64,000 nt of DNA from Candidatus Omnitrophota bacterium (GTDB lineage: Bacteria > Omnitrophota > Gorgyraeia > Gorgyraeales > Gorgyraeaceae). A model generated the notes under the pieces. The model worked only from the letters and a program-made list of their open reading frames with translations. It did not search any database and was not told the origin of the DNA. The translations under genes and the position numbers were made by a program. Position 1 is the stretch's first letter. The number at the start of each line of letters is the position of its first letter. Positions 1 through 64,000 of the stretch are shown piece by piece. The stretch covers positions 16,839 through 80,838 of the forward strand of contig JAUSEX010000040.1 of assembly GCA_030649895.1 (NCBI GenBank). The letters run 5' to 3'.

Positions 1-1
1 C

Positions 2-958
2 GCGTTGTCATATTACAGGAATGTAATGGATAACGATAAACTTATAGAAGTCAATTCTCTGTTTGAAGAGGTGGCGAAGAAAGAAGGATTTTACTCGAGA
101 AAGCTTATGGAGGAAATTGCCGCAAAGGGCTCTATTAAAGAGATAGAAGATGTGCCTGAAAAATATAGAAAGATTTTTGTCACATCGCATGACATAGCTC
201 CCCTGTGGCATATAAGGATGCAGGCGGTGTTCCAGAAATACACTGATAATGCCGTATCAAAGACAGTTAACTTTCCGCACGATGCAGTAAAGGATGACAT
301 AAGAGAAGTATATATGCTGGCTTTTAAATTGGGATGTAAGGGCGTAACCATTTACAGGGATAAATCCAGGGAGGAACAGGTGCTTAATATTAATTCCAAT
401 GACACGGTGAAAAAAGAAGTAAGCGCTGATTCTGCAGTAGAACCCAAAGATAAGAAAAGCGTTGCTCCGAGGCCAAGGCCTGTTGTTACAAACGGCACTA
501 CGACAAAGGTTGCGACGGGATGCGGGAACCTTTATATAACTATAAATGTTGACGATAAGAGCCTGCCTTTTGAAGTATTTATTCAGATGGGCAAGGCTGG
601 CGGATGTGCTGCGAGTCAGCTGGAAGCGATCGGAAGGCTGGTATCTTTGGCACTCCGTTCAGGGGTGGAGAATAGCAAGATAGTAGAGCAATTAAGAGGC
701 ATACGCTGCCCGTCGCCTTCGTGGGAGAAAAGCGGGAGAATTTTTTCCTGCTCTGACGCAATTGCGAGAGTCCTGGAATTAAGGCTTGGTAACGGAAAGA
801 TGCATCATCAGGAAGAAGCCATGGAAAAACATTCTCCTCATACCATGATAGAGGACAAGCTTGGCACGGTGGTGGGGGTGTGCCCTGATTGCGGAGCTGC
901 GTTAAGGCACGAAGAGGGCTGCGTGGTTTGCCGATCCTGCGGATATTCTAAATGTTAA
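2..958 (+). CDS. nrdJ: Ribonucleotide reductase, class II (adenosylcobalamin-dependent), C-terminal fragment; 5' end lies outside the window
   Basis: Motifs typical of the class II RNR C-terminal region ([25 protein letters not shown]) and a C-terminal CxxC...CxxC zinc ribbon; the ORF is open to the window edge. Confidence 0.7.
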
Positions 959-1503
959 AACCGGATTCCTGGATCAAAAAAATGGCTTTAGAGTTTAATA
1001 TGATAAAGCCATTCGAGCCCCGGCAGATTAAAGATAAAAATATTTCATACGGCCTTTCAAGTTATGGTTACGATATAAGGATCGCGGATGAATTTAAAAT
1101 CTTCAAAGGCTTCCGCGATAAAGAAATCTTAGACCCTAAAAATATAAGGCCTGATCTATTTGAAGATTTTAAAGGGGACATTTGCGTAATCCCGTCTAAT
1201 TCATTTATCCTCGCAAGGTCCTTTGAATATTTCAAGATCCCGCCCAATGTCCTTGCGCTTTGCACAGGTAAAAGCACATACGCCAGGATAGGCGTAATAG
1301 TTAACGTTACGCCTCTTGAGCCTTCATGGGAAGGTTATCTTACTATAGCTATAAGTAATACCTCTGATTCTCCGGCAAAAATTTATGCAAACGAAGGTAT
1401 AGCCCAGGTTGTATTTTTCGAATCAGACGAGCAGTGCGACGTCACTTACGCTGACCGCAAAGGCAAATACCAGTCCCAGCAATCCATCACTCTATCCAAA
1501 TAA
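952..1503 (+). CDS. dcd: dCTP deaminase
   Basis: 183 aa with the Dcd/dUTPase-fold signature ([18 protein letters not shown] ... [10 protein letters not shown]); overlaps the nrdJ stop by a few nt. Confidence 0.8.
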
Positions 1504-1544
1504 TCCCAAGTTCAATATTGGCGATTTTTAGTTGTTTTACCGGC

Positions 1545-1573
1545 TTGACAAATAGAAGTTTATTAGGTATACT
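1545..1573 (+). promoter_or_regulatory. Sigma70-type promoter, TTGACA-N17-TATACT
   Basis: Perfect -35 hexamer, a 17-nt spacer, near-consensus -10; lies in the 326-nt intergenic region upstream of the giant ORF. Confidence 0.55.
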
Positions 1574-1641
1574 AATTATAGAGTTTATAAAAGAATTATA
1601 GGTTTTTAAAACAGGGGGTTGGCCATGGGCCTCTGTGATAT

Positions 1642-1672
1642 AAGCCAGGCGGCAAATCCTGGCTTTTTTATT
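1642..1672 (+). terminator. Intrinsic terminator-like hairpin plus T-run (possible attenuator or end of a short sRNA)
   Basis: AAGCCAGG-(8 nt loop)-CCTGGCTT followed by TTTTTTATT, about 70 nt downstream of the consensus promoter. Confidence 0.4.
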
Positions 1673-1828
1673 GTAATCTTTGCTAGTTATACATTTCTCG
1701 GGCATTGTTTCTTATTGAATAGGGCCTCTCTCCCATGGCGAGGATAAGTAAACCTATAACACATACAGAAACATGCCCGGGTTTTTTATATGTTTATATA
1801 TAATTTGTAAACCAAAAGGTGTCATGCA

Positions 1829-4800
1829 GTGTTAAATTATAAGAATAAAATCCCAGTTAAATTAATAGCTTTTATATTAATTCAAGCATTCCTCTTAACA
1901 AGCGTAGCTTGCCCGGAATCTCTCTCTAATAAAGGCACATATAGTTTATATATGCATGGTAAAGATCTCAGGGTGCCTCTTGGTTCTTCTGATAGGATGC
2001 GAGAGGTTTTGAATAAGACAACCTCGCGAGGAGAAATAAGAGAAAAAGGCTCGCCTTTAAACCTGTTAGTATATTTAATTATGCATAAGCACTATGGGGG
2101 AAATTCTATATCTATGAGAGATTTGATAACAGCCAGGATGAATCCAGAAACAGATAAGTCATATGCTAGGAGCACTATTCGTCTTGAGATAAATAGTTTA
2201 AAGAAAATAGGCATGTTGGTGGTTGATGGTGAAGGCTTGGATGCTAGATGCGTATTAAGCGAAAAATTTACGCTTTATGATATGGCAGTTATAAATGAAG
2301 AAACCAAAAAAATAATACAAAGAGAAGGCTTGCAAGGCGAAGAGCTTGGCTTGAATAGGTATACGTTAACTGATTTAAGTGAAGAAGAAATAGGTAAAAT
2401 AAGAACAGCAGTGATAAGAGTCAAAGACAATATCAAAATGTCCAAAGAAGCTTTTAGAAGCCCTGAAAACAAAAGCCCCAGAAGAGTTTCTTATGTAAAA
2501 TATGGAAGGCAAACAAATAGTTTTATTAAGCAGTGCGTAAAAGGGGGTTTAATATTATTATGCGGGTTTATTTTCATACTTTATGCGTATCGTTGGATTG
2601 GGCCATCACAAGAGGCGCTTGATGCATTCGGAGACATCAGCGGTACTCCTGGAATAGTGCGGATGTATCAAGATGACAGGCAGCAGCAGCGTTACGAAGC
2701 AGAGCAAATCATAAAAATGCAAGCTAATGATAAAGATTTTTTGGAGACAAAAGAAACTGCGCGCGTTGAAGCGTTTTTAAAAGGCAATAGATTTGACGCA
2801 ATAAAACGCGCAGCCCAGGTGTTTGATTTAGAGCCGGAACTTATAGCCGGGTTTTTATATGAAGAAGCGATATACCAGGATACTCAAAATAAATTAGAGG
2901 TATTTACGAAAGAAAGCTTTTCCAGGTTGCTCAGTATAGGAGGTCCATACAGAGGTACGCTGGGTATGGGCCAGGTTGGCGTAGACTATATGATGAAAAA
3001 GGAATTTTTAGACTGCTTATTTGATAATATAGATTATTTTTTAACAACAGTTAAATCTGAGAGGGATCTGAAATCATTGCGTGAATTCAGGGATTTCTAT
3101 AAGCCCTGGCGTAGTCCTGGCCAGAATCACGGCGCTTTAATGGCGCATGTTCAAAGCGAACAAGGTTTAATCGTAAGTCTGGCTGATGCAGAAGAAGTAA
3201 ATATATTTGCGACAGGGTTTATTATCAGGGCAATCGCAAATCAGATTGCGGTAGATAATAAAGACGTTACTCTTATACCTAGTATGAATAGATTAAACGG
3301 TAATTCAACAAAGTGGGTTATTGTAGAATATAAAGAGATCCCGAAAGGCATGACTTCATTCGGAGATTTACTAAAGAGATACGGCGCGCCATTTTTAACA
3401 AGTTATTACCCTGCTTTAATGCCAGTCTTTGCTGATGCGCAGCGTTATTCAGGCGGAGATGAGAATTATTCCGCGAGAGGGCTCAGTAAAGTCGGAGCGT
3501 ATGAACAAATGTTAAAATGGGGTGGTTTTAAAAGAACGCCAGATCCTAAAAAATCTTTTGTTGCCCATTTCTCTCTCTATTCCAGAAGCAATAGCCTTAC
3601 CCGAGAAGGCCGTACTGACCAATTCCAGATAGGAGAAACTACCTACACAGTAGGCGAATTTAATAAAGAAGGCATAAACCAGTTAGGAGAGCCTGTAGTT
3701 ATTCCTGACCAGGACGGCCGGAATATTATTTTTACTATCCGCGGCCCGCCTGAAAAAAATAACCTAGCGGAATATCTTAGTAAGGATACATTGCTTCTGC
3801 AAGAGGCTATATTCCGCTCGCAATCCCTTTATAATGGCGGTTTAGATCAAGATATAACTATAATATTAGCTGATAAATACGATTATTTAGCAGGAGACCA
3901 CAGGCAAAATAATCTCATAATCCTGAATGCCTCAGACTTGGAAACTATGCTCCAACAAGATCAGGGCGCAATTCTTGTTTCTGAATTAATAGCCTCTTTA
4001 TTGTCGGAAGAACTTGCTCATGAAAGAGGCGCTGATGGAAAAGCTGAAACAGAAGAGAGACTGGCGCAGGATGGCGCTCATGCTACTAGATACGCTATTA
4101 CTCATAAGCCATATGCCCCTACATTATCGGAGTATATAAGTTTTCTTGAAAAGTATACATTAGAGATAAAAGAAGCTAAAGGATATTTGAGCTATTTGAA
4201 GGTGATGAATAGATATCAGGACATGGAATGGACCAGAAAGTTCTCTAAATTAGTTGCGGAGAGAAACGTATGTGTATTCCATATGGAGAATGCGCTTTCC
4301 AGGCAAATCCTGGACAATCTTTACAATAGATTTTTACAAAAAGGCTATACGAAAAAGGCAGCGGAATTTGCTGTTGGCCGCATTGCTCAGCTTACTATGG
4401 CAGGGGGCCTTGGGAATATAAAAAGGGAATTAGGAGATTCATGGAGTGAAAAAGGTGTTAATCCGAAATCTTTTAATCTGCTTTACGGTAGGTGGATTAA
4501 AGGTGTTGGCAATATAGATCAGTCTCTTGTGGGCACGGTATTAGAAACCATGGGGGATTCCCAGTTTAAATTTAAGACAAAGATTTTTAATAGAGATAAT
4601 GTTAATGAGGAGATAGAGGTAGAGGTAACTATATATAGAGATCCGTTTTCTCCATCAAATTACTGGATATACTGCCCGGAAATATTTGACGGGGCATACC
4701 CTGATAATAAGGTTCATCTTGCGCAGCAGCTTCTTTTGTATCGTAAAGCGAGCTTGGAATATCTATTATATCTCCACTCAAAAGGAGAAATTAAAGATAA

Positions 4801-7800
4801 ATTTTTATTCAGCTTGAGCGAGGTGTATACAGCTTTGTTAATCCCGGATGTAATCGAAGACGAATATAGTAATAACCCTGTTCTTAAAGATATATTTATA
4901 CATCATTATAACCATACTGTTGTAGCTGCCGGCATGCCTAAACTACCTCAGTTTTTATACGACATTTTACATATAAAAGAAAAATATAGAAATTCTGTAG
5001 TGCAGTATGGGGAGATAGTTTTGGCGGATCTTATTGGCCAGGGCTCAGATGAAATAACCGGCTGTTCGATGAAACATACAAAGGTGTTGAGAGAAAATAA
5101 TATGGCGAAATTTAAGGATAAAATATCTGATAATATAACTGAGGCAAATAGCGAGGGTGCGTATATAGATAACTGGCAGGACGAAGAAATGCAGAAAGCT
5201 TACGAAAGATATTTTTTAATGCTTGAGGCGACTGATGATGAAGATTTGTTTAAAAAGTTGGACGAAAATCAAGATATTCGTGAAAGATTTACAAAAGATA
5301 TGCTGCTTGCCAAAGAAAGGCAGAAGCAAGTTTTTAAAGAATGGCAAATTTCTTATGGCATTAAGTTAGAAGATGGGCTTAAGTCAGCGTCCCTTACCAG
5401 GAGAATGGTGCCTTATAAGAGATTAGATGTAATCACTGCTATGCTTGGCATAGGAAGTTATATGAATCAATTGAGGGAATTCAAGATAGGGTTTTTTGTG
5501 GGAGGAAGGCATTTTGATATAGACCAATCAGATTTTGGTATAACCCAGCTAAATGTTATTAATAAGATATCAGAAAGAGAACCAGGGTATATTGCTACGG
5601 TTCCTGATAATACCGACTACCCAGGTTATAATATTTTCAATGCCCATAATATTTATGAAGGGGTAGATGCGACTATCATGCTTTCCGATGAAGATTTAGA
5701 AGCAGGGCCGACAAGTCCCAGTAAGGGCCTGGTGAACGGAGCTATTATAATAGCTACTCCGGATGGAGTCATGTCAGAGCTTTTAATAGATTTTAACGAA
5801 GATTCTGTAAATGGGAATGGCTTTAGAGTAGAGTATTACGATCCAGATATTCAAAATATGGTTAGCGATTTTATAAAAGCAGTTGATCCAATATCTAAAG
5901 AGGAAATCCTTGAAAAAGGAAGGAATGGCAGCACACATTTTGCTTTTAATATTTCAAGAGGAATGGTTTATGCTGAATCTATAGGTTTAAAAGGATTTTT
6001 TGATACACAAAATAGATTATTATTTGACAGGGTGACTATATTCAATGCCCCGGAAGATTATATTAATTATATGCTCTGCTTATTTAATGGCGTGAAAGGG
6101 GCAGAAGAGATTATAGCGTGGCTTACGAACTTGAGAGACAATAAAGAATTAGAAGCGTATGAAAAATATTCAGACGTAAAGTCTTTCTTAATAGAAATAC
6201 TTGGTGCAAGGCGAGAGCCTACCATAAAAACTTTATTTAAGGCATTAAAGGGATTCAATGATGCATGGAACGATCCTGAAAAGAAAAACAGATTATTCTA
6301 CAATGCATTTAAGACAGGGATGCTTAAAGCCAATACCTCAACGCACCAGGGCCCTGGGCTGATAAAACTCTTGGAAGAAGGTTTGGAAAGAAAACAACCT
6401 GAAAAAGCAGCTAAGAGCGCGCTTATAGATTTCTTGGATAGCCATAAGGATATTTTTATTAAGTTTGAAGAAGCGGATTTGGATGTGCAAAAACTTATAG
6501 AAAGAGGCAAGGAATTTACGGTTGTTATGCTTGATGGGGATAGTATCAAGAAACGTAATGAGGCTTTTGGAAAAAGTATTGTGGATTGGATGCTCCTTGA
6601 GATGATAGCCTCATTCCATGAAACCGCTAAATTGCTGGATAAAGGCCCATTTAAGATTAATATGAAAGTTTTTCGAAGAGGTGGAGATGAGTTTGGTTTT
6701 ATTATTCAAGCAGATGGGCTTAATGATTTTGATGTAAAGGCGATTCTTGAAATTGTGCGCATAGGGTTGTTTGCAAAAATAAAGTCTAAATATGGCTTAT
6801 TTATTATTGACGCAGAAGGCTTGGCAGAGGAAGACAGGACTAATATTATAGATGAATTGAAGAAAGAAAGAATAGTCAAGGAGACTGAAGAGGTTGGAAA
6901 TAGCATTAATGTTTTATATGCCAAGGATAAGGAAGGTGGAACAGGTCGCATTAAGGATAAAATAGGCATAGCCAAGGTTACAGAAATAGAAGACGAATTT
7001 ATTCTCACGGGTTCTATAGGCGGCTGTTATGTCAATCAAGCAGTGCAGAATGGCATTAAAAGAGAAAATAAAGAAATAAATTTAAACAGCATAATGGCGG
7101 GTGTTAATTATTCTCTATTAAAGGCAAAAGAGGTTAGCATGATGCCTGGCGAAAGCGGGAGAAGAAAAGGGAATAGGATTTACTTATTTAGCGCCAGAGA
7201 ATCAGGTGAAGTAAGTGCTGAAGAATGGTTCCATGATATAGACAAGGTCTCCTCCTCCAGCATATTTAAAGACAGAGGCAGACAGGAAGAGATGGAGCGA
7301 TTATTTATTGCCAGCGAAATTCCAGAAGATAAGCGGGATAATCAAGTTTCGATTGTCTATAACGAGCAAGCGCTCAGGCGAATGATCCAGAACGATCCGG
7401 TCGGTATACTTATGGCTATTGATGCGCTCTGGGCAAATCCAGAGTTTGATAAAAAGTCTCAAGCAGCCAGTCGGGCAGGAGAAATTCATAAAGCGAGGAG
7501 CTATCTTAAAAATTTCTATAAATTTGGAATGTTAAACGATACGCTTCCGGAAAAGATGTATGATGCGGACTGGGTAATCAAGGTTTTTGGTTATACAATC
7601 AAAGAGGAAATAGAAAAGGTTTTTGGAAGAGGTTTTGAAGTAATAATAGCGCGAGCGCCTCCAGGCCAATCACCTGAAAGATTTTTAATCTGGATTAGGC
7701 CAGCTGAAGAAGAAAAACTTACAATAGATAATTTAGGCGAACTTATTACTGGAATAGCCAGTAAGATCTCAGATGACACTATACTTGAACCTTCCATTGC

Positions 7801-9436
7801 TGTAACAGTAACGCCTATCCAGCGTACCATAGGTCGTACTTTTGAAATCATTGATAATCTGAGCAAATTATATATAAGTTATCCTTCAAATAAAATGGAT
7901 ATAGCTGTGGCAAACAAATTTGAAGGAACTTTTCTTGAAGAAGGCGAGAATGTAAGAATTACTAAAGACGGGCATAGTATTGTTTTTTATGATGGGGGCA
8001 ATGAGCAGGAAACCAGAATACCAAGATTTATTGAATTACAAAGAGTCTATGCCTTAGAGGCGTTGCGAGCTAGTATACCTGAAAGGAAAGAAGTTTACGA
8101 TAGGACGCTCAGGAGGCTTTATGCTGATATTGAGGATATACCGAGAGATTCAGAAGAGGCTAAAAATATTATCCCAGATGGAATAGATTTTAGTGAAGCT
8201 CGGCAGAAAATAATAAATGCAATAAAACACAAAAGAACGCCGGATAAAGCAGCGGCCAGAGGTAATGTTTCTGCAGCAATGTTAAATGACACAATAAGGC
8301 CCTTGCTTGTACTTTTAGAAAATTCGGAATCTGCTTTTGATCTTCATACGCTTCTTGGTTTCTTTCAAGATTTGGAGGCAAATCCAGCCTTATCTGACCC
8401 AGAGGATATGAATTTATTTAGATTAGAAATGGATAAACTTTCAAGCAAAGCAAAAGTAAGAATCGCTTATAATATGGAAATGCTAAAAAATGAAAAGAAT
8501 GCGGATTTTCCTAAGTTGAGGTCAGTTTTTAATATACCTGAATTTTATGAATACGAGATCTTGGCGCAATTAAGCATAATTCCGTATATGGCTACTTATA
8601 CTTCTTCGATAAATGAGATTGCCGCTATAGCTGATAATCGCGGAGGATTTAGATTAGCAGGAAAACCTGTCGAAGAAAACGATGGTTATGTTTTTAGATT
8701 TCTGAAAGACGGGAAAAAATATGAAGTTTTCTTAGCGAAAAATTTTGATTTAAGATTAAGAGATAATTTAGAAGAGCTATTTGTACCCAATAAAAATGTA
8801 AACCCTGTTATGACAAACTTAGACAGTCTTTCTGAGATTTGGTCGATTTTTATAAAGTTTTATTTAATGGCGTTAGGTTTGGAGGAAGAGGATGAATCAG
8901 ACGGAATTGATTTTAATGGAAAAAGTTTAATATTTGTTGGCGCGGAAACCCCGGAAATCCCTTTGCAAATCGCTCGACAATTTCCTCTATCTCGAGTAAT
9001 AGTCGTTAACCCAAAGTGGGAAACAAAAAAAGGCGGCAATATTATTGTGATAGGAGACGAGGTTCAGCAGCTTGCAAAATATAAAGATGAGATTGGAATG
9101 GTAGATTTTGTTTTCTCGTCAGGACTTTTTAACATGGAATGGTCAAGGTTTGTTGTAGATGCTCAGAATGATTCTAAAAGCGTATATGAAAGAATGATGA
9201 GTCCTCTGGTTGAGATTTTATCTCCTGATGGCATAATGATTATTTCTGAGGGCCCAAAAGTGCCATCTATAAAGAGCAAGTTAGAAGAAGCGATCCAAGC
9301 CGTGGGCCTGAGAATTTTTAATGAAGAGATCGACATCGGCAAAGACGGAGGCATATATATTATTCGTAGAGCGAATTTAAGAAATGAGATTTTGGAGCGG
9401 AATGATTCCATACAAGCTGTTCAGTCAGGATTATAA
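1829..9436 (+). CDS. Giant membrane-anchored multidomain protein (2535 aa), function unknown; contains a GGDEF-like palm motif and a C-terminal Rossmann/SAM-MTase-like module
   Basis: Uninterrupted 7.6 kb ORF in 40% GC DNA. GTG start with an AAGGTG SD. N-terminal hydrophobic anchor (aa 9-28) and a second TM (aa 238-258). At nt ~6518-6790 the segment VVMLDGDSIKKRNEAFGKS...FRRGGDEFGFII resembles the GGDEF diguanylate-cyclase core. At nt ~8894-9254 LIFVGAETP...VDFVFSSGLF...LSPDGIMIIS resembles class I MTase motifs I-III but without a glycine-rich loop. Confidence 0.6.
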   Translation: MLNYKNKIPVKLIAFILIQAFLLTSVACPESLSNKGTYSLYMHGKDLRVPLGSSDRMREVLNKTTSRGEIREKGSPLNLLVYLIMHKHYGGNSISMRDLITARMNPETDKSYARSTIRLEINSLKKIGMLVVDGEGLDARCVLSEKFTLYDMAVINEETKKIIQREGLQGEELGLNRYTLTDLSEEEIGKIRTAVIRVKDNIKMSKEAFRSPENKSPRRVSYVKYGRQTNSFIKQCVKGGLILLCGFIFILYAYRWIGPSQEALDAFGDISGTPGIVRMYQDDRQQQRYEAEQIIKMQANDKDFLETKETARVEAFLKGNRFDAIKRAAQVFDLEPELIAGFLYEEAIYQDTQNKLEVFTKESFSRLLSIGGPYRGTLGMGQVGVDYMMKKEFLDCLFDNIDYFLTTVKSERDLKSLREFRDFYKPWRSPGQNHGALMAHVQSEQGLIVSLADAEEVNIFATGFIIRAIANQIAVDNKDVTLIPSMNRLNGNSTKWVIVEYKEIPKGMTSFGDLLKRYGAPFLTSYYPALMPVFADAQRYSGGDENYSARGLSKVGAYEQMLKWGGFKRTPDPKKSFVAHFSLYSRSNSLTREGRTDQFQIGETTYTVGEFNKEGINQLGEPVVIPDQDGRNIIFTIRGPPEKNNLAEYLSKDTLLLQEAIFRSQSLYNGGLDQDITIILADKYDYLAGDHRQNNLIILNASDLETMLQQDQGAILVSELIASLLSEELAHERGADGKAETEERLAQDGAHATRYAITHKPYAPTLSEYISFLEKYTLEIKEAKGYLSYLKVMNRYQDMEWTRKFSKLVAERNVCVFHMENALSRQILDNLYNRFLQKGYTKKAAEFAVGRIAQLTMAGGLGNIKRELGDSWSEKGVNPKSFNLLYGRWIKGVGNIDQSLVGTVLETMGDSQFKFKTKIFNRDNVNEEIEVEVTIYRDPFSPSNYWIYCPEIFDGAYPDNKVHLAQQLLLYRKASLEYLLYLHSKGEIKDKFLFSLSEVYTALLIPDVIEDEYSNNPVLKDIFIHHYNHTVVAAGMPKLPQFLYDILHIKEKYRNSVVQYGEIVLADLIGQGSDEITGCSMKHTKVLRENNMAKFKDKISDNITEANSEGAYIDNWQDEEMQKAYERYFLMLEATDDEDLFKKLDENQDIRERFTKDMLLAKERQKQVFKEWQISYGIKLEDGLKSASLTRRMVPYKRLDVITAMLGIGSYMNQLREFKIGFFVGGRHFDIDQSDFGITQLNVINKISEREPGYIATVPDNTDYPGYNIFNAHNIYEGVDATIMLSDEDLEAGPTSPSKGLVNGAIIIATPDGVMSELLIDFNEDSVNGNGFRVEYYDPDIQNMVSDFIKAVDPISKEEILEKGRNGSTHFAFNISRGMVYAESIGLKGFFDTQNRLLFDRVTIFNAPEDYINYMLCLFNGVKGAEEIIAWLTNLRDNKELEAYEKYSDVKSFLIEILGARREPTIKTLFKALKGFNDAWNDPEKKNRLFYNAFKTGMLKANTSTHQGPGLIKLLEEGLERKQPEKAAKSALIDFLDSHKDIFIKFEEADLDVQKLIERGKEFTVVMLDGDSIKKRNEAFGKSIVDWMLLEMIASFHETAKLLDKGPFKINMKVFRRGGDEFGFIIQADGLNDFDVKAILEIVRIGLFAKIKSKYGLFIIDAEGLAEEDRTNIIDELKKERIVKETEEVGNSINVLYAKDKEGGTGRIKDKIGIAKVTEIEDEFILTGSIGGCYVNQAVQNGIKRENKEINLNSIMAGVNYSLLKAKEVSMMPGESGRRKGNRIYLFSARESGEVSAEEWFHDIDKVSSSSIFKDRGRQEEMERLFIASEIPEDKRDNQVSIVYNEQALRRMIQNDPVGILMAIDALWANPEFDKKSQAASRAGEIHKARSYLKNFYKFGMLNDTLPEKMYDADWVIKVFGYTIKEEIEKVFGRGFEVIIARAPPGQSPERFLIWIRPAEEEKLTIDNLGELITGIASKISDDTILEPSIAVTVTPIQRTIGRTFEIIDNLSKLYISYPSNKMDIAVANKFEGTFLEEGENVRITKDGHSIVFYDGGNEQETRIPRFIELQRVYALEALRASIPERKEVYDRTLRRLYADIEDIPRDSEEAKNIIPDGIDFSEARQKIINAIKHKRTPDKAAARGNVSAAMLNDTIRPLLVLLENSESAFDLHTLLGFFQDLEANPALSDPEDMNLFRLEMDKLSSKAKVRIAYNMEMLKNEKNADFPKLRSVFNIPEFYEYEILAQLSIIPYMATYTSSINEIAAIADNRGGFRLAGKPVEENDGYVFRFLKDGKKYEVFLAKNFDLRLRDNLEELFVPNKNVNPVMTNLDSLSEIWSIFIKFYLMALGLEEEDESDGIDFNGKSLIFVGAETPEIPLQIARQFPLSRVIVVNPKWETKKGGNIIVIGDEVQQLAKYKDEIGMVDFVFSSGLFNMEWSRFVVDAQNDSKSVYERMMSPLVEILSPDGIMIISEGPKVPSIKSKLEEAIQAVGLRIFNEEIDIGKDGGIYIIRRANLRNEILERNDSIQAVQSGL

Positions 9437-9558
9437 AGTTCATGCCGAAGCGAATATTTCTTTTGATTTTTTAAAACCCTTGATGTATAGTAAGGGCATA
9501 TAAAACATTATCAAAAATAAAAATAGAAGTTCGAGATAAATCTGAAAAAGGGAGAGTT

Positions 9559-10317
9559 ATGAACGGCAATATAAGGTTAGTTCTTTTAAGGCACGGGGAG
9601 AGCATCTGGAATAAGGAAAATAAATTTACAGGGTGGACTGATGTGGACCTTTCTGAAAAAGGCATGAGCGAGGCAAAAGAAGCAGGAAAGACCCTTAAGA
9701 AAGAAGGCTACGAGTTTGATGTAGCGTTCACATCTGTTTTAAAAAGGGCGATAAGGACACTGTGGCTTGTTCTGGATGAGATGGATTTAATGTGGATACC
9801 TGTATGTAATTCGTGGCGTTTGAACGAAAGGCATTACGGGGCGTTGCAGGGCCTTAATAAATCAGAAATGGCTCAAAAGTTCGGGGAAGACAAGGTGCTT
9901 ATCTGGAGAAGAAGCTATGATGTTCCGCCAATGGCGCTTGAAAAAGATGATTCGAGATATCCTGGAAATGATCCAAGATATAAAGGCCTTAGCGAAAAAG
10001 ACCTGCCTCTTACAGAGAGTTTAAAGGAAACAGTCGCAAGGGTTGTACCATATTGGAAGGAAGTAATCGCTCCTATGCTAGGGTCCGGCAAAAAGGTTAT
10101 TATAGCTGCGCATGGAAACAGCTTAAGGGCGCTCGTGAAATATCTGGATAATATATCAGAAGAAGAAATAGTGAAATTAAATATACCTACCGGGATCCCG
10201 CTTGTTTATGAGCTCACTAGAAACCTGAAGCCTTTGAAGCGTTATTATCTGGGCGACCAGGAGAAGATACGCGCCGCTATAGCGTCTGTTTCCAACCAGG
10301 GCAAGGCCGGCAAATAA
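9559..10317 (+). CDS. gpmA: 2,3-bisphosphoglycerate-dependent phosphoglycerate mutase
   Basis: [29 protein letters not shown] catalytic-His motif; 252 aa, full-length. Confidence 0.85.
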
Positions 10318-10383
10318 GTTCTTGAAATCATGTTAGTTTGATGTTAAAAGTAAAAAGTAATCGGCTCCCAATATACCACGCCC

Positions 10384-10412
10384 TTGACGATATCGCAATC
10401 ATAGGATATACT
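10384..10412 (+). promoter_or_regulatory. Sigma70-type promoter, TTGACG-N17-TATACT
   Basis: Near-consensus hexamers with a 17-nt spacer, about 140 nt upstream of the membrane-protein gene; the leader contains imperfect inverted repeats. Confidence 0.45.
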
Positions 10413-10550
10413 TTATCTTTTAGAAAATGAAGCTCAATCCTGTCAGGTTGAAACCAGGGATTTTTTGGGCGAAATACAAAGTCCTGAGCTTGTCGAAGGA
10501 CTGAGCCTGCTATTTTTCTGTGGCGGGCGAATGTAGAAAGGGGGGCATAT

Positions 10551-11225
10551 ATGGACTGGAACTTAATTGTAGTTGATCCAGTAAAAGCTATGTTGGTGAG
10601 GGCGGCCACATTTCTACCTACTTTAATAGGTATAATCGTTATACTTATAGTAGGGTGGATTGTAGCAGCGGTCCTGAGAAATGTAGTTGTAAAATTATTG
10701 AAGGTAGTACAGTTTGACGCTGCTAGCGAAAAATCAGGGCTAGCCGATGTCTTAAGAAAGGGAGGCATAAAGAATACTTTTTCGGAATTGATAGGCGGAC
10801 TTGTCTATTGGGTAATAATGCTTTTAGTTTTTATGGCGTCTCTGAATGCGCTTGGTATGACAGTTGTAGCGTCTTTACTGGACAAGGTTATACTTTATAT
10901 ACCGAATGTTATAGCGGCTATTTTTATAATTTCTCTTGGTATATTTTTCGCAAGCACTATAGGCTCCATTGTGATGACCGCTTGCATGAACGCCGGAATG
11001 AAACAGGCAAAGTTAATGAGCCAGGTAACGCAGACTGTAATAGTGATATTTGTGGCGATTATGACGCTAGAGCAGCTGAATATAGCTACCACGATATTGA
11101 ATACAACTATTACGGTAGTGTTAGGAGCCGTAGGATTGGCGTTTGCGCTTGCAGTAGGGCTTGGTTCAAAAGATATTGCCGGGAAGCTTATGCATGATTT
11201 AGTGGAAAAATTGAAAATTAAATAA
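10551..11225 (+). CDS. Polytopic inner-membrane protein (TM-helix repeat type, possibly mechanosensitive-channel related)
   Basis: 224 aa with about 5 predicted TM helices, repeated hydrophobic modules and a K-rich C-terminus; no catalytic motif recognised. Confidence 0.4.
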   Translation: MDWNLIVVDPVKAMLVRAATFLPTLIGIIVILIVGWIVAAVLRNVVVKLLKVVQFDAASEKSGLADVLRKGGIKNTFSELIGGLVYWVIMLLVFMASLNALGMTVVASLLDKVILYIPNVIAAIFIISLGIFFASTIGSIVMTACMNAGMKQAKLMSQVTQTVIVIFVAIMTLEQLNIATTILNTTITVVLGAVGLAFALAVGLGSKDIAGKLMHDLVEKLKIK

Positions 11226-11249
11226 TGTCTTCAAATTAAAGGTTTACAG

Positions 11250-11284
11250 CCCCGCATTCCCGAAAAGGGATGCGGGGTTTTTTA
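11250..11284 (+). terminator. Rho-independent terminator
   Basis: CCCCGCATTCCCG-AAAA-GGGATGCGGGG followed by TTTTTT. Confidence 0.75.
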
Positions 11285-11300
11285 ATGAGCCTGCCTGAAA

Positions 11301-11333
11301 GTGGGCATATCTACTTGCAAATATAGCAAGTAG
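11301..11333 (+). promoter_or_regulatory. Promoter TTGCAA-N17-TATAAT overlapped by the inverted repeat CTACTTGC-N7-GCAAGTAG (candidate operator)
   Basis: The hexamers and spacing are seen directly. The 8-bp perfect IR spans the -35 and spacer. ATG of the GspK-like gene lies 21 nt downstream with no clear SD. Confidence 0.5.
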
Positions 11334-11353
11334 TTTGTATAATAAAATACAAT

Positions 11354-14300
11354 ATGAATAGCGCGAGAGAAGAAAAAGGCATTGCGTTGATACTTGTGGT
11401 AAGCGTCCTGGCTGTCGCAAGCATAATGGCGATATCTTTTGCATTTACCATGAGGCTGGAATTGAAAGCCGCAGCCAATTATCTGGAAGCTACAAGGGCG
11501 TCTTATCTCGCGCAGTCAGGCATCACGTACGCGCAGCAGATTCTAAAAGAAGACTCGAGGGATATAGATAGCTTCGAAGACAAATGGCACACTATCTTTA
11601 CAGGCAGCGATATTGATAACGATGGAGACGGCCAGCCTGATTCAAAATGGATAAATATTTACAATGAGGAAAGCGAGGCCATAGGCAGGTATGCTGTCCT
11701 GGTGAGGGATGAAACCAGTTTTATGGATATAAATATAGCTTATAAGCACAATCTTTCGCTTTTAAAGGTTACGGAAGGCTGGACTCCATATGAGCTGGAC
11801 CTGCAAAAATTTATAAATTCTTCAGGCTTGAAAGATCCAGATAAGGTGTACGAAGATATCGTTAGTTTTAGGTATGGGTCTGATGGCCAGCCGGGCGAGA
11901 TGGGCGCGGACGATAACCAGAATCAAAGGATCCTGGATTCCGATGGCATCGATAATAACTCGAACGGCATCATAGATGAAGCGAGCGAAGGCGTGGATGA
12001 GCCGATGGAATACGAACCGTTTAATCTTCACGGGGACGACAAAGCATTCGAAACGCCTTTCGAAATAAGTAAAATTAAATCGATCGCAAAACAGGAGCTT
12101 TATAAATTGTATCCCTATATAACTACGTATTCGGTTGATAAGAATATAGATGTTCAGGGAAGGTTGAAGGATAATATTAATTCCATGGATAGCCAGACTC
12201 TTGCTGTATTGTTGGAAGACGCCGGCGTAAGCGACCCGTTTCAAAAAGCAGTTAATATTATAGACGCTTGTGACGATGATTTCAGCCAGAGTACCGTACC
12301 AAAATTATACAACAGGCTCGCAGTGATCAATAGAGGCGATACAGGAGACTGGATATGGAAAGGCAGCTGCTATCAGAGCGACGTAAAAGATGGGCAACCT
12401 TTTACGATTACCTGGATCAATCTTCCGGAAGGAGAATATTACATAGGCGTGTTTGGGATAAAAAATGAATTAGTGGGAGATGTTACTGTAAACGGCATGA
12501 CCCAGAATTATGTGAGGGATGGCGAGCTGCTGAGGATAGGGGCTGTCTCGTTTGAGAATAAAATCTTAAATCTTTCCATAAATAACAGCGCAGGGTCGGT
12601 TTGTTATTTTTCTTATCTTGAATTATATCCCAGGCTGGGCCAGCAGAATTTCAACTCGAGCGAGATAAGAGGCGTTGAAGGCATAAGGATAAATGAAATA
12701 ATGGTAAGGCCTGTTATTTCCAGAAGCACTTTTAGCAACCAGGCACCTGGCGGAGACTGGACATGGCAAAATGCATACTATCAGAATAGTCAGCCAAAGG
12801 GCGGAAAAACCGGGGAAGGCGAATGGACCTGGAAGGATGTTCCCAATGGCAAATATTACGCCAGGTTATTTGCGGGCGTAGCCGATCAGGAGATAGGAAA
12901 TGTTGAAATAGGGGGCGTTCATTCGGAAGGGATGAGAGACGGAGATTTGTTTGGCAGCGGAAAAGTTGTTACTGTCTCAGGCGGGAAATTTACTATTAGG
13001 ATTCAGAATCAAAGAGAAACAGGATCTACGTATTTTAAATCTGTAGATTTGAGCCAGCAACCTGACGGAGAATATATAGAGCTTATAAATCTCACTCCCA
13101 GGGACGTGAATCTGAGCGGCTGGACCGTAGAAGGCCCGAGCAAAGAAGGCTGGCCTGCTACTATCCCTCTTGGTACGACAATAGGCCCTCACGAGCACAT
13201 TGCGCTGGCTATTGATAAAGACGATACACAGTCAGGGATAAATAATAACGGTATTTCATTTACATCGATATGGGGTAAAGAAAAATCCACAACTTTGCAT
13301 TTTTTAAGGGTGATAAGCCCTAATTCCGATCTTCTGTCTGACGTTGCTTTTATGGGAGGGAATTTTATAGCGCTTAAAGAACCCATGGGCCATGTCGTGG
13401 ATAAGCAGGAATATTTTAGCGGCAATGCAGCTGATTATAAGGCATTGGAGAAATCAGACCCTAGCTATGTATTGGATTCAAATAATAACGGCATACCTGA
13501 CAACTGGTATGCGTCTACCGCGAAAAAAGGAGCGACGCCCGGCCTGCCTAATGATAATGACGGGATGAGAGAGAAGATAGGAGAAGAGATAATAGAGCAT
13601 TACGATACCGAGGTGAACGCAAAGAACAAGAATTTTTCTTCGATAGGAGAGATTTCATTTGTTTCGCTTGGAACTGAACCATGGAAGAGCATAGCTCCGC
13701 AGGATGTCGCGAAGATTGCGGACAGGCTTACCGTATTCGGGATAAAACTGGAAGCGGAAAATAAAATCGTGAAAGGTTCCGAAGGAAACTGGAAAGTTGT
13801 GCAGAGGGCAGCTCCCTTGACAGACTGGTGCGAAAATGGAAAAGAGGATTCGATCGGCATGTGGAGATGGGAGGCGAAGGATGGCTTGGAAAACGGCTAT
13901 TATAAATTGAAAATATTCGGGGAAGAAGGCGAGGCAATAGCCATATCAATACATCTCGCGGACGATACATGGACGAGTTTTACGCCGGCCCTCACCCCTG
14001 GGCCTGACAAAGGAATAAATTTTGGTAATATAGAAATAGGCACTGGTAGTTCTATAGCTACGCCGAGCGGGGTCCTGGAAATAAAAATAAAGAACAGTTC
14101 GGAGACAGGCGCCGCTCACTTTGATTTTATAAGCTTGGACCCAGTAAATAACCTATACGGCAGGATAAATGTAAATACAGCCTCTAAAAGAGTTTTAGCT
14201 ATTCTACCAGGTATAGATGACGCCATAGCGGATAATATAATTAATAACAGGGTTTTTGGGAATAAAAATAGCCTTTATCTTGGCATAGGCGATCTTATCA

Positions 14301-14470
14301 CCACCCAGGCGTTAGGCTCAACTGATGTGGATAAGAAAAATAGGTTCAGGCAGATTTCGAATCTTATCACAGTCCATTCCGATTGTTATAGGATTATTGT
14401 CACGGGCCAGGCTCTTGAAAAAGGGAAGGTCCTGGCTGAAAAGAAGATCTGGGTGGTGTTTGAGCGTTAA
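11354..14470 (+). CDS. Giant GspK/PilX-like minor pseudopilin with adhesin-like inserts
   Basis: N-terminus GIALILVVSVLAVASIMAISFAF...RLELKAAANYLEATRASYLAQSGI and C-terminus INVNTASKRVLAILPGIDDAIADNII (HhH pair) match the T2SS GspK family. Between them about 800 aa contain DxDxDG Ca-binding-like loops (DIDNDGDGQPD, DSDGIDNNSNG), three GDW(I/T)W...GEYY beta-sandwich-like repeats (nt ~12336-13980) and a lamin-tail-domain-like segment EYIELINLTPRDVNLSGWTVEG (nt ~13069-13230). Confidence 0.6.
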   Translation: MNSAREEKGIALILVVSVLAVASIMAISFAFTMRLELKAAANYLEATRASYLAQSGITYAQQILKEDSRDIDSFEDKWHTIFTGSDIDNDGDGQPDSKWINIYNEESEAIGRYAVLVRDETSFMDINIAYKHNLSLLKVTEGWTPYELDLQKFINSSGLKDPDKVYEDIVSFRYGSDGQPGEMGADDNQNQRILDSDGIDNNSNGIIDEASEGVDEPMEYEPFNLHGDDKAFETPFEISKIKSIAKQELYKLYPYITTYSVDKNIDVQGRLKDNINSMDSQTLAVLLEDAGVSDPFQKAVNIIDACDDDFSQSTVPKLYNRLAVINRGDTGDWIWKGSCYQSDVKDGQPFTITWINLPEGEYYIGVFGIKNELVGDVTVNGMTQNYVRDGELLRIGAVSFENKILNLSINNSAGSVCYFSYLELYPRLGQQNFNSSEIRGVEGIRINEIMVRPVISRSTFSNQAPGGDWTWQNAYYQNSQPKGGKTGEGEWTWKDVPNGKYYARLFAGVADQEIGNVEIGGVHSEGMRDGDLFGSGKVVTVSGGKFTIRIQNQRETGSTYFKSVDLSQQPDGEYIELINLTPRDVNLSGWTVEGPSKEGWPATIPLGTTIGPHEHIALAIDKDDTQSGINNNGISFTSIWGKEKSTTLHFLRVISPNSDLLSDVAFMGGNFIALKEPMGHVVDKQEYFSGNAADYKALEKSDPSYVLDSNNNGIPDNWYASTAKKGATPGLPNDNDGMREKIGEEIIEHYDTEVNAKNKNFSSIGEISFVSLGTEPWKSIAPQDVAKIADRLTVFGIKLEAENKIVKGSEGNWKVVQRAAPLTDWCENGKEDSIGMWRWEAKDGLENGYYKLKIFGEEGEAIAISIHLADDTWTSFTPALTPGPDKGINFGNIEIGTGSSIATPSGVLEIKIKNSSETGAAHFDFISLDPVNNLYGRINVNTASKRVLAILPGIDDAIADNIINNRVFGNKNSLYLGIGDLITTQALGSTDVDKKNRFRQISNLITVHSDCYRIIVTGQALEKGKVLAEKKIWVVFER

Positions 14471-14500
14471 GTAACCGGAAAACTCATAATGTTGATTTGG

Positions 14501-14580
14501 AAAATAGGGAAAATAGGGACAGCGCCCATTTATTATTTATTTTTTATAGCATAAAAATGGGCGCTGTCCCTATTTTAGGA
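14501..14580. repeat. Family B palindromic repeat (copy 1 of 2), also terminator-like
   Basis: AAATAGGGACAGCGCCCATTT - 23 nt AT-rich loop - AAATGGGCGCTGTCCCTATTT, preceded by a GAAAATAGGG duplication; near-identical copy at 56262-56337. Confidence 0.7.
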
Positions 14581-14681
14581 GCTGGCTATTATGTAATGGG
14601 TTGCCTAGCTATTCAAATAGTGCAAGATTGCTCAAGATTATGCTTGATTTTTTTTGCTGACAGGATATAATTAATTTAAAT

Positions 14682-16493
14682 ATGCATAGGATTGAATATA
14701 ATAAAAAATATTTTATTCCAAAGACCGTTTTATTTTTTACAGCGGTCTTTTTTATTTTAGCGGTTGGGATCGCGGCTGCGAGCATAGCTAGCAGTAAAAA
14801 TTATAAATTGCATACAGCCCTGGCAGACGGCGGAGGGGCAAGCGGGGTTTCAAAGAATTACAACTCGGAGAATAGCGTGGGTTACCCGTTAGGCACCAAT
14901 GTTGCTACGGGCGTCAGTTATAAAATATACGGCGGATGGCTTTCCACCAGAAACACCATTCCTGACGTAGGCATATTAACATATAACGATGGCCAGGCTA
15001 CATTTGAAAATCCTCTTACATTGAAATGGGCGGTTACAGATAAAGACAATGATCCTCAGCGTTACTATCAGGTCCAGATCTCTAAAGACAGTTTTGAAAC
15101 AATAGATTTTGATTCAGGTATTGTTAAGACCAATTCCCAGCAATACACCACGCCTATATTGCCCACCACCGAAGGCTATGTAGACTATAAGTGGCGCGTG
15201 AGGGTAAGCGATGGATATGATTATTCAGGATGGGAAACAGCCAGTAGCGGGTTTAAGCTCGCAACGGGAACAATGGATCTGCCTATTATATTGGCTAAGA
15301 CTTCGCCTGGTGGAAGCGATATCCCGTCAAAATTATGGCAGGGATGCGGAGATCCATACATGTCATGGGAATACCCTGTAAAAGGCGTTCAACCTGCTGG
15401 TTACAGTTATGCGTGGGGAGATATGCCGGATAACCAGGCTGATACTCAGGGCACTTCTTACCAGACCCCTTCCGATCTTTTGGGGGATGGCGTCAGGGTG
15501 TTTAATCTTAAGGCTGAGAATTCAGCGGGTAATTGGGGTGAAATAGCTTCTTATGAATTATGGATAGATAGAGGCAGCCCTGTTATAGGTAATTATTCTC
15601 CGGAAAAAGGTTCGCTAATAGCGTCCGATAGGCCTACTATTACCATAGCTGCCAGCGATGATAAAAGCGGTGTGGATCCAAACGCTATTAATATGAAGAT
15701 AAATAAATCCACAGTAGGCGCTGCATATGATGAGAATAGCCAGAGCATTGTATATCTTCCATCTACGCCTCTCAGCGAAGGCAGTAATGTAGTGTCTATT
15801 GAAGTGGCTGACCTTGTGGGCAATAAAACATCCCAGGTTGTCTGGAGTTTTACTGTTGACACAAGGGGCCCGACAGGTTATGTGATAATAAATAACCAGG
15901 ATGCTGTTACTAATTCCGTATATGTCAACCTTGTATTTGGCGCCAGCGACTCTACGACAGATGTGGCAGATATGGTAATCTCGAACGACGGGGTTTTTGA
16001 CAATGAGCAATGGGAGCAGTTTAAAACCAAGAAGGAAAACTGGACGCTGACTCCTATAAGCGGTACCCGCAAGGTTTATGTAAAGTTTAAGGACACGGCA
16101 GGAAATGAATCAGAGGTTTTTAGCGATACGATAGAACTTATAATAATAGCGCCCGATACCATAATCACAAGCGGGCCGAGTTTGTTGACAAAGTCGAAAG
16201 AGGCCCTGTTTACTTTTAAAAGCAGCGTAGAGAATTGTGTATTTAGATGGAAATTTGATGATGATGAATGGTCTGCCTGGTCCAAGGATATTGCCGTATC
16301 CAAAAAAGACCTGAAAAACGGGAATCATTATTTCAAGGTTCAGGCTGCAAAAGATGTTAATAAGAATTCCAAAATAGACATAGACGAAATAGACCCTGTT
16401 CCTGCGGAAAGAACCTGGACCATAAGCGAAACAGGGGTTATAAAGCCGGAACCTGAGAAAAAGAAGCCTTTCAAATTTTGGAAAGAAGAATAA
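14682..16493 (+). CDS. Membrane-anchored surface protein with tandem Ig-like/FN3-like domains
   Basis: N-terminal TM (VLFFTAVFFILAVGIAAASIA) followed by several beta-sandwich segments typical of bacterial Ig-like domains (e.g. ITIAASDDKSGVD...VVSIEVADLVGN...); lies between the GspK-like gene and the pil genes. Confidence 0.5.
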   Translation: MHRIEYNKKYFIPKTVLFFTAVFFILAVGIAAASIASSKNYKLHTALADGGGASGVSKNYNSENSVGYPLGTNVATGVSYKIYGGWLSTRNTIPDVGILTYNDGQATFENPLTLKWAVTDKDNDPQRYYQVQISKDSFETIDFDSGIVKTNSQQYTTPILPTTEGYVDYKWRVRVSDGYDYSGWETASSGFKLATGTMDLPIILAKTSPGGSDIPSKLWQGCGDPYMSWEYPVKGVQPAGYSYAWGDMPDNQADTQGTSYQTPSDLLGDGVRVFNLKAENSAGNWGEIASYELWIDRGSPVIGNYSPEKGSLIASDRPTITIAASDDKSGVDPNAINMKINKSTVGAAYDENSQSIVYLPSTPLSEGSNVVSIEVADLVGNKTSQVVWSFTVDTRGPTGYVIINNQDAVTNSVYVNLVFGASDSTTDVADMVISNDGVFDNEQWEQFKTKKENWTLTPISGTRKVYVKFKDTAGNESEVFSDTIELIIIAPDTIITSGPSLLTKSKEALFTFKSSVENCVFRWKFDDDEWSAWSKDIAVSKKDLKNGNHYFKVQAAKDVNKNSKIDIDEIDPVPAERTWTISETGVIKPEPEKKKPFKFWKEE

Positions 16494-16525
16494 TCTAACC
16501 TGTTTATTTTCAAGTAGTTACCTTC

Positions 16526-16556
16526 AGTCTTCAGCTTTCAGCCTTCAGCTTTTTCC
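16526..16556. repeat. Short tandem CTTCAG(C/T) repeats
   Basis: CTTCAGTCTTCAGCTTTCAGCCTTCAGCTTT; the related GGCTGAAGG/CCTTCAGCC motif recurs at 37736-37762 and 55803-55833. Confidence 0.5.
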
Positions 16557-16566
16557 AGTGCTACCC

Positions 16567-16595
16567 TTGACAAATACTATCAGATAGTATATAGT
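16567..16595 (+). promoter_or_regulatory. Promoter TTGACA-N17-TATAGT with the palindrome ACTATCAGATAGT in the spacer (candidate operator)
   Basis: Hexamers and spacing seen directly; the 13-bp perfect palindrome sits inside the spacer, upstream of merR-pilM. Confidence 0.5.
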
Positions 16596-16744
16596 TATAC
16601 CACTCTATATCAAATAGAGATAAGATATTGTTCTATTTTTACAGGTTGGGCAAGACAATAAGATTTTGAAGGCCGAATTAACAAAAAGTTCGGCCTGAGT
16701 CGTCTAAGGGGCTAAACATGTTATTGAATAGTGAGGTGGTATAT

Positions 16745-16930
16745 ATGAAAGAAAAATATTATTCCGCAGAAACTGCGGCGCAGTTTCTTGGCATATCTAA
16801 GCAGACTCTTATAAGATATGAAAACAAGAGATTGTTTCCAGCGGCCAGAAGAAATACCCTTAATGGCTGGCGGGAATACACGGAAGACGATATTAAAAAA
16901 CTCAGGGCTATAATGGGAAGGACCAGGTAA
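16745..16930 (+). CDS. MerR-family HTH transcriptional regulator (short)
   Basis: YSAETAAQFLGISKQTLIRYENKRLFPAARR-NGWREYTEDDIKKL is a MerR-type HTH. GAGGTGG SD 6 nt before the ATG at 16745 (the ORF-track start at 16718 is less likely). Its stop abuts the pilM start. Confidence 0.6.
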   Translation: MKEKYYSAETAAQFLGISKQTLIRYENKRLFPAARRNTLNGWREYTEDDIKKLRAIMGRTR

Positions 16931-18457
16931 ATGGCCAAGTTCAAGGCAAGTTCAATAGCCTTAGATATAGGCGCTCATTTTATAAAGCTTGTTGAGCTTA
17001 AAAAAGAGAAGGATAGTATTGTGCTGACCAAAATCGGCTTAAAAGAAATCCCGAGAGATTTGAAGCTCGACAGGGATAAAACTATCAGTTCGCTTATCTC
17101 CGCATTATTATTGGAGAATCATATAAAGCCGAATCCTGTAAACATATCTATAAGCGGCCAGTCTGTTTTTGTAAGATTCGTAAAGTTGTTGCAGGTAAAA
17201 GAGGATAAATTAAAACAGACTATGAAATTTGAAGCGCAAAACCAGATACCTTTCAGCATGAATGAGGTCATGTGGGACTGGTCTCTGCTGGATAACGACA
17301 AAAATTCATCCAGAAAGGCAGTCATAGTTGCGATAAAAAAAAATCTGGTAGAAGAGATTATTTCAAAACTCAATTCCGTTAAATTATCTGCCGGGTTGAT
17401 AGATGTGGCTCCTATAAGCGTGTATAACTGTATGATATTTAACGAAGACTTTAATGTCCAGGGGTTGGGAGCCATACTTGACATAGGCGCGAAATCCACC
17501 AATTTCATTATATTTAATAAAGGTAATATATGGATAAGAAGTTTTCCTATAGCTGGAGAGAGGATCGAGGAGGCTAAAGAGCATGGCGTAGAGGAGCTTC
17601 TGGCAGAGGTGGAGAGATCCCTGGAGTATTATTTTATGCAGGCAGGAGAAGACGCCCCGCAGGAAAAAAAGATAACCCAGCTTTTCCTGACAGGCGGCGG
17701 AAGCGTTATGGAAAATATAGAAGCATCGCTTGTTTCTAAATTTAGCGTAAAACCTCAGATTATGGATCCTTTTAGAAAATTAAGGGTATCTAAAGATGTA
17801 TATCAAAAACTCCAGGTATGCGGACCTAAGAATCAATTTTCTACGGTTGTGGGCGTGGCGCTGAGGGGCATGACTGGTCTGAAGATAGAGGTAAATTTTC
17901 TGAAAGAAATAGCTTTGGAAAAGAAATCCTCGTTCCGGAAACGTTTTTATGCTGGCCTTTCAATGGCCACAGGCGCGCTGGTGCTTATAAGCTTTTCCAT
18001 TTTTATGCGCCAGGATTACTATATAAAAAAGATCAAGCTTGATAAAGCGGAAGACATGATAGGGATATACAGGACCTATGAGCCGAAGATAAAGAATATA
18101 CAGGAAGAGGAAAATATTTTAAGAGGGGAAATAGATACCTTATATCAAACAGCCTTTTCCAGGGCTATATGGCTCGGGATATTTAAGGCTATTTCAGAGA
18201 TACTCCCCAAGGATGTCTGGGTTACGGATTTATCGGGAATCATCTCTATAGAAAAGAGCGGGCTTGGGAGAATGGATATGAACGGGAAAGCTCTGTCTTA
18301 TCAATCAGTTAATAATTTCGTGTCGAGCCTTAAGGCGTTGCCGAGCTTTAGCGATGTGCGGCCTGTATCGTCTTCCGTGGAAAACGACAAAGATACAGGG
18401 GAAGAAATAGTTAAATTCAGCATCACCATGGATGTTGTTTTATTGACGAATCAGTAG
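16931..18457 (+). CDS. pilMN: Type IV pilus assembly protein PilM-PilN fusion
   Basis: N-terminal actin-like ATPase fold of PilM (ALDIGAHFIKLVELKK...), a central TM helix (AGLSMATGALVLISFSIFM), then a PilN-like periplasmic region; 508 aa. Confidence 0.6.
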   Translation: MAKFKASSIALDIGAHFIKLVELKKEKDSIVLTKIGLKEIPRDLKLDRDKTISSLISALLLENHIKPNPVNISISGQSVFVRFVKLLQVKEDKLKQTMKFEAQNQIPFSMNEVMWDWSLLDNDKNSSRKAVIVAIKKNLVEEIISKLNSVKLSAGLIDVAPISVYNCMIFNEDFNVQGLGAILDIGAKSTNFIIFNKGNIWIRSFPIAGERIEEAKEHGVEELLAEVERSLEYYFMQAGEDAPQEKKITQLFLTGGGSVMENIEASLVSKFSVKPQIMDPFRKLRVSKDVYQKLQVCGPKNQFSTVVGVALRGMTGLKIEVNFLKEIALEKKSSFRKRFYAGLSMATGALVLISFSIFMRQDYYIKKIKLDKAEDMIGIYRTYEPKIKNIQEEENILRGEIDTLYQTAFSRAIWLGIFKAISEILPKDVWVTDLSGIISIEKSGLGRMDMNGKALSYQSVNNFVSSLKALPSFSDVRPVSSSVENDKDTGEEIVKFSITMDVVLLTNQ

Positions 18458-18497
18458 GGGGCAGGCGCGCCTGTTCTCTACAAGGGTATGGTGCGAG

Positions 18498-19259
18498 ATG
18501 TTAAAACCCGGCAGAGAAAAAATTATTCTGAAACAGGGGCTTATAATACTTGCTGTTTTGGCGGGTATTTATATATTTTTCCTTAGCCCGTTTCTTAAGG
18601 AAGGCCGCTCAATAATGGACGAAGAGCTGGAGCGAAAGATAAGCGAAATGAAAAGATTTATTACGCTTACCGGGACAGTGCCTTCAAAGGAAAGCTTTAC
18701 CAGGATGGAGAAGGACAGAGAGTCCCTGGAAGAAAAATTTTCCAGCCTGGTGAATTTTATAGATCCGAATAAGGCGAGGTTTTCTGAAAAAAATACGGAG
18801 GCAGGGCTTTATTTTATAGAAAAACTTCATTCTACGATGAAAAAATTCGAAATAGACGCAGGGTCCAAAACCGTGAAGCTTCCAGAGAACCTTGGTTTTG
18901 GGGATGGCCTTCCAAAGGACGCCATAGTGCCTGTGCTTCTGAGGCAGCTTGAGATAGTGGAGTTTACCGTAGACGCGCTTTTAAAAAGCAATAGCTCGGA
19001 TATTTATAATCTGAAACCGCTTAAGCCTATTGAATACATAGAGCCTATTTCAAAGAAACTTTTTTATACTGAACTGCCTATCCAGATTTCCATAAAAACA
19101 ACAACTGACGCGTTTACGAATCTTTTGCTGGAGCTTAAGAACGCCAGCCCAGTAATCAACGTAAAAGAATTGCATGTTAAGAGCGTCGAACCTGGTTCAG
19201 GAGAATTGGAGATAAGCCTGGTATTAAGCAGCCTTATGGTCACGAGGAAAGAGAAATGA
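18498..19259 (+). CDS. pilO: PilO/GspM-like pilus assembly protein
   Basis: Single N-terminal TM, coiled coil, then a ferredoxin-like periplasmic region; placement after pilMN. Confidence 0.45.
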   Translation: MLKPGREKIILKQGLIILAVLAGIYIFFLSPFLKEGRSIMDEELERKISEMKRFITLTGTVPSKESFTRMEKDRESLEEKFSSLVNFIDPNKARFSEKNTEAGLYFIEKLHSTMKKFEIDAGSKTVKLPENLGFGDGLPKDAIVPVLLRQLEIVEFTVDALLKSNSSDIYNLKPLKPIEYIEPISKKLFYTELPIQISIKTTTDAFTNLLLELKNASPVINVKELHVKSVEPGSGELEISLVLSSLMVTRKEK

Positions 19260-19864
19260 TTATAAAGGAAAAAATTATATTCCTGGCTCTTTTACCTGTG
19301 TTAGTAGCCACCATAGCGATAGGCATCAATACGCAGGAAAATAAAAAGAGATCAACGGACGAGTTTCTAAAGGATATTGAATCCGTGACAGAAAAGGCCA
19401 AGGCCAAAAAAAAGGTGGCCAAGGATAGTTGGGATATTGACGGGTTGAAGAAGCAGGAAACAATGGAGGATTATCTGGCCCTTGCGGAAAGAAATATCTT
19501 CTTCAGGCCTGTTTCTGAAGTCAGAAAGGAAATCCAGAGGGATATCGTGTCTTTAAAGGAAGAAGAGCCGAAGAAACCTTTGTTTGTCTATAAAGGCAGG
19601 ATGACGATGGGGGCCAGGATTATAGTTATTATAGAGGATCAGAATACAAGCAAAAGTTTCTCCGTTAAAGAAGGGGATTCAGCGGGCGATTTTACAGTCG
19701 TCAGCATAGGCGAAAAAGAAATATTGCTCAGGAAAAACGACGGAGAAGAAATTATTATTTCTACTGTCAAGGAAGAGAAAAAAGAAGAAAGGAAAGATGC
19801 TGAGGGTGGTCGTGATCGCTCCATGCAGACAGATTGGTCAGAGGGCATAGATGAAAAGAAATAA
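19256..19864 (+). CDS. pilP: PilP-like lipoprotein/pilotin-type component
   Basis: N-terminal TM/signal, a low-complexity linker and a C-terminal beta domain (GDSAGDFTVVSIGEKEILLRKNDGEEIII) resembling PilP; overlaps both neighbours. Confidence 0.4.
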   Translation: MIIKEKIIFLALLPVLVATIAIGINTQENKKRSTDEFLKDIESVTEKAKAKKKVAKDSWDIDGLKKQETMEDYLALAERNIFFRPVSEVRKEIQRDIVSLKEEEPKKPLFVYKGRMTMGARIIVIIEDQNTSKSFSVKEGDSAGDFTVVSIGEKEILLRKNDGEEIIISTVKEEKKEERKDAEGGRDRSMQTDWSEGIDEKK

Positions 19865-22346
19865 GGGATTCTACTGTGTATCATTTATAATGGCTGTATT
19901 CATGGCGCTGGAGTGCCTGCCTTCCGTGGTTTTTGCGTCAGTGGACCCTTCTCTCTCAAGGACTGTTGTTGCGTCAAAGGTCAACCTTAGGAAATATTTT
20001 GAAGAGGCTATGTCCATGTTTGAATCAGGCAAATACAGGGAAGCTATTATGATATTTGAGAAATTGATTGAAACAGAGAAAGATGATAACCAATCGTATT
20101 TTACGCCTTTCGCGGAGATTTATATTGAAAAATCCAAAGCCCGCATGACAGAGTTGATGATCATGGAAGAAAAGAAATGGGAAAAGATGAAAAAAGACGT
20201 GGTGGGAGAGGCAGAGGCCCTGGCCAGGAAAGAAAGCGATAGGATCGTTCAGGAAGAGCAAGAAAAGAAAAGGGCGCTATTGGATTCAAGGAAAAAAGAA
20301 GTGTATGAAAAAGAGCAGAATATAAAGTCTACGTTTGACAAGGCAGTGGCATTTTACAAGTCCAAGGATTATCCTTTCAGTATAGTGGAGTTCAAGAAGG
20401 TAAAAGAGATGGATCCCGGCAGTCTGCTTGCCAGCCAGGCAGATTCTTATATACGCAATATGCAGCAGGAAATAAAGAAAAATCAGGAGAAGGTGCTTCT
20501 TGTGAAGATGGAAGAGGCAAGGCGCGCCAAGCTGGACATGGAAAGGGAAGCAGAACTCAATAGAGTAGAGCTGGCCAGAAAAGAAAAACAAAAAGAGGCG
20601 CTCAGGATGATGTTTGAGCGCAGGTTAAAGATCAAAGAAGCCAGGGACAGAGTGGCCAAGCTGGCGGATTCGATGGACAGCATAATAGGCAATATCAGGG
20701 AAAAAAGATTTGACGCGGCAGAGGCCCTGGTGGATAACGCAATGCAGGAATTTCCTGAAAATGAAAAATTTAAAGAGATATTGCATTATATAGATATGCA
20801 GAAACTGAAAGCCGAAGAGATTGCACTGAAGAAAGCCCGGGAGCTGACAGAAGAAAGGATGATGCTGGATGTTGCGAGAAAACATATACTGCCGGAAGAA
20901 AAAACAGCTAAGCTGGAAAACGAAAAAAAAATAAAGCCTATCATAAAAATCCCTGAGATAAGGAAGCGGTTAAAAATACCCATAAGCGTTGATTTTAAAG
21001 ACGTGGAGCTGGATTATGTTCTGGGTTTCCTGTCGGATACGACAGGTGTGAACATAGTGCCTTCAACGGAAATAGATATGGCTGATAAAAAAGTGAGCAT
21101 GAGGATAAAAGACATGCCTCTCGAAGAGGCGTTGAGGTATATATTGAAATCCCAGGACCTGGTTTACAGGATAGAAGAAGACGCTGTATGGGTGGCTACA
21201 AAGGATGAGATCTCTAACGAAAAGATAGACACGAGGGTATATTTTTTAAGCCAGGGCATAGGCAGATTTGCTGAGTTCGCGACCCAGTCTTCATCAATCG
21301 GGGAGACGGGAGAGAGCAAATCCAGCCCCGCTGCCTCTTCAGAAGTAAAGACTGTTAAAGATATCCTGGATAATGCGGTTGAATGGCCTAAGGACTCAAA
21401 ATTGACGCTTGATGAACGCACCGGCGCGCTTATAATAAGCAACACGCCGTCAAACCTGGAAACCATAGAGAATCTTTTATATAATCTGGATATAACTCCC
21501 ATGCAGGTTTTGATTGAGGCCAGATTTTTGGAAGTCAAGGTGAGCGACCTGGACGATATAGGGGTTGAGTGGAAACTGAATGGCATATGGGCTATGGATA
21601 AAAACAGGGCTGGAAATGATGTATATGGGGTTAGCCAAAATAGCGGGGTGGATTTTTCGAATTTCAGCCGCTCAGACGAAGGGTTTAACCTTACGTATCA
21701 GGGCATATTGAGTAATCCGCAGTTTCAGGCAGCGATGCACGCGCTTCAGGAAAAGCAGAATGTAAAAACATTATCCGCGCCAAGGATAACCACTCTTAAC
21801 AATCAGACAGCCACGATAGAAATAGTTGACGAATATATATATCCTACGAGATATGAAGCGAGTCTTGTCCAGTACGACATAAACGGGGATGGGGATTTCA
21901 ATGACGCCGGAGAGACGGAATGGGTGAACGTGCCGCAAGATTTTGTGACGAGAAACGTGGGTATACTTTTGCATGTTAAACCAAGCGTGGGAGCGGACAA
22001 AAAGAGCATCACGCTTGCGTTAACCCCTGAAGTCAGCGAAGACGCTGGGACTTTCACGTATTCTGGAAATGTCAGTATACCTAATTTTACTACCAGGAAC
22101 CTGAGCACAAGCGTAATGGTTAAAGATGGCGAGACAATAGTGCTTGGCGGGCTTATAAAAGAGACGAATACAACTGTGAAGACAAAGGTTCCGGTGCTTG
22201 GCAATATACCTTTTGTAGGCGGATTATTCAGAAAGAACACTGATTCCAAAGAAAGAAGGAATCTTTTAATATTCGTTACCGCCACTATTACAAACAAAGA
22301 AGAGAATAAAGTCGCAAGCGTTGAGACCCTGGAAGAGGGTTTTTAA
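19851..22346 (+). CDS. pilQ: Secretin (PilQ/GspD family) with a ~400-aa N-terminal coiled-coil/TPR-like extension
   Basis: Signal peptide; long K/E-rich helical region; secretin N-domain (IPISVDFKDVELDYVLGFLSD...); C-terminal secretin core (VLIEARFLEVKVSDLDDIGVEW ... TIVLGGLIKE ... VPVLGNIPFVGGLFRK ... RNLLIFVTATI). Confidence 0.75.
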   Translation: MKRNKGFYCVSFIMAVFMALECLPSVVFASVDPSLSRTVVASKVNLRKYFEEAMSMFESGKYREAIMIFEKLIETEKDDNQSYFTPFAEIYIEKSKARMTELMIMEEKKWEKMKKDVVGEAEALARKESDRIVQEEQEKKRALLDSRKKEVYEKEQNIKSTFDKAVAFYKSKDYPFSIVEFKKVKEMDPGSLLASQADSYIRNMQQEIKKNQEKVLLVKMEEARRAKLDMEREAELNRVELARKEKQKEALRMMFERRLKIKEARDRVAKLADSMDSIIGNIREKRFDAAEALVDNAMQEFPENEKFKEILHYIDMQKLKAEEIALKKARELTEERMMLDVARKHILPEEKTAKLENEKKIKPIIKIPEIRKRLKIPISVDFKDVELDYVLGFLSDTTGVNIVPSTEIDMADKKVSMRIKDMPLEEALRYILKSQDLVYRIEEDAVWVATKDEISNEKIDTRVYFLSQGIGRFAEFATQSSSIGETGESKSSPAASSEVKTVKDILDNAVEWPKDSKLTLDERTGALIISNTPSNLETIENLLYNLDITPMQVLIEARFLEVKVSDLDDIGVEWKLNGIWAMDKNRAGNDVYGVSQNSGVDFSNFSRSDEGFNLTYQGILSNPQFQAAMHALQEKQNVKTLSAPRITTLNNQTATIEIVDEYIYPTRYEASLVQYDINGDGDFNDAGETEWVNVPQDFVTRNVGILLHVKPSVGADKKSITLALTPEVSEDAGTFTYSGNVSIPNFTTRNLSTSVMVKDGETIVLGGLIKETNTTVKTKVPVLGNIPFVGGLFRKNTDSKERRNLLIFVTATITNKEENKVASVETLEEGF

Positions 22347-22355
22347 AACAGTAAA

Positions 22356-23864
22356 ATGGCCATGAATTTTATGATACGTATATTGTTATGCATAGTCTTA
22401 TTTTTAAGCCCCGGAGCTTGTTTTGCTTATGAGATGAAGTCTGTCAAGGGAGACAGCAGCGTCACCAGCGATAAGTCTAGCATTGTAGAAATCCCTGAGA
22501 TAAGAAAAAAGCTCAAGACGCCAATAACAGTGGACTTTATGGATGTGGGCCTTGACTATGTCATGGATTTTTTATCAGAGGCCACAGACGTTAATATAAT
22601 ACCAGGCAGCGGGGTAAAGCTTTCAGAAAAAAAGGTTACCATGAAGGTTAAAGATATGCCTCTGGAGAGCCTTTTGAAATATATATTCAGAAATCAGGGG
22701 CTTATATACAGGATTGAGAAAAATGCCGTATGGGTGGATACGATAGATAACATGGATAATGAAACTTCTGAGACCAGGATGTATTTTTTGGATCAGGGCC
22801 TTGCCATGTTCACGGAATTCAGCGGCGGCTCAGGCGAAGGAGGCGCTGCTATATCAAAAATAAAAACCATAAAGGACATACTTGAAAATGCGGTAGTATG
22901 GCCTTCTGATTCTAAGATCAACCTGGATGAACGCACCAGCGCTTTGATAGTGACAAATACGCCGTCCAATCTTAAGATTATAGAAGACATATTATATAAT
23001 CTGGATATCGATGCTACTCAGATCCTGGTGGAAGCGAGATTTGTTGAGGTAAACATCACTGACCTCAGCGAGTTAGGGGTGAATCTATCGTTGGACGGCC
23101 CGTGGGCCATAAATAAACAAGAAGTCAGCGGCACTGAAAATGGCGCGATTACTCAGGTAGGCTCGTCAAGCGGTTCAAGATTTTCAACATTTACAGGTTC
23201 GCCGGACGAAGGGCTGAACCTTACATATCAAGGTATATTGACAAGGCCGCAGTTTTCCGTAGTGCTGCACGCGCTTGATAAAAAGACAAATATAAAAACG
23301 CTTTCCGCTCCAAAAATAACTACATTGAATAATCAGACCGCTACCATAGAGATAGCCGATGAGTTTGTGTATCCTACGCGATATGAGCCGACCCTTGTAA
23401 AAGAGGATTTGAACGGAGACGAAGATTTTCTGGATACTGTAAATGGCGTCAAAGAGACTCGTTTTGTGAACGTGCCCCAGGGTTTTCAAACAAGGCCTAT
23501 CGGGATTTTATTGCATGTAACCCCGAGCGCTGGCAAAGATAAGGAGACGATAACATTAACCCTTAACCCTGAAGTCAGCGAGGCTACAGCCGATGCATTT
23601 CAATATAGCGGAGAAGTTAAGCTACCTAAATTTACCACCAGGAACCTCAGCACTAATATAGCTGTGCAAAACGGGGATACCGTGGTCCTGGGAGGGCTCA
23701 TAAAAGAATCAAGGACAAACACAAGGACAAAGGTGCCTTTTTTAGGGGACATACCTATATTGGGCATGCTTTTTAAGAAGGATTCGGACGGCACGACAAG
23801 AAAAAATCTTTTGATATTTGTCACAGCTACTATCTTGAGCCCGGAAGGAGAGAAGTTAAAATGA
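22356..23864 (+). CDS. Second secretin paralog (PilQ/GspD family), no N-terminal extension
   Basis: Signal peptide and secretin N-domain alignable with the first secretin (IPEIRKKLKTPITVDFMDVGLDYVMDFLSE vs IPEIRKRLKIPISVDFKDVELDYVLGFLSD), then the secretin core (ILVEARFVEVNITDLSELGV ... VVLGGLIKE ... VPFLGDIPILGMLFKK). Confidence 0.75.
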   Translation: MAMNFMIRILLCIVLFLSPGACFAYEMKSVKGDSSVTSDKSSIVEIPEIRKKLKTPITVDFMDVGLDYVMDFLSEATDVNIIPGSGVKLSEKKVTMKVKDMPLESLLKYIFRNQGLIYRIEKNAVWVDTIDNMDNETSETRMYFLDQGLAMFTEFSGGSGEGGAAISKIKTIKDILENAVVWPSDSKINLDERTSALIVTNTPSNLKIIEDILYNLDIDATQILVEARFVEVNITDLSELGVNLSLDGPWAINKQEVSGTENGAITQVGSSSGSRFSTFTGSPDEGLNLTYQGILTRPQFSVVLHALDKKTNIKTLSAPKITTLNNQTATIEIADEFVYPTRYEPTLVKEDLNGDEDFLDTVNGVKETRFVNVPQGFQTRPIGILLHVTPSAGKDKETITLTLNPEVSEATADAFQYSGEVKLPKFTTRNLSTNIAVQNGDTVVLGGLIKESRTNTRTKVPFLGDIPILGMLFKKDSDGTTRKNLLIFVTATILSPEGEKLK

Positions 23865-24862
23865 GCATAAAAAATATTAAAGACGTGGCAAGGGAAGCCG
23901 GCGTGTCAATAGCTACTGTCTCAAGAGTTGTAAATAAATTAGGGTCTGTAAAAAAATATAACAAGGATAAGGTGGAGCTGGCTATTAAGAAATTAAAATT
24001 CAGGCCCAATATGAGCGCCCAGCGCCTTGCGTCAAAACATAACAATAATATAATAGGCCTTGTCATACCCAGATACACTGATATATTTCATTCGTTTTAC
24101 GCTCTTCAGATATTGCAGGGCGTAGGGGTTGAGGTGGAACGCATGAAGATGGACTTGTTGCTGCACGTTACCAACGGAAGCTCGTTTTTAAATATCTCCA
24201 GCGTGGAGGGAGTGATATTTTCTGATATTATAGGCAATGAGGATCAGGTAGATGGGGTGATCGAGGCAGGGCTTCCATGCGTTATAATGAATTATGACAC
24301 CAAAGATCTTCCTGTAACATGTATATCAATAGACAATTTTAACGCAGCCAGCAACGCGATTAATTATCTTGTAAAATTAGGGCATTCCAGGATAGCTACT
24401 ATTACAGGCGCCCTGAAGACGCAAGTGGCGATAGACAGGTTAAATGGTTATTTGACAGCGCTGGAAAAAAATAAGATCGATAAGAAAAAGGATTATATAA
24501 AATACGGAGATTTCGGAAGAGAATCCGCGCGGACCCTGACAAAGGATCTTATAAAGATGAAGTGCCCGCCTACCGCGATATTTGCCGCGAGCGATGAGAT
24601 GGCGGTAGGGGCTATGCAGGTATGTTTGGAAAACGGCGTCAGCGTGCCGGGAGATATGTCAATTATAGGATTTGACGATAACCCGCTGGCGCTGAGTTAC
24701 AGCCCTTTGCCTCTTACGACCATAAGACAGCCTTTGCATAAAATGGCCTTGATTGCCACGCAGACGCTTAACCAGATTATCCAGAAAAAAATAAGATCTA
24801 ATAAAAGAATTGTGCTCTCTACGGAGCTGGTGGAAAGAAGTTCCTGCCGGGCGTTGGCTTGA
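23861..24862 (+). CDS. LacI-family transcriptional regulator
   Basis: N-terminal HTH IKDVAREAGVSIATVSRVVNK plus a periplasmic-binding-protein-like sugar-binding fold; 333 aa. Confidence 0.75.
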   Translation: MSIKNIKDVAREAGVSIATVSRVVNKLGSVKKYNKDKVELAIKKLKFRPNMSAQRLASKHNNNIIGLVIPRYTDIFHSFYALQILQGVGVEVERMKMDLLLHVTNGSSFLNISSVEGVIFSDIIGNEDQVDGVIEAGLPCVIMNYDTKDLPVTCISIDNFNAASNAINYLVKLGHSRIATITGALKTQVAIDRLNGYLTALEKNKIDKKKDYIKYGDFGRESARTLTKDLIKMKCPPTAIFAASDEMAVGAMQVCLENGVSVPGDMSIIGFDDNPLALSYSPLPLTTIRQPLHKMALIATQTLNQIIQKKIRSNKRIVLSTELVERSSCRALA

Positions 24863-24918
24863 TAATAATCGCGGAACCACGCGGAAGCCATGCTTAAATT
24901 TCGCATGGTTTCGCGATT
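24863..24918. repeat. Family C repeat (copy 1 of 2): TAATAATCGCGGAACCACGCGGAAGCC...TTTCGCGATT hairpin, terminator-like
   Basis: Begins at the lacI stop (TGA) TAATAATCGCGG. Arms AATCGCGGAACCA/TGGTTTCGCGATT. The 26-nt 5' half is nearly identical to 51766-51791. Confidence 0.6.
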
Positions 24919-24934
24919 GACAAAAGGGGCAATT

Positions 24935-25177
24935 ATGTTAAAAAAGGCTTTTATGTTTTTTATAGGATTTCTATGCGCTTGGATTATTTTTTCGATGGGA
25001 ATAAAAAAAGGCGTATGTCAGGTAAACACGCCGTCTAATATTTATTTTTCCGGGGATAGCACTAATATCTATTTTTTTGACAAGGACGAATTTAAGATAT
25101 ATAAGTACAATACGCAAGGCAAACTAACCCGCACCTATACAGTCAAAGAATTAGGAAAAGACTTTCTGTTGAAATAA
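24935..25177 (+). CDS. Small hypothetical membrane protein
   Basis: AAAAGGGG SD then ATG; one TM (FMFFIGFLCAWIIFSMG). The ORF-track start at 24890 lies inside the family C repeat and is probably an artefact. Confidence 0.3.
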   Translation: MLKKAFMFFIGFLCAWIIFSMGIKKGVCQVNTPSNIYFSGDSTNIYFFDKDEFKIYKYNTQGKLTRTYTVKELGKDFLLK

Positions 25178-25178
25178 C

Positions 25179-26450
25179 GTGTTTCATTTACTCGTATCAG
25201 ATAAATCAGGCAAGATATTCGATATTCCAGAGCTGGAAGCCGCAGGGATGAAGGCAGGTCATTTTTTCAAGCCCGACAGAGAAGAATTTATTAAACTTCC
25301 GGAAGCCAGCAAACTTTTTATGCTGCCTGAAAGAATACCTGTGGGATACGATAGTATTAGCGGAAAATGCAGGGCGCTGGAAAATTATTTTGCGGTAGCC
25401 GCGTTTATAGCGCCGGGATTTACAGGCACTTATAGCGCTGCTCATGAACTTATCCGACTCCGTGAGTCGCCGTACGGCGACTCACGGAGTCGGAATAAGG
25501 CGCTCCCGCTTTTCTGTTACACCGCAGCTGGTTTTTATAAAGGGGATATCTATGTTGCTGCAGTCAGGGTAGACAGGTCAAGCAGGCATGATCCGAGACT
25601 CATAAATATCAAACTCGTAGCTAAAAATATAATAAAAATAAAAAAGTTATTTCCCGCTAACAGGCTTATCAGGCATCTAGAAGGCTGCGCTATGATCCAT
25701 GGCTGTCCAGGCGCGCAGAATTTTTTCTTATCAAGAGAGGAATGCCCTTTACCCGTATCTCCTTCCTGCAACGCAAGCTGCGCAGGATGTATCTCATTAA
25801 AGACGCAGCCAAGGATAAAATTTACGCCTTCTCCGGAAGAAATAGCAGAGACAGCTTTATTTTATATTCGTAATGTTACAGCAGGGGGCGGTCGCAACCG
25901 CCCCCTGCTTAGTTTCGGCCAGGGATGCGAAGGCGAACCTTTGATGGAGGCTGATTTAATTGAAAAATCAATAAGGTTGATCAGAGGCAAAACCGATAAG
26001 GGCGCTATAAATATCAATACAAACGCCTCTAGGCATGAGGCGATAGCCAGGCTGTTTGATGCGGGGCTGGATAGCATCAGGGTCAGCATGAATAGCGCCA
26101 GGAAAGAATATTACGAAAGGTATTATAAACCCAGGGGGTATGGTTTTGAGGATGTATTATCGTCTATAAGAATAGCTAAACAGAAAAAAGGTTTTGTGTC
26201 AATTAATTATTTAACTATGCCTGGGTTTACGGATTCTGAGGATGAATTTGCAGCGTTTAAGAAATTTATAGAGGCTTACAGGATAGATATGATCCAATGG
26301 CGCAACCTGAATTTTGACCCTCTTCATTACTTTAAGATCATGAAATACTATGGCCGGCCTTCTGCCATGATAGGCGTCAGGCAATTGATAGTCTCCCTGA
26401 AAAAATCTTTCCCCGCCCTCAAGATGGGCTACTATAACCCGTTTTTATAA
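25179..26450 (+). CDS. Radical SAM domain protein carrying an in-frame palindromic repeat insertion
   Basis: CxxxCxxC motif (SPSCNASCAGCISL) and a TIM-barrel-like downstream region. The family A palindrome at 25453-25494 is read in-frame as IRLRESPYGDSRSRN. Confidence 0.6.
   Translation: MFHLLVSDKSGKIFDIPELEAAGMKAGHFFKPDREEFIKLPEASKLFMLPERIPVGYDSISGKCRALENYFAVAAFIAPGFTGTYSAAHELIRLRESPYGDSRSRNKALPLFCYTAAGFYKGDIYVAAVRVDRSSRHDPRLINIKLVAKNIIKIKKLFPANRLIRHLEGCAMIHGCPGAQNFFLSREECPLPVSPSCNASCAGCISLKTQPRIKFTPSPEEIAETALFYIRNVTAGGGRNRPLLSFGQGCEGEPLMEADLIEKSIRLIRGKTDKGAININTNASRHEAIARLFDAGLDSIRVSMNSARKEYYERYYKPRGYGFEDVLSSIRIAKQKKGFVSINYLTMPGFTDSEDEFAAFKKFIEAYRIDMIQWRNLNFDPLHYFKIMKYYGRPSAMIGVRQLIVSLKKSFPALKMGYYNPFL
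25449..25498. repeat. Family A palindromic element (copy 1 of 4), inside a CDS
   Basis: 42-nt perfect palindrome TCCGACTCCGTGAGTCGCCG-TA-CGGCGACTCACGGAGTCGGA with TTAT/ATAA flanks. Confidence 0.85.
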
Positions 26451-26509
26451 AAAGCTATTATTATATTAATTGATTTTTCCATATATATAATGTTATAATC
26501 TAGAGACAT

Positions 26510-27451
26510 ATGAAAAAACTAGCTATAGTTGCTATATTTATATTATGCGTGATGGCTGGGCCTGCGTTTGGGTATTGGATATGGACTCCTGAGAACGGCA
26601 AGTGGGAGAACCCTAAACATGCTGCCAAGGACACCCCTGAAGATCAGATGATGTACGCTAAAGAGCTTTACGAGGCTAAAAATACCAAAGATGCGCTCAG
26701 AGAGTTTAAGAAATTATTAAAATATTACCCTCTTTCAAAAGAAGCGCCTACGGCGCAGTATTATGTGGGTTGCATAATGGAAGACATGGATAATTTTTAC
26801 GAGGCATTCAAGGCGTACCAGAAGGTTATAGACACCTATCCTTATACTGAATTGGTAGACGATGTAATAGAAAGGGAATATAAAATAGCCGATGCGTTCT
26901 TTTCAGGCAAAAAGATAAAGATTGTAGGTAAATGGCAGATGCCCGCAAAAGACAAGGCGATAGAAATATTTAAGGCAGTGGCTGACAATGCGCCGTACGG
27001 CAAGTACGCAGACATTGCCAGGTTTAAGGCTGGGATGGCGTATAAAGATATCCAGGATTATGATAGCGCTATACTTATGTTTAAGGATCTAATAGACAGG
27101 TACCCGAATAGCCCTGTAATTGACAAGGCGAGGTTTCAGATGGCAGAATGCTCCAAGCTTTTATCTGTAAAGCCGGAATATGACCAGACTCCCACTAATC
27201 TTGCGCGTAAAGAATTTGAGGATTTTTTAGATAAACATCCTGATAGCGTTATGGCGCCTGACGCCAGGCAGGTTGTGGATAAGCTAAAGTCGCGGGAAGC
27301 GGAAAACGCATATGAAACAGGTAAATTTTATGAAGCGCGTAAAGCGCCTGAAAGCGCTATAATATACTATAAAGATATAATTCAAAATTACCCAGATACG
27401 GAATGGGTAAAAAAAGCGCAGGAGAGGCTTAATGAACTGGAAAAGAAATAA
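26510..27451 (+). CDS. bamD: TPR-repeat outer-membrane assembly factor, BamD/YfiO-like
   Basis: Signal peptide, then TPR-like helical repeats with recurring ...YP(N/Y)(S/T)... repeat ends as in BamD; no lipobox Cys. Confidence 0.45.
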   Translation: MKKLAIVAIFILCVMAGPAFGYWIWTPENGKWENPKHAAKDTPEDQMMYAKELYEAKNTKDALREFKKLLKYYPLSKEAPTAQYYVGCIMEDMDNFYEAFKAYQKVIDTYPYTELVDDVIEREYKIADAFFSGKKIKIVGKWQMPAKDKAIEIFKAVADNAPYGKYADIARFKAGMAYKDIQDYDSAILMFKDLIDRYPNSPVIDKARFQMAECSKLLSVKPEYDQTPTNLARKEFEDFLDKHPDSVMAPDARQVVDKLKSREAENAYETGKFYEARKAPESAIIYYKDIIQNYPDTEWVKKAQERLNELEKK

Positions 27452-28037
27452 AGCTTTATTGTTTAAGCGGGTCTGTCGAAGACAGTTTTGCCGAGAACTT
27501 CTCGACCTTGCTCGAGGTTTATTATTAGTTATATTTTTGCTTGCTTTCGCAGGCTGCGGCTATACCGCAAAGACTATCTTCCCGAATAATATAAAGACGG
27601 TCCATGTGGATATGTTCAAAAATAATATAGATATAACCAAAGAGGTCAGCGCAAAGGATAACTACGAGGTCTACAGGCCAAACCTGGAAATGGATTTGAG
27701 GGACGTGATCGTGAACAGGATTTTTCTAGACGGTAATTTTAAAGTGGCTGATAAAGATTCCGCAGACGCGGTGTTGGAAGGCGAGATCCTGCAATACAGA
27801 AAAGATCCATTGAGGTATCAGGATGAGGTTGCGCAGGAATACCGGATTAGCCTTATATGCGATGTTAAGCTGATAAACCAAAAAGACTCTTCTATTTTAT
27901 TTGAAGAAGAAAATATAACAGGCGATACCACATATTTTACAACCGGCGCTCTTCAGAAAACAGAGACATCCGCTCTGAATGACGCGATGCTGGACCTTGC
28001 AAGGCGGGTCGTTAACAAGATCATAGAAAATTGGTAG
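27432..28037 (+). CDS. lptE: LPS-assembly lipoprotein LptE-like
   Basis: Signal peptide with lipobox (LLAFAGCGY); size and position immediately upstream of holA as in the conserved lptE-holA arrangement. The true start may be internal. Confidence 0.5.
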   Translation: MNWKRNKALLFKRVCRRQFCRELLDLARGLLLVIFLLAFAGCGYTAKTIFPNNIKTVHVDMFKNNIDITKEVSAKDNYEVYRPNLEMDLRDVIVNRIFLDGNFKVADKDSADAVLEGEILQYRKDPLRYQDEVAQEYRISLICDVKLINQKDSSILFEEENITGDTTYFTTGALQKTETSALNDAMLDLARRVVNKIIENW

Positions 28038-28137
28038 AATACAAGCCCAAGATTAAAAACTTTGTTTTTGAGTTTTGGTCTTCACCTTTTTACTTTCGAT
28101 CTTTTACTTAACAAGTTTACTTATCATTTAATTTTAT

Positions 28138-29103
28138 ATGCCCACCAAAGAGCTTACCTCGTATCTTTTCTTAGGGGAAGAGGATTTCTTAAAAGAGACA
28201 GAGCTTAAAAAATTAAAGTCCAGATTCCTGGAAAACTCCACCAGGGATTTGAACTATAATGTCTTTTACGCGAAAGACAAAGACTTCAAACTTAAAGAGG
28301 CGCTGGATATCCTGAACACGACGCCTTTCGTATCTCCCAAAAGGTTTGTGATCTTGAAAGACACTGACAGCCTTTCCGCCAGCGATAAAGAATCAGTGCT
28401 TTTTTATCTGAAGAATCCCAAAGAAAGCTCTATTTTTATAATAGATTCAAAATCATCCAAGATAAAAGAAGGGTTTATGTTAGAGGCGTCCAAGCTCACA
28501 AAGCTTATACGCTCCGACAGGCTTATGGATTCTGAAATCAATGCCTGGATTTTAAAGAGAACCCTGGCGGCCGGGAAGAAAATAAGCGTTGAAGCCGTTA
28601 ACCTGATAAAAGAAAATCTCCCCAATGATTTGAACATACTTTGTTCCAGCGTAGACACCCTTATTCTATACGCAGGCAAAAGGCCTGATATAACAAAACA
28701 GGATGTTGAGAAGATAATATACGTCGCGCCTCTTAAAACCAGTTTTGACCTGCTGGACGCTATAGAAAAAAAAGACGTGAAAAAGGCCATGAATATTTTT
28801 GCAAGTATCCAGAAATACAAAAGAAGGGAAACAGAGCTTTTGTTGGGGCTTTTATCCTGGCAGTTCAGGATGCTATTGAGAGTGAAGGAACTTCTTAAAA
28901 TAAGAAATAAACCGGAGATACAGAAAGAATTAAACCTGTATAGCTCGAAGTTTGATCAGATTGCGCGTTACGCAGCCAGGTTTAAAAGGCAGGAGATAGT
29001 CAGGGTTTTAGATGAGATATTAAAGGCGGACAGCGATATCAAGACAGGGGAGTCGTTGCCTAAGTTTGCGCTGGAGAAATTAATATTTAAGATGTGCTTA
29101 TGA
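28138..29103 (+). CDS. holA: DNA polymerase III delta subunit
   Basis: 321 aa with an N-terminal Rossmann-like delta fold (YLFLGEEDFLKETELKKLKSRF ... VFYAKDKDF) and C-terminal helical domains. Confidence 0.7.
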   Translation: MPTKELTSYLFLGEEDFLKETELKKLKSRFLENSTRDLNYNVFYAKDKDFKLKEALDILNTTPFVSPKRFVILKDTDSLSASDKESVLFYLKNPKESSIFIIDSKSSKIKEGFMLEASKLTKLIRSDRLMDSEINAWILKRTLAAGKKISVEAVNLIKENLPNDLNILCSSVDTLILYAGKRPDITKQDVEKIIYVAPLKTSFDLLDAIEKKDVKKAMNIFASIQKYKRRETELLLGLLSWQFRMLLRVKELLKIRNKPEIQKELNLYSSKFDQIARYAARFKRQEIVRVLDEILKADSDIKTGESLPKFALEKLIFKMCL

Positions 29104-29126
29104 TCGGCGCCACGTCCCGGTCGCAG

Positions 29127-29387
29127 CTATGCAACTTTTAATTTTTTCATCAAGCGGGAAATTTTACGTGAGGCGGTATTTTTAGGGATAATGCCTTTTG
29201 ATTGCGCCTTGTCAAGCTGGGATATCAGATAGGCGAGTTGTTTTTTAGCCTCTTCCGTTTTCTTGGAAGAGATAAGGTCTAAAAATTTCTTCGTCTCTGT
29301 CTTGAGCTCGGATTTTACGGATTGGTTGCGTAGGCCCCTTTTGGCGCTTTGTTTTATATCTTTATAAGATGCGTGTAAAATTGGCAT
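29127..29387 (-). CDS. rpsT: 30S ribosomal protein S20
   Basis: MPILHASYKDIKQSAKRGLRNQ...ISRLMKKLK matches S20. The ORF-track start (29423) adds 12 aa not found in S20. Confidence 0.85.
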   Translation of the reverse strand: MPILHASYKDIKQSAKRGLRNQSVKSELKTETKKFLDLISSKKTEEAKKQLAYLISQLDKAQSKGIIPKNTASRKISRLMKKLKVA

Positions 29388-29526
29388 ATATTGCTCCTTT
29401 TTGTGTGAAGAATAAAATAACATATGCTGTTAATTATGTCAAGGGATAATAGTTGCGTTATATTTCTTTCTGGTAGGCTGCCTGTCAAAAGAGCAATAAA
29501 GAAGCAGCGCAGGAAAGCATTGCATA

Positions 29527-31044
29527 ATGTCTAAAAAACATATTATAAAATCAGCCGGGACGATAGGGTTCGCCACAGTGATAAGCAGGGTGCTGGGCTT
29601 TGTGAGGGATATTATCATTGCCAGGTATTTTGGCACAGCCAGGTATGCCGAGGCTTTTGTAGTCGCGTTCCGTATACCGAATATGTTAAGAGATCTGGTG
29701 GGAGAAGGCGCCACGAATGCGGCTTTTGTGCCTGTCTTAAGCGAATATGCGGTGAAGAAAAAAGAAGAGTTCTGGGAACTGGCCAATGTTATATTAAATC
29801 TGTTGCTTGTGACGCTTTCCGCTATAACCGTTGCCGGCATTTTTGCTTCGCCATGGATTGTCAGATTTATGGCCCCGGGTTTTTTGGATGATCCTGAAAA
29901 ATTCGCAATAACAGTAAAGCTGACGCGCCTGATGTTCCCTTATATACTTCTTATCGGCCTGACTGCTTACACAATGGGCGTATTGAATTCTCTAAAGCAT
30001 TTTTCAGCGCCTGCGTTCGGGCCGTGTCTCCTTAATATAGCGATAATAATATGCGCGATCATTTGGGGTGAAAGCGTGATGGGCCTAGTGAGCGGCGTTT
30101 TAATAGGCGGGATACTGCAGCTTGCGGTACAGATACCGGTCTTATATAAAAAAGGTTTCAAGTTTTCGTTTGCAATAAAATTAAACCACCCGGCTGCAAA
30201 TAAAATAGGGACCCTGATGTTGCCACGCGTTATCGGCTCATGCATGTATCAGTTAAACCTGTTTATAAACACTATTTTAGCGTCTTTATCCGGCGTGGTG
30301 GGTTCAGGAGGGGTTGCGGCGCTTTATTATGCAAACAGGATTTTCCAATTTCCTCTGGCCATATTCGGGATTGCAATAGCTCAGGCAGCATTGCCTACCA
30401 TGTCCAGAGAGGCGCTGGAAAAAGAACCGGATAAATTAAAGCTCACGCTTTCTTTTTCATTAAGGGTTATAAATTTTATTATTATTCCAGCCTCAATCGG
30501 TCTTATAGTTCTGGCGGTTCCAATAACGAAAACCTTGTTTGAAAGAGGAAAGTTTGACCAATATTCAACTTTAATTACAGCTAATGCGCTTGTCTTTTAT
30601 TCCATAGGCCTTTTCAGTTATTCCGGGATAAAGATACTTGTAAGTTGTTTTTATTCTCTGCAGGATACGCTTACTCCGGTAAAGATTGCAGGCGCATCGC
30701 TTCTCCTGAATATAGCGCTTAATCTGGCGCTGATGTTTCCTTTAAAGATAGGCGGGTTGGCGCTCGCCGCCTCTATTTCCGGGATTTTTAATTTTTTAGC
30801 GCTTTTTTTTATATTAAGAAATAAGATAGGGCCTCTGGATGGCCGCAGGATACTGAATTCTTTTCTAAAGGTGCTATTGGCAAGCCTGGCAATGGCCGCG
30901 GTTATTTATATATGCGCTTTTAAAATAAACCTGAACCTTTTTATTGTGATATTAATAGCTATGCTAAGCTATGTCGGCGCAACGTTTATTTTTGATGTAA
31001 AAGAGGCGAAGGAATTTTTGTCATGGGCGTCAACGAGAAAATGA
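29527..31044 (+). CDS. murJ: Lipid II flippase MurJ/MviN
   Basis: GFATVISRVLGFVRDIIIARYFGTARYAEAFVVAFRIPNMLRDLVGEGA is the MurJ N-terminal signature; 505 aa polytopic. Confidence 0.85.
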   Translation: MSKKHIIKSAGTIGFATVISRVLGFVRDIIIARYFGTARYAEAFVVAFRIPNMLRDLVGEGATNAAFVPVLSEYAVKKKEEFWELANVILNLLLVTLSAITVAGIFASPWIVRFMAPGFLDDPEKFAITVKLTRLMFPYILLIGLTAYTMGVLNSLKHFSAPAFGPCLLNIAIIICAIIWGESVMGLVSGVLIGGILQLAVQIPVLYKKGFKFSFAIKLNHPAANKIGTLMLPRVIGSCMYQLNLFINTILASLSGVVGSGGVAALYYANRIFQFPLAIFGIAIAQAALPTMSREALEKEPDKLKLTLSFSLRVINFIIIPASIGLIVLAVPITKTLFERGKFDQYSTLITANALVFYSIGLFSYSGIKILVSCFYSLQDTLTPVKIAGASLLLNIALNLALMFPLKIGGLALAASISGIFNFLALFFILRNKIGPLDGRRILNSFLKVLLASLAMAAVIYICAFKINLNLFIVILIAMLSYVGATFIFDVKEAKEFLSWASTRK

Positions 31045-32336
31045 AGCTCCGCGGGTTAAAACCTTCAATTTCCTGTAGCGAATGTATAAAAGATATCCCG
31101 CACCTCCCAGGGGTTTATATTATGAAGGATGCTTCCGGAGAGGCCATTTATATAGGCAAGGCCAAAGACCTTTTTAAAAGGGTGTCCAGCTATTTTCAGG
31201 AATCAAGGCCCAGGACGGCAAAGCTTATATCGTTGTTGGAGAAAGTAAAAGGCCTGGATTACGTGGTTACCGGTTCGGAAGAAGAGGCTCTTATATATGA
31301 AGCGAGCCTGATAAAGGAGAAAAAACCGAGATATAATGTTGAATTAAAAGACGACAAGACCTTCCCTTTTTTAAAAATTGGATTAAACGAAAAGTTCCCG
31401 AGGCTTACCATAACAAGAAAAAAAATAGACGATGGTTCTAGGTACTTTGGGCCTTATACAAAGGTGGGGCTTTTAAGAAACGCTGTAGGCATATTGAAGA
31501 ATATATTTCCTATGCGAATCTGCAAGAGAATGCCCGGCGAGGTATGCCTGGCTTACCATATAGGGCAATGCATGGGCCCGTGCGTGAATAAAGTGGATGA
31601 AGAATCATATAGCGCAATAGTCAGGCAGCTGATTTTATTTCTGGAAGGCAAAAAAACAATATTGATACAGGAATTAACGGACAATATGAAAAGGTTTGCC
31701 GATAAAAAAGATTTTGAGCGGGCTGCAATCATGCGCAACAGGCTGTCAGCCCTTTTGGAGGTATCTGACAGAAAAACAGCCGATTATAGCTCGTGGGGGA
31801 ATGTCGCTTTAAAATTAAAGAAAATCCTGAAGTTAGCTAGCCTGCCGCTAAGGATAGAGGCGTTTGACGTTTCGAATATATCCGGCAAAGAAGCTACTGG
31901 TTCGATGGTTTATTTTAATAACGGCGTGCCGGATAAATCAAATTACAGAAAATTCAGGATAAAAAACGTAAAAGGCGTTGATGATTACGCTATGATGAAA
32001 GAGATTGTCCGCAGAAGGTATAAAAGATTAAAGGAAGAGAACGTAAAATTTCCGGATCTTGTTATAATAGACGGCGGAAAAGGCCATTTGGCCGCAGCGC
32101 ATGAGGAGCTTCTGAAATTAAATCTTAGCCATGTGCCTGTAATAGGCATCGCCAAGCAGGAGGAAAAGATATATACGCTCGATTCATCAAAGCCGCTTGA
32201 TATAAACAGAGACTCGGAGATGTTGCATTTTATACAAAGCGTAAGGGACGAGGCGCACAGGTTTGCGTTGAAGTATCACCACGTTCTTCGCCACAACAAC
32301 TTTACAAATTCCGACTTCGCGAGTCGCCGCAGGTAG
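31041..32336 (+). CDS. uvrC: Excinuclease ABC subunit C, C-terminally short form (no HhH tail)
   Basis: GIY-YIG domain (GVYIMKDASGEAIYIGKAKDLFKRVSSYF), UVR motif, RNase H-like endonuclease region up to DEAHRFA. The gene then ends with a 10-aa tail (TNSDFASRRR) encoded by a family A palindrome; the ~130-aa (HhH)2 region is absent. ATGA overlap with the murJ stop. Confidence 0.7.
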   Translation: MKLRGLKPSISCSECIKDIPHLPGVYIMKDASGEAIYIGKAKDLFKRVSSYFQESRPRTAKLISLLEKVKGLDYVVTGSEEEALIYEASLIKEKKPRYNVELKDDKTFPFLKIGLNEKFPRLTITRKKIDDGSRYFGPYTKVGLLRNAVGILKNIFPMRICKRMPGEVCLAYHIGQCMGPCVNKVDEESYSAIVRQLILFLEGKKTILIQELTDNMKRFADKKDFERAAIMRNRLSALLEVSDRKTADYSSWGNVALKLKKILKLASLPLRIEAFDVSNISGKEATGSMVYFNNGVPDKSNYRKFRIKNVKGVDDYAMMKEIVRRRYKRLKEENVKFPDLVIIDGGKGHLAAAHEELLKLNLSHVPVIGIAKQEEKIYTLDSSKPLDINRDSEMLHFIQSVRDEAHRFALKYHHVLRHNNFTNSDFASRRR

Positions 32337-32354
32337 GCGACTCACGGAGTCGGA
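32310..32354. repeat. Family A palindromic element (copy 2 of 4), spanning the uvrC stop codon
   Basis: TCCGACTTCGCGAGTCGCC-GCAGGTA-GGCGACTCACGGAGTCGGA; the two arm mismatches are C/T transitions compatible with G-U pairing in RNA. Confidence 0.8.
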
Positions 32355-32365
32355 TAGGTACGATA

Positions 32366-32665
32366 ATGGCAAAAGAATTGACACTTTTTGAAGAAAAGGT
32401 ATATACTGTGGTAAAGAAAATACCTTTCGGAGAGGTGAGGTCCTATGCGTGGGTAGCTAAAAAGGCCGGAAGGCCGGCAGCTGCCAGGGCAGTAGGCAAC
32501 GCCCTTAATAAAAATCCCTTTCCTGTTGCAGTCCCATGCCACAGGGTGGTGCATTCAGACGGCTCTATTGGAGAATACGCATTTGGCTGGGATTTGAAAA
32601 GTAGATTATTGGAGACAGAGGATGCTTTCAGAAATAAAGGTAAAATTAAAAGACGCAGAAATTAA
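32366..32665 (+). CDS. ogt: Methylated-DNA-protein-cysteine methyltransferase
   Basis: PCHRVV active-site motif and a winged-helix DNA-binding region; 99 aa. Confidence 0.8.
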
Positions 32666-33719
32666 ACTAACGGATTTAAAGCTGTATCTGAGCGTAGATA
32701 AGAACGAAATCAGGCTTAAAGAATTAGAAACTCAGCTTGCGAATCCGGGTTTCTGGGATGACCAGGAGAAATCGAGGCCTGTTATCCAGGAGTTAAAAGC
32801 GGCGCGCGCCATACTGGATCCTTATTTTGAAGTCAGGAAAGAACTTGATGAGCTTGGGGAGCTGGCTGTTGTGCTTGATGAAGAGGACAAAGGTTCGATA
32901 AGAGAGGTTTTGGAAGCCCTGGACAGGCTAGCTAAAAAATTGGAAGCCCTGGAATTTAAAAGCCTTTTAAACAGTGAAAGCGATATGAGCAATGCTATCG
33001 TCAGCATACATTCAGGCGCAGGCGGGACTGAGTCCTGCGATTGGGCCAGTATGCTTTTAAGGATGTATTCGATGTGGGCTGAAAAAAAAGGTTATAAGAT
33101 TGAAATGATTGATATGCTGCAGGGCGAAGAGGCGGGCTTGAAAAGCGTGGATCTTATAATAACAGGGCCTTATGCGTACGGGTATCTTAAGTCGGAAAAA
33201 GGTGTGCATAGGCTTGTCAGGATTTCCCCTTTTGACTCTAATAAAAGGCGGCATACGTCTTTCGCGTCCGTGGATGTTATCCCGGAAATTGCAGACGATA
33301 TAGTGATAGAGATAAATGAAACGGATTTAAAGATCGATACTTACAGGGCAGGAGGCAAGGGCGGGCAGAATGTAAACAAATTGGAAACCGCGGTCAGGAT
33401 TACGCATGTTCCTACGGGTATCGTTGTGCAGTGCCAGAAGGAAAGGTCTCAGTTTAAAAATAAAACCCTTGCGATGAAGGTGTTGAAGGCAAAGCTTTAC
33501 GAACTGAAGATGGATGAAAAGAAAAAAGAACTGGAAAAAGAATACGCCAAGAAACAGAAGATAGAATGGGGAAGCCAGATACGCTCGTATGTTATGCACC
33601 CGTATTCAATGATAAAGGACCACAGGACCGAACACGAGACGTCTAACGTTGATGCGGTAATGAGCGGCGAGTTGGACGAATTTATGGAAACATTTTTAAA
33701 ATGGAAGGTAAACAACTAG
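32622..33719 (+). CDS. prfB: Peptide chain release factor 2
   Basis: SPF tripeptide ([15 protein letters not shown]), GGQ motif ([11 protein letters not shown]). The contiguous ORF needs no programmed +1 frameshift. 44-nt overlap with the ogt 3' end. Confidence 0.85.
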
Positions 33720-33758
33720 AAAACCAGTAATTTAACGGCCCCTAACGCGCCGAAATAT

Positions 33759-36533
33759 ATGATTAATTGGATATTGAGCAAGTTTATAGGAACGCAGAAT
33801 GAACGTGAGATCAAAAGGCTGAAACCTCTGGTAGATAAGATAAATTCTTTCGAACCGCAGGTTCAGAAACTTCCTGACTCAGAACTGCGCCGGAAAACAG
33901 ATGAGTTTCGCAAAAGGCTGGCGGGCGGGGAGACTGTAGACGATATTTTACCCGAAGCTTTCAGCGTAGTGCGGGAGGTATCGAAGCGCACAGTCCGCAT
34001 GAGACATTTCGATAACCAGCTTATCGGCGGCATAGTATTGCATCAGGGAAAAATCAGCGAGATGGCGACGGGAGAAGGAAAAACCCTGGTCGCGACTCTG
34101 CCCGCTTATCTAAATGCCTTGAGCGGGAAAGGCGTTCATATAATAACCGTTAATGATTATCTTGCGCACAGGGACAGAGACTGGATGGGCCCGATATATG
34201 AATTTTTGGGGCTTACGGTAGGGGTTATACAGCATGATATGGATCCGCAGCTGAGGCAGATTGCCTATGGAAGCGACATTACTTACGGTACGAATAATGA
34301 ATATGGTTTTGACTATCTAAGGGACAACATGGTTGTCAGGAAAGAGGAGATGGTCCAGCGCGAATTGAATTATGCGATCGTGGACGAGGTAGACAGCATT
34401 CTTATAGACGAGGCGCGTACCCCGCTTATTATCTCAGGGCCTTCGGACGAGTCCACTGATAAGTATTATATTTGCGATAAAATCGTGCCGAGACTCAAAG
34501 GACGGATTATTTTAGAAAAAGATGAGATAGACGCAAAATTTAAAGGCATAGACCTGTCAAAAGGCTATGATTACATTGTAGATGAAAAAGCGAACACGGC
34601 GCATCTTACGGAAGACGGAGAGATTAAAGCGGCTAAAATGCTCGGCGTGGATAACATGCATGATATAGCTACCATGGAATACCGTCATCACATGATCCAG
34701 GCCTTGAAGGCTCATAATCTTTTTGATAAGGATGTAGATTATGTCGTAAAAGACGGCGAGGTTATTATCGTGGATGAATTTACGGGCCGCTTGATGCCGG
34801 GGAGAAGATGGTCCGATGGCCTTCATCAGGCGATAGAGGCAAAAGAAGGGATGAAAATAGAGAGAGAAAATCAGACGCTTGCCACAATCACATTTCAGAA
34901 TTATTTCAGGATGTATAAAAAACTCGCTGGCATGACAGGCACTGCAATGACAGAGGCCGGAGAATTCAGCCACATTTATAAATTGGATACAGTCTCGATA
35001 CCTACTAACAGGCCTTTAATAAGATTAAATCATCCGGATGTTATTTATAAAACGGAAAAAGAAAAATTTAACGCAGCGTGTAACGAGATAGAGGAACTAT
35101 ATAAGAAGGGAAGGCCGGTTCTGGTGGGGACTATCTCAATAGAAAAGTCAGAACGCATGAGCTCTATTTTAAAAAGGCGCGGGATCCCGCATAATGTCTT
35201 AAATGCAAAATATCACGAGATGGAAGCGACTATCGTGGCTCAGGCGGGAAGGCTGGGCGGGGTTACCATTGCCACGAATATGGCGGGCCGCGGGACAGAT
35301 ATTTTACTCGGCGGAAATCCCGAATTCATGGTCAATGACTGGATGAAGGCAAAAGGCGTGGGGCCTAAAGACGTGAGCCTGGAGGAGCGCGAGAAATGGC
35401 TGGTTGAGGCGAGAGAAAAAGTAAAAGAAGAACACGACAAGGTTGTGGGCTTGAGCGGGCTGCATATCATGGGAACCGAACGCCATGAATCCCGTCGCGT
35501 GGACAATCAGCTACGAGGCCGTTCAGGCAGGCAGGGCGATCCGGGCTCGTCTAAATTTTATATATCTTTAGAGGATGACCTGATGCGGCTTTTTGGGTCG
35601 GACAGGATCTCTTCGATTTATGACAGGCTTGGCATAGAAGAGGGCCAGGATATCCAGCACCCTCTTATAAGCAGGGCTATCGAGGTTGCCCAGAAAAGGG
35701 TTGAGCAGCATAATTTTGATATTCGTAAACATGTGCTTGAATATGATAACGTGATGAATAAACAGAGAGAGGTTATTTACGAAGAGAGAAAAAAAATTCT
35801 GACGGGCGATAATGCCAGAGAGCATATTTATGAGATAGTAGAAGAAGTCCTGGATGATGCGATAGTTACTTATATGAATCCTGATATGCACAAGGCTGAT
35901 TGGAAATATGCGGAATTCAATGAGTGGCTCTGGTCAAAGTTCAATATAAGGATACAGGATATGGAAGAAATAACGGAAGGAAAAGATTCCGAAGCTATCC
36001 TGGACTATTTTATAGAAATAGTAAAGTCAGCATACGTGGAAAAAGAAAAAAATATGCCGCCTGGTTTAATGACGCATATTGAAAAGATGATCATGCTGCA
36101 GGTTATTGACACAAAATGGAAAGACCATCTTCACGCAATGGATATCCTCAGGGAAGGGATAGGCCTCAGGGCGTATGGCCAGCGCGACCCGCTCATAGAG
36201 TATCAGCACGAAGGCTATGACATGTTTATGGCAATGATAGAAAGCGTAAAACATGAGACGATAGAATTTTTATTTAAGGTTCAGGCGGCGAGAGAAGAAA
36301 GTCCTATAAGAGGCGTGTTCCAGTCTTTGCCGCGGGAATTTATAAAGTCAGAAGCAGCCCCGATGTCTAAAATTCCTGCGCCCCAGGTGCAAAGAGGAGA
36401 GGATTTTAAGGAAGGGCTTAACGAAGAACGCCCGTCGGTGGAACAGTATAAACGTTCTGAGTTAAAAGTTGGCCGTAATGACCCATGCACGTGCGGCAGC
36501 GGCAAAAAATATAAAAAATGCTGTGGGAAATAA
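33759..36533 (+). CDS. secA: Preprotein translocase ATPase SecA
   Basis: 924 aa; SecA N-terminal motor motifs and a C-terminal zinc-binding [15 protein letters not shown]. Confidence 0.95.
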
Positions 36534-36542
36534 TTTTACCTG

Positions 36543-36586
36543 TCCGACTCCTTGAGTCGCCCCTCATGGCGACTCAAGGAGTCGGA
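36543..36586. repeat. Family A palindromic element (copy 3 of 4), secA-lnt intergenic
   Basis: TCCGACTCCTTGAGTCGCC-CCTCAT-GGCGACTCAAGGAGTCGGA; a CGTG to CTTG change in one arm is mirrored by CACG to CAAG in the other. Confidence 0.85.
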
Positions 36587-36596
36587 TATAGGTCAT

Positions 36597-38075
36597 ATGC
36601 CACTTTTAATACTTTCTGCGATACTATTAATTCTTTCTTTCCCGAATTTTAATCTCAGTTTTTTTGCCTATATCGGTTTTGTCCCTCTTTTTTTTGCAAT
36701 AGAAAACAAATCTCCAAAAAAGGCATTTTTCATTTCCTATGTTTTTGGGTTTATTTTTTATCTGGGGACTTTATATTGGCTGTATCATGTGACAACCGTC
36801 GGGCTTATTAGCCTTTGTTTATATTTGGCGTTATATTTCGGAGCGTTTGGATTTATTCTTCGAGCGAGGTCGAGAAGAATAAATTGGATAGCTCTCGATT
36901 CTGCGCCTTCGGCGTCGCGCTTGAGCAGTAGTATTAATTTTCTGCTTATTCCTGTTATATGGGTTATTCTCGAATATATTCAGGCAAATATTCCAATTAT
37001 GGGTTTTGGCTGGGCGTTGCTGGGATATTCGCAGTATAGAAATTTGCCCCTGATTCAAATAGCTGATTTTTCAGGAGTGTATGGCGTTTCATTTGTAATA
37101 ATGATGGTGAATGTAGCAATTTGGCATGTCATTGCGAGATTGCGCGTTCGCTTCGCTCAGCGTAAACTCCACAGTTGGAGTAATCCCGTTAAAAAGGTTG
37201 CTTCGTCGTCCTTCGGCCTTCTCGCGGCGACAGGTTTAGTTTTGATGGCTGTATACAGTTACGGATTTTTTAAGCTAAACGAAAACCATGAGTCTGACTC
37301 AATAAAAATTTCAGTTGTACAGGGCAATATCCCGCAAGAGCTTAAATGGGATCCGGAGGCTCAGGATATGATAATTGAAAAATACGCTGCTCTTACAAAA
37401 ATGGCAGCGCTGGATAATCCTGATTTAATAGTCTGGCCAGAGACGTCTTTCCCAGGATTTTTTGAGATAGACAAAGATCTGACCGATAAGGTTTTAAGTT
37501 TGGCTAGGGAGATAAAAATTCCACTTTTACTGGGAGTTAATACGGAGAAGGATGAAAAATATTTCAATAGCGCAGCGCTGGTTTCAGAAGATGGCAGAAT
37601 GACAGATAAATACGATAAAATTCATTTAGTCCCATTCGGAGAATATGTCCCATTTTCGAATAGATTTTCAGCGTTGCATAAGCTAGTACTGGGTGAGCTT
37701 GGAGAATTTACTCCGGGAAAGGAATTTAAGTCCTTTAGCCTTCAGCCTTTAGCCTTCAGCCAAGCTGTTAAATTCTCCGCCTTAATTTGCTTTGAGGATA
37801 TTTTTCCGGAAATTTCTAAAGAGTTTGTTAAAAATGGAGCCAGGTTCCTGGTTGTTATTACGAATGACGCATGGTATGGTAGAAGCGGGGCAGCGTACCA
37901 GCACGCAGCGTGTTCAGTTTTTAGAGCTATTGAAAATAGAGTCCCTGTAGTAAGATGCGCCAATACAGGTTATTCCTGTTTTATAGACCCCAGAGGCAGA
38001 ATTTACGATAGCGTAGAAGAGAAATCGACCAACCTGTTTATCTCCGGCTACAAAACCTCAACTTGCCGGTTCTAG
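36597..38075 (+). CDS. lnt: Apolipoprotein N-acyltransferase
   Basis: N-terminal polytopic membrane domain plus a CN-hydrolase domain (KISVVQGNIPQELKWDPE...ICFEDIFPE). The start is moved to the first ATG after the repeat; the ORF-track TTG start at 36552 reads through the palindrome. Confidence 0.75.
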   Translation: MPLLILSAILLILSFPNFNLSFFAYIGFVPLFFAIENKSPKKAFFISYVFGFIFYLGTLYWLYHVTTVGLISLCLYLALYFGAFGFILRARSRRINWIALDSAPSASRLSSSINFLLIPVIWVILEYIQANIPIMGFGWALLGYSQYRNLPLIQIADFSGVYGVSFVIMMVNVAIWHVIARLRVRFAQRKLHSWSNPVKKVASSSFGLLAATGLVLMAVYSYGFFKLNENHESDSIKISVVQGNIPQELKWDPEAQDMIIEKYAALTKMAALDNPDLIVWPETSFPGFFEIDKDLTDKVLSLAREIKIPLLLGVNTEKDEKYFNSAALVSEDGRMTDKYDKIHLVPFGEYVPFSNRFSALHKLVLGELGEFTPGKEFKSFSLQPLAFSQAVKFSALICFEDIFPEISKEFVKNGARFLVVITNDAWYGRSGAAYQHAACSVFRAIENRVPVVRCANTGYSCFIDPRGRIYDSVEEKSTNLFISGYKTSTCRF

Positions 38076-38202
38076 TTTTAATAGAGATTTATTTCTGAAA
38101 AAAAATAGTTATTGGAAATATGTTGACATGATGTTTCAACATAGATATAATCTACTTTCTTTTAAATTAATTTTACTAAACTTTTCAGAAAGGAGAATTG
38201 GC

Positions 38203-38334
38203 GTGGCTAGGTTTAAGTTGTACTTTCTTATATTTGCCTGTCTGGTTATTTCTATAGCTTTTTCAGGTTGCGGAACTATAAAGGGGATAGGTAATGATAT
38301 TAGCGTGATAGGAGGCATATTGAATAGGGTTTAA
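38203..38334 (+). CDS. Entericidin-like small lipoprotein
   Basis: AGGAG SD then GTG; signal peptide with lipobox FSGCGTIKGIGNDISVIGG matching the entericidin EcnA/B pattern GC-T--G-G-DI---G. Confidence 0.45.
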   Translation: MARFKLYFLIFACLVISIAFSGCGTIKGIGNDISVIGGILNRV

Positions 38335-38507
38335 ATGCGAATCTAAGAGCAAGATATGTAATGGTAAAAAATAGAAGGCCTTGTCTTTTTTATCCCAAAC
38401 TATAAAATTTCAGTCGTAAATATTAAGTAAGCATTTATCTAAAACAGCTTTATGGACCAATAATGTTGATTCATAGAGCTGTTTGCTAGTCTTCCCGCCT
38501 AATTATA

Positions 38508-38537
38508 TTGACACCTATATAGCATATAATATATAAT
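38508..38537 (+). promoter_or_regulatory. Promoter TTGACA-N18-TATAAT upstream of lysS
   Basis: Hexamers seen directly about 25 nt upstream of the lysS SD. Confidence 0.4.
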
Positions 38538-38560
38538 TAAACAAAAACAGGGAGTTGGTC

Positions 38561-40003
38561 ATGGAAGAGATGAATGAGTATATGCAGCAGCGCATTGATA
38601 AGTTAAATGCTCTCAAGGAGATAGGCGCTGAGGCATACGGCAGAAGGTTTGATAAGCCTCTCAGCATAGAAGCAATGCTTAAAGATGCCAAAGAAGGCGA
38701 TCCTGTTCAGACAGCAGGCCGCATTACTGCTTTAAGGGAACATGGAAAATCCAGCTTTATAGACCTTAGAGATTCAAGCGAAAGGATTCAGGTCTATATC
38801 AAGGTTGATACAATAGGCAAAGATACATACGCTAATATATTTAAAAGATTAGATATAGGGGATATATTGGGCGTTAAGGGAAAGTTCTTTAAGACCCACA
38901 CAGGCCAAATTACCATAAATGCGGAAGAAATCACTATTCTTGCCAAAGGCCTGAGGCCTTTGCCTGAAAAATGGCATGGCCTGAAGGATGTAGATACCAG
39001 GTACAGACAGAGATATGTGGATTTGATAGTAAACGAAGAGGTGCGCAAGGTTTTTCAGGTTCGCAGCCGAGTTATTTCTAAAATAAGGGAGATGCTTGAT
39101 AAAAAGGGATTTATGGAGGTTGAAACGCCTATGATGCAGTCAATGGCAGGAGGCGCCGCAGGAGATCCTTTTAAGACGCATCACAATGCCCTTGATATTG
39201 ATTTATATTTGCGCCTGGCCCCGGAATTATATTTAAAAAGATTGCTGGTGGGCGGGTTTGATAAGGTTTACGAGCTCAATAGAAATTTCAGGAACGAAGG
39301 TATTTCAATAAGGCATAATCCTGAATTTACTATGATAGAAATATATCAGGCTTATTCTGATTGTGACGGCATGATGCAGCTTACAGAAGAGATTTTTAAT
39401 TTTGTTGCGAACGAAGTCCTCGGAACCAATAAGATAAAATACGGGGAAGAGCTTATTGACCTGACTCCGCCCTGGCCAAGATGGTCATTTGCTGAAGAGA
39501 TAAAAAGGAAATTTGACATAAATCCGGACGATTCTTCCGAGGCGTGGATAAAAAAGCTTAAGGCCAAAGGCGTAGATTTTAAGGCCAAGGATATTACGCG
39601 GTCTCAGATAGCCAATATTATCACAGAAATGCTGGAGCCTGAAACAGGGGACAGGCCTATCTTTGTAGTGGATTTATTTGCCGAGCTATGCCCTCTGGCA
39701 AAAAGAAAAAAAGATAGCCCGCTTTTAACAGACAGGTTTGAGCTTTTCATGGGCGGAATGGAGATCGCAAATGCGTATTCGGAATTAAACGACCCTATAG
39801 AGCAGAAAAAAAGATTTGAAGAGCAGCTGATAGGGCAGGAAGGCGTAAAGAAAATAGACGAGGATTTCGTAAGGGCTCTTGAATACGGGATGCCGCCGGC
39901 AGGCGGGCTTGGGATAGGTATAGACAGAATGATAATGCTTTTAGCAAACCAGCCGTCTATACGGGATGTAATTTTATTTCCGCAGCTTAAACCGGAAGCA
40001 TAA
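38561..40003 (+). CDS. lysS: Lysyl-tRNA synthetase, class II
   Basis: N-terminal OB anticodon-binding domain and class II catalytic motifs (e.g. GMPPAGGLGIGIDRMIMLL); GGGAG SD before the ATG at 38561. Confidence 0.9.
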   Translation: MEEMNEYMQQRIDKLNALKEIGAEAYGRRFDKPLSIEAMLKDAKEGDPVQTAGRITALREHGKSSFIDLRDSSERIQVYIKVDTIGKDTYANIFKRLDIGDILGVKGKFFKTHTGQITINAEEITILAKGLRPLPEKWHGLKDVDTRYRQRYVDLIVNEEVRKVFQVRSRVISKIREMLDKKGFMEVETPMMQSMAGGAAGDPFKTHHNALDIDLYLRLAPELYLKRLLVGGFDKVYELNRNFRNEGISIRHNPEFTMIEIYQAYSDCDGMMQLTEEIFNFVANEVLGTNKIKYGEELIDLTPPWPRWSFAEEIKRKFDINPDDSSEAWIKKLKAKGVDFKAKDITRSQIANIITEMLEPETGDRPIFVVDLFAELCPLAKRKKDSPLLTDRFELFMGGMEIANAYSELNDPIEQKKRFEEQLIGQEGVKKIDEDFVRALEYGMPPAGGLGIGIDRMIMLLANQPSIRDVILFPQLKPEA

Positions 40004-40017
40004 CGTAGAGGCAAGGT

Positions 40018-41199
40018 ATGTCATATGAACTGTGGATTAGTTTTAGATATCTGATTTCAAGGCGCAAGGAAAAATTTATTTCCATTATAAGTCTTATATC
40101 AATAATGGGCGTAGCTTTGGGCGTGACAGCGCTTATTGTGGTGTTGGCTGTAATGAGCGGCTTTGACAAAGACCTTCGCGAAAAGATAGTCGGCACAAAT
40201 TCGCATATAATAATTGAAAAAGAAGGCGGGATAACTGATTATAACGCGGTTATAAGCGAGATAAATAAGATACCGCATGTAAAAGCGAGTTCCCCTTTTA
40301 TAAATGGCCAGGCTTTGATAAGGCGGGACGAGCAGGTCCTGGGGCTGATATTGCGAGGCATAGACCCTGCAAGAGAAAAAGACGTCACTAACATACAAAA
40401 ATACCTGGAATCAGGCACATTAGAGCTTAAGAAAGACACAGTCATGATAGGTAAAGAGCTTTCTTTAAGGCTGGGTTTAAAGATAGGGGAGATTATCTCT
40501 CTTGTTTCCGCCGCAGACCCTCAGCCGAAGAGCTTCAAGGTAACAGGTATATTTAATTCAGGCATGTTTGAATACGATATGAACCTTATATTTACAAATC
40601 TTGAAGGCGCTCAAGCATTTTATGCCACAGGTGATGTAGCGGGCGGCATAGGCGTAAGGGTAGATGACGTAAACAGCGCAGATCGCATAAAAAAGGATGT
40701 CCAGGAAAAAATAGGTTTTGATTACTGGGTGAGAAGCTGGTCTGAACTCAACAAAAATCTGTTTAGCGCGCTGAAGCTTGAGAAGATAACTATGTTTATA
40801 ATACTCGCGCTTATCGTGGTGGTGGCGTGTTTCAATATAGCCAGCACTCTTATAATGATGGTAATGGAAAAGACAAAAGATATAGGAATACTTAAATCAA
40901 TAGGCGTTGACAATAGCGGCATAAGAAGGATATTTATGCTGGATGGCTTTCTGATAGGTTTTGCAGGGACTGTCATAGGCGCTATAGGGGGTTTTGGCCT
41001 GTGTTATTTATTAAAGACGTACCAGTTTATAAAACTGCCGAAAGATATTTATTATATAGACAGATTGCCTGTTAATCTGGAGCTGTCGGATTCAATAACA
41101 GTTATAGCTGCGGCAGTGCTTATAAGTTTGTTATCAACGCTTTACCCTTCATGGCAGGCGGCAAAAATGGAGCCGGTAGAAGCGTTAAGATATGAATAA
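40018..41199 (+). CDS. lolE: Lipoprotein-releasing system permease LolC/E (FtsX family)
   Basis: MSYELWISFRYLISRRKEKFISIISLISIMGVALGVTALIVVLAVMSGF is the LolC/E N-terminus; MacB-like periplasmic domain and FtsX C-terminal TMs. Confidence 0.8.
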   Translation: MSYELWISFRYLISRRKEKFISIISLISIMGVALGVTALIVVLAVMSGFDKDLREKIVGTNSHIIIEKEGGITDYNAVISEINKIPHVKASSPFINGQALIRRDEQVLGLILRGIDPAREKDVTNIQKYLESGTLELKKDTVMIGKELSLRLGLKIGEIISLVSAADPQPKSFKVTGIFNSGMFEYDMNLIFTNLEGAQAFYATGDVAGGIGVRVDDVNSADRIKKDVQEKIGFDYWVRSWSELNKNLFSALKLEKITMFIILALIVVVACFNIASTLIMMVMEKTKDIGILKSIGVDNSGIRRIFMLDGFLIGFAGTVIGAIGGFGLCYLLKTYQFIKLPKDIYYIDRLPVNLELSDSITVIAAAVLISLLSTLYPSWQAAKMEPVEALRYE

Positions 41200-41226
41200 A
41201 TAGCGTTTAACGTAGAGCGTATAGTT

Positions 41227-41260
41227 TTTCTATCCGCTATCCGCTATACGCTATACGCTA
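41227..41260. repeat. Tandem heptamer repeat (CTATCCG x2, CTATACG x2)
   Basis: CTATCCGCTATCCGCTATACGCTATACGCTA in the lolE-lolD intergenic region. Confidence 0.6.
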
Positions 41261-41265
41261 ATATT

Positions 41266-41940
41266 ATGCTACGGGCTGATAATGTTCATAAGATATATAA
41301 AGACGGAAAAAAAGAGCTGCATGTTTTAAAAGGGGTCAGCTTAGAAATAAGGAAAGACGAGATAATAGCTATAGTAGGCCCTTCCGGGGCGGGCAAATCA
41401 ACGCTTTTGCATATACTGGGAGGCATAGACAAACCAAGCTCGGGCAAGGTATTTCTGGACAATTCTGATTTTTACAGCCTGGATGACGTTAAAAGGGCGA
41501 GGTTTAGAAATCAGAAGATAGGGTTTGTATTTCAGTTTTATCATTTGTTGCCGGAATTTACTGCATTGGAAAATGTAATGCTGCCGGCGTTGATAAAGAT
41601 TAAGGAAACCGGGGGCAAAAGGCCCGTGGTAAAAAACAGAGCTGAAGTTTTGCTGGAAGATGTTGGACTGGAAAAGAGGATGCATCACAGGCCTGGCGAA
41701 CTTTCAGGAGGGGAACAGCAAAGGGTTGCGATAGCAAGGGCGCTCGTAAATAATCCAAAGGCGCTATTGTGCGACGAGCCAACAGGCAACCTGGATTCTG
41801 AAATGGGCCAGGAGATATTGAACATACTGTTCAATTTGAATAAAAAACATAAGACTGCAATCGTGATCGTCACTCACGACAAAGAAATAGCAAAAAAGGC
41901 GCATAAGATAATAGAAATGAAAGACGGAAAAATACTTTGA
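41266..41940 (+). CDS. lolD: Lipoprotein-releasing system ATP-binding protein
   Basis: Walker A GPSGAGKST, ABC signature LSGGEQQRVAIARAL, Walker B LLCDEPTGNLD; 224 aa. Confidence 0.85.
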   Translation: MLRADNVHKIYKDGKKELHVLKGVSLEIRKDEIIAIVGPSGAGKSTLLHILGGIDKPSSGKVFLDNSDFYSLDDVKRARFRNQKIGFVFQFYHLLPEFTALENVMLPALIKIKETGGKRPVVKNRAEVLLEDVGLEKRMHHRPGELSGGEQQRVAIARALVNNPKALLCDEPTGNLDSEMGQEILNILFNLNKKHKTAIVIVTHDKEIAKKAHKIIEMKDGKIL

Positions 41941-41977
41941 AAACAGTGTGCCAAAACATTTTGTTAGCGGAGGGAAC

Positions 41978-42850
41978 ATGTCATTGAAAATTTATATCAA
42001 CGGCGAATATTTTGAAAAAGATCAGGCAAAGGTTTCTGTTTTTGACCATGGGCTTTTGTACGGCGACGGGGTGTTTGAAGGCATCCGCTCGTACAGCAGG
42101 CTTGTATTTAAGCTCAAGGAGCACATAGATAGGCTTTATGAATCAAGCCAGGGTATCATGCTTACGATCCCGCTTTCAAAAGAAGAAATGATAAAGGCGG
42201 TTGTGGCCACTCTTAAATTAAATGAACTGGAGAATGCATATATCAGGCTCATAGTTACAAGAGGCGTGGGGGACCTGGGATTGGACCCTAGAAAATGCAA
42301 GAACGCCTCTGTCATTATTATTACGGATAATATCAAGCTTTATCCGGAAAAGATGTACAAGGAAGGCCTGAGCATTATTACAGTGCCTACTCCAAGAAAT
42401 ATCCCCGAGGCGTTAAACCCTCAGATTAAATCCTTGAACTATCTCAATAATATCCTCGCTAAGATAGAGGCCTTGAATTCAGGGTACGAAGAGGCATTGA
42501 TGTTTACTGCCCATGGATATGTGGCAGAATGCACTGGAGATAATATTTTTATTATAAAAGATAATAATCTGATCACGCCTCCCGCCTTTCTCGGTATACT
42601 CAAGGGCATTACAAGGGCGTGCGTCATGGATATTGCAAGAAAGGCCGGTATGACGGTCAAAGAAGAAGTTATTACGCGGCATAGTATTTTCACGGCTGAC
42701 GAATGTTTTCTTACAGGCACGGCAGCGGAGATTATTCCTGTTGTGACCGTGGATAAGAGGGTTATCGGAAATAAAGAGCCTGGAAAAATTACTCTGAGCC
42801 TGATGAAAGAATTCAAGAAGGTCACAAAGATAGACGGCGTAAAATATTGA
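41978..42850 (+). CDS. ilvE: Class IV aminotransferase (branched-chain amino acid or D-amino acid aminotransferase)
   Basis: Fold-type IV PLP enzyme motifs (LLYGDGVFEGIRSY ... EALMFTAHGYVAECTGDNIF ... LTGTAAEIIPV); start set at the internal ATG 41978. Confidence 0.7.
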   Translation: MSLKIYINGEYFEKDQAKVSVFDHGLLYGDGVFEGIRSYSRLVFKLKEHIDRLYESSQGIMLTIPLSKEEMIKAVVATLKLNELENAYIRLIVTRGVGDLGLDPRKCKNASVIIITDNIKLYPEKMYKEGLSIITVPTPRNIPEALNPQIKSLNYLNNILAKIEALNSGYEEALMFTAHGYVAECTGDNIFIIKDNNLITPPAFLGILKGITRACVMDIARKAGMTVKEEVITRHSIFTADECFLTGTAAEIIPVVTVDKRVIGNKEPGKITLSLMKEFKKVTKIDGVKY

Positions 42851-42929
42851 TTTAAGTAAAAAGGCAAAACCTGGACCCAAAATTTAAAAAAACCGAGATT
42901 TTTACTTTTAAATTTAATAAGGGGGTTTT

Positions 42930-43433
42930 ATGTTGTGTAACATATGCGCTAAGAATCAGGCCACTGTTCATCTTACAGAGATAATAGACGACCAGATAAC
43001 AGAGCTGCATCTGTGCGAGGAGTGCGCCCAGAAAAAAGGCGCGCAGATGGAAAGCCATTTCGGGCTGTCTGATTTACTGGCTGGCCTGGCAGATCTTGGC
43101 ACGCAGTTCTCTAAGACTAAGACAGAGGCGGTAAAGGTTAAATGCCACAAGTGCGGCCTTACCTATGAAGATTTTAAAAAGGTTGGAAGGCTTGGCTGCG
43201 GCGAATGCTATAATGCCTTTAAGGAGGCGCTTGTGCCTCTTTTAAAAAGGATACACGGTTCAACGCAGCATTACGGCAAATCTCCCAAGAAGATAGCTAA
43301 GGTGATAAAAGCGAAGAACGATCTGGAGACATTAAAAGAAAAACTCCAGAAGGCGATACAGAAAGAAGATTTTGAAGAAGCCGCTAAACTGCGCGATAAG
43401 ATAAGGGAAGCGGATAAAAAGAATAATAAATAA
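42930..43433 (+). CDS. mcsA: McsA-like protein (zinc-finger plus UVR domain)
   Basis: Paired CxxC zinc-finger-like motifs and a C-terminal UVR motif (LQKAIQKEDFEEAAKLRDKI); located directly upstream of mcsB-clpC. Confidence 0.7.
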   Translation: MLCNICAKNQATVHLTEIIDDQITELHLCEECAQKKGAQMESHFGLSDLLAGLADLGTQFSKTKTEAVKVKCHKCGLTYEDFKKVGRLGCGECYNAFKEALVPLLKRIHGSTQHYGKSPKKIAKVIKAKNDLETLKEKLQKAIQKEDFEEAAKLRDKIREADKKNNK

Positions 43434-43445
43434 GAGGGAGAAATT

Positions 43446-44495
43446 ATGACGTTAGATGACCTGTTGAATAATACGGGAGAGTGGATCAGGTGTACGGGGC
43501 CTGCCTGCGATATAGTAATGTCTTCTCGCGTCAGGCTGGCGAGAAACCTTGCTAATTATCCTTTTTCGCATTGGGCCAGCAAAAAAGAGCAGGAAGCCGT
43601 GCTGGAGGCCTCTAAGCAAAGCATATTTTCTATTAAGAGGTTGAAGGATTCATTGTTTCTGGAAATAGGAAAACTGGATCCGATAGACAAGCAATTTCTT
43701 GTGGAAAGGCATCTTATGAGCAAGGAGCATATGGTGGATTCGGAAAACAAAGGCTTATCTGTCGGCCAGGACGAGGTCCTAAGTATAATGATAAACGAAG
43801 AAGACCACCTGCGCATGCAGGTCATGAAATCAGGTTTCAATCTGAAAGAGGCGTGGCAGATATTGGATGAAATAGACACCGAGCTTGGCAATTCTCTGGA
43901 CTTTGCGTACTCCGTGGATTTTGGTTATCTGACAGCCTGTCCGACAAACACAGGCACGGGCATGAGGGCGTCTGTGATGCTGCATCTCCCTTCGCTTGTT
44001 ATGACAAAACAGATCGGAAAGGTGCTTCAGGCGATTACGAAGCTGAGTTTGACTGCGCGTGGCCTGTATGGAGAAGGCACGGAGGCAACCGGCAATTTTT
44101 TTCAGATATCCAATCAGGTTTCTTTGGGCCATAAAGAAGAGGATATAATTGATAACATAGACAGGATTATAAAACAGATAGTGGATCACGAACAGAACGC
44201 CAGGGAAACGCTTCTTGCGCAAAATAGAGAGGCCCTGGAAGACAGGATCTGGCGGGCGTACGGCACATTGAAGAGCGCGCATATAATAACCAGCACGGAG
44301 ACCATAGACCTTCTTTCGCTGGCAAGGTTAGGCGTTGACTTAGGGGTCGTAAAACAGGCAGACAGGACGCTTATAAACGAACTTTTTGTGATAACTCAGC
44401 CTGCGCATCTTCAGAAATTGGAAAAGAAAAAACTTACACCTAACCAGAGGGACGTTAAAAGGGCGGAGATTATCAGAGAAAAATTAGGAAAATAA
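43446..44495 (+). CDS. mcsB: Protein-arginine kinase (phosphagen kinase family)
   Basis: Phosphagen kinase active-site block CPTNTGTGMRASVMLHLP; 349 aa. Confidence 0.85.
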   Translation: MTLDDLLNNTGEWIRCTGPACDIVMSSRVRLARNLANYPFSHWASKKEQEAVLEASKQSIFSIKRLKDSLFLEIGKLDPIDKQFLVERHLMSKEHMVDSENKGLSVGQDEVLSIMINEEDHLRMQVMKSGFNLKEAWQILDEIDTELGNSLDFAYSVDFGYLTACPTNTGTGMRASVMLHLPSLVMTKQIGKVLQAITKLSLTARGLYGEGTEATGNFFQISNQVSLGHKEEDIIDNIDRIIKQIVDHEQNARETLLAQNREALEDRIWRAYGTLKSAHIITSTETIDLLSLARLGVDLGVVKQADRTLINELFVITQPAHLQKLEKKKLTPNQRDVKRAEIIREKLGK

Positions 44496-44514
44496 TAAAT
44501 AGGAGGAGCTAGTC

Positions 44515-46983
44515 ATGTTCAACAGGTTTACGGAACGCGCCAGAAAAGTAATATTATTGGCAAAAGAGGAGGCAAAAAGGTTTAACCACGATTATATAGG
44601 CACGGAGCATATATTGCTCGGCCTTTTAAGCGAAGGCGAAGGCGTGGCTGCGGTTGTTTTGCAGAAAATGGGATTGAACCTGCAGCAGATACGCATGGAG
44701 ATAGAAAAGATAGTAAAGCCAGGCGCCCCGATGGTTGTGTCAGGCGACATACCGTTTACTCCTACGGCTAAAAAGGTTATAGAGCTCTCGAACGAAGAAG
44801 CCAGATCCCTGGGCCATAATTACATAGGCACGGAACATATTTTGCTGGGGCTTATAAGAGAAGGCGAAGGCGTTGCGTCCCAGGTGCTGGTAAATCTCGG
44901 GCTCGACCTGAATAAGGTCAGGGAAGGGATAGCCGAACTTTTGGGTTCCAATATACAGCCGGGTTTCAGCGCGCCTCAACAAGGCCAGGGCCATGGACAA
45001 GGCGCTGGCGGCCATACTGCTACGCAGCAGAGACCGGGTTCCAAAACTCCTGCGCTTGACGCATTCGGTAGAAACCTTACTCAGCTTGCGCGTGATAATA
45101 AATTAGATCCTGTCATAGGAAGGGAGAATGAGATAGAAAGGGTTATCCAGATACTTTCAAGGCGCACAAAAAATAACCCTGTTCTTTTAGGCGAGGCAGG
45201 CGTTGGGAAAACAGCTATAGTGGAAGGCCTAGCGCAGAAGATAGTAAAAGGAGATATTCCTGAAGTGTTAAAAGATAAAAAGGTGATAATCCTGGACTTG
45301 GCGCTCATGGTGGCAGGCACGAAATACAGGGGCCAGTTTGAAGAGAGAATAAAAGCTGTGATGGACGAGATAAAAAGGTCTGAAAATGTAATGATTTTTA
45401 TTGACGAATTACACACGCTGGTAGGAGCGGGCGGCGCAGAAGGCGCCATAGACGCCTCCAATATATTGAAACCCGCGCTTTCAAGAGGAGAGATACAGTG
45501 CATAGGCGCTACAACCCTTGATGAATACAGGAAGCACATAGAAAAGGACGCTGCGCTTGAAAGGCGTTTTCAGACAATCATGGTGGATCCGCCTAGCGTT
45601 GATGAAACAATTGAGATACTGAAAGGCCTCAGGGATAGATATGAGGCGCATCACAGGGTTGAGATTACGGATTCCGCAGTAGAGGCTGCGGCAAAATTTT
45701 CAGACAGGTATATTGCTGGAAGATTTTTGCCTGACAAGGCTATAGATCTTATAGATGAAGCAGGCGCAAAGGCCAGGCTTTCCATCATGACCGCGCCTAA
45801 AGAAATAAAAGACATGGAAAGCGATATAGAGAATATCCATAAAGAAAAAGATTCCGCTATAAAAAACCAGGATTTTGAAAAGGCGGCCAACTTGAGAGAC
45901 GAGGAAAAAAAGGCCCGCGTGAAACTTGATAAAACGCGCGAAGAATGGAAAAAATCCAGGATGGAGGCGAGGCCAAAGGTTGACGAGGAAATGATCGCGA
46001 ATATAGTTTCAAAATGGACAGGCATACCCATCTTCAGGCTCGAGGAAAAGGAATCCGAAAGGCTCATGAAGATGGAAGAAGAACTGCACAAAAGAATCAT
46101 AGGCCAGGACGAATCTATAAGCGCTATTGCGCACGCGGTCAGGAGGTCGCGCGCAGGCATAAAGAATCCAAAGAGGCCCATAGGCTCTTTTATATTTCTC
46201 GGGCCTACGGGCGTAGGCAAGACCCATTTAGGAAGAGTGCTTGCGGAATTCATGTTTGGCGACGAGAATGCGCTTATACAGCTCGATATGTCTGAATACA
46301 TGGAAAAGTTTAACGTGTCAAGGCTCGTAGGGGCTCCTCCGGGGTATGTAGGCTATGAAGAAGGAGGGCAGCTTACGGAAAAAGTAAGGCGCAGGCCTTA
46401 TTCAGTAGTGCTTTTAGACGAGATAGAAAAGGCGCATCCTGATGTATTTAACATATTGCTTCAGGTTCTGGAAGATGGGCGTCTTACAGACAGTTTCGGC
46501 AGAAAAGTAGACTTTAGAAATACCGTACTTATAATGACGTCGAATGTCGGAGCGGATATATTCAGGAAGCAAGGTTCGCTTGGTTTTAAATCAGAATCCA
46601 AAGAGGTGACTTACAAGGATATGAAAGAAAGGCTCCTGGAGCAGGTCAAGAAAACATTCAAACCGGAATTTCTAAACAGGATTGACGATACTATAGTATT
46701 TCATCCGCTTACAAAAGATGACCTCTATAAAATTATAGAGATAGAGATGAAAGAGGTGATCGGCAGATTAAAAGAGCAGGCCGTGGATATAAGCCTTGAT
46801 CAGTCGGCAAAAGACTTTTTGATAGAACAAGGTTTTGACCCTGTTTTCGGGGCCAGGCCTTTAAAGCGCACTATACAGAGGTTTTTGGAAGATCCGCTGG
46901 CAGAAGAGATTATTTCAAAGCGTCTTGTAAAAGGAAAACCTGTAAAAGTAACTGCTGAGGATGGAAAGCTGATATTTAAGTAA
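44515..46983 (+). CDS. clpC: ATP-dependent Clp protease ATP-binding subunit ClpC
   Basis: Two Clp_N repeats, two AAA+ modules with Walker A (GEAGVGKT, GPTGVGKT) and an intervening UVR motif; 822 aa. Confidence 0.9.
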   Translation: MFNRFTERARKVILLAKEEAKRFNHDYIGTEHILLGLLSEGEGVAAVVLQKMGLNLQQIRMEIEKIVKPGAPMVVSGDIPFTPTAKKVIELSNEEARSLGHNYIGTEHILLGLIREGEGVASQVLVNLGLDLNKVREGIAELLGSNIQPGFSAPQQGQGHGQGAGGHTATQQRPGSKTPALDAFGRNLTQLARDNKLDPVIGRENEIERVIQILSRRTKNNPVLLGEAGVGKTAIVEGLAQKIVKGDIPEVLKDKKVIILDLALMVAGTKYRGQFEERIKAVMDEIKRSENVMIFIDELHTLVGAGGAEGAIDASNILKPALSRGEIQCIGATTLDEYRKHIEKDAALERRFQTIMVDPPSVDETIEILKGLRDRYEAHHRVEITDSAVEAAAKFSDRYIAGRFLPDKAIDLIDEAGAKARLSIMTAPKEIKDMESDIENIHKEKDSAIKNQDFEKAANLRDEEKKARVKLDKTREEWKKSRMEARPKVDEEMIANIVSKWTGIPIFRLEEKESERLMKMEEELHKRIIGQDESISAIAHAVRRSRAGIKNPKRPIGSFIFLGPTGVGKTHLGRVLAEFMFGDENALIQLDMSEYMEKFNVSRLVGAPPGYVGYEEGGQLTEKVRRRPYSVVLLDEIEKAHPDVFNILLQVLEDGRLTDSFGRKVDFRNTVLIMTSNVGADIFRKQGSLGFKSESKEVTYKDMKERLLEQVKKTFKPEFLNRIDDTIVFHPLTKDDLYKIIEIEMKEVIGRLKEQAVDISLDQSAKDFLIEQGFDPVFGARPLKRTIQRFLEDPLAEEIISKRLVKGKPVKVTAEDGKLIFK

Positions 46984-47007
46984 CTGTATCATAGGATAGA
47001 CTTTAAC

Positions 47008-48000
47008 TTGCCAAAACGTTCGAAAGTTATAATAGTGGTTACAGCGTTAGTTTTTGTTGTCATCCCGACTGCGCCTGCTCTGGATCTTGGAATAGATAAG
47101 GCGATCTCTTTAGATTTTTATTTTTTTGACAGCAAGAGATTGGTTTCAGAGTTAAAAATAGACAATCTGGATATCAAAGGCGCTGCGCTTTCCGGTAAAT
47201 TTATTTTAAAGGCAAAGGTTCTGAAAGATAATGGCCTGACGGGAAAAATATATTCCGGAGACATGACCATGAATTCAAGCGCCTTGCCGGAGTTAAAAAT
47301 ATTTTTTAAAATTACAAAAGATAAACTGAGGATCTATTCCCTGAATTTCGGAAAAGCCTATCGCTTAAGAGGGACAATAGGCTTGAAAGAGCCTTTTGAA
47401 ACAAACGCGTATTTTGAAATACTCAGGGCGAATCTCAGGGATATGGCGTTGATATTAAAGGCCAAAAGGCCTGATGTCGTGACAGGGATTATGAACGGGC
47501 TTTTTAGTATAAAAGGTCCGCTGGCTAATCTTGAATCAAGCGGTTTTATAGGCGGCAGATCCGGGAAAATAGGGCCTATCTGGTATGATTCCGCTGATAT
47601 AAGAATCCATGGCGCCGGACCTATAATAAATATAGTGAATTCCAGGATCAGGCAGGCTCAGGCCACCTTTACGATGGAAGGCTATATAGACCTGAGGAGC
47701 ATGGCGGGTTCCAACCCGTTGGATTATATAAAATTGAAATCCGATATGAAGACTATAGTCTGGGACGGATGGGATATCAGCAAAGACGGATCTGACAGCC
47801 TTAAGATGGTAAAAGAGATAGGAGAAAAGGTATCAGTCGGGTTCAGGACATTTGCCAGGGAAGAATTGCCGCCTTATCAGAAAAGGGACAAGCTGGATGA
47901 AATGAGCCTGGAATATAAGCTGGATAACGGCCAGATGTTTCAGATGAAATTAAAAGAAAACGAAGAATTTTTTGGCATTGAGCATAAAAAAAGGTTTTAA
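47008..48000 (+). CDS. Exported hypothetical protein (TTG start)
   Basis: N-terminal signal/TM (VIIVVTALVFVVIPTAPA) and a beta-rich body; immediately upstream of mlaE, possibly lipid-transport associated. Confidence 0.35.
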   Translation: MPKRSKVIIVVTALVFVVIPTAPALDLGIDKAISLDFYFFDSKRLVSELKIDNLDIKGAALSGKFILKAKVLKDNGLTGKIYSGDMTMNSSALPELKIFFKITKDKLRIYSLNFGKAYRLRGTIGLKEPFETNAYFEILRANLRDMALILKAKRPDVVTGIMNGLFSIKGPLANLESSGFIGGRSGKIGPIWYDSADIRIHGAGPIINIVNSRIRQAQATFTMEGYIDLRSMAGSNPLDYIKLKSDMKTIVWDGWDISKDGSDSLKMVKEIGEKVSVGFRTFAREELPPYQKRDKLDEMSLEYKLDNGQMFQMKLKENEEFFGIEHKKRF

Positions 48001-48009
48001 GGAGTTTTT

Positions 48010-48792
48010 ATGAGAGAGTGGATAAACAGCCTTGGAATAAAAGCCCTGAATTTTTTTATTTATATAGGCGGTATTTTTAATCTGATGGTTAGCACTGTCT
48101 TTCAGGCATTAATCCCGCCTTTCAGAAAAAAAGAATGGGTTATTCAGATGTATAAGATAGGCGTCATGAGTTTTCCTATAGTTTTCCTGGTGGCATTTTT
48201 TACAGGCATGGTGCTGGCGCTTCAAAGCGCGTATCAATTGACAAAGATGAACGCGCAGATGTATATATCAAGCCTTGTCGCGCTTTCCATGCTGCGGGAA
48301 CTAGGGCCTGTTTTAACGGCGCTGGTAATTGCCGGAAGGGTAGGGGCCAGCATTACAGCTGAACTCGGGACGATGAAGGTGAGCGAACAGATAGACGCCC
48401 TGAGGACTCTTGCTGCAAACCCTGTTAAGTATCTTGTTGTGCCTAGATTTCTTGCGTTGTGCATAATGCTTCCCTTGCTGACGATTTATGCTGATTTTAT
48501 AGGCATAATAGGCGGTTACATGATAGGCGTTTATAAACTTTTGATAGGTTCTACGATATACTGGAAAATGACATTCGACACGCTTGCGTTCAAAGATATA
48601 TTTACAGGGCTTTTCAAGTCATTTATATTCGCGGTAATTATATGCGTAGTTGCGTGCTATGAAGGTTTTGTTACGGAAGGCGGGGCTGAAGGCGTAGGGA
48701 AGGCTACGACGCGCTCTGTTGTCATATCGTTTATTTTAGTAATTGCGGCTGATTGTCTTTTCACGGCGTTGTTTTATTTTATATTTCCATGA
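48010..48792 (+). CDS. mlaE: Phospholipid ABC transporter permease MlaE
   Basis: MlaE/YrbE family block ELGPVLTALVIAGRVGASITAELGTMKVSEQIDAL; 260 aa, about 5 TMs. Confidence 0.85.
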   Translation: MREWINSLGIKALNFFIYIGGIFNLMVSTVFQALIPPFRKKEWVIQMYKIGVMSFPIVFLVAFFTGMVLALQSAYQLTKMNAQMYISSLVALSMLRELGPVLTALVIAGRVGASITAELGTMKVSEQIDALRTLAANPVKYLVVPRFLALCIMLPLLTIYADFIGIIGGYMIGVYKLLIGSTIYWKMTFDTLAFKDIFTGLFKSFIFAVIICVVACYEGFVTEGGAEGVGKATTRSVVISFILVIAADCLFTALFYFIFP

Positions 48793-49289
48793 GAATATTA
48801 GGGATCGATCCAGGGCTTGCGATTACAGGTTACGGACTTATAGATTCATGTGGAAACGATGTCAGATTAATGGAGGCCGGGATTATAAGGTCTAACGTAA
48901 AAGATAAAATGGAAAGACGCCTGGCGAGTATTTATAAAAAGGTTATGAACTTGATAAAAGATACGGCTCCGGAGGCAGTGGTGCTGGAAGATCTTTATTC
49001 GCATTACAAACATCCGAAGACTTCTATATTAATGGGCCACGCGCGCGGCGCGATATGCCTTGCGGTAGAGCATCAAAACGTTTCGCTGGTTAATTACCCT
49101 ACTACGAAAATAAAAAAGGCGATTACCGGACACGGCAGGGCTTCAAAAGAACAGATACAGAGGACTGTTACAAGTTTATTGGGATTAAAAAAGCCGCCTG
49201 AGCCGGTTGATGTTACAGACGCGCTGGCTTTAGCTATTACGCACGCCAATATATGGAGACATAGAAATGATTTGCAGGATTTCAGGTAA
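48789..49289 (+). CDS. ruvC: Holliday junction resolvase RuvC
   Basis: MRILGIDPGLAITGYGLID N-terminus with the catalytic Asp; ATGA overlap with the mlaE stop. Confidence 0.85.
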   Translation: MRILGIDPGLAITGYGLIDSCGNDVRLMEAGIIRSNVKDKMERRLASIYKKVMNLIKDTAPEAVVLEDLYSHYKHPKTSILMGHARGAICLAVEHQNVSLVNYPTTKIKKAITGHGRASKEQIQRTVTSLLGLKKPPEPVDVTDALALAITHANIWRHRNDLQDFR

Positions 49290-49896
49290 ATTAGTAGAGA
49301 AGAGAGAGGATTCAATAGTGCTGGATGTTAACGGGATATGTTATGAAGTACTTGTCCCCGGCGCTGTGATGCAATGCATGGGAAGCGCCGCGCAGCTTAA
49401 CGGGACTGTTTCCCTTATTACGTTTCATTATTTTCAACTGGAGCCGTCAAAAGGATTTCAGTGCCTGATAGGCTTTATGAATGAGATAGAAAAAGAATTT
49501 TTTGAAAAATTCATAACAGTTTCCGGTATTGGCCCAAAGGCTGCTGTAAGGGCGCTGAAGATGCCTATATCCATGATTGCCAGGGCAATTGATATGGCGG
49601 ATGTGCCTTTTCTGAAATCTTTGCCTGGAATCGGAGAGCAGAGGGCGAGGGAAATCGTGGCGAAACTTCAGGGCAAGGTTGGAAAATTCGGGCTTATGCA
49701 GGATACAAGAACCGGGGCTGAAGCCTTTACGGGAAAACACGATATACAGGAAGAGGCAATGGGCGTTTTATCGCAGCTTCAGTATAAAAAAAATGAAGCC
49801 AAGAGCATGCTGGACGAGGCGTTGACGCGCAATCCTGGAATAGAGACGGCGGAAGATCTGCTGAACGAAGTCTATAAGCAGAAGTCGAAAAAATAG
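49267..49896 (+). CDS. ruvA: Holliday junction DNA helicase RuvA
   Basis: OB fold N-terminus, HhH pair (FITVSGIGPKAA ... LKSLPGIGEQRAREIV), C-terminal RuvB-interaction domain. Confidence 0.85.
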   Translation: MICRISGKLVEKREDSIVLDVNGICYEVLVPGAVMQCMGSAAQLNGTVSLITFHYFQLEPSKGFQCLIGFMNEIEKEFFEKFITVSGIGPKAAVRALKMPISMIARAIDMADVPFLKSLPGIGEQRAREIVAKLQGKVGKFGLMQDTRTGAEAFTGKHDIQEEAMGVLSQLQYKKNEAKSMLDEALTRNPGIETAEDLLNEVYKQKSKK

Positions 49897-49914
49897 GAGA
49901 GCTATCAGAAGTTA

Positions 49915-49941
49915 CAGGGAACGGTTTAAAACCGTTCCCTG
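49915..49941 (+). promoter_or_regulatory. Perfect 13-bp stem hairpin between ruvA and ruvB
   Basis: CAGGGAACGGTTT-A-AAACCGTTCCCTG; no T-run follows; ruvB ATG 18 nt downstream. Confidence 0.4.
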
Positions 49942-49958
49942 CGGCCTGTAAAAAACTT

Positions 49959-50999
49959 ATGGATATAAAGCCTAAAGACGATAGAGAGCGGTTAATCATC
50001 GGCCAGGAAGCAGAGGAAGAAGCGGTGTTTAATATATCGCTCCGGCCTGAGAGTTTAAAACATTTTGTAGGCCAGAAACATGTAATTGATAATGTTAATA
50101 TCGCGATAAAGGCGGCTAAGAAAAGAAAGGAAGGGCTTGAGCATATTTTACTTTCCGGGCCCCCTGGGCTAGGCAAGACTACGCTTGCTCATATAATAAG
50201 CCATGAGATGGATTCCAAGATTACCGCCACGTCAGGCCCTGCAATAGAGAGGGCCGGGGATCTCATAGGCATCCTTACTAATCTCGGCGAGGGCGATATA
50301 CTTTTTATTGACGAGATACACAGGCTTTCAAAGGTCGTGGAGGAGTTCATATATCCAGCAATGGAAAATTATCAGATAGATTTTCTTATAGATAAAGGCC
50401 CTTACGCGAAGACTATAAAGTTTAACCTGAAAAGATTTACGCTTATCGGAGCTACAACCCGCGCAGGATTATTGAGCGCGCCTTTAAGGGGCAGGTTCGG
50501 TATGTTTTACCACCTTGAGTTTTACGAGGCGGAGGACCTCGTGAAAATAATAGAGCGGTCTAGCGAGCTTTTAAGCATACCTCTTGATAAAGACGCAGCC
50601 TGGGAGATCGCCAGTCGTTCGCGAGGCACGCCCCGCGTAGCCAACAGGCTATTGAGAAGGGTCAGGGATTACAGCGAAGTGAATGGCAATAAGAAGATAG
50701 ATAAAGAGATTGCCATAGCGGGCCTTGCGTCTCACAGGATAGATAGCGCGGGACTGGACGATATAGACAGGAAAGTCATAAAGGCGATAATCGATTTTTA
50801 CGACGGCGGGCCAGTGGGCATCGAATCTCTTGCGGCAACCTTGAATGAAGAGAGCGATACTATAGTGGATGTGGTGGAGCCGTTTTTATTGAAGATAGGA
50901 TTTCTGAAACGTACGCCAAGAGGCAGGGAAGTTACGAAACTGGCGTATGATCATTTGAAGATAGCGTATAAGAAAGAGAGCCAAAAAGAGCTGTTTTAA
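49959..50999 (+). CDS. ruvB: Holliday junction DNA helicase RuvB
   Basis: AAA+ Walker A GPPGLGKTTLA, Walker B ILFIDEIHRL, C-terminal winged helix. Confidence 0.95.
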   Translation: MDIKPKDDRERLIIGQEAEEEAVFNISLRPESLKHFVGQKHVIDNVNIAIKAAKKRKEGLEHILLSGPPGLGKTTLAHIISHEMDSKITATSGPAIERAGDLIGILTNLGEGDILFIDEIHRLSKVVEEFIYPAMENYQIDFLIDKGPYAKTIKFNLKRFTLIGATTRAGLLSAPLRGRFGMFYHLEFYEAEDLVKIIERSSELLSIPLDKDAAWEIASRSRGTPRVANRLLRRVRDYSEVNGNKKIDKEIAIAGLASHRIDSAGLDDIDRKVIKAIIDFYDGGPVGIESLAATLNEESDTIVDVVEPFLLKIGFLKRTPRGREVTKLAYDHLKIAYKKESQKELF

Positions 51000-51000
51000 A

Positions 51001-51768
51001 ATGGCGTCATTCAAAGCTATGATAGAAATTATAAATCTTTCCAAGTCATTTGCCAGGTCAAAAGTTTTGGATAGCCTGAACCTTATCATAAATTCAGGCG
51101 AGATTATTGTTATAATAGGCCGCTCAGGCTGCGGCAAGAGCGTGCTTCTGAAGCACATAATAGGTCTCATGAGGCCTGACACGGGCCAGGTCATTGTAGA
51201 CGGGAATGACATGACAAGGCTTGAAGAACATGAGATGGATAAGATCAGGCTGAGTTTTGGCATGCTTTTTCAGGGCGCGGCCTTATTTGATTCCATGACA
51301 GTGGGCGAAAACGTGGGGTTTACATTGAGAGAGCATACTGATACGCCTGAAAAAGATATTCAGAAAAAGGTGGCTACTTCTCTGGAGCTTGTAGGGCTGA
51401 AGGGCATAGAAAAGCTTATGCCAGCTGAACTGAGCGGAGGTATGAAAAAAAGGGTGGGGCTCGCGCGCGCGATTTGCAATAATCCAAAAATTATATTATA
51501 CGATGAGCCTACCACGGGATTGGACCCGATAATGGCTGATGCTATAAACGAGCTCATTGTAGATTTGAATAATAAATTGAAAGTGACGTCCATAGTGGTT
51601 ACCCATGATATGGTTAGCGCTTTTAAAATAGCTGACAGGATTGCGATGTTATACAAAGGAAAGATTATAACAATAGGCACCCCTGATAATATTAAGGGCA
51701 CAAAAGATCCTATAGTGAAACAATTTATAACGGGGGCGGCAAAGGGCCCGATAACTGAAGATGCGTAA
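51001..51768 (+). CDS. mlaF: Phospholipid ABC transporter ATP-binding protein MlaF
   Basis: Walker A GRSGCGKS, signature LSGGMKKRVGLARA, Walker B ILYDEPTTGLD. Confidence 0.85.
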   Translation: MASFKAMIEIINLSKSFARSKVLDSLNLIINSGEIIVIIGRSGCGKSVLLKHIIGLMRPDTGQVIVDGNDMTRLEEHEMDKIRLSFGMLFQGAALFDSMTVGENVGFTLREHTDTPEKDIQKKVATSLELVGLKGIEKLMPAELSGGMKKRVGLARAICNNPKIILYDEPTTGLDPIMADAINELIVDLNNKLKVTSIVVTHDMVSAFKIADRIAMLYKGKIITIGTPDNIKGTKDPIVKQFITGAAKGPITEDA

Positions 51769-51806
51769 TAATCGCGGAACTATGCGGAAGCGTAATTTCG
51801 CGATAG
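51766..51806. repeat. Family C repeat (copy 2 of 2)
   Basis: TAATAATCGCGGAACTATGCGGAAGCGTAATTTCGCGATA begins with the mlaF stop codon; the 5' half matches 24863-24888 at 24 of 26 positions. Confidence 0.6.
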
Positions 51807-51830
51807 CATGCAATATAAGGAGGTAGCCAA

Positions 51831-52562
51831 ATGCTTACAAAGATGAATTTTGAGTTGAAGGTGGGCATATTTATTTTCATAGGGATAGTGATACTTTCTG
51901 TAATAGTATTTTCTATAGGAAATTTTTACAGCGTTAAGCGCGGATATAACATGAATGTGGTTTTCAGTTTTGCGAACGGTATCGGCGTAGGCGCGCCCGT
52001 GCGTTATTCAGGGGTACAGGTGGGAGAGGTGCAGGATATAAAGGTTTATTTTGACGAAAAGGAAAATAAACCTCTTGTCAGGTTAAATATCTGGGTGTCC
52101 CAGAATACCTGGATTAATGAAAACGCAAATGCGTCTATCAATACGCTCGGGCTTTTAGGAGAAAAATATCTGGAAATATTTCCAGGCACCAGGGATACGA
52201 GGCTTTTGCAGAAGGGCGATACATTGAGAGGAAACGACCCGGTGTCCACGGAAGAACTCACCAGATCCACAAAAGAACTTATAGAAAAATTAGGAATCCT
52301 TACGGAGTCCGTTAATAAGATTGCAGGAGACGAGGCCCTGAGAGCGTCTTTAAAAAATATTTTTAGCAATATGGAGGCGTTGAGCGGAGACCTGAGGGAT
52401 TTTTTATCTTACGCAAAGCAGGGCAAGGGCACGGTCGGAAGGCTTATGTCGGATGACACACTGTACAAACATATTGATGAGATGATCCTTGATATAAAAG
52501 AGCATCCTTGGAAACTTTTATTCAAGCCGTCTGAGCCAAGAGATAGCAAGAAAAAGAGATAG
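51831..52562 (+). CDS. mlaD: MCE-domain phospholipid transport protein MlaD
   Basis: N-terminal TM anchor (VGIFIFIGIVILSVIVFSIG) and MCE domain (VVFSFANGIGVGAPVRYSGVQVGEV). Confidence 0.8.
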   Translation: MLTKMNFELKVGIFIFIGIVILSVIVFSIGNFYSVKRGYNMNVVFSFANGIGVGAPVRYSGVQVGEVQDIKVYFDEKENKPLVRLNIWVSQNTWINENANASINTLGLLGEKYLEIFPGTRDTRLLQKGDTLRGNDPVSTEELTRSTKELIEKLGILTESVNKIAGDEALRASLKNIFSNMEALSGDLRDFLSYAKQGKGTVGRLMSDDTLYKHIDEMILDIKEHPWKLLFKPSEPRDSKKKR

Positions 52563-52572
52563 GAGAAACGAA

Positions 52573-53589
52573 ATGACTCTAATATTTATACGTATTTTTT
52601 TTGTTGTACTTAGCGTGATAATAGGTTTTCAGATAGGTTCTTTTGTCCAGGTAGGCGGGGCTGATTTCAGCGTGCTTGGCGCATTGATAGGTTTTTTAAT
52701 AGCGGCGCTTATAATTATTCTTGAATTCACGATGAGGAAGGTTTCAGTGAGAGGGCTTTCGTCAGCTGTCTTCGGGCTGCTCTTTGGGCTGATAATGGCG
52801 AAGCTGGTATCCGACACCCTGGCGCTTATCTCCCTGGACAAGAATATGGTGTATTCCTTGCGCGTTGTCCTGACGCTTATATTCTGCTATCTTGGCATGA
52901 TCATGGCAATGCGCGGCAGGGACGAGTTCAATATAATAGTCCCCTATGTCAAATTTTCAAGACAGGACCAGAAGGATGAAATGATACTTCTGGATACAAG
53001 CGTTATTATAGACGGCAGGATTGCGGATATATGCAAGACAGGTTTTCTGGACGGGAAATTTATAGTACCGCGGTTTGTATTAAAGGAATTGCAGCAGATA
53101 GCTGATTCTGCGGATTCCCTTAAGCGGGAAAGGGGCAGGAGAGGCCTGGATATACTGGGTAAACTCCAGAAAAATACTAACATAGATGTTAAGATACACA
53201 ATGACGATTTTCCCGATATAAAAGAGGTCGATCTGAAGCTTGTAAAGCTCGCCAAGGTGCTTAGCGCGAAGATATTTACAAACGACTATAACCTGAATAA
53301 GGTTTCAGAAATACAGGGTATAAGGGTTTTAAATGTAAATGAACTTGCGAATGCCCTGAGGCCAGTGGTCCTTCCGGGAGAAATAATCGAGACGAGGCTT
53401 ATCAAAGAAGGTAAGGAGTATAACCAGGGAGTCGGGTATCTGGAAGACGGCACAATGATAGTCGTGGATAACGGCAGGAGATTGATAGGCCAGAACGTAA
53501 ATTTGGTAGTAGGCAGCGTGCTCCAGACAGCAGCCGGCAGGATGATATTTGGAAAATTACCAGACGATAACAAGAGAAATAATAAATGA
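52573..53589 (+). CDS. yacL: PIN and TRAM domain membrane protein YacL-like
   Basis: N-terminal TMs, PIN domain (ILLDTSVIIDGRI), C-terminal TRAM domain (GEIIETRLIKEGKEYNQGVGYLEDGTMIVVDNG); conserved upstream position relative to ispD-ispF. Confidence 0.75.
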   Translation: MTLIFIRIFFVVLSVIIGFQIGSFVQVGGADFSVLGALIGFLIAALIIILEFTMRKVSVRGLSSAVFGLLFGLIMAKLVSDTLALISLDKNMVYSLRVVLTLIFCYLGMIMAMRGRDEFNIIVPYVKFSRQDQKDEMILLDTSVIIDGRIADICKTGFLDGKFIVPRFVLKELQQIADSADSLKRERGRRGLDILGKLQKNTNIDVKIHNDDFPDIKEVDLKLVKLAKVLSAKIFTNDYNLNKVSEIQGIRVLNVNELANALRPVVLPGEIIETRLIKEGKEYNQGVGYLEDGTMIVVDNGRRLIGQNVNLVVGSVLQTAAGRMIFGKLPDDNKRNNK

Positions 53590-54272
53590 GAGTAGCAGCT
53601 ATTGTCCCTGCAGCAGGCGTAGGCGCCAGATTAAAATCAAGGATACAAAAACCTTATATAGATCTTTGCGCTAAGCCGATACTTGCCCACACCTTAATAG
53701 CGCTTTCCGGAAATAAAAATATTGCCGAAATACTGGTAGCTGTAGAAAAAAACAAAGTAAATAAAGCTCAAAGAGAAATAATAAAAAGATACGGCATTAA
53801 AAAAACAAGGCTGGTAATAGGCGGCAAGGAGCGCAGCGATTCTGTTTATAATGCGTTAAAGGCCGTTTCAAAAAACGTAGATTATATTTTAATCCACGAT
53901 GGCATAAGGCCTTTTATCACAGATAAGCTTATCGAAGCCCTGTTGAAAGAGGTATCCAGGTCCGGCGCAGTAATCGCAGCTGTGCCCGTGAAACCTACTT
54001 TGAAATTTGTAGGCCGGGGCGGGCTTATCAAGAGCACCCCTTCCAGAAAATATTTCTGGGAGGCGCAAACGCCCCAGGTTTTCAGGAGAAGCCTCATAGA
54101 AAAGGCGTACCGGATAGCCAGGCAGAAAAATATTAAAGCCACGGATGATTCCATGCTTGTGGAAAAAATAGGCGCGAAGACGAAGATTGTCATGGGCTCT
54201 TACAGTAATATAAAAATTACCACAAAAGAGGATTTAGAGTTGGCGAAAATAATTATTAAAAGACATAGATGA
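53586..54272 (+). CDS. ispD: 2-C-methyl-D-erythritol 4-phosphate cytidylyltransferase
   Basis: MRVAAIVPAAGVGARLKS nucleotide-binding N-terminus; 228 aa. Confidence 0.85.
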   Translation: MRVAAIVPAAGVGARLKSRIQKPYIDLCAKPILAHTLIALSGNKNIAEILVAVEKNKVNKAQREIIKRYGIKKTRLVIGGKERSDSVYNALKAVSKNVDYILIHDGIRPFITDKLIEALLKEVSRSGAVIAAVPVKPTLKFVGRGGLIKSTPSRKYFWEAQTPQVFRRSLIEKAYRIARQKNIKATDDSMLVEKIGAKTKIVMGSYSNIKITTKEDLELAKIIIKRHR

Positions 54273-54279
54273 GGTGTTT

Positions 54280-54747
54280 ATGCGAGTAGGCATCGGTTAT
54301 GATATTCACAGGCTTGTGGAAGGCAAGCCGCTTATGCTGGGAGGCGTTGAGATACCGCATATAAAAGGGTTGGAAGGGCATTCTGACGGAGATGCGCTTC
54401 TCCACGCAATATGCGACGCGATTTTAGGGGCAGCTGGCCTGGATGACATAGGCTATCAATTTCCCGTGAATGATAACAGGTATTTAAATATATCAAGTTT
54501 AGAGCTTTTAAAAGAGGTTTCAGAAAAAATAAATAAGAAAGGCTTCAAGGTGGAATATGTGGATTCCGTGATTATACTGGAAGAGCCAAAGATAGCGCCT
54601 TTCAAGGATAATATGAAAAGAGAGATTGCGGCTGCGCTGGGCATCGGCGTTGATGTCATAAGCGTAAAAGCCACTACCCAGGAGGGCGTTGGCGCGATAG
54701 GAAGAGGCGAAGCGCTCGCAGCGTACGCAGTCGCGTGCCTGGTTTAA
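54280..54747 (+). CDS. ispF: 2-C-methyl-D-erythritol 2,4-cyclodiphosphate synthase
   Basis: MRVGIGYDIHRL ... GHSDGDALLHAICDAILGA zinc-binding motifs; GAGGTG SD then ATG at 54280. Confidence 0.9.
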   Translation: MRVGIGYDIHRLVEGKPLMLGGVEIPHIKGLEGHSDGDALLHAICDAILGAAGLDDIGYQFPVNDNRYLNISSLELLKEVSEKINKKGFKVEYVDSVIILEEPKIAPFKDNMKREIAAALGIGVDVISVKATTQEGVGAIGRGEALAAYAVACLV

Positions 54748-54750
54748 CCT

Positions 54751-54794
54751 ATCCGACTCCGTGAGTCGCCGTGCACGGCGACTCACGGAGTCGG
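54751..54794. repeat. Family A palindromic element (copy 4 of 4), ispF-cysS intergenic
   Basis: 44-nt perfect palindrome TCCGACTCCGTGAGTCGCCGTGCACGGCGACTCACGGAGTCGGA, followed by a GGAGG SD and the cysS GTG. Confidence 0.85.
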
Positions 54795-54806
54795 ATGGAG
54801 GTTTGC

Positions 54807-56225
54807 GTGAGTATAAAGATATATAACACCCTTACAAGAAAAAAAGAAGAATTCCAGCCTATTAAAAAAGGCGAGGTTGGCATGTATGTCTGCGGGCCCA
54901 CTGTTTACGATGTTCCGCATATAGGACACGCTAGAAGCGCTTATGCGTTTGATGTTGTCCGCCGTTATTTTATATATAGAGGATACAAGGTTAAATTTGT
55001 CAGGAACGTGACAGATGTAGACGATAAAATAATAAATAAGGCAAAAGAGGAATTCAAGGGAGAGGATTTGAACGGCGCGATAAAAAAAGTTTCCGATAAA
55101 TACCTTAAGGTCTATCACGAGTATATGAAAAAGCTCGGGATCATGAGCCCTGACAGAGAGCCCAAGGCCACAGAATATATAGAAAAGATGATAGATTTTA
55201 TAAAGATATTGATTGAGCGCGAAGTGGCTTATGCGTCTGGCGGCGATGTGTATTTTGAGGTGCGGAAAGTCAATGGTTATGGAAAATTATCTAACCAGAG
55301 CTTCGAGATGCTGGAATCAGGCGCAAGGATCGTTTCCGGGGAGAACAAGAAAGACCAGCTGGATTTTGCCTTATGGAAGTCTGCAAAAGAGGGCGAGTCT
55401 TCGTGGCAAAGCCCTTGGGGAAACGGCAGGCCGGGATGGCACATAGAATGCTCGGTAATGAGTTCTGATATTTTAGGGGGAGAGTTTGACATACACGGAG
55501 GAGGCATAGACCTGGTTTTTCCTCATCACGAAAATGAAGTTGCGCAGTCAGAAGGCGCAGGCAATAAATTCGCGCGTTACTGGATACATAACGGCCTTTT
55601 GACTATCAATAAAGAAAAGATGGCCAAGTCGCTCGGGAATTTTATTACCATGGAAGAAGTGTTAAAAAAGTATTCTCCCGACGCGCTCAAGCTTTTATTT
55701 TTAAAAACACATTATGCGCATCCGGTAGATTTTTCTTGGGAAAGAATGGAAGAGGCGAAGAAAGCGGTGGAGAGATTTAAGATACTATTTGATAAGATAG
55801 GTAGGCTCAAGGCTGAAGGCTCAAGGCTGAAGGCAGATTTCATGGAGCCCAGAGACTTAAACCTGGAGCCGGATATTAATTCTTTTCGCGTAAAATTTGA
55901 AAGCGCAATGGATGATGATTTCAATACAGCGGAGGCGCTGGCGGCGTTGTTTGATCTGGTGACATATATAAACAAGCAGGCGCCAGGGTCGAGTTATGCA
56001 AAAGATATTCTGATCGAGCTGGGGAAGGTATTCGGATTATTTGAGCATAAGGCCGAAGGCATAGATTCTTCAAAAAAAGCAGAGATAGAAAATCTTATTA
56101 ACTTAAGAAACGCGGCAAGAAAAAATAAAGATTTTAAAGAAGCTGACAGGATAAGGGATAAACTGAGCGATATAGGGATTGCAATAGAGGATCAGAAAGG
56201 CGAAACAACCTGGAGATTGAAATAA
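54807..56225 (+). CDS. cysS: Cysteinyl-tRNA synthetase
   Basis: HIGH motif (VPHIGHARS), KMSKS-type motif (KMAKSLGN), zinc-binding Cys. Start assigned to the GTG at 54807 after a GGAGG SD; the ORF-track start at 54771 lies inside the palindrome. Confidence 0.9.
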   Translation: MSIKIYNTLTRKKEEFQPIKKGEVGMYVCGPTVYDVPHIGHARSAYAFDVVRRYFIYRGYKVKFVRNVTDVDDKIINKAKEEFKGEDLNGAIKKVSDKYLKVYHEYMKKLGIMSPDREPKATEYIEKMIDFIKILIEREVAYASGGDVYFEVRKVNGYGKLSNQSFEMLESGARIVSGENKKDQLDFALWKSAKEGESSWQSPWGNGRPGWHIECSVMSSDILGGEFDIHGGGIDLVFPHHENEVAQSEGAGNKFARYWIHNGLLTINKEKMAKSLGNFITMEEVLKKYSPDALKLLFLKTHYAHPVDFSWERMEEAKKAVERFKILFDKIGRLKAEGSRLKADFMEPRDLNLEPDINSFRVKFESAMDDDFNTAEALAALFDLVTYINKQAPGSSYAKDILIELGKVFGLFEHKAEGIDSSKKAEIENLINLRNAARKNKDFKEADRIRDKLSDIGIAIEDQKGETTWRLK

Positions 56226-56261
56226 ATAATCCCTGGGCAGGCCTTAAAGAAAAGCGTTACC

Positions 56262-56337
56262 AGGAAAATAGGGACAGCGACCATTTTTTGTTGTCCTTTG
56301 TTTTTTAATTTTAAAAAAATGGTCGCTGTCCCTATAT
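56262..56337. repeat. Family B palindromic repeat (copy 2 of 2)
   Basis: AAAATAGGGACAGCGACCATTTT - 28 nt AT-rich loop - AAAATGGTCGCTGTCCCTAT; compare 14501-14580. Confidence 0.7.
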
Positions 56338-56459
56338 ACCAGAAATTTTTATGTCGTCAAGACTACTTTCGGTATAAAAAATTAGCCGTAAACCGTAGCG
56401 GACGGCAAAACTATTTCAGCGCCGAATGGCCCAAGCCCGCTCCAGAACATAGGAGCTAC

Positions 56460-57080
56460 ATGTTGAAACGCGGATTATTCATAACATTCGAAGGGCCCGA
56501 AGGAAGCGGGAAGACAACGCACGCTAAGTTGCTGTGCGAATTTTTGCGCAAAAAGGGTTTTAGGGTTTTGCATACGCGCGAACCAGGTGGCACATCGATA
56601 AGCGAGAAGATACGCAAAATTCTTCTGGACCCCAAAAATAAAGGCATGGATGTGGGATGCGAAATGCTTCTGTATATGGCAGCCAGGGCTCAAATAGTAG
56701 AACAGGAAATTTTACCGGCGCTTGAACAGGGCAGGATAGTTGTATGCGACAGGTTTACAGACGCTACCCTCGCTTATCAGGGATATGCCGGAGGCATGAG
56801 CCTGAAAGTGATAGAAAACATAGCGGGTATTGTCACAAAAGGACTTAAGCCCGACATTACATTTTTGCTGGATATAGACGCCAGGCTGGGGCTTTTAAGG
56901 GCCGGCAGGTCCAAAGACAGGATGGAGAGAAAATCCATCTTTTATCATAATAAAGTAAGAAACGGCTATCTTTCTATTGCAAGAAAAGAACCCGGGAGAG
57001 TAAAAGCGCTGTCTTCAACCGGCGAAATAAACGTGACTCAGGAAGAGATCAGAAAGGCTGCTCTAAAGATATGCCGCTAA
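56460..57080 (+). CDS. tmk: Thymidylate kinase
   Basis: FITFEGPEGSGKTT P-loop, DRF motif (CDRFTDATLAYQG); start set at the ATG at 56460; the upstream ORF extension runs through repeat B. Confidence 0.85.
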   Translation: MLKRGLFITFEGPEGSGKTTHAKLLCEFLRKKGFRVLHTREPGGTSISEKIRKILLDPKNKGMDVGCEMLLYMAARAQIVEQEILPALEQGRIVVCDRFTDATLAYQGYAGGMSLKVIENIAGIVTKGLKPDITFLLDIDARLGLLRAGRSKDRMERKSIFYHNKVRNGYLSIARKEPGRVKALSSTGEINVTQEEIRKAALKICR

Positions 57081-58042
57081 GAGATATAATAGGCCAGGAC
57101 AACGCTATAAGGATATTAAAAAGCATGCTCGGCAAGGAAGATATAAACGGCGCATATCTTTTTTCAGGGCCCAAGGGCGTGGGAAAGCGTACCGCCGGCG
57201 TAGAGTTTGCCAAGGCTATAAATTGCGCTAAATTAGAGCCGGATGCGTGCGGAGAATGCGTTTCATGCAGCAAAATAGATTCTATGAATCACCCTGATCT
57301 GTTTATTATACAGAAAGAGGAAGAATCCCGTTTTATCAAGATAGACATGATAAGGGATATTATCTATCAGGCGAGCCTGAAACCGTATGAGGCCAGGAAA
57401 AAGATTTTTATAATAGCTGAAGCGGAGGATATGAACGAGGAATCGCAGAATGCGCTTCTAAAGATACTGGAAGAACCCCGCGAGAACCAGATATTTATAT
57501 TGACCACTTCGCGCGTTTCCGGAATATTGCCTACGGTTTTTTCCAGATGCAAGGCTGTGAAGTTCAATCTTTTGAGCCAGGCCGGGATTCAGGAGATTCT
57601 CATAGGGAGAAAAGGTTTTAATGAGGAAGAAGCGGTTTTATTTTCGCATATGGCCCTTGGCAGCCCGGGCAGGGCGATAGCCTTTAAAGAAAACGATGAA
57701 ATCAGTGAGCGCGACAGGATGTTGAACGACTTCTTTTTTAGAAAGCGGGCGATATTCAGAGAAGAGGTATGCGACGAGAGAAAATATAACGACCTGGACG
57801 AGTCGCTTGGCATGCTTTTGTCCTGGTACAGGGATTTATTGGTCTCAAAATTTACAGAAGACAGGGATATCTTCCTGAATGTAGACAGGATAGAAGAGAT
57901 ATTTTCTTATTCTGCTAGATTTTCCGCAGATAAGCTTGAGAGGGATATATCCAGCGTTATGAAGGCTATAAATTATTTAAGAAGAAACGTAAATCCAAAG
58001 ATGGCGCTTTTTAATATGGCGCTTGAGCTAGAAAGGCAATAA
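57071..58042 (+). CDS. holB: DNA polymerase III delta-prime subunit
   Basis: AAA+-like fold with GPKGVGKRT and the zinc module CGECVSC; conserved position after tmk. Confidence 0.8.
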   Translation: MPLRDIIGQDNAIRILKSMLGKEDINGAYLFSGPKGVGKRTAGVEFAKAINCAKLEPDACGECVSCSKIDSMNHPDLFIIQKEEESRFIKIDMIRDIIYQASLKPYEARKKIFIIAEAEDMNEESQNALLKILEEPRENQIFILTTSRVSGILPTVFSRCKAVKFNLLSQAGIQEILIGRKGFNEEEAVLFSHMALGSPGRAIAFKENDEISERDRMLNDFFFRKRAIFREEVCDERKYNDLDESLGMLLSWYRDLLVSKFTEDRDIFLNVDRIEEIFSYSARFSADKLERDISSVMKAINYLRRNVNPKMALFNMALELERQ

Positions 58043-58044
58043 CT

Positions 58045-58830
58045 ATGCGCGGAATTATAGAGGTAAGGATAAGGGAATCCGGAAATATAGTATTTTATGA
58101 TTCAAATGGCTTGCAGGCAAAGGTGGGCGGTTATGTGATAATAGACGCTGAAAGAGGCCAGGATTACGCTCAGGTTATAGGTATCCCCGAAAAGATCTCG
58201 GAGGCGGAGCCTAAAGGGCCTTTAAAGAAAATAATACGCGTCGCTACCCAGGAAGACGTAAATCAGATAAATGATAACAAGAAACGCACGAAAGATACAT
58301 TCCAGATATGCGCGAAGAAGATACAGGAACACAAGCTGGAAATGAAGCTTATTGACGCCGAGTATTCTTTTGACGGCACGAAGCTAATTTTTTATTTTAC
58401 TTCCGAAGACAGGGTGGATTTCAGGGAACTCGTAAAGGATCTGGCGCATGTCTTCAAGGTCAGGATAGAGCTGAAGCAGATAGGCGTCAGGGATGAGGCA
58501 AGGATGCTGGGCGGGTTCGGGCATTGCGGGCGGGCTCTATGCTGCGCCAGTTTTTTAAAAGGTTTTGACGCGGTTACCATAAGGATGGCGAAAGAGCAAA
58601 ATCTGTCTTTGAATCCTACCAAGATTTCAGGCGTGTGCGGAAGGCTTATGTGCTGTCTTTCTTACGAATACGAGAGTTATAAAAAATATCTGAAAGGCCT
58701 TCCGAAAGAAGGAGAGAAAATAACGTTACCTGAGGGAAAAGGCAAGGTTGTAAGCGTGAATGCGTTAAAACGCAAGGTCATGGTAGAGCTTGAAGAAGGA
58801 AAACACATAGAACTGGATTACAATAAATGA
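58045..58830 (+). CDS. ricT: PSP1 domain protein (RicT/YaaT-like)
   Basis: PSP1 C-terminal conserved region (KLIFYFTSEDRVDFRELVKDLAHVFKVRIELKQIG) and a Cys cluster (GHCGRALCC ... GRLMCC). Confidence 0.75.
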   Translation: MRGIIEVRIRESGNIVFYDSNGLQAKVGGYVIIDAERGQDYAQVIGIPEKISEAEPKGPLKKIIRVATQEDVNQINDNKKRTKDTFQICAKKIQEHKLEMKLIDAEYSFDGTKLIFYFTSEDRVDFRELVKDLAHVFKVRIELKQIGVRDEARMLGGFGHCGRALCCASFLKGFDAVTIRMAKEQNLSLNPTKISGVCGRLMCCLSYEYESYKKYLKGLPKEGEKITLPEGKGKVVSVNALKRKVMVELEEGKHIELDYNK

Positions 58831-60365
58831 AAAAATTTTATATAACAACGCCTTTATATTATGTAAACAGCGTTCCTCATATAGGGCATTCTTATACAAA
58901 TATTGCCTGCGATACGCTCGCGAGATACAAAAGGCTTATGGGGGACGAGGTCTTATTTGTCACGGGTACTGACGAGCATGGCCAGAAGATAAAAGACGCG
59001 GCGCAGGCGAAAGGCCTGGAGCCCAAGGAGTTTGTTGACACCATAGTGCCGATTTTCCTGGGGCTATGGAAAAAACTGGAAATAGATTATACTGATTTTA
59101 TTCGCACGACAGAACCAAGGCATGAGAAAGTGGTAAAAGAAATATTGGAGATGTTTCATGAAAAAGGGGATTTGTATGAAGGCGAATACAGCGGCTGGTA
59201 TTGCACTCCATGCGAAAGCTTCTGGATAGAAACGCAGCTTATAGACGGAAATTGCCCGGACTGTCAGAGAAAAGTTGAACATATAAAAGAAAGGAATTTT
59301 TTCTTTAAGCTTTCGAAATATCAGGATTGGCTCATAGATTATATAAAATCGCACGATGATTTTATATTGCCTGCAATGCGGCGCAACGAGATGCTCGGTT
59401 TTTTAAAAAATCCTTTGAGCGATCTATGCGTATCCAGGCCGAAATCAAGGCTATCGTGGGGCATAGAAATACCTTTCAGCAAAGATCATGTTACGTACGT
59501 GTGGTTTGACGCCCTGATAAATTATATAAGCGTGTGCGGATACGGAAGCGATACTGAAAAGTTCAATAAATTTTGGCCGGCTGACGTGCATATGATCGGA
59601 AAAGATATCTTAAGGATGCATGCGGTCAATTGGCCTATTATGCTTCACACTGCAGGATTAGAACTGCCAAAGACAATCTTTGCGCATGGCTGGTGGAAGA
59701 TAGGCGGCGACAAGATGTCCAAGTCAAAAGGCAATGTTGTAAATCCCATCGAGATGGTTGATAAATACGGGGTGGATGCGTACAGATTTTTTCTTCTAAA
59801 AGAGGTTCAGTTTGGGGCGGATGGGTCATTTTCAGAAGAGGCGTTGATTTCTAGGATCAATAGCGATCTCGCAAATGACCTGGGGAACCTTTTGCATAGG
59901 ACCTTAGCGATGGTAGAGAAGTATTTTTCCGGCGTCGTGCCGGAAAGAAGAGACCTGAAACATTCAGATGAAGTTACGAAAGCGCTTATCGATAAAGCCG
60001 GGACTCTTGGTCCTGAAATAATAAAAGGCATGGATAATATGGATTTTAGCTACTCCCTCAACGGTATATGGGGTTTGATAAGCACGGCAAATAAATTTAT
60101 AGAGCAGAAAGCGCCGTGGAAATTATCAAAAGAAAACAAACAGGATGAACTGAAAGACATGATGTATGATCTATGCGGGGTCCTTAGCATGGTGGCAGTG
60201 GCATTGGCGCCGTTTATGCCCGACACATCGGTTAAAATAGCGGGGCAGCTCGGCCTTAAGGGTATAGAAAAAATGAATTTTAATGATTTAAAATGGGGCG
60301 TACTTAAATCAGGTACGAAGATTAACAAGGCTGCGCCTCTTTTTCCCAGGATCGAAACAACCTGA
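58827..60365 (+). CDS. metG: Methionyl-tRNA synthetase (short form)
   Basis: HIGH (PHIGHSYT), zinc knuckle (CTPCESF ... CPDCQ), KMSKS (KMSKSKGN). Confidence 0.9.
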   Translation: MKKFYITTPLYYVNSVPHIGHSYTNIACDTLARYKRLMGDEVLFVTGTDEHGQKIKDAAQAKGLEPKEFVDTIVPIFLGLWKKLEIDYTDFIRTTEPRHEKVVKEILEMFHEKGDLYEGEYSGWYCTPCESFWIETQLIDGNCPDCQRKVEHIKERNFFFKLSKYQDWLIDYIKSHDDFILPAMRRNEMLGFLKNPLSDLCVSRPKSRLSWGIEIPFSKDHVTYVWFDALINYISVCGYGSDTEKFNKFWPADVHMIGKDILRMHAVNWPIMLHTAGLELPKTIFAHGWWKIGGDKMSKSKGNVVNPIEMVDKYGVDAYRFFLLKEVQFGADGSFSEEALISRINSDLANDLGNLLHRTLAMVEKYFSGVVPERRDLKHSDEVTKALIDKAGTLGPEIIKGMDNMDFSYSLNGIWGLISTANKFIEQKAPWKLSKENKQDELKDMMYDLCGVLSMVAVALAPFMPDTSVKIAGQLGLKGIEKMNFNDLKWGVLKSGTKINKAAPLFPRIETT

Positions 60366-60423
60366 GGATCAGCATCGTTGTTTTTCCGGTTGTCTGAAAG
60401 CTTGCACAAAAGGAGTTGGAATA

Positions 60424-61581
60424 ATGAAACAAATATATCTGGATCATAACGCCACAACGCCGGTACGTAAAGAAGTTTTGGAAGCAATGATGCCTTATTT
60501 TTCCGAAGATTACGGAAATGCCTCGAGCGTATATTCAATGGGCCAGAGGGCGAGGCAGGCGGTAGATAAAGCGAGGGAAACTATAGGTAATGCGCTGGGC
60601 ACAGAAGCTACTGATATTATTTTTACTTCAGGGGGCACAGAGTCAAATAATTTTGCCATAAAAGGCGTTGCAATGGCGAATCTGAATAGGGGAAGGCATG
60701 TGATAACGTCTAGCACGGAGCATCTGGCTGTTTTAGAGCCCTGCAGGTTCATAGAAAAGGAATTAGGTTTCGATGTTACGTATCTTCCTGTGGATAAATA
60801 CGGTTTAGTCGATATCAATAAATTAAAAGAGGCTATAAGAAAAGATACGGTTCTCATATCTATAATGTTTGCCAATAATGAGACAGGTACGGTTCAGCCT
60901 GTAAAAGAGATCGCTAAAATAGCCCGCGAGAATAAAATATATTTTCATACAGATGCTGTGCAGGTCCTGGGTAAGATACCTATAGACGTAGAAGACCTGG
61001 GGATCGATATGTGTTCTTTTTCAGGGCATAAGGTTTACGCCCCAAAAGGCATAGGCGCGATGTATCTCAGGAAAGGCGTCAAGATAGCCCCTTTTCAGCA
61101 TGGCGGACATCATGAGAGAAATAAAAGGGCAGGCACGGAAAACGTGCCGGGCATTGTAGGTTTCGCAAAAGCCGTTGAAATAGCCGGAAGGGATATGAAA
61201 AAGAACGATATCCATATAAAGAGGCTCGCAGAAAAGATGTGGGATGGATTGAATAAGGCGCTTAAGGAAATATATCTTAATGGCCATACTGAAAACAGTC
61301 TTTCCAGCACGCTTAATATAAGTTTTAAATATATAGAAGGCGAATCAATGGTGTTGAATTTTGACATGAAAGGCATATTCGCTTCAACAGGCTCTGCCTG
61401 CACCTCCGGGTCTTTAGAGCCTTCGCGTGTATTGACAGCCATGGGCGTTCCTCCTGAGCTGGCTCAAGGGTCTGTAAGGTTTTCTTTTGGATACGAGAAC
61501 ACAGAAGAAGACGTAGATTATTGCCTGGCTGAAATCCCTCCTGTAGTGGAAAGGCTCAGGAAAATGTCTCCTTTATGCTGA
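60424..61581 (+). CDS. iscS: Cysteine desulfurase (NifS/IscS family, class V aminotransferase)
   Basis: PLP-binding Lys in SFSGHKVYAPKG, active-site Cys loop STGSACTSG; 385 aa. Confidence 0.8.
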   Translation: MKQIYLDHNATTPVRKEVLEAMMPYFSEDYGNASSVYSMGQRARQAVDKARETIGNALGTEATDIIFTSGGTESNNFAIKGVAMANLNRGRHVITSSTEHLAVLEPCRFIEKELGFDVTYLPVDKYGLVDINKLKEAIRKDTVLISIMFANNETGTVQPVKEIAKIARENKIYFHTDAVQVLGKIPIDVEDLGIDMCSFSGHKVYAPKGIGAMYLRKGVKIAPFQHGGHHERNKRAGTENVPGIVGFAKAVEIAGRDMKKNDIHIKRLAEKMWDGLNKALKEIYLNGHTENSLSSTLNISFKYIEGESMVLNFDMKGIFASTGSACTSGSLEPSRVLTAMGVPPELAQGSVRFSFGYENTEEDVDYCLAEIPPVVERLRKMSPLC

Positions 61582-62345
61582 TAGATACCCATTGCCATCT
61601 GGATTTTAAAGATTTTAATGATGACAGGCCTGTTGTTTTAAAGCGCGCCAGGGATGGCGGGGTGGGTATTATTATAAATGTCGGATCCAGTCTGGAAGGG
61701 ACAGCCAGGTCTGTGGAGATCGCCAATGAGAACGATTTTATTTATGCGGCTGTCGGCATACATCCCCACGAAGCTGATAGCGTAAGCGAGAAAGATTTTA
61801 AGCTTTTTTCCGGGTTTCTTGACAAGCCGAAGGTTGTGGCAATAGGCGAAATCGGACTGGATTATTATAAAAATATCTCATCCAGGGAAAATCAAAAGAA
61901 ATTATTTACCAGGCTTCTCGAGACTGCAAAAGGCGCAGGCCTGCCTTTAATAATACACAACCGCGATTCCCATCAGGACATGATCGATATTTTAAAAGAT
62001 GTCATGGGTAGTTCAGTGAGCGGAGCGATGCATTGTTTTTCGGGAGATGAAAATTTTTTAAAGATATGCCTGGATATGGGATTTTTTATATCCTTTACCT
62101 GTAATATTACATATAAAAATGCCAATAAGCTTAAAGAGACAGTCAGGTTGGTTCCAATGGACAGGCTTCTTATTGAGACAGATGCCCCGTTTCTGGCCCC
62201 GCAGGATTTCAGGGGCAAGCGTAACGAACCTGTCCATGTTAAGTATGTCGCGGAAGAGGTTGCAAAGATAAAGGGGATTAGTTTCGAGAAGGTTGCAGGC
62301 GTAACTACAGAAAATGCCAGGCGGTTATTCAAGATAAACGCTTAA
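61575..62345 (+). CDS. tatD: TatD family metal-dependent DNase
   Basis: LIDTHCHLDF N-terminus and later His/Asp metal ligands (IHNRDSHQDM, ETDAPFL). Confidence 0.85.
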   Translation: MLIDTHCHLDFKDFNDDRPVVLKRARDGGVGIIINVGSSLEGTARSVEIANENDFIYAAVGIHPHEADSVSEKDFKLFSGFLDKPKVVAIGEIGLDYYKNISSRENQKKLFTRLLETAKGAGLPLIIHNRDSHQDMIDILKDVMGSSVSGAMHCFSGDENFLKICLDMGFFISFTCNITYKNANKLKETVRLVPMDRLLIETDAPFLAPQDFRGKRNEPVHVKYVAEEVAKIKGISFEKVAGVTTENARRLFKINA

Positions 62346-62455
62346 AGCTGTTTTTCGACGAAGTCTATCCAGAGAGAAGCCGATGGGGCTCGAGCAACAT
62401 GTCCTGGGATTGTCGAAGGATATTCTTCGAGCGAATGAGTCGGAAAGACAAGATT

Positions 62456-63484
62456 ATGTCAAATTTTCTTAGGCGCGAACGCGCATATATCTGGATGGCA
62501 ATTTTTATATTAAGCGTCAATCTTCTCGGTATAGGGCATGCGCGCGGAAAAAATTTAAAGGCCAGGAAAAACATATCCTCAATGTCTTTTAAAGACATGG
62601 GCGTTACAGAGGAAAAGATAAAACTATTCCTTGAATCAGAAAGGCCAGGCGCGAAATTTTTTAGATACGGGTTTTTCGCCGGGGTTTTTATGCTTTTGGG
62701 AGGGGCGGTGACGAATCTAATCCTTCTTTTAGGGAGGAAGAAAATAGTCCTTGAAAAAAATCCGGATAAAATATCCGTATCGTGGGGGATAGCGGATGTG
62801 CTAAGGGTGGCTGTTGTAGTGATTTTTTCAGGGTATATGCTGGGGGCGTCAAGCAGCGCGCTTTCGAACCTATTTCATTTTAACATTGACGCTAATCTGG
62901 GCATGATACTGGGCACGTTTTCTATGGATATGATTGCGGGCGCAGCGATATTGTATTTTGTCCTGATAAAATACAAGGAGAGATTGTCCAGCCTCGGCGT
63001 TATGGGAGCCGGTTTTTATAAAAATGTCTTATCCGGGCTTACCGCTTATGTATTTATATTTCCTGTTTTAGTGGCAGTCCTTATTTTATCGATGATGCTA
63101 CTGAACGCAATAGGATATAAATTTCCAGCGCAGCCCGTATTTGATATGTTTTTAGAAGAAAAAAGAAGCAATGTGATTTTATTTTTAACGGTATTTGTAT
63201 CCATCCTGGGCCCTATTATAGAAGAAGTATTTTTCAGGGGATTTTTGTATAGCGCCGCAAGGAAGCGTTTTGGCGTATTGTCCGGGGCGTTGCTCAGCGC
63301 GGTTTTGTTTAGCATACTGCATACAAATATCGCGGGTTTTATCCCGATTATGATACTGGGGATCCTGATGGCGTTTTTATATGAAACGACGGGATCTCTA
63401 ATAGCGCCTATAACCGTTCATATAGTCCATAATTCGATTATAGTGGGTTTTGTATTTTTTATAAAACAGGTTATTCGCGGTTGA
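62456..63484 (+). CDS. CPBP-family intramembrane metalloprotease (CAAX protease/Abi)
   Basis: EEVFFRGFLYSAARKRFG (EExxxR motif) and later histidine (FSILHTNIA) motifs within a polytopic membrane protein; start chosen at the third in-frame ATG, which is uncertain (the ORF opens at 62399). Confidence 0.6.
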   Translation: MSNFLRRERAYIWMAIFILSVNLLGIGHARGKNLKARKNISSMSFKDMGVTEEKIKLFLESERPGAKFFRYGFFAGVFMLLGGAVTNLILLLGRKKIVLEKNPDKISVSWGIADVLRVAVVVIFSGYMLGASSSALSNLFHFNIDANLGMILGTFSMDMIAGAAILYFVLIKYKERLSSLGVMGAGFYKNVLSGLTAYVFIFPVLVAVLILSMMLLNAIGYKFPAQPVFDMFLEEKRSNVILFLTVFVSILGPIIEEVFFRGFLYSAARKRFGVLSGALLSAVLFSILHTNIAGFIPIMILGILMAFLYETTGSLIAPITVHIVHNSIIVGFVFFIKQVIRG

Positions 63485-63491
63485 GTGAGAG

Positions 63492-64000
63492 ATGAAGACA
63501 AAGGTCAGCATTGTAAAATGCAGGAGTTACGATATAGATGAAGTTCAAAAGGCTGTAAGCAGGGCTTTTGATCTTTTGGGAGGGATAGGGGCCTTTATAA
63601 AAAAAGGCGAACGCGCGCTTATTAAACCTAATATGCTTTCAGCCCGTTTGCCTAAGGACGGGGTATGTACGCACCTGGAAGTAATAAGAGCTGTTGTCAG
63701 ATTAGTCAGAGATTGCGGCGCAGTGGCTTTTATAGGAGATAATCCCGGAGGTTCAATGAGCCCCCTGGCAGTATACGAGGGCGCCGGCTTGAAGGCTCTT
63801 GCAAGCGAAGAAGGCGTGGAGTTAAAAGAAACAAAAGGCGTAAAGATAATAAACGGCGTCCCTATAGCAGCTTATATTTTTGAATGCGATAAAATAATAA
63901 ATCTGCCTAAAATGAAGACTCATAGCCTGATGGGGCTTACGGGGGCGGTTAAAAATATGTACGGCGCTTGCGCAGGACTTCATAAAAGCGAATTGCATAA
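63492..64000 (+). CDS. DUF362-family protein (putative Fe-S protein), 3' end outside the window
   Basis: MKTKVSIVKCRSYD...ALIKPNMLSARLPKDGVCTHLEVIRAVV is the characteristic DUF362 N-terminus; the ORF is open to the window end. Confidence 0.5.
   Translation, partial: MKTKVSIVKCRSYDIDEVQKAVSRAFDLLGGIGAFIKKGERALIKPNMLSARLPKDGVCTHLEVIRAVVRLVRDCGAVAFIGDNPGGSMSPLAVYEGAGLKALASEEGVELKETKGVKIINGVPIAAYIFECDKIINLPKMKTHSLMGLTGAVKNMYGACAGLHKSELH

Follow-up and report, generated by a model that had tools for sequence, protein, structure and literature searches.

A compact REP-like palindromic doublet in frame in a radical SAM gene of Omnitrophota, in a loop that appears to have been filled repeatedly by unrelated palindromes

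Introduction

Intragenic REPs with a GTAG or CGTC tag are known from several species, with the highest counts in Opitutus terrae and R. conorii (Di Nocera et al. 2013, PMC3733652). Their dimers encode 20–30 residues, double insertions in one gene occur, and in one case, Xanthomonas recB, different REPs lie at about the same site; the GTAG tetranucleotide serves as a REP criterion (PMC3733652). REP doublets were defined as mobile, RAYT-linked hairpins by Bertels & Rainey 2011 (PMC3116915). The palindromic RPEs of Rickettsia, about 100–150 bp long, are found in frame in many unrelated genes, according to the work of Ogata (2000, 2002) as cited in PMC10969869.

Here we describe a palindrome, termed type A, that is read in frame within a radical SAM gene of Candidatus Omnitrophota, located in a 64-kb stretch of DNA (the window). 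In-frame palindromic repeats have thus already been published, and Omnitrophota is a new phylum for the phenomenon; a literature search found no paper linking Omnitrophota with palindromic repeats.

Results

A self-complementary element is read in frame

The gene carries two palindromes of different families:

25179–26450, plus strand: radical SAM protein gene, 423 aa, intact and under purifying selection
25449–25498, no strand assigned: type-A palindromic element (REP doublet), in frame in the radical SAM gene, encoding (L)IRLRESPYGDSRSRN(K)
25880–25909, no strand assigned: second in-frame palindrome, of a different family, AGCAGGGGGCGGT-CGCA-ACCGCCCCCTGCT, encoding (T)AGGGRNRPL(L)

Positions 25453–25494 consist of TCCGACTCCGTGAGTCGCCGT followed directly by ACGGCGACTCACGGAGTCGGA, a sequence of 42 nt that equals its own reverse complement. 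Pairing of the outer arms (CTTAT/ATAAG), with a bulge of one base, carries the symmetry out to 25449–25498, the same palindrome and the same limits that the initial annotation had given. Each arm contains a 6-bp mini-palindrome of its own (CGACTC-CGT-GAGTCG and CGACTC-ACG-GAGTCG). With two inverted short palindromic units set head-to-head in one long hairpin, type A therefore has the architecture of a REPIN. The hairpin is predicted to be very stable both as RNA (–44.5 kcal/mol, z = –8.5, with 0 of 200 shuffles folding equally well) and as DNA (–27.5 kcal/mol, z = –8.3 to about –8.4, matched by no shuffle).

Within the radical SAM gene the element is read without a stop as RLRESPYGDSRSR (translated sequence ...AAHELIRLRESPYGDSRSRNKALPLF..., in the context ...AAHELI-RLRESPYGDSRSR-NKALPLF...), corresponding to residues 92–105 of the 423-aa protein. 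This agrees with the earlier claim of stop-free translation upstream of the CxxxCxxC motif, whose cysteines are C197, C201 and C204. As also claimed, two of the three frames of the palindrome are open, frame 0 (SDSVSRRTATHGVG) and frame 2 (RLRESPYGDSRSR), and frame 1 contains a TGA; because type A is its own reverse complement, the same two frames are open on both strands.

The natural element exceeds 42 nt. A consensus of 25 metagenomic copies reads ACCTRT-CCGACTCCGTGAGTCGCC-(3–8 nt)-GGCGACTCACGGAGTCGG-AYAGGT, with a loop of 3–8 nt and a length range of 42–54 nt, equivalent to 14–18 residues. The GTAG tag of canonical REPs is absent from type A (consensus ACCTRTCCGACTCC...).

The host protein is a full-length radical SAM enzyme under constraint

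The host protein has a beta-rich N-terminal domain (approximately residues 1–135), which has no Pfam match, and a Pfam Radical_SAM domain at residues 192–358. A MAG of Candidatus Omnitrophota encodes an identical protein (100%), named "radical SAM protein". NCBIfam gives sub-threshold matches only (MoaA, PFL-AE and others), and a Foldseek comparison with the PDB returns generic radical SAM cores only (BlsE, LipA, PFL-AE and MoaA).

Thousands of homologues span the host protein end to end. Among the species-representative genomes that were scanned, those of Omnitrophota, Desulfobacterota, Bacteroidota, KSB1 and other phyla contain relatives that align from residues ~1–5 through 421–423, and each of these cross-phylum relatives is encoded by one gene of about 415 aa. 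The existence of full-length, single-gene homologues across phyla means that the N-terminal ~190 residues are part of the family.

All invariant residues are intact in the host protein. Comparison of the window gene with four orthologues gave dN/dS values of 0.11–0.15 for the whole gene and 0.10–0.16 for the 85 codons upstream of the insert, and these low values indicate that both sides of the insert are translated and constrained. Translation across the insert itself is deduced from the intact frame together with the purifying selection. The dN/dS values and the invariant residues support a functional host enzyme, which would be active with the insert in place.

The type-A element entered a loop that is empty in the closest orthologue

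Orthologous loci were retrieved as DNA, eleven at first and later thirteen. Their gene order is conserved (LacI, small ORF, radical SAM, BamD/YfiO, LptE, holA), which identifies the fetched loci as true orthologues. The alignment comprised 48 sequences, 38 of the ingroup and 10 of an outgroup with 55–62% identity. In all 10 outgroup proteins the conserved AAY and LPL motifs are separated by a loop of 8 residues with no insert, and the ancestral loop, EE(I/V)(N/S)NPK, is retained by several ingroup proteins. Among these is P0002 (locus L081), the closest orthologue of the window protein (83% identity, sister at bootstrap 100), which lacks the type-A insert. Relative to the ancestral 8-residue loop, the window protein has 11 additional residues at this position, referred to below as the first loop. 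The sequence of the empty loop is GAAGAGGTTAGTAATCCAAAA.

An AlphaFold2 model of the host protein (mean pLDDT 81.6) places the insert in a low-confidence stretch, residues 91–113, with pLDDT below 50 and no secondary structure, between strands 88–90 and 117–120 of the N-terminal domain. As modelled, the type-A insert is a loop within the beta-rich N-terminal domain and not an inter-domain linker.

The initial annotation had offered two explanations, a tolerated linker insertion comparable to Rickettsia RPEs and a fusion of two formerly separate ORFs. A tolerated in-frame insertion of the RPE kind is supported by the insert-free P0002 and 10 of 10 outgroup proteins, the ancestral loop, the disordered site and the dN/dS of 0.10–0.16 upstream. 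Insertion is thus the part of the "linker insertion" proposal that stands, the extra residues being absent from sister and outgroup proteins alike; the linker part does not, as the insert sits in a loop of the N-terminal domain itself. The fusion proposal is refuted, the N-terminal part belonging to the same protein in orthologues near and distant.

The first loop has received several unrelated palindromes

A codon alignment shows the inserts at the first loop to be DNA palindromes without exception. They fall into at least four unrelated families, all within the interval AAY...LPLF:

Type A: the window gene (WIN), L082, L085, L086, L096 and L104
Type B, AATTCCCGTTCnCCGAACGGGAATT doublets: L084, L089 and L117
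Type C, CACCTACG... arms: L083 and L087
Type D, CCTTCCTCACCCCTGGGGTG...: L001 and L088 (tandemly duplicated in L088)

The tandem duplication, of the element plus 12 nt, occurs in L088 only. Relatives of types C and A are also intergenic repeats in those genomes. In total, the first loop is at least 7 residues longer than the ancestral loop in 19 of the 38 ingroup proteins.

On a gene tree built with the insert columns masked, each palindrome type is scattered, and well-supported sisters differ in state:

P0001, type A; P0002, ancestral loop (bootstrap 100)
P0019, type A; P0022, type B (bootstrap 100; 92% protein and 91% DNA identity)
P0009, type B; P0020, none (bootstrap 100)
P0011, type A; P0028/P0031, none (bootstrap 98)

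Type A is identical over 44 nt in the window gene and L082, while the two genes share only 75.6% DNA identity (p about 5e-6), which points to recent arrival rather than old descent. For flanks of 105 nt to either side, the difference in similarity from the rest of the gene (near minus rest) was –0.016 in same-type and –0.015 in different-type pairs. Since the flanks of same-type alleles are no more alike than the rest of the gene, recombination of sizeable tracts is unlikely and repeated insertion is favoured. The junction sequences also differ among type-A alleles.

Several inserts are no longer perfect. P0018 and P0005 carry degenerate type-A peptides, and in L118 (P0017) an internal in-frame deletion of 30 nt has left the remnant TT...TCGGAGTAGGAAT; comparable scars seem to be present in several other proteins. 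Taken together, the sequences indicate recurrent insertion and decay at one loop.

Two further sites in the same gene

The second element of the window gene (25880–25909) is a perfect palindrome situated between a helix and the conserved LSFGQGCEGEP strand, where pLDDT falls below 50 at residues 235–238. Its counterpart in orthologues is GTAGGGGGCGGTCGCGACCGCCCCCTAC, with GTAG...CTAC at the positions where the window has the paired variant GCAG...CTGC. The element is present in 7 of the 38 ingroup proteins (absent from 31) and in no outgroup protein, and its family also occurs in frame in the der gene of L110. A third site lies directly after the CxxxCxxC motif; GTAGGGGACAGGCATGCCTGTCCCCTAC is found there in L082, L085 and L086 and is absent from the window gene.

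Type A is a repeat family in the window and in related metagenomes

The 18-nt half-site occurs eight times in the 64-kb window, forming four elements, against 0.03 occurrences expected, so the repeat is not due to chance. Besides the copy in the radical SAM gene, the window contains:

32311–32353, no strand assigned: type-A copy that overlaps the 3′ end of the uvrC-like ORF 31023–32336 and has two mismatches in the left arm
36541–36588, no strand assigned: intergenic type-A copy, flanked by the secA stop (36533) and an lnt-like gene
54749–54798, no strand assigned: perfectly palindromic type-A copy whose arms measure 25 nt, between the ispF stop (54747) and cysS

Three of the four copies are therefore at gene 3′ ends, and the first of those listed provides the final ~8 codons and the stop of the uvrC-like ORF. 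Within the window, long GC-rich palindromes lie inside a reading frame in this radical SAM gene only.

No T-run was found 3′ of any of the four window copies, and an identity of type A as an intrinsic terminator is rejected on that ground. By contrast, the stretch 11250–11277 of the window has TTTTTT directly after it.

A metagenome-wide search recovered the exact type-A doublet at 25 loci in metagenome contigs. In the flanks of 29 copies, inspection showed nothing consistent apart from the outer arms of the element, neither a target motif nor a target-site duplication. In comparison with MITEs, the whole of type A is one palindrome, and there is no consistent flanking direct repeat.

Type A is read through in unrelated genes

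Of the 25 exact metagenomic copies, 15 (~60%) lie within long open frames or genes, and 10 of these 15 frames are real genes as judged by Pfam, with single domain matches that cross the insert:

IspG/GcpE: type A in frame, match covering Pfam profile positions 1–340 of 343
AlaS: type A in frame, match covering Pfam profile positions 1–552 of 552
KsgA; Der/EngA; DprA: type A in frame, Pfam match across the insert
GltD-like oxidoreductase; GT2 glycosyltransferase; papain-family peptidase (C1): type A in frame, Pfam match across the insert
Radical SAM/DUF6873 protein; Nuo/Mrp antiporter subunit: type A in frame, Pfam match across the insert

The encoded peptides always correspond to frame 0 or 2 (...RLRESP... 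or ...SDSVSR..., then GDSRSR, ATHGVG or RLTESD), and all are hydrophilic. The idea that in-frame tolerance is built into the element is accordingly supported by read-through in these two frames in at least 10 other Pfam-verified genes. The intragenic share of about 60% among exact copies is atypical for palindromes classed as "extragenic" and counts against a REP/REPIN reading.

A REP-associated transposase ORF is flanked by type-A doublets

A related metagenomic contig, L092, contains a 211-aa ORF (308–943) with HUH-like (PTHLHLAL) and YIHLNP motifs. The ORF scores 27.5 bits against Pfam Y1_Tnp (cutoff 23). Its best NCBIfam match is the REP-associated tyrosine transposase (REP_Tyr_transpos, E = 1.6e-15, below the curated cutoff), and its sole PDB match is E. 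coli TnpA-REP, 4ER8 (E = 0.002). Type-A doublets are present on both sides of this ORF, at 234–286 and ~956–1008. Searches of the 64-kb window by tblastn with E. coli RayT and the L092 RAYT detected no RAYT. From the arrangement on L092, we infer that type A is probably associated with a RAYT in the present genome as well.

The hairpin seems to be kept symmetric

Arm-compensating paired variants of type A occur in L085, in L086 and in the window copy 36541–36588, where a G>T / C>A pair spans both arms. L085 and L096 are 98.8% identical, and 2 of their 15 differences are at exactly complementary arm positions; the chance of a partner site changing to the complementary base is roughly 0.004–0.01. 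In the second element, which the window gene and L081 share by descent, there are 4 differences in 30 nt, one of them paired, against ~10 expected at the synonymous rate (p = 0.009). These comparisons suggest that the hairpin has been kept symmetric after insertion, and simple neutral decay does not fit all of the symmetry data. Possible causes of such upkeep are repair templated by the hairpin, conversion from other copies, and selection for a structure in RNA or DNA.

Discussion

We consider it likely that the feature belongs to a family of short palindromes of the REP/REPIN kind, mobile but non-autonomous, and that this copy landed in a permissive loop of a functional radical SAM gene. In the mechanism that we propose, two inverted units of ~20 nt, each with a 6-bp mini-hairpin (CGACTC-nnn-GAGTCG), would fold into a hairpin of ~23 bp, and a REP-associated tyrosine (HUH/Y1) transposase would mobilise type A in trans through single-stranded hairpin DNA. 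The window copy would have arrived in its lineage after the split from the nearest sampled relative, landing between two beta strands of the N-terminal domain at a site able to accept it. With two stop-free frames in either orientation, both giving Ser/Arg/Asp/Gly-rich hydrophilic peptides, the ribosome would read through, and the protein would gain a disordered loop of ~13–17 residues and presumably keep its function. Inserts would later decay by point mutation and in-frame internal deletion, and in related genomes the first loop would have been filled independently by at least four palindrome families.

Two other origins of the arrangement were weighed and carry almost no probability. A fusion of two once-separate genes across an intergenic palindrome is hardly credible. 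It would account for the position of type A between a Pfam-less N-terminal part and the radical SAM domain, and other type-A copies are indeed intergenic, yet in all homologues, those without a palindrome in other phyla included, one protein of ~415 aa comprises both the N-terminal part and the radical SAM core, the 85 N-terminal codons evolve at a dN/dS of 0.10–0.16, and the insert lies within the beta-rich domain rather than after it. An origin in place, by template switching or quasi-palindrome correction during replication of a sequence that is not mobile, is very improbable. The symmetry does run a few bases into what may be flanking gene sequence, and paired changes do occur in place; against this, the same sequence of 42–52 nt is present at three other sites in the window and at 25 metagenomic loci, both flanks of the RAYT among them, and the sister gene has the unmodified loop. 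We reject this origin, given the dispersal of identical copies.

The patchy distribution of types could alternatively stem from a few ancient insertions whose alleles were shuffled by homologous recombination among co-occurring Omnitrophota. Identical type-A sequence in genes with 75.6% DNA identity would fit such exchange, and the similar groundwater and sediment sources of the metagenomes would make it plausible; the lack of any same-type excess of similarity in the 105-nt flanks and the differing type-A junctions make it a quite unlikely account, with short conversion tracts confined to the loop as its possible form. It is also unlikely, to a slightly lesser degree, that the hairpin is kept for a function in the host, as a translational pause in the mRNA, a processing site for RNase III or another enzyme, or an internal attenuator, with lineages recruiting whichever palindromes are available. 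The filling of one loop by at least four unrelated families in different lineages, the RNA hairpin of –44.5 kcal/mol, the symmetry-preserving arm changes between close relatives and the slow change of the second element relative to synonymous sites speak for such a function. Half of the ingroup, every outgroup orthologue and the sister gene, however, have no hairpin here; degenerate and internally deleted copies occur; the scatter of type A over many unrelated genes and gene ends fits selfish spread; and paired differences can also arise from insertion of already symmetric variants or from hairpin-templated repair. As a tentative extension of the mobile-element reading, and one we hold to be doubtful, the first loop (and less so the two other sites) may be a targeted integration hotspot for several REPIN-like families, with the hairpin actively kept symmetric through repair templated by the hairpin or through selection for mRNA structure. 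If so, either RAYT-type transposition has a recognisable target in coding regions or the host makes use of hairpins within its genes, and the locus would offer a natural system for the study of REPIN target choice and persistence.

Selfish DNA within protein-coding genes is familiar from Rickettsia and from a few Proteobacteria and Verrucomicrobia; a mobile palindrome in this gene would add the uncultivated Omnitrophota, and would link a coding-competent palindrome directly to a REP-associated transposase. The orthologues provide an evolutionary series within one gene, from empty loop through perfect and degenerate insert to deletion scar. The refilling of an 8-residue loop by unrelated palindromes suggests that mobile hairpins can steadily vary loop length in essential enzymes, and it poses the question of what makes a hotspot. 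The class of mechanism is a known one, but the hotspot and the seeming maintenance of the hairpin are unexpected and open to testing. On the practical side, such inserts can mislead gene callers, the assignment of domain boundaries and alignments of metagenome-derived proteins.

The element shares features with each of the three described systems. Like intragenic REPs, the palindromes are short, lie mostly at gene 3′ ends and sometimes in frame, are often dimers and are sometimes found twice in one gene, and the second element of the window gene belongs to the GTAG...CTAC family. Unlike them, type A has neither a GTAG nor a CGTC tag, and in contrast to the single case of Xanthomonas recB, one loop is here reused by at least four families in what appear to be many independent events. 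Opitutus terrae, like the Omnitrophota, belongs to the PVC group. Type A resembles Rickettsia RPEs, as far as the citing source portrays them, as a selfish palindromic repeat in frame in unrelated, functional and often essential genes, where it encodes a family-specific peptide at sites that tolerate it in the fold. By the same account RPEs are ~100–150 bp long, encode tens of residues and belong to an obligate intracellular alphaproteobacterium, whereas type A measures 42–54 nt (14–18 residues), occurs in another phylum and is linked to a RAYT, a distinction drawn from their descriptions. With the REPIN-RAYT system type A shares the doublet of inverted units, the long hairpin and the compensatory arm changes, and the same repeat flanks a single RAYT on L092. 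Described REPINs are longer (in P. fluorescens, for example, the units are 71 or 110 bp apart) and count as extragenic (PMC3116915), whereas type A is compact, with a loop of 3–8 nt, its exact metagenomic copies are mostly intragenic, and its RAYT is known from L092. What is distinctive here is a compact, untagged, RAYT-linked doublet that is frequently intragenic, together with a single loop reused by several palindrome families.

The radical SAM gene (25179-26450, forward strand) contains a second perfect palindrome in-frame at 25880-25909, which belongs to a different family from type A (the REP-doublet palindromes) and codes for AGGGRNRPL. In orthologues this family has the form GTAG...CTAC; the element is missing from most orthologues of the gene, and the window copy differs from the family consensus by a paired change, T>C / A>G. 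At the loop of this protein that holds the type-A element, orthologue P0016 (locus L088) has a 26-residue insert, encoded by a type-D palindrome, from another family, present twice in tandem, together with a duplicated TATACCGGAYTT.

Alignment A1, of close (ingroup) and distant (outgroup) orthologues, shows that relative to the outgroup, 7 residues directly following the CxxxCxxC motif (query residues ~205-210) are lost in most ingroup proteins, including that of the window. The sequence here reads ISLK-TQ in ingroup proteins with the loss vs. ISYQPxxxCPxTQ in the outgroup, and four ingroup proteins carry the palindrome-encoded KHSRGQACLSP at this spot instead.

Upstream of the radical SAM gene lies a small conserved ORF (24890-25177; 80-95 aa) without a Pfam match. 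In all syntenic loci a single nucleotide separates its end from the GTG with which the radical SAM gene begins, and this arrangement suggests that the two are translationally coupled and function as partners.

Two different in-frame palindromes within a single gene were found in der/engA (1493-2881) of the compared locus L110:

Type-A element, in-frame, between the two GTPase domains
GGGRDRPL element, of the same family as window 25880-25909, in-frame, in the first GTPase domain

In the uvrC-like ORF (31023-32336), a type-A copy at 32311-32353 provides the stop codon as well as the ~8 codons in front of it (SDFASRRR). Its orthologues in L083 and L084 have other 3′ endings than that of the window, and in L084 the matching place holds an unrelated palindrome rich in AT, AACTTTACAAATG...CATTTGTAAAGTT. 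The prfB-secA spacer of L084 contains a perfect 60-nt palindrome (19045-19104) related to type C, a further family, followed by another of 38 nt.

Additional intergenic elements in the window comprise a third repeat family, with arms AAAATAGGGACAGCGCCCATTT / AAATGGGCGCTGTCCCTATTTT separated by an AT-rich spacer of 23-24 nt, and GTAG-type palindromes:

14510-14576, third family, directly downstream of the long gene 11354-14470
56263-56340, third family, directly downstream of the long gene cysS
18454-18481, GTAG-type, GTAGGGGGCAGGCGCGCCTGTTCTCTAC
49915-49941, GTAG-type, CAGGGAACGGTTTAAAACCGTTCCCTG

L085 (3305-3335) and L087 (3256-3285) have relatives of the GTAG-type palindromes at the orthologous intergenic site, and a further related copy is present in L084 (13982-14010).

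A REP-associated tyrosine transposase (RAYT) gene, at 308-943 of L092, has type-A doublets on either side (234-286 and ~956-1008), their units reversed in order between the two sides. A further RAYT homologue lies in another Omnitrophota MAG, at 680-1138 of L004 (32% identity, E = 2e-19).

Follow-up and report, generated by a model that had tools for sequence, protein, structure and literature searches.

What kind of element are the palindromes that lie scattered, some inside genes and some between them, over this part of the genome of a Candidatus Omnitrophota bacterium? The stretch of 64,000 nucleotides that was analyzed (contig JAUSEX010000040.1, positions 16,839 to 80,838; hereafter the window) has all its genes on the + strand and a G+C content of about 42%. 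Omnitrophota is an uncultivated phylum of the PVC group; its members are ultra-small and in part predatory or dependent on a host. They are known for very large proteins, and an open reading frame of 2,535 amino acids was found on the + strand at window positions 1829-9436. A preliminary description had reported four copies of a palindromic repeat, termed family A. Searching the window with the arm TCCGACTCCNTGAGTCGCC and allowing up to three mismatches gave exactly eight matches, which form four inverted pairs, and the number expected by chance was zero (100 dinucleotide-preserving shuffles of the window). The four dispersed palindromes are therefore real. The pairs are located at 25453-25494, 32310-32354, 36543-36586, and 54752-54795; the positions reported earlier were correct for the first three, while the fourth had been placed at 54751-54794 and has to be moved to 54752-54795, or to 54751-54796 if one extra pair is included. 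The inner 15-mer CGACTCCGTGAGTCG was confined to the family A doublets and occurred nowhere outside them.

The consensus sequence for family A is (A)ACCTR-TCCGACTCCGTGAGTCGCC-loop-GGCGACTCACGGAGTCGGA-YAGGT, where the loop is 3-7 nt and most commonly GTAC. At about 36 distinct sites the palindromy was found to reach approximately 5 nt beyond each arm (ACCTR on one side and YAGGT on the other). The previously estimated extent of ~44 bp thus describes the core palindrome, whereas the full element is longer by ~5 nt per side and has a true length of ~52 bp (range 42-56 bp). Each 19-nt arm holds a small hairpin of its own, CGACTC-CGT-GAGTCG. The REP unit of family A consists of this 6-bp stem (CGACTC/GAGTCG) with the loop CGT, and two units are joined by CC-N3-7-GG. 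Because each arm is itself an inner palindrome, family A is built as an inverted doublet of REP-like hairpins. The GTAG and CGTC tags were absent from the consensus, of which ACCTR/YAGGT is the conserved flank. The whole element folds into a stem of ~24 bp, compared to 19 bp for the arms alone. The proposed folding check returned very stable hairpins, with -36.6 to -50.3 kcal/mol (z -8.3 to -10.3) for the window copies as RNA and -18.6 to -32.2 kcal/mol as DNA. Rfam at gathering thresholds gave no match in the window, and the tRNA scan found no tRNA near the family A copies.

Two of the four copies are associated with coding sequence and two are intergenic, as had been described. Copy 1 (25449..25499; CTTA-TCCGACTCCGTGAGTCGCC-GTAC-GGCGACTCACGGAGTCGGA-(A)TAAG) lies in-frame in a radical SAM gene at 25179-26450(+) and encodes ..I-RLRESPYGDSRSR-N.. 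in the 423-aa protein. Copy 2 (32310..32359) is decayed, with two left-arm substitutions, a loop of 7 nt, and an RNA hairpin of -36.6 kcal/mol. It ends a uvrC-like open reading frame (31023-32336), to which it gives the last eight codons (SDFASRRR) and the TAG stop (32334-32336), and its TAGGT (32355-32359) is located 6 nt ahead of the ATG (32366) of an MGMT-type DNA-binding gene, the arm ending 11 nt ahead of it. Both substitutions in copy 2 had been thought to preserve G-U pairing; this holds for the C>T change in left-arm position 8, which gives U.G, but the T>C change in position 11 gives a C.A mismatch on the + strand. Copy 3 (36538..36593; ACCTG-TCCGACTCCTTGAGTCGCC-CCTCAT-GGCGACTCAAGGAGTCGGA-TATAGGT) fills the spacer between secA (stop 36531-36533) and lnt (ATG 36597). 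The mirrored CTTG/CAAG change noted in this copy is present, as a compensated G>T / C>A pair. Copy 4 (54746..54803; AACCTA-TCCGACTCCGTGAGTCGCC-GTGCAC-GGCGACTCACGGAGTCGGA-TGGAGGTT) has perfect arms of 23 nt (-50.3 kcal/mol) and fills the spacer between ispF and cysS. The ispF stop codon TAA (54745-54747) overlaps the 5' end of the element, and the 3' GGAGGT is positioned 4 nt ahead of the cysS start codon GTG (54807).

Family A is not confined to the window: about 34 further distinct sites were found in Omnitrophota metagenome-assembled genomes (MAGs) and in metagenomes. The pattern used to scan the genome collection, CCGACTYCNYGAGTCGCC, was too degenerate and gave chance single-arm matches in GC-rich genomes, so only two-arm matches were usable. 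Among the matches listed, true two-arm palindromes occurred only in the Omnitrophota MAGs JBAZEP and PEUD. A scan of viral contigs gave no family A match. In the metagenomes, a scan for the exact 19-mer, by which intact arms are favoured, retrieved 41 loci. The palindrome was complete in about 35 of these, and 37 flank clusters were left once orthologous places had been merged. The two bases adjoining the arms covary (TG/CA, TA/TA, GT/AC, and AA/TT). Since these flanks are inverted complements and not direct repeats, family A lacks a target-site duplication; the duplication and the TA insertion dinucleotide that had been suggested as a check were both looked for and neither was found. No locus with the arms separated by a gene was found among the exact 19-mer matches, the longest centre being 33 nt. 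This centre belongs to a long-centre subfamily with GACAC/GTGTC-type arms at L120 3989-4059 and 4442-4512; the two copies have oppositely oriented centres, are 450 nt apart, and both lie within one apparent membrane-protein open reading frame. At the Der/EngA site two near-identical contigs (L108 3557-3597 and L153 2277-2317) are identical over 160 nt except for the loop, which reads GAA in one contig but TTC in its counterpart. Either the palindrome centre has truly flipped or the difference arose during assembly.

About half of the family A sites are in-frame inside conserved genes, in line with the resemblance to Rickettsia palindromic elements proposed in the preliminary description. The open reading frame continues through the element in 16 distinct host genes, with Pfam domains that span the element or stand on either side of it. 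The hosts are AlaS (alaS), QueA (queA), IspG (ispG), a type II secretion (T2SS) ATPase, DprA (dprA), a papain-like (C1) peptidase, a GltD-like oxidoreductase, ComEC (comEC), glycosyltransferases of two kinds (GT2 and GT4/GT1), a Nuo-like subunit, Der/EngA (der), KsgA (ksgA), radical SAM+DUF6873, Fmt (fmt), and the radical SAM protein of the window. Two of the three frames are open on both strands of family A and only these two stop-free frames are used. The resulting peptides, SDSVSR..ATHGVG or (I/V)RLRESP..GDSRSR, are short and hydrophilic (SDSVSRRTATHGVG or RLRESPYGDSRSR), and because family A is palindromic either orientation yields the same ones. In alignments to solved IspG, AlaS, and KsgA the element peptide falls in a variable loop, and the net gain in length is just 5-6 aa, so the insertion boundaries are not fixed by these homologues. 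Every loop length from 3 to 6 nt was found among the in-frame copies.

The radical SAM protein of the window matches MDO8603215.1 of a Candidatus Omnitrophota MAG with full identity. Homologues cover 100% of the open reading frame with copy 1, which is a real gene, and most of them lack the copy 1 insert. The insert corresponds to residues 91-113, which have a pLDDT below 50 and are located between two strands in the AlphaFold model. A second in-frame palindrome, unrelated to family A, was observed in the same gene at window positions 25879-25909 (CAGCAGGGGGCGGT-CGCA-ACCGCCCCCTGCT); it encodes approximately AGGGRNRP, is missing from most homologues and patchy in the others, and has a pLDDT below 50 at residues 235-240. 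Its core recurs inside the Der gene of L108 and L153, which makes it a member of another dispersed family.

Pairing in family A has been kept as the copies diverged. In a fixed-column alignment of 41 copies, with loops N-padded, the long hairpin was 89% paired compared to 32-40% in slid-partner controls. Sixteen of its 24 stem pairs have changed on both sides, a number reached by none of 500 shuffles, and 6 of the 12 pairs of the inner hairpins have done likewise. The earlier proposal that pairing is maintained agrees with these figures. Mismatches on the sense strand comprised 10 G.U and 7 A.C; with these numbers constraint at the RNA level and at the DNA level are inseparable.

The same sites were found filled in contigs with flanks that are just 74-85% identical, i.e., in the genes for radical SAM, papain-like peptidase, GT2, and ComEC and in one spacer. 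As orthologous sites are filled despite this low flank identity, the insertions are old and vertically inherited. The radical SAM site was sampled by protein homology and is therefore free of arm-sequence bias. One compensated pair was present at this site in L163 and four in L161, while L162 differs in 10 of 19 arm positions and still keeps 18 Watson-Crick pairs and one G.U pair. The inner palindrome of L162 is still perfect through coordinated changes at four positions at once. L164 carries a 30-nt remnant of family A left by deletion and L166 is empty. In L165 and L167 the loop that matches window positions 25449-25499 contains unrelated palindromes, one of which consists of two tandem CCTCTCCCC-CGT-GGGGAGAGG hairpins, the other being ATGTACACCCCGTAGGTG..CACCTACGGGGTGTACAT. 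Filled, differently filled, and empty states interleave on the radical SAM neighbour-joining tree, and this pattern indicates a probable hot spot with turnover, not a single gain. The loop is too variable for the ends of the insertion to be defined from filled and empty sites.

A transposase gene was found in association with family A. When E. coli RayT (b0228) was used as tblastn query against 351 kb of Omnitrophota DNA, the single match was in L126. The open reading frame is IS200-like, has 211 aa, and scores 27.5 bits with Pfam Y1_Tnp (cut-off 23). The top NCBIfam model is NF047646, 'REP-associated tyrosine transposase' (REP_Tyr_transpos), with 57-62 bits; this is below the equivalog cut-off of 80 and counts against a RAYT assignment of the transposase. 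The top PDB match is TnpArep (4ER8; E 0.002), while the IS608 and ISDra2 TnpA entries have E values of about 0.3, and the HUH, WExRF, and YIHxNP motifs align with those of RayT. A complete family A palindrome is located 26 nt ahead of the transposase ATG in L126 and a second palindrome is located 3' of the gene; both L126 and L169 have family A on both sides of the transposase gene. The 3' palindrome (L126 958-1008, L169 about 885-925) was observed to have its inner loops swapped, so that ACG is the left one and CGT the right one, compared to the CGT/ACG arrangement in all 41 dispersed copies and in the 5' copy at the transposase. The swap points to a strand-specific reading of the inner hairpin.

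This transposase family is widespread in Omnitrophota, with 3,533 matches, and most clusters contain one member on 1-5 contigs, which would agree with, but does not establish, a RAYT that is single-copy and vertically inherited. Four lineages beyond L126 were compared. In L169 (89% identity to L126) family A is present on both sides, and a compensated C>T / G>A pair was found in a further, dispersed copy. L170 (77% identity) has the GACAC/GTGTC variant at the transposase, which is also dispersed in L120. L171 (69% identity) has an unrelated palindrome (GTCCACCTGCCAGGTGAGCC...) on both sides of the gene and again at a dispersed site, and L172 (Ca. Gorgyraea atricola; 62% identity) has yet another palindrome. 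The palindrome sequence thus changes with the transposase lineage, whereas the outer flanks, roughly CCYR..YRGG, are kept in all of these lineages. A conserved block, TTTTGAAAGAAAAT..ATGTGTC(T/A)TATATA, was observed ~45 nt upstream of the 5' palindrome in L126 and in all four of the other lineages; it may be the transposase promoter, in which case the palindrome would belong to the 5' UTR.

Altogether, these observations support the core of the preliminary description, a dispersed REP-like family with maintained pairing and with coding copies that resemble Rickettsia palindromic elements. We consider it likely that family A is a REPIN-type non-autonomous mobile element, dispersed most plausibly by a cognate Y1 transposase of the RAYT type. 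The assignment to REP/REPIN-RAYT systems is based on matches in anatomy, in the placement of the palindrome around a RayT-like gene, in the way the palindrome changes with lineage, in the missing target-site duplication, and in long persistence. We infer the following course of events. A tyrosine (HUH/Y1) transposase of the RAYT type would move family A by recognizing the REP hairpin in single-stranded DNA, and a single-strand mechanism of this kind would leave no target-site duplication. Copies in coding sequence would be tolerated since two frames are open on both strands and encode short hydrophilic peptides that land in protein loops. In the very short spacers of a compact genome, copies would be tolerated through a YAGGT end whose spacing to the following start codon is that of a Shine-Dalgarno sequence. 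Copies would then pass vertically over long periods with their palindromy maintained.

Several points count against this assignment. Some 50% of the family A sites are intragenic, although according to published work REPINs lie outside genes almost without exception (bioRxiv 10.1101/2021.07.10.451892), the GTAG/CGTC tag is missing, and no transposase homologue was found within the 64-kb window. The small net gain in the solved homologues, together with in-frame loops of 3-6 nt, also has to be counted against the best explanation, as do the interleaved states on the radical SAM tree, which a hot spot with turnover explains only in outline. An autonomous IS200-type element with miniature derivatives may alternatively be the source of the copies.

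The copies outside coding sequence raise the question of a function for the host. All family A sites that are not in-frame fill short stop-to-start spacers. The upstream stop codon is found 3-13 nt ahead of the arm or within the element, and the stem starts within the ribosome footprint of this stop codon. In 13 of the 17 intergenic copies the start codon follows 9-14 nt past the arm, which corresponds to 4-8 nt past AGG(T). Since stop and start both adjoin the element, family A makes up nearly the whole spacer. YAGGT pairs with ACCTR in the predicted fold of the intergenic copies, and because the ends are ACCTR and YAGGT, a Shine-Dalgarno-like motif comes with each insertion and is masked by a stem of ~24 bp. 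L137 is syntenic with window positions 32148-33137, and an element precedes the gene in L137 where there is none in the window. The CAGGT of this element is the sole Shine-Dalgarno-like motif near the ATG in L137, while the counterpart in the window has its own Shine-Dalgarno sequence; in this comparison, in which the 5' flank is incomplete, the 3' CAGGT arrives with the element.

Two further palindromes were observed between genes of the window. 'Family B' is present at 14506-14576 and 56263-56340, with the sequence GGAAAATAGGGACAGCG(C/A)CCATTT, 23-24 AT-rich nt, and AAATGG(G/T)CGCTGTCCCTAT. Both copies are intergenic, directly past stop codons (14470 and 56225), and differ by one compensated pair; no copy was found among 172 related loci. 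A hairpin with a 13-bp stem, CAGGGAACGGTTT-A-AAACCGTTCCCTG, is located at 49915-49941 between the end of one open reading frame (49896) and the start of another (49959).

From the arrangement of stop codon, stem, and start codon the intergenic copies might serve as portable cassettes for translational coupling or mRNA processing. Separately, in-frame insertion and replacement at hot spots, driven by a RAYT, might regularly supply new loop variants to essential proteins of Omnitrophota. An example is the loop of the radical SAM protein, where at least three unrelated palindromes occur across lineages, with the second palindrome elsewhere in the same gene. We regard both proposals as speculative and unlikely.

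A related explanation takes such a role as the origin of the family: the repeats would be cis-regulatory RNA of the host, an intercistronic hairpin that stabilizes or processes mRNA (e.g., through RNase III) or masks the Shine-Dalgarno sequence for translational coupling, and that is selected for function and not for selfish spread. The stability of the hairpins (-37 to -50 kcal/mol), the filling of the whole stop-to-start spacer with a YAGGT that is paired to ACCTR 4-8 nt ahead of the start, the reliance of L137 on the AGGT of the element as Shine-Dalgarno sequence, and the persistence of orthologous copies with compensatory changes agree with it. However, no intercistronic role is possible for the half or so of the sites that lie in unrelated housekeeping genes, and the same palindrome flanks a transposase gene. 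G.U mismatches are not in excess of A.C on the sense strand (10 compared to 7), nor did Rfam give a match. We find this explanation quite improbable for the family as a whole. A regulatory role of some copies can be a secondary exaptation and need not explain how the family arose.

The two intergenic copies had also been called terminator- or REP-like. Of these terms REP-like stands, with the doublet structure and a RAYT-like gene flanked by the palindrome, and terminator does not. An intrinsic (Rho-independent) terminator was rejected, as the hairpin is present but has no U tract and a gene on the same strand starts ~10 nt later. No T tract was found after the family A stems, and the terminator and promoter scan called nothing at the elements.

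The MITE part of the former label 'REP/MITE-like family' was not upheld either. As a classical MITE, in the manner of Correia elements or RPE-1, family A would be a deletion derivative of a DDE-type IS that is moved via terminal inverted repeats. The arms are formally inverted repeats, the subfamily of L120 with its 33-nt centre is longer, and the in-frame insertion resembles that of RPE-1 (PMC10969869). Nevertheless, the flanking bases are inverted and not direct, without target-site duplication or TA, and far-separated arms, by which a parent IS would be seen, did not occur among the exact 19-mer matches. The hairpin inside the arm is conserved by quadruple coordinated changes, and the sole associated transposase is a Y1/HUH enzyme. 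A MITE origin is therefore very unlikely.

Least likely of all, and to be given next to no weight, is a site for binding or modification of double-stranded DNA (by a methylase of the CcrM type, by a restriction system, or by a regulator that binds as a dimer) or a bidirectional intrinsic terminator: each element does contain four GANTC motifs (GACTC/GAGTC) by direct reading and copies 3 and 4 are positioned after stop codons, but GANTC is lost and palindromy kept in the GACAC/GTGTC, ACACTT/AAGTGT, L171, and L172 variants at orthologous or RAYT-flanking sites, on which ground the GANTC/CcrM idea was rejected, the loop of 3-7 nt leaves the half-site spacing unfixed, and the stems lack a T tract, are not called by the terminator scan, and are followed at 10 nt by genes in the same orientation.

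With family A read as a REPIN-type element, REP/REPIN-RAYT systems would be extended to Omnitrophota. No repeat family described in Omnitrophota was found in open-access papers and bioRxiv, which agrees with the preliminary statement that none is described for this lineage. The copies that are translated within essential enzymes, at about half of the known sites, would constitute a natural experiment on the tolerance of proteins to inserts of 14-17 residues and on the persistence of such elements. The lineage-specific pairs of transposase and palindrome would offer a ready set for studies of hairpin recognition by Y1 transposases. For annotation, family A accounts for odd short inserts in Omnitrophota proteins and for apparent extensions of open reading frames at gene ends.

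Correia elements (NEMIS) of Neisseria and other bacterial MITEs are, like family A, small non-autonomous repeats that form mRNA hairpins near gene ends. They differ in having a length of 100-155 bp, terminal inverted repeats of 26 bp, an IHF site, and a duplication of TA, all of which family A lacks, and with target-site duplication and TA missing the earlier comparison with Correia-type repeats finds no support. The palindromic elements of Rickettsia are, like family A, selfish palindromes that occur in-frame in unrelated housekeeping genes, where they encode loop peptides, and also between genes. RPE-1 has about 100-150 bp compared to 42-56 bp for family A, and family A has no CGTC tag, whereas RPE-4 and RPE-6 are CGTC-tagged REPs. 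Elements of the RPE and CGTC REP type are without a dedicated transposase, while family A flanks a RAYT-like gene, and sequence and host lineage are unrelated.

Members of IS200/IS605 and their miniature palindrome-associated derivatives share with the system described here a hairpin-bounded Y1/HUH gene without classical terminal inverted repeats or duplications. In contrast to these, the palindromes on either side of the gene here are whole inverted doublets with the same sequence as the dispersed copies, and the protein matches RayT models better than the TnpA of IS608 and ISDra2 (E 0.002 compared to ~0.3).

The closest parallels were found among REP systems, whose defining features were taken from bioRxiv 10.1101/2021.07.10.451892, bioRxiv 10.1101/119735, and PMC3733652. 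Intragenic REP dimers with the partners 1-2 bp apart are documented and are most numerous in Opitutus terrae, a PVC bacterium (PMC3733652). The GTAG-17/GTAG-19 REP dimers of this organism (Di Nocera et al., 2013; PMC3733652) have, as family A, a PVC host and partners a few bases apart, many copies within open reading frames that encode short peptides, including tRNA synthetase and DNA repair genes, and REP ends that supply stop codons. Family A differs in its distinct sequence without GTAG, in termini that resemble a Shine-Dalgarno sequence, and in an intragenic fraction that appears higher in a biased sample. Compared to the REPIN-RAYT systems of Pseudomonas fluorescens SBW25 and E. coli (REP/BIME, RayT/TnpArep, PDB 4ER8), family A is shorter (~52 bp with a spacer of 3-7 nt, REPINs being ~100 bp), has the flank CCTR/YAGG and no GTAG tag, and is intragenic at about half of its sites; the transposase has 211 aa and a score under the NCBIfam RayT cut-off, and the host phylum is Omnitrophota. 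In common with these systems, family A is an inverted doublet of REP hairpins with a variable spacer, its dispersed copies share their sequence with those flanking a Y1/HUH transposase gene, the palindrome changes with the transposase lineage, and the copies persist vertically over long periods without target-site duplication.
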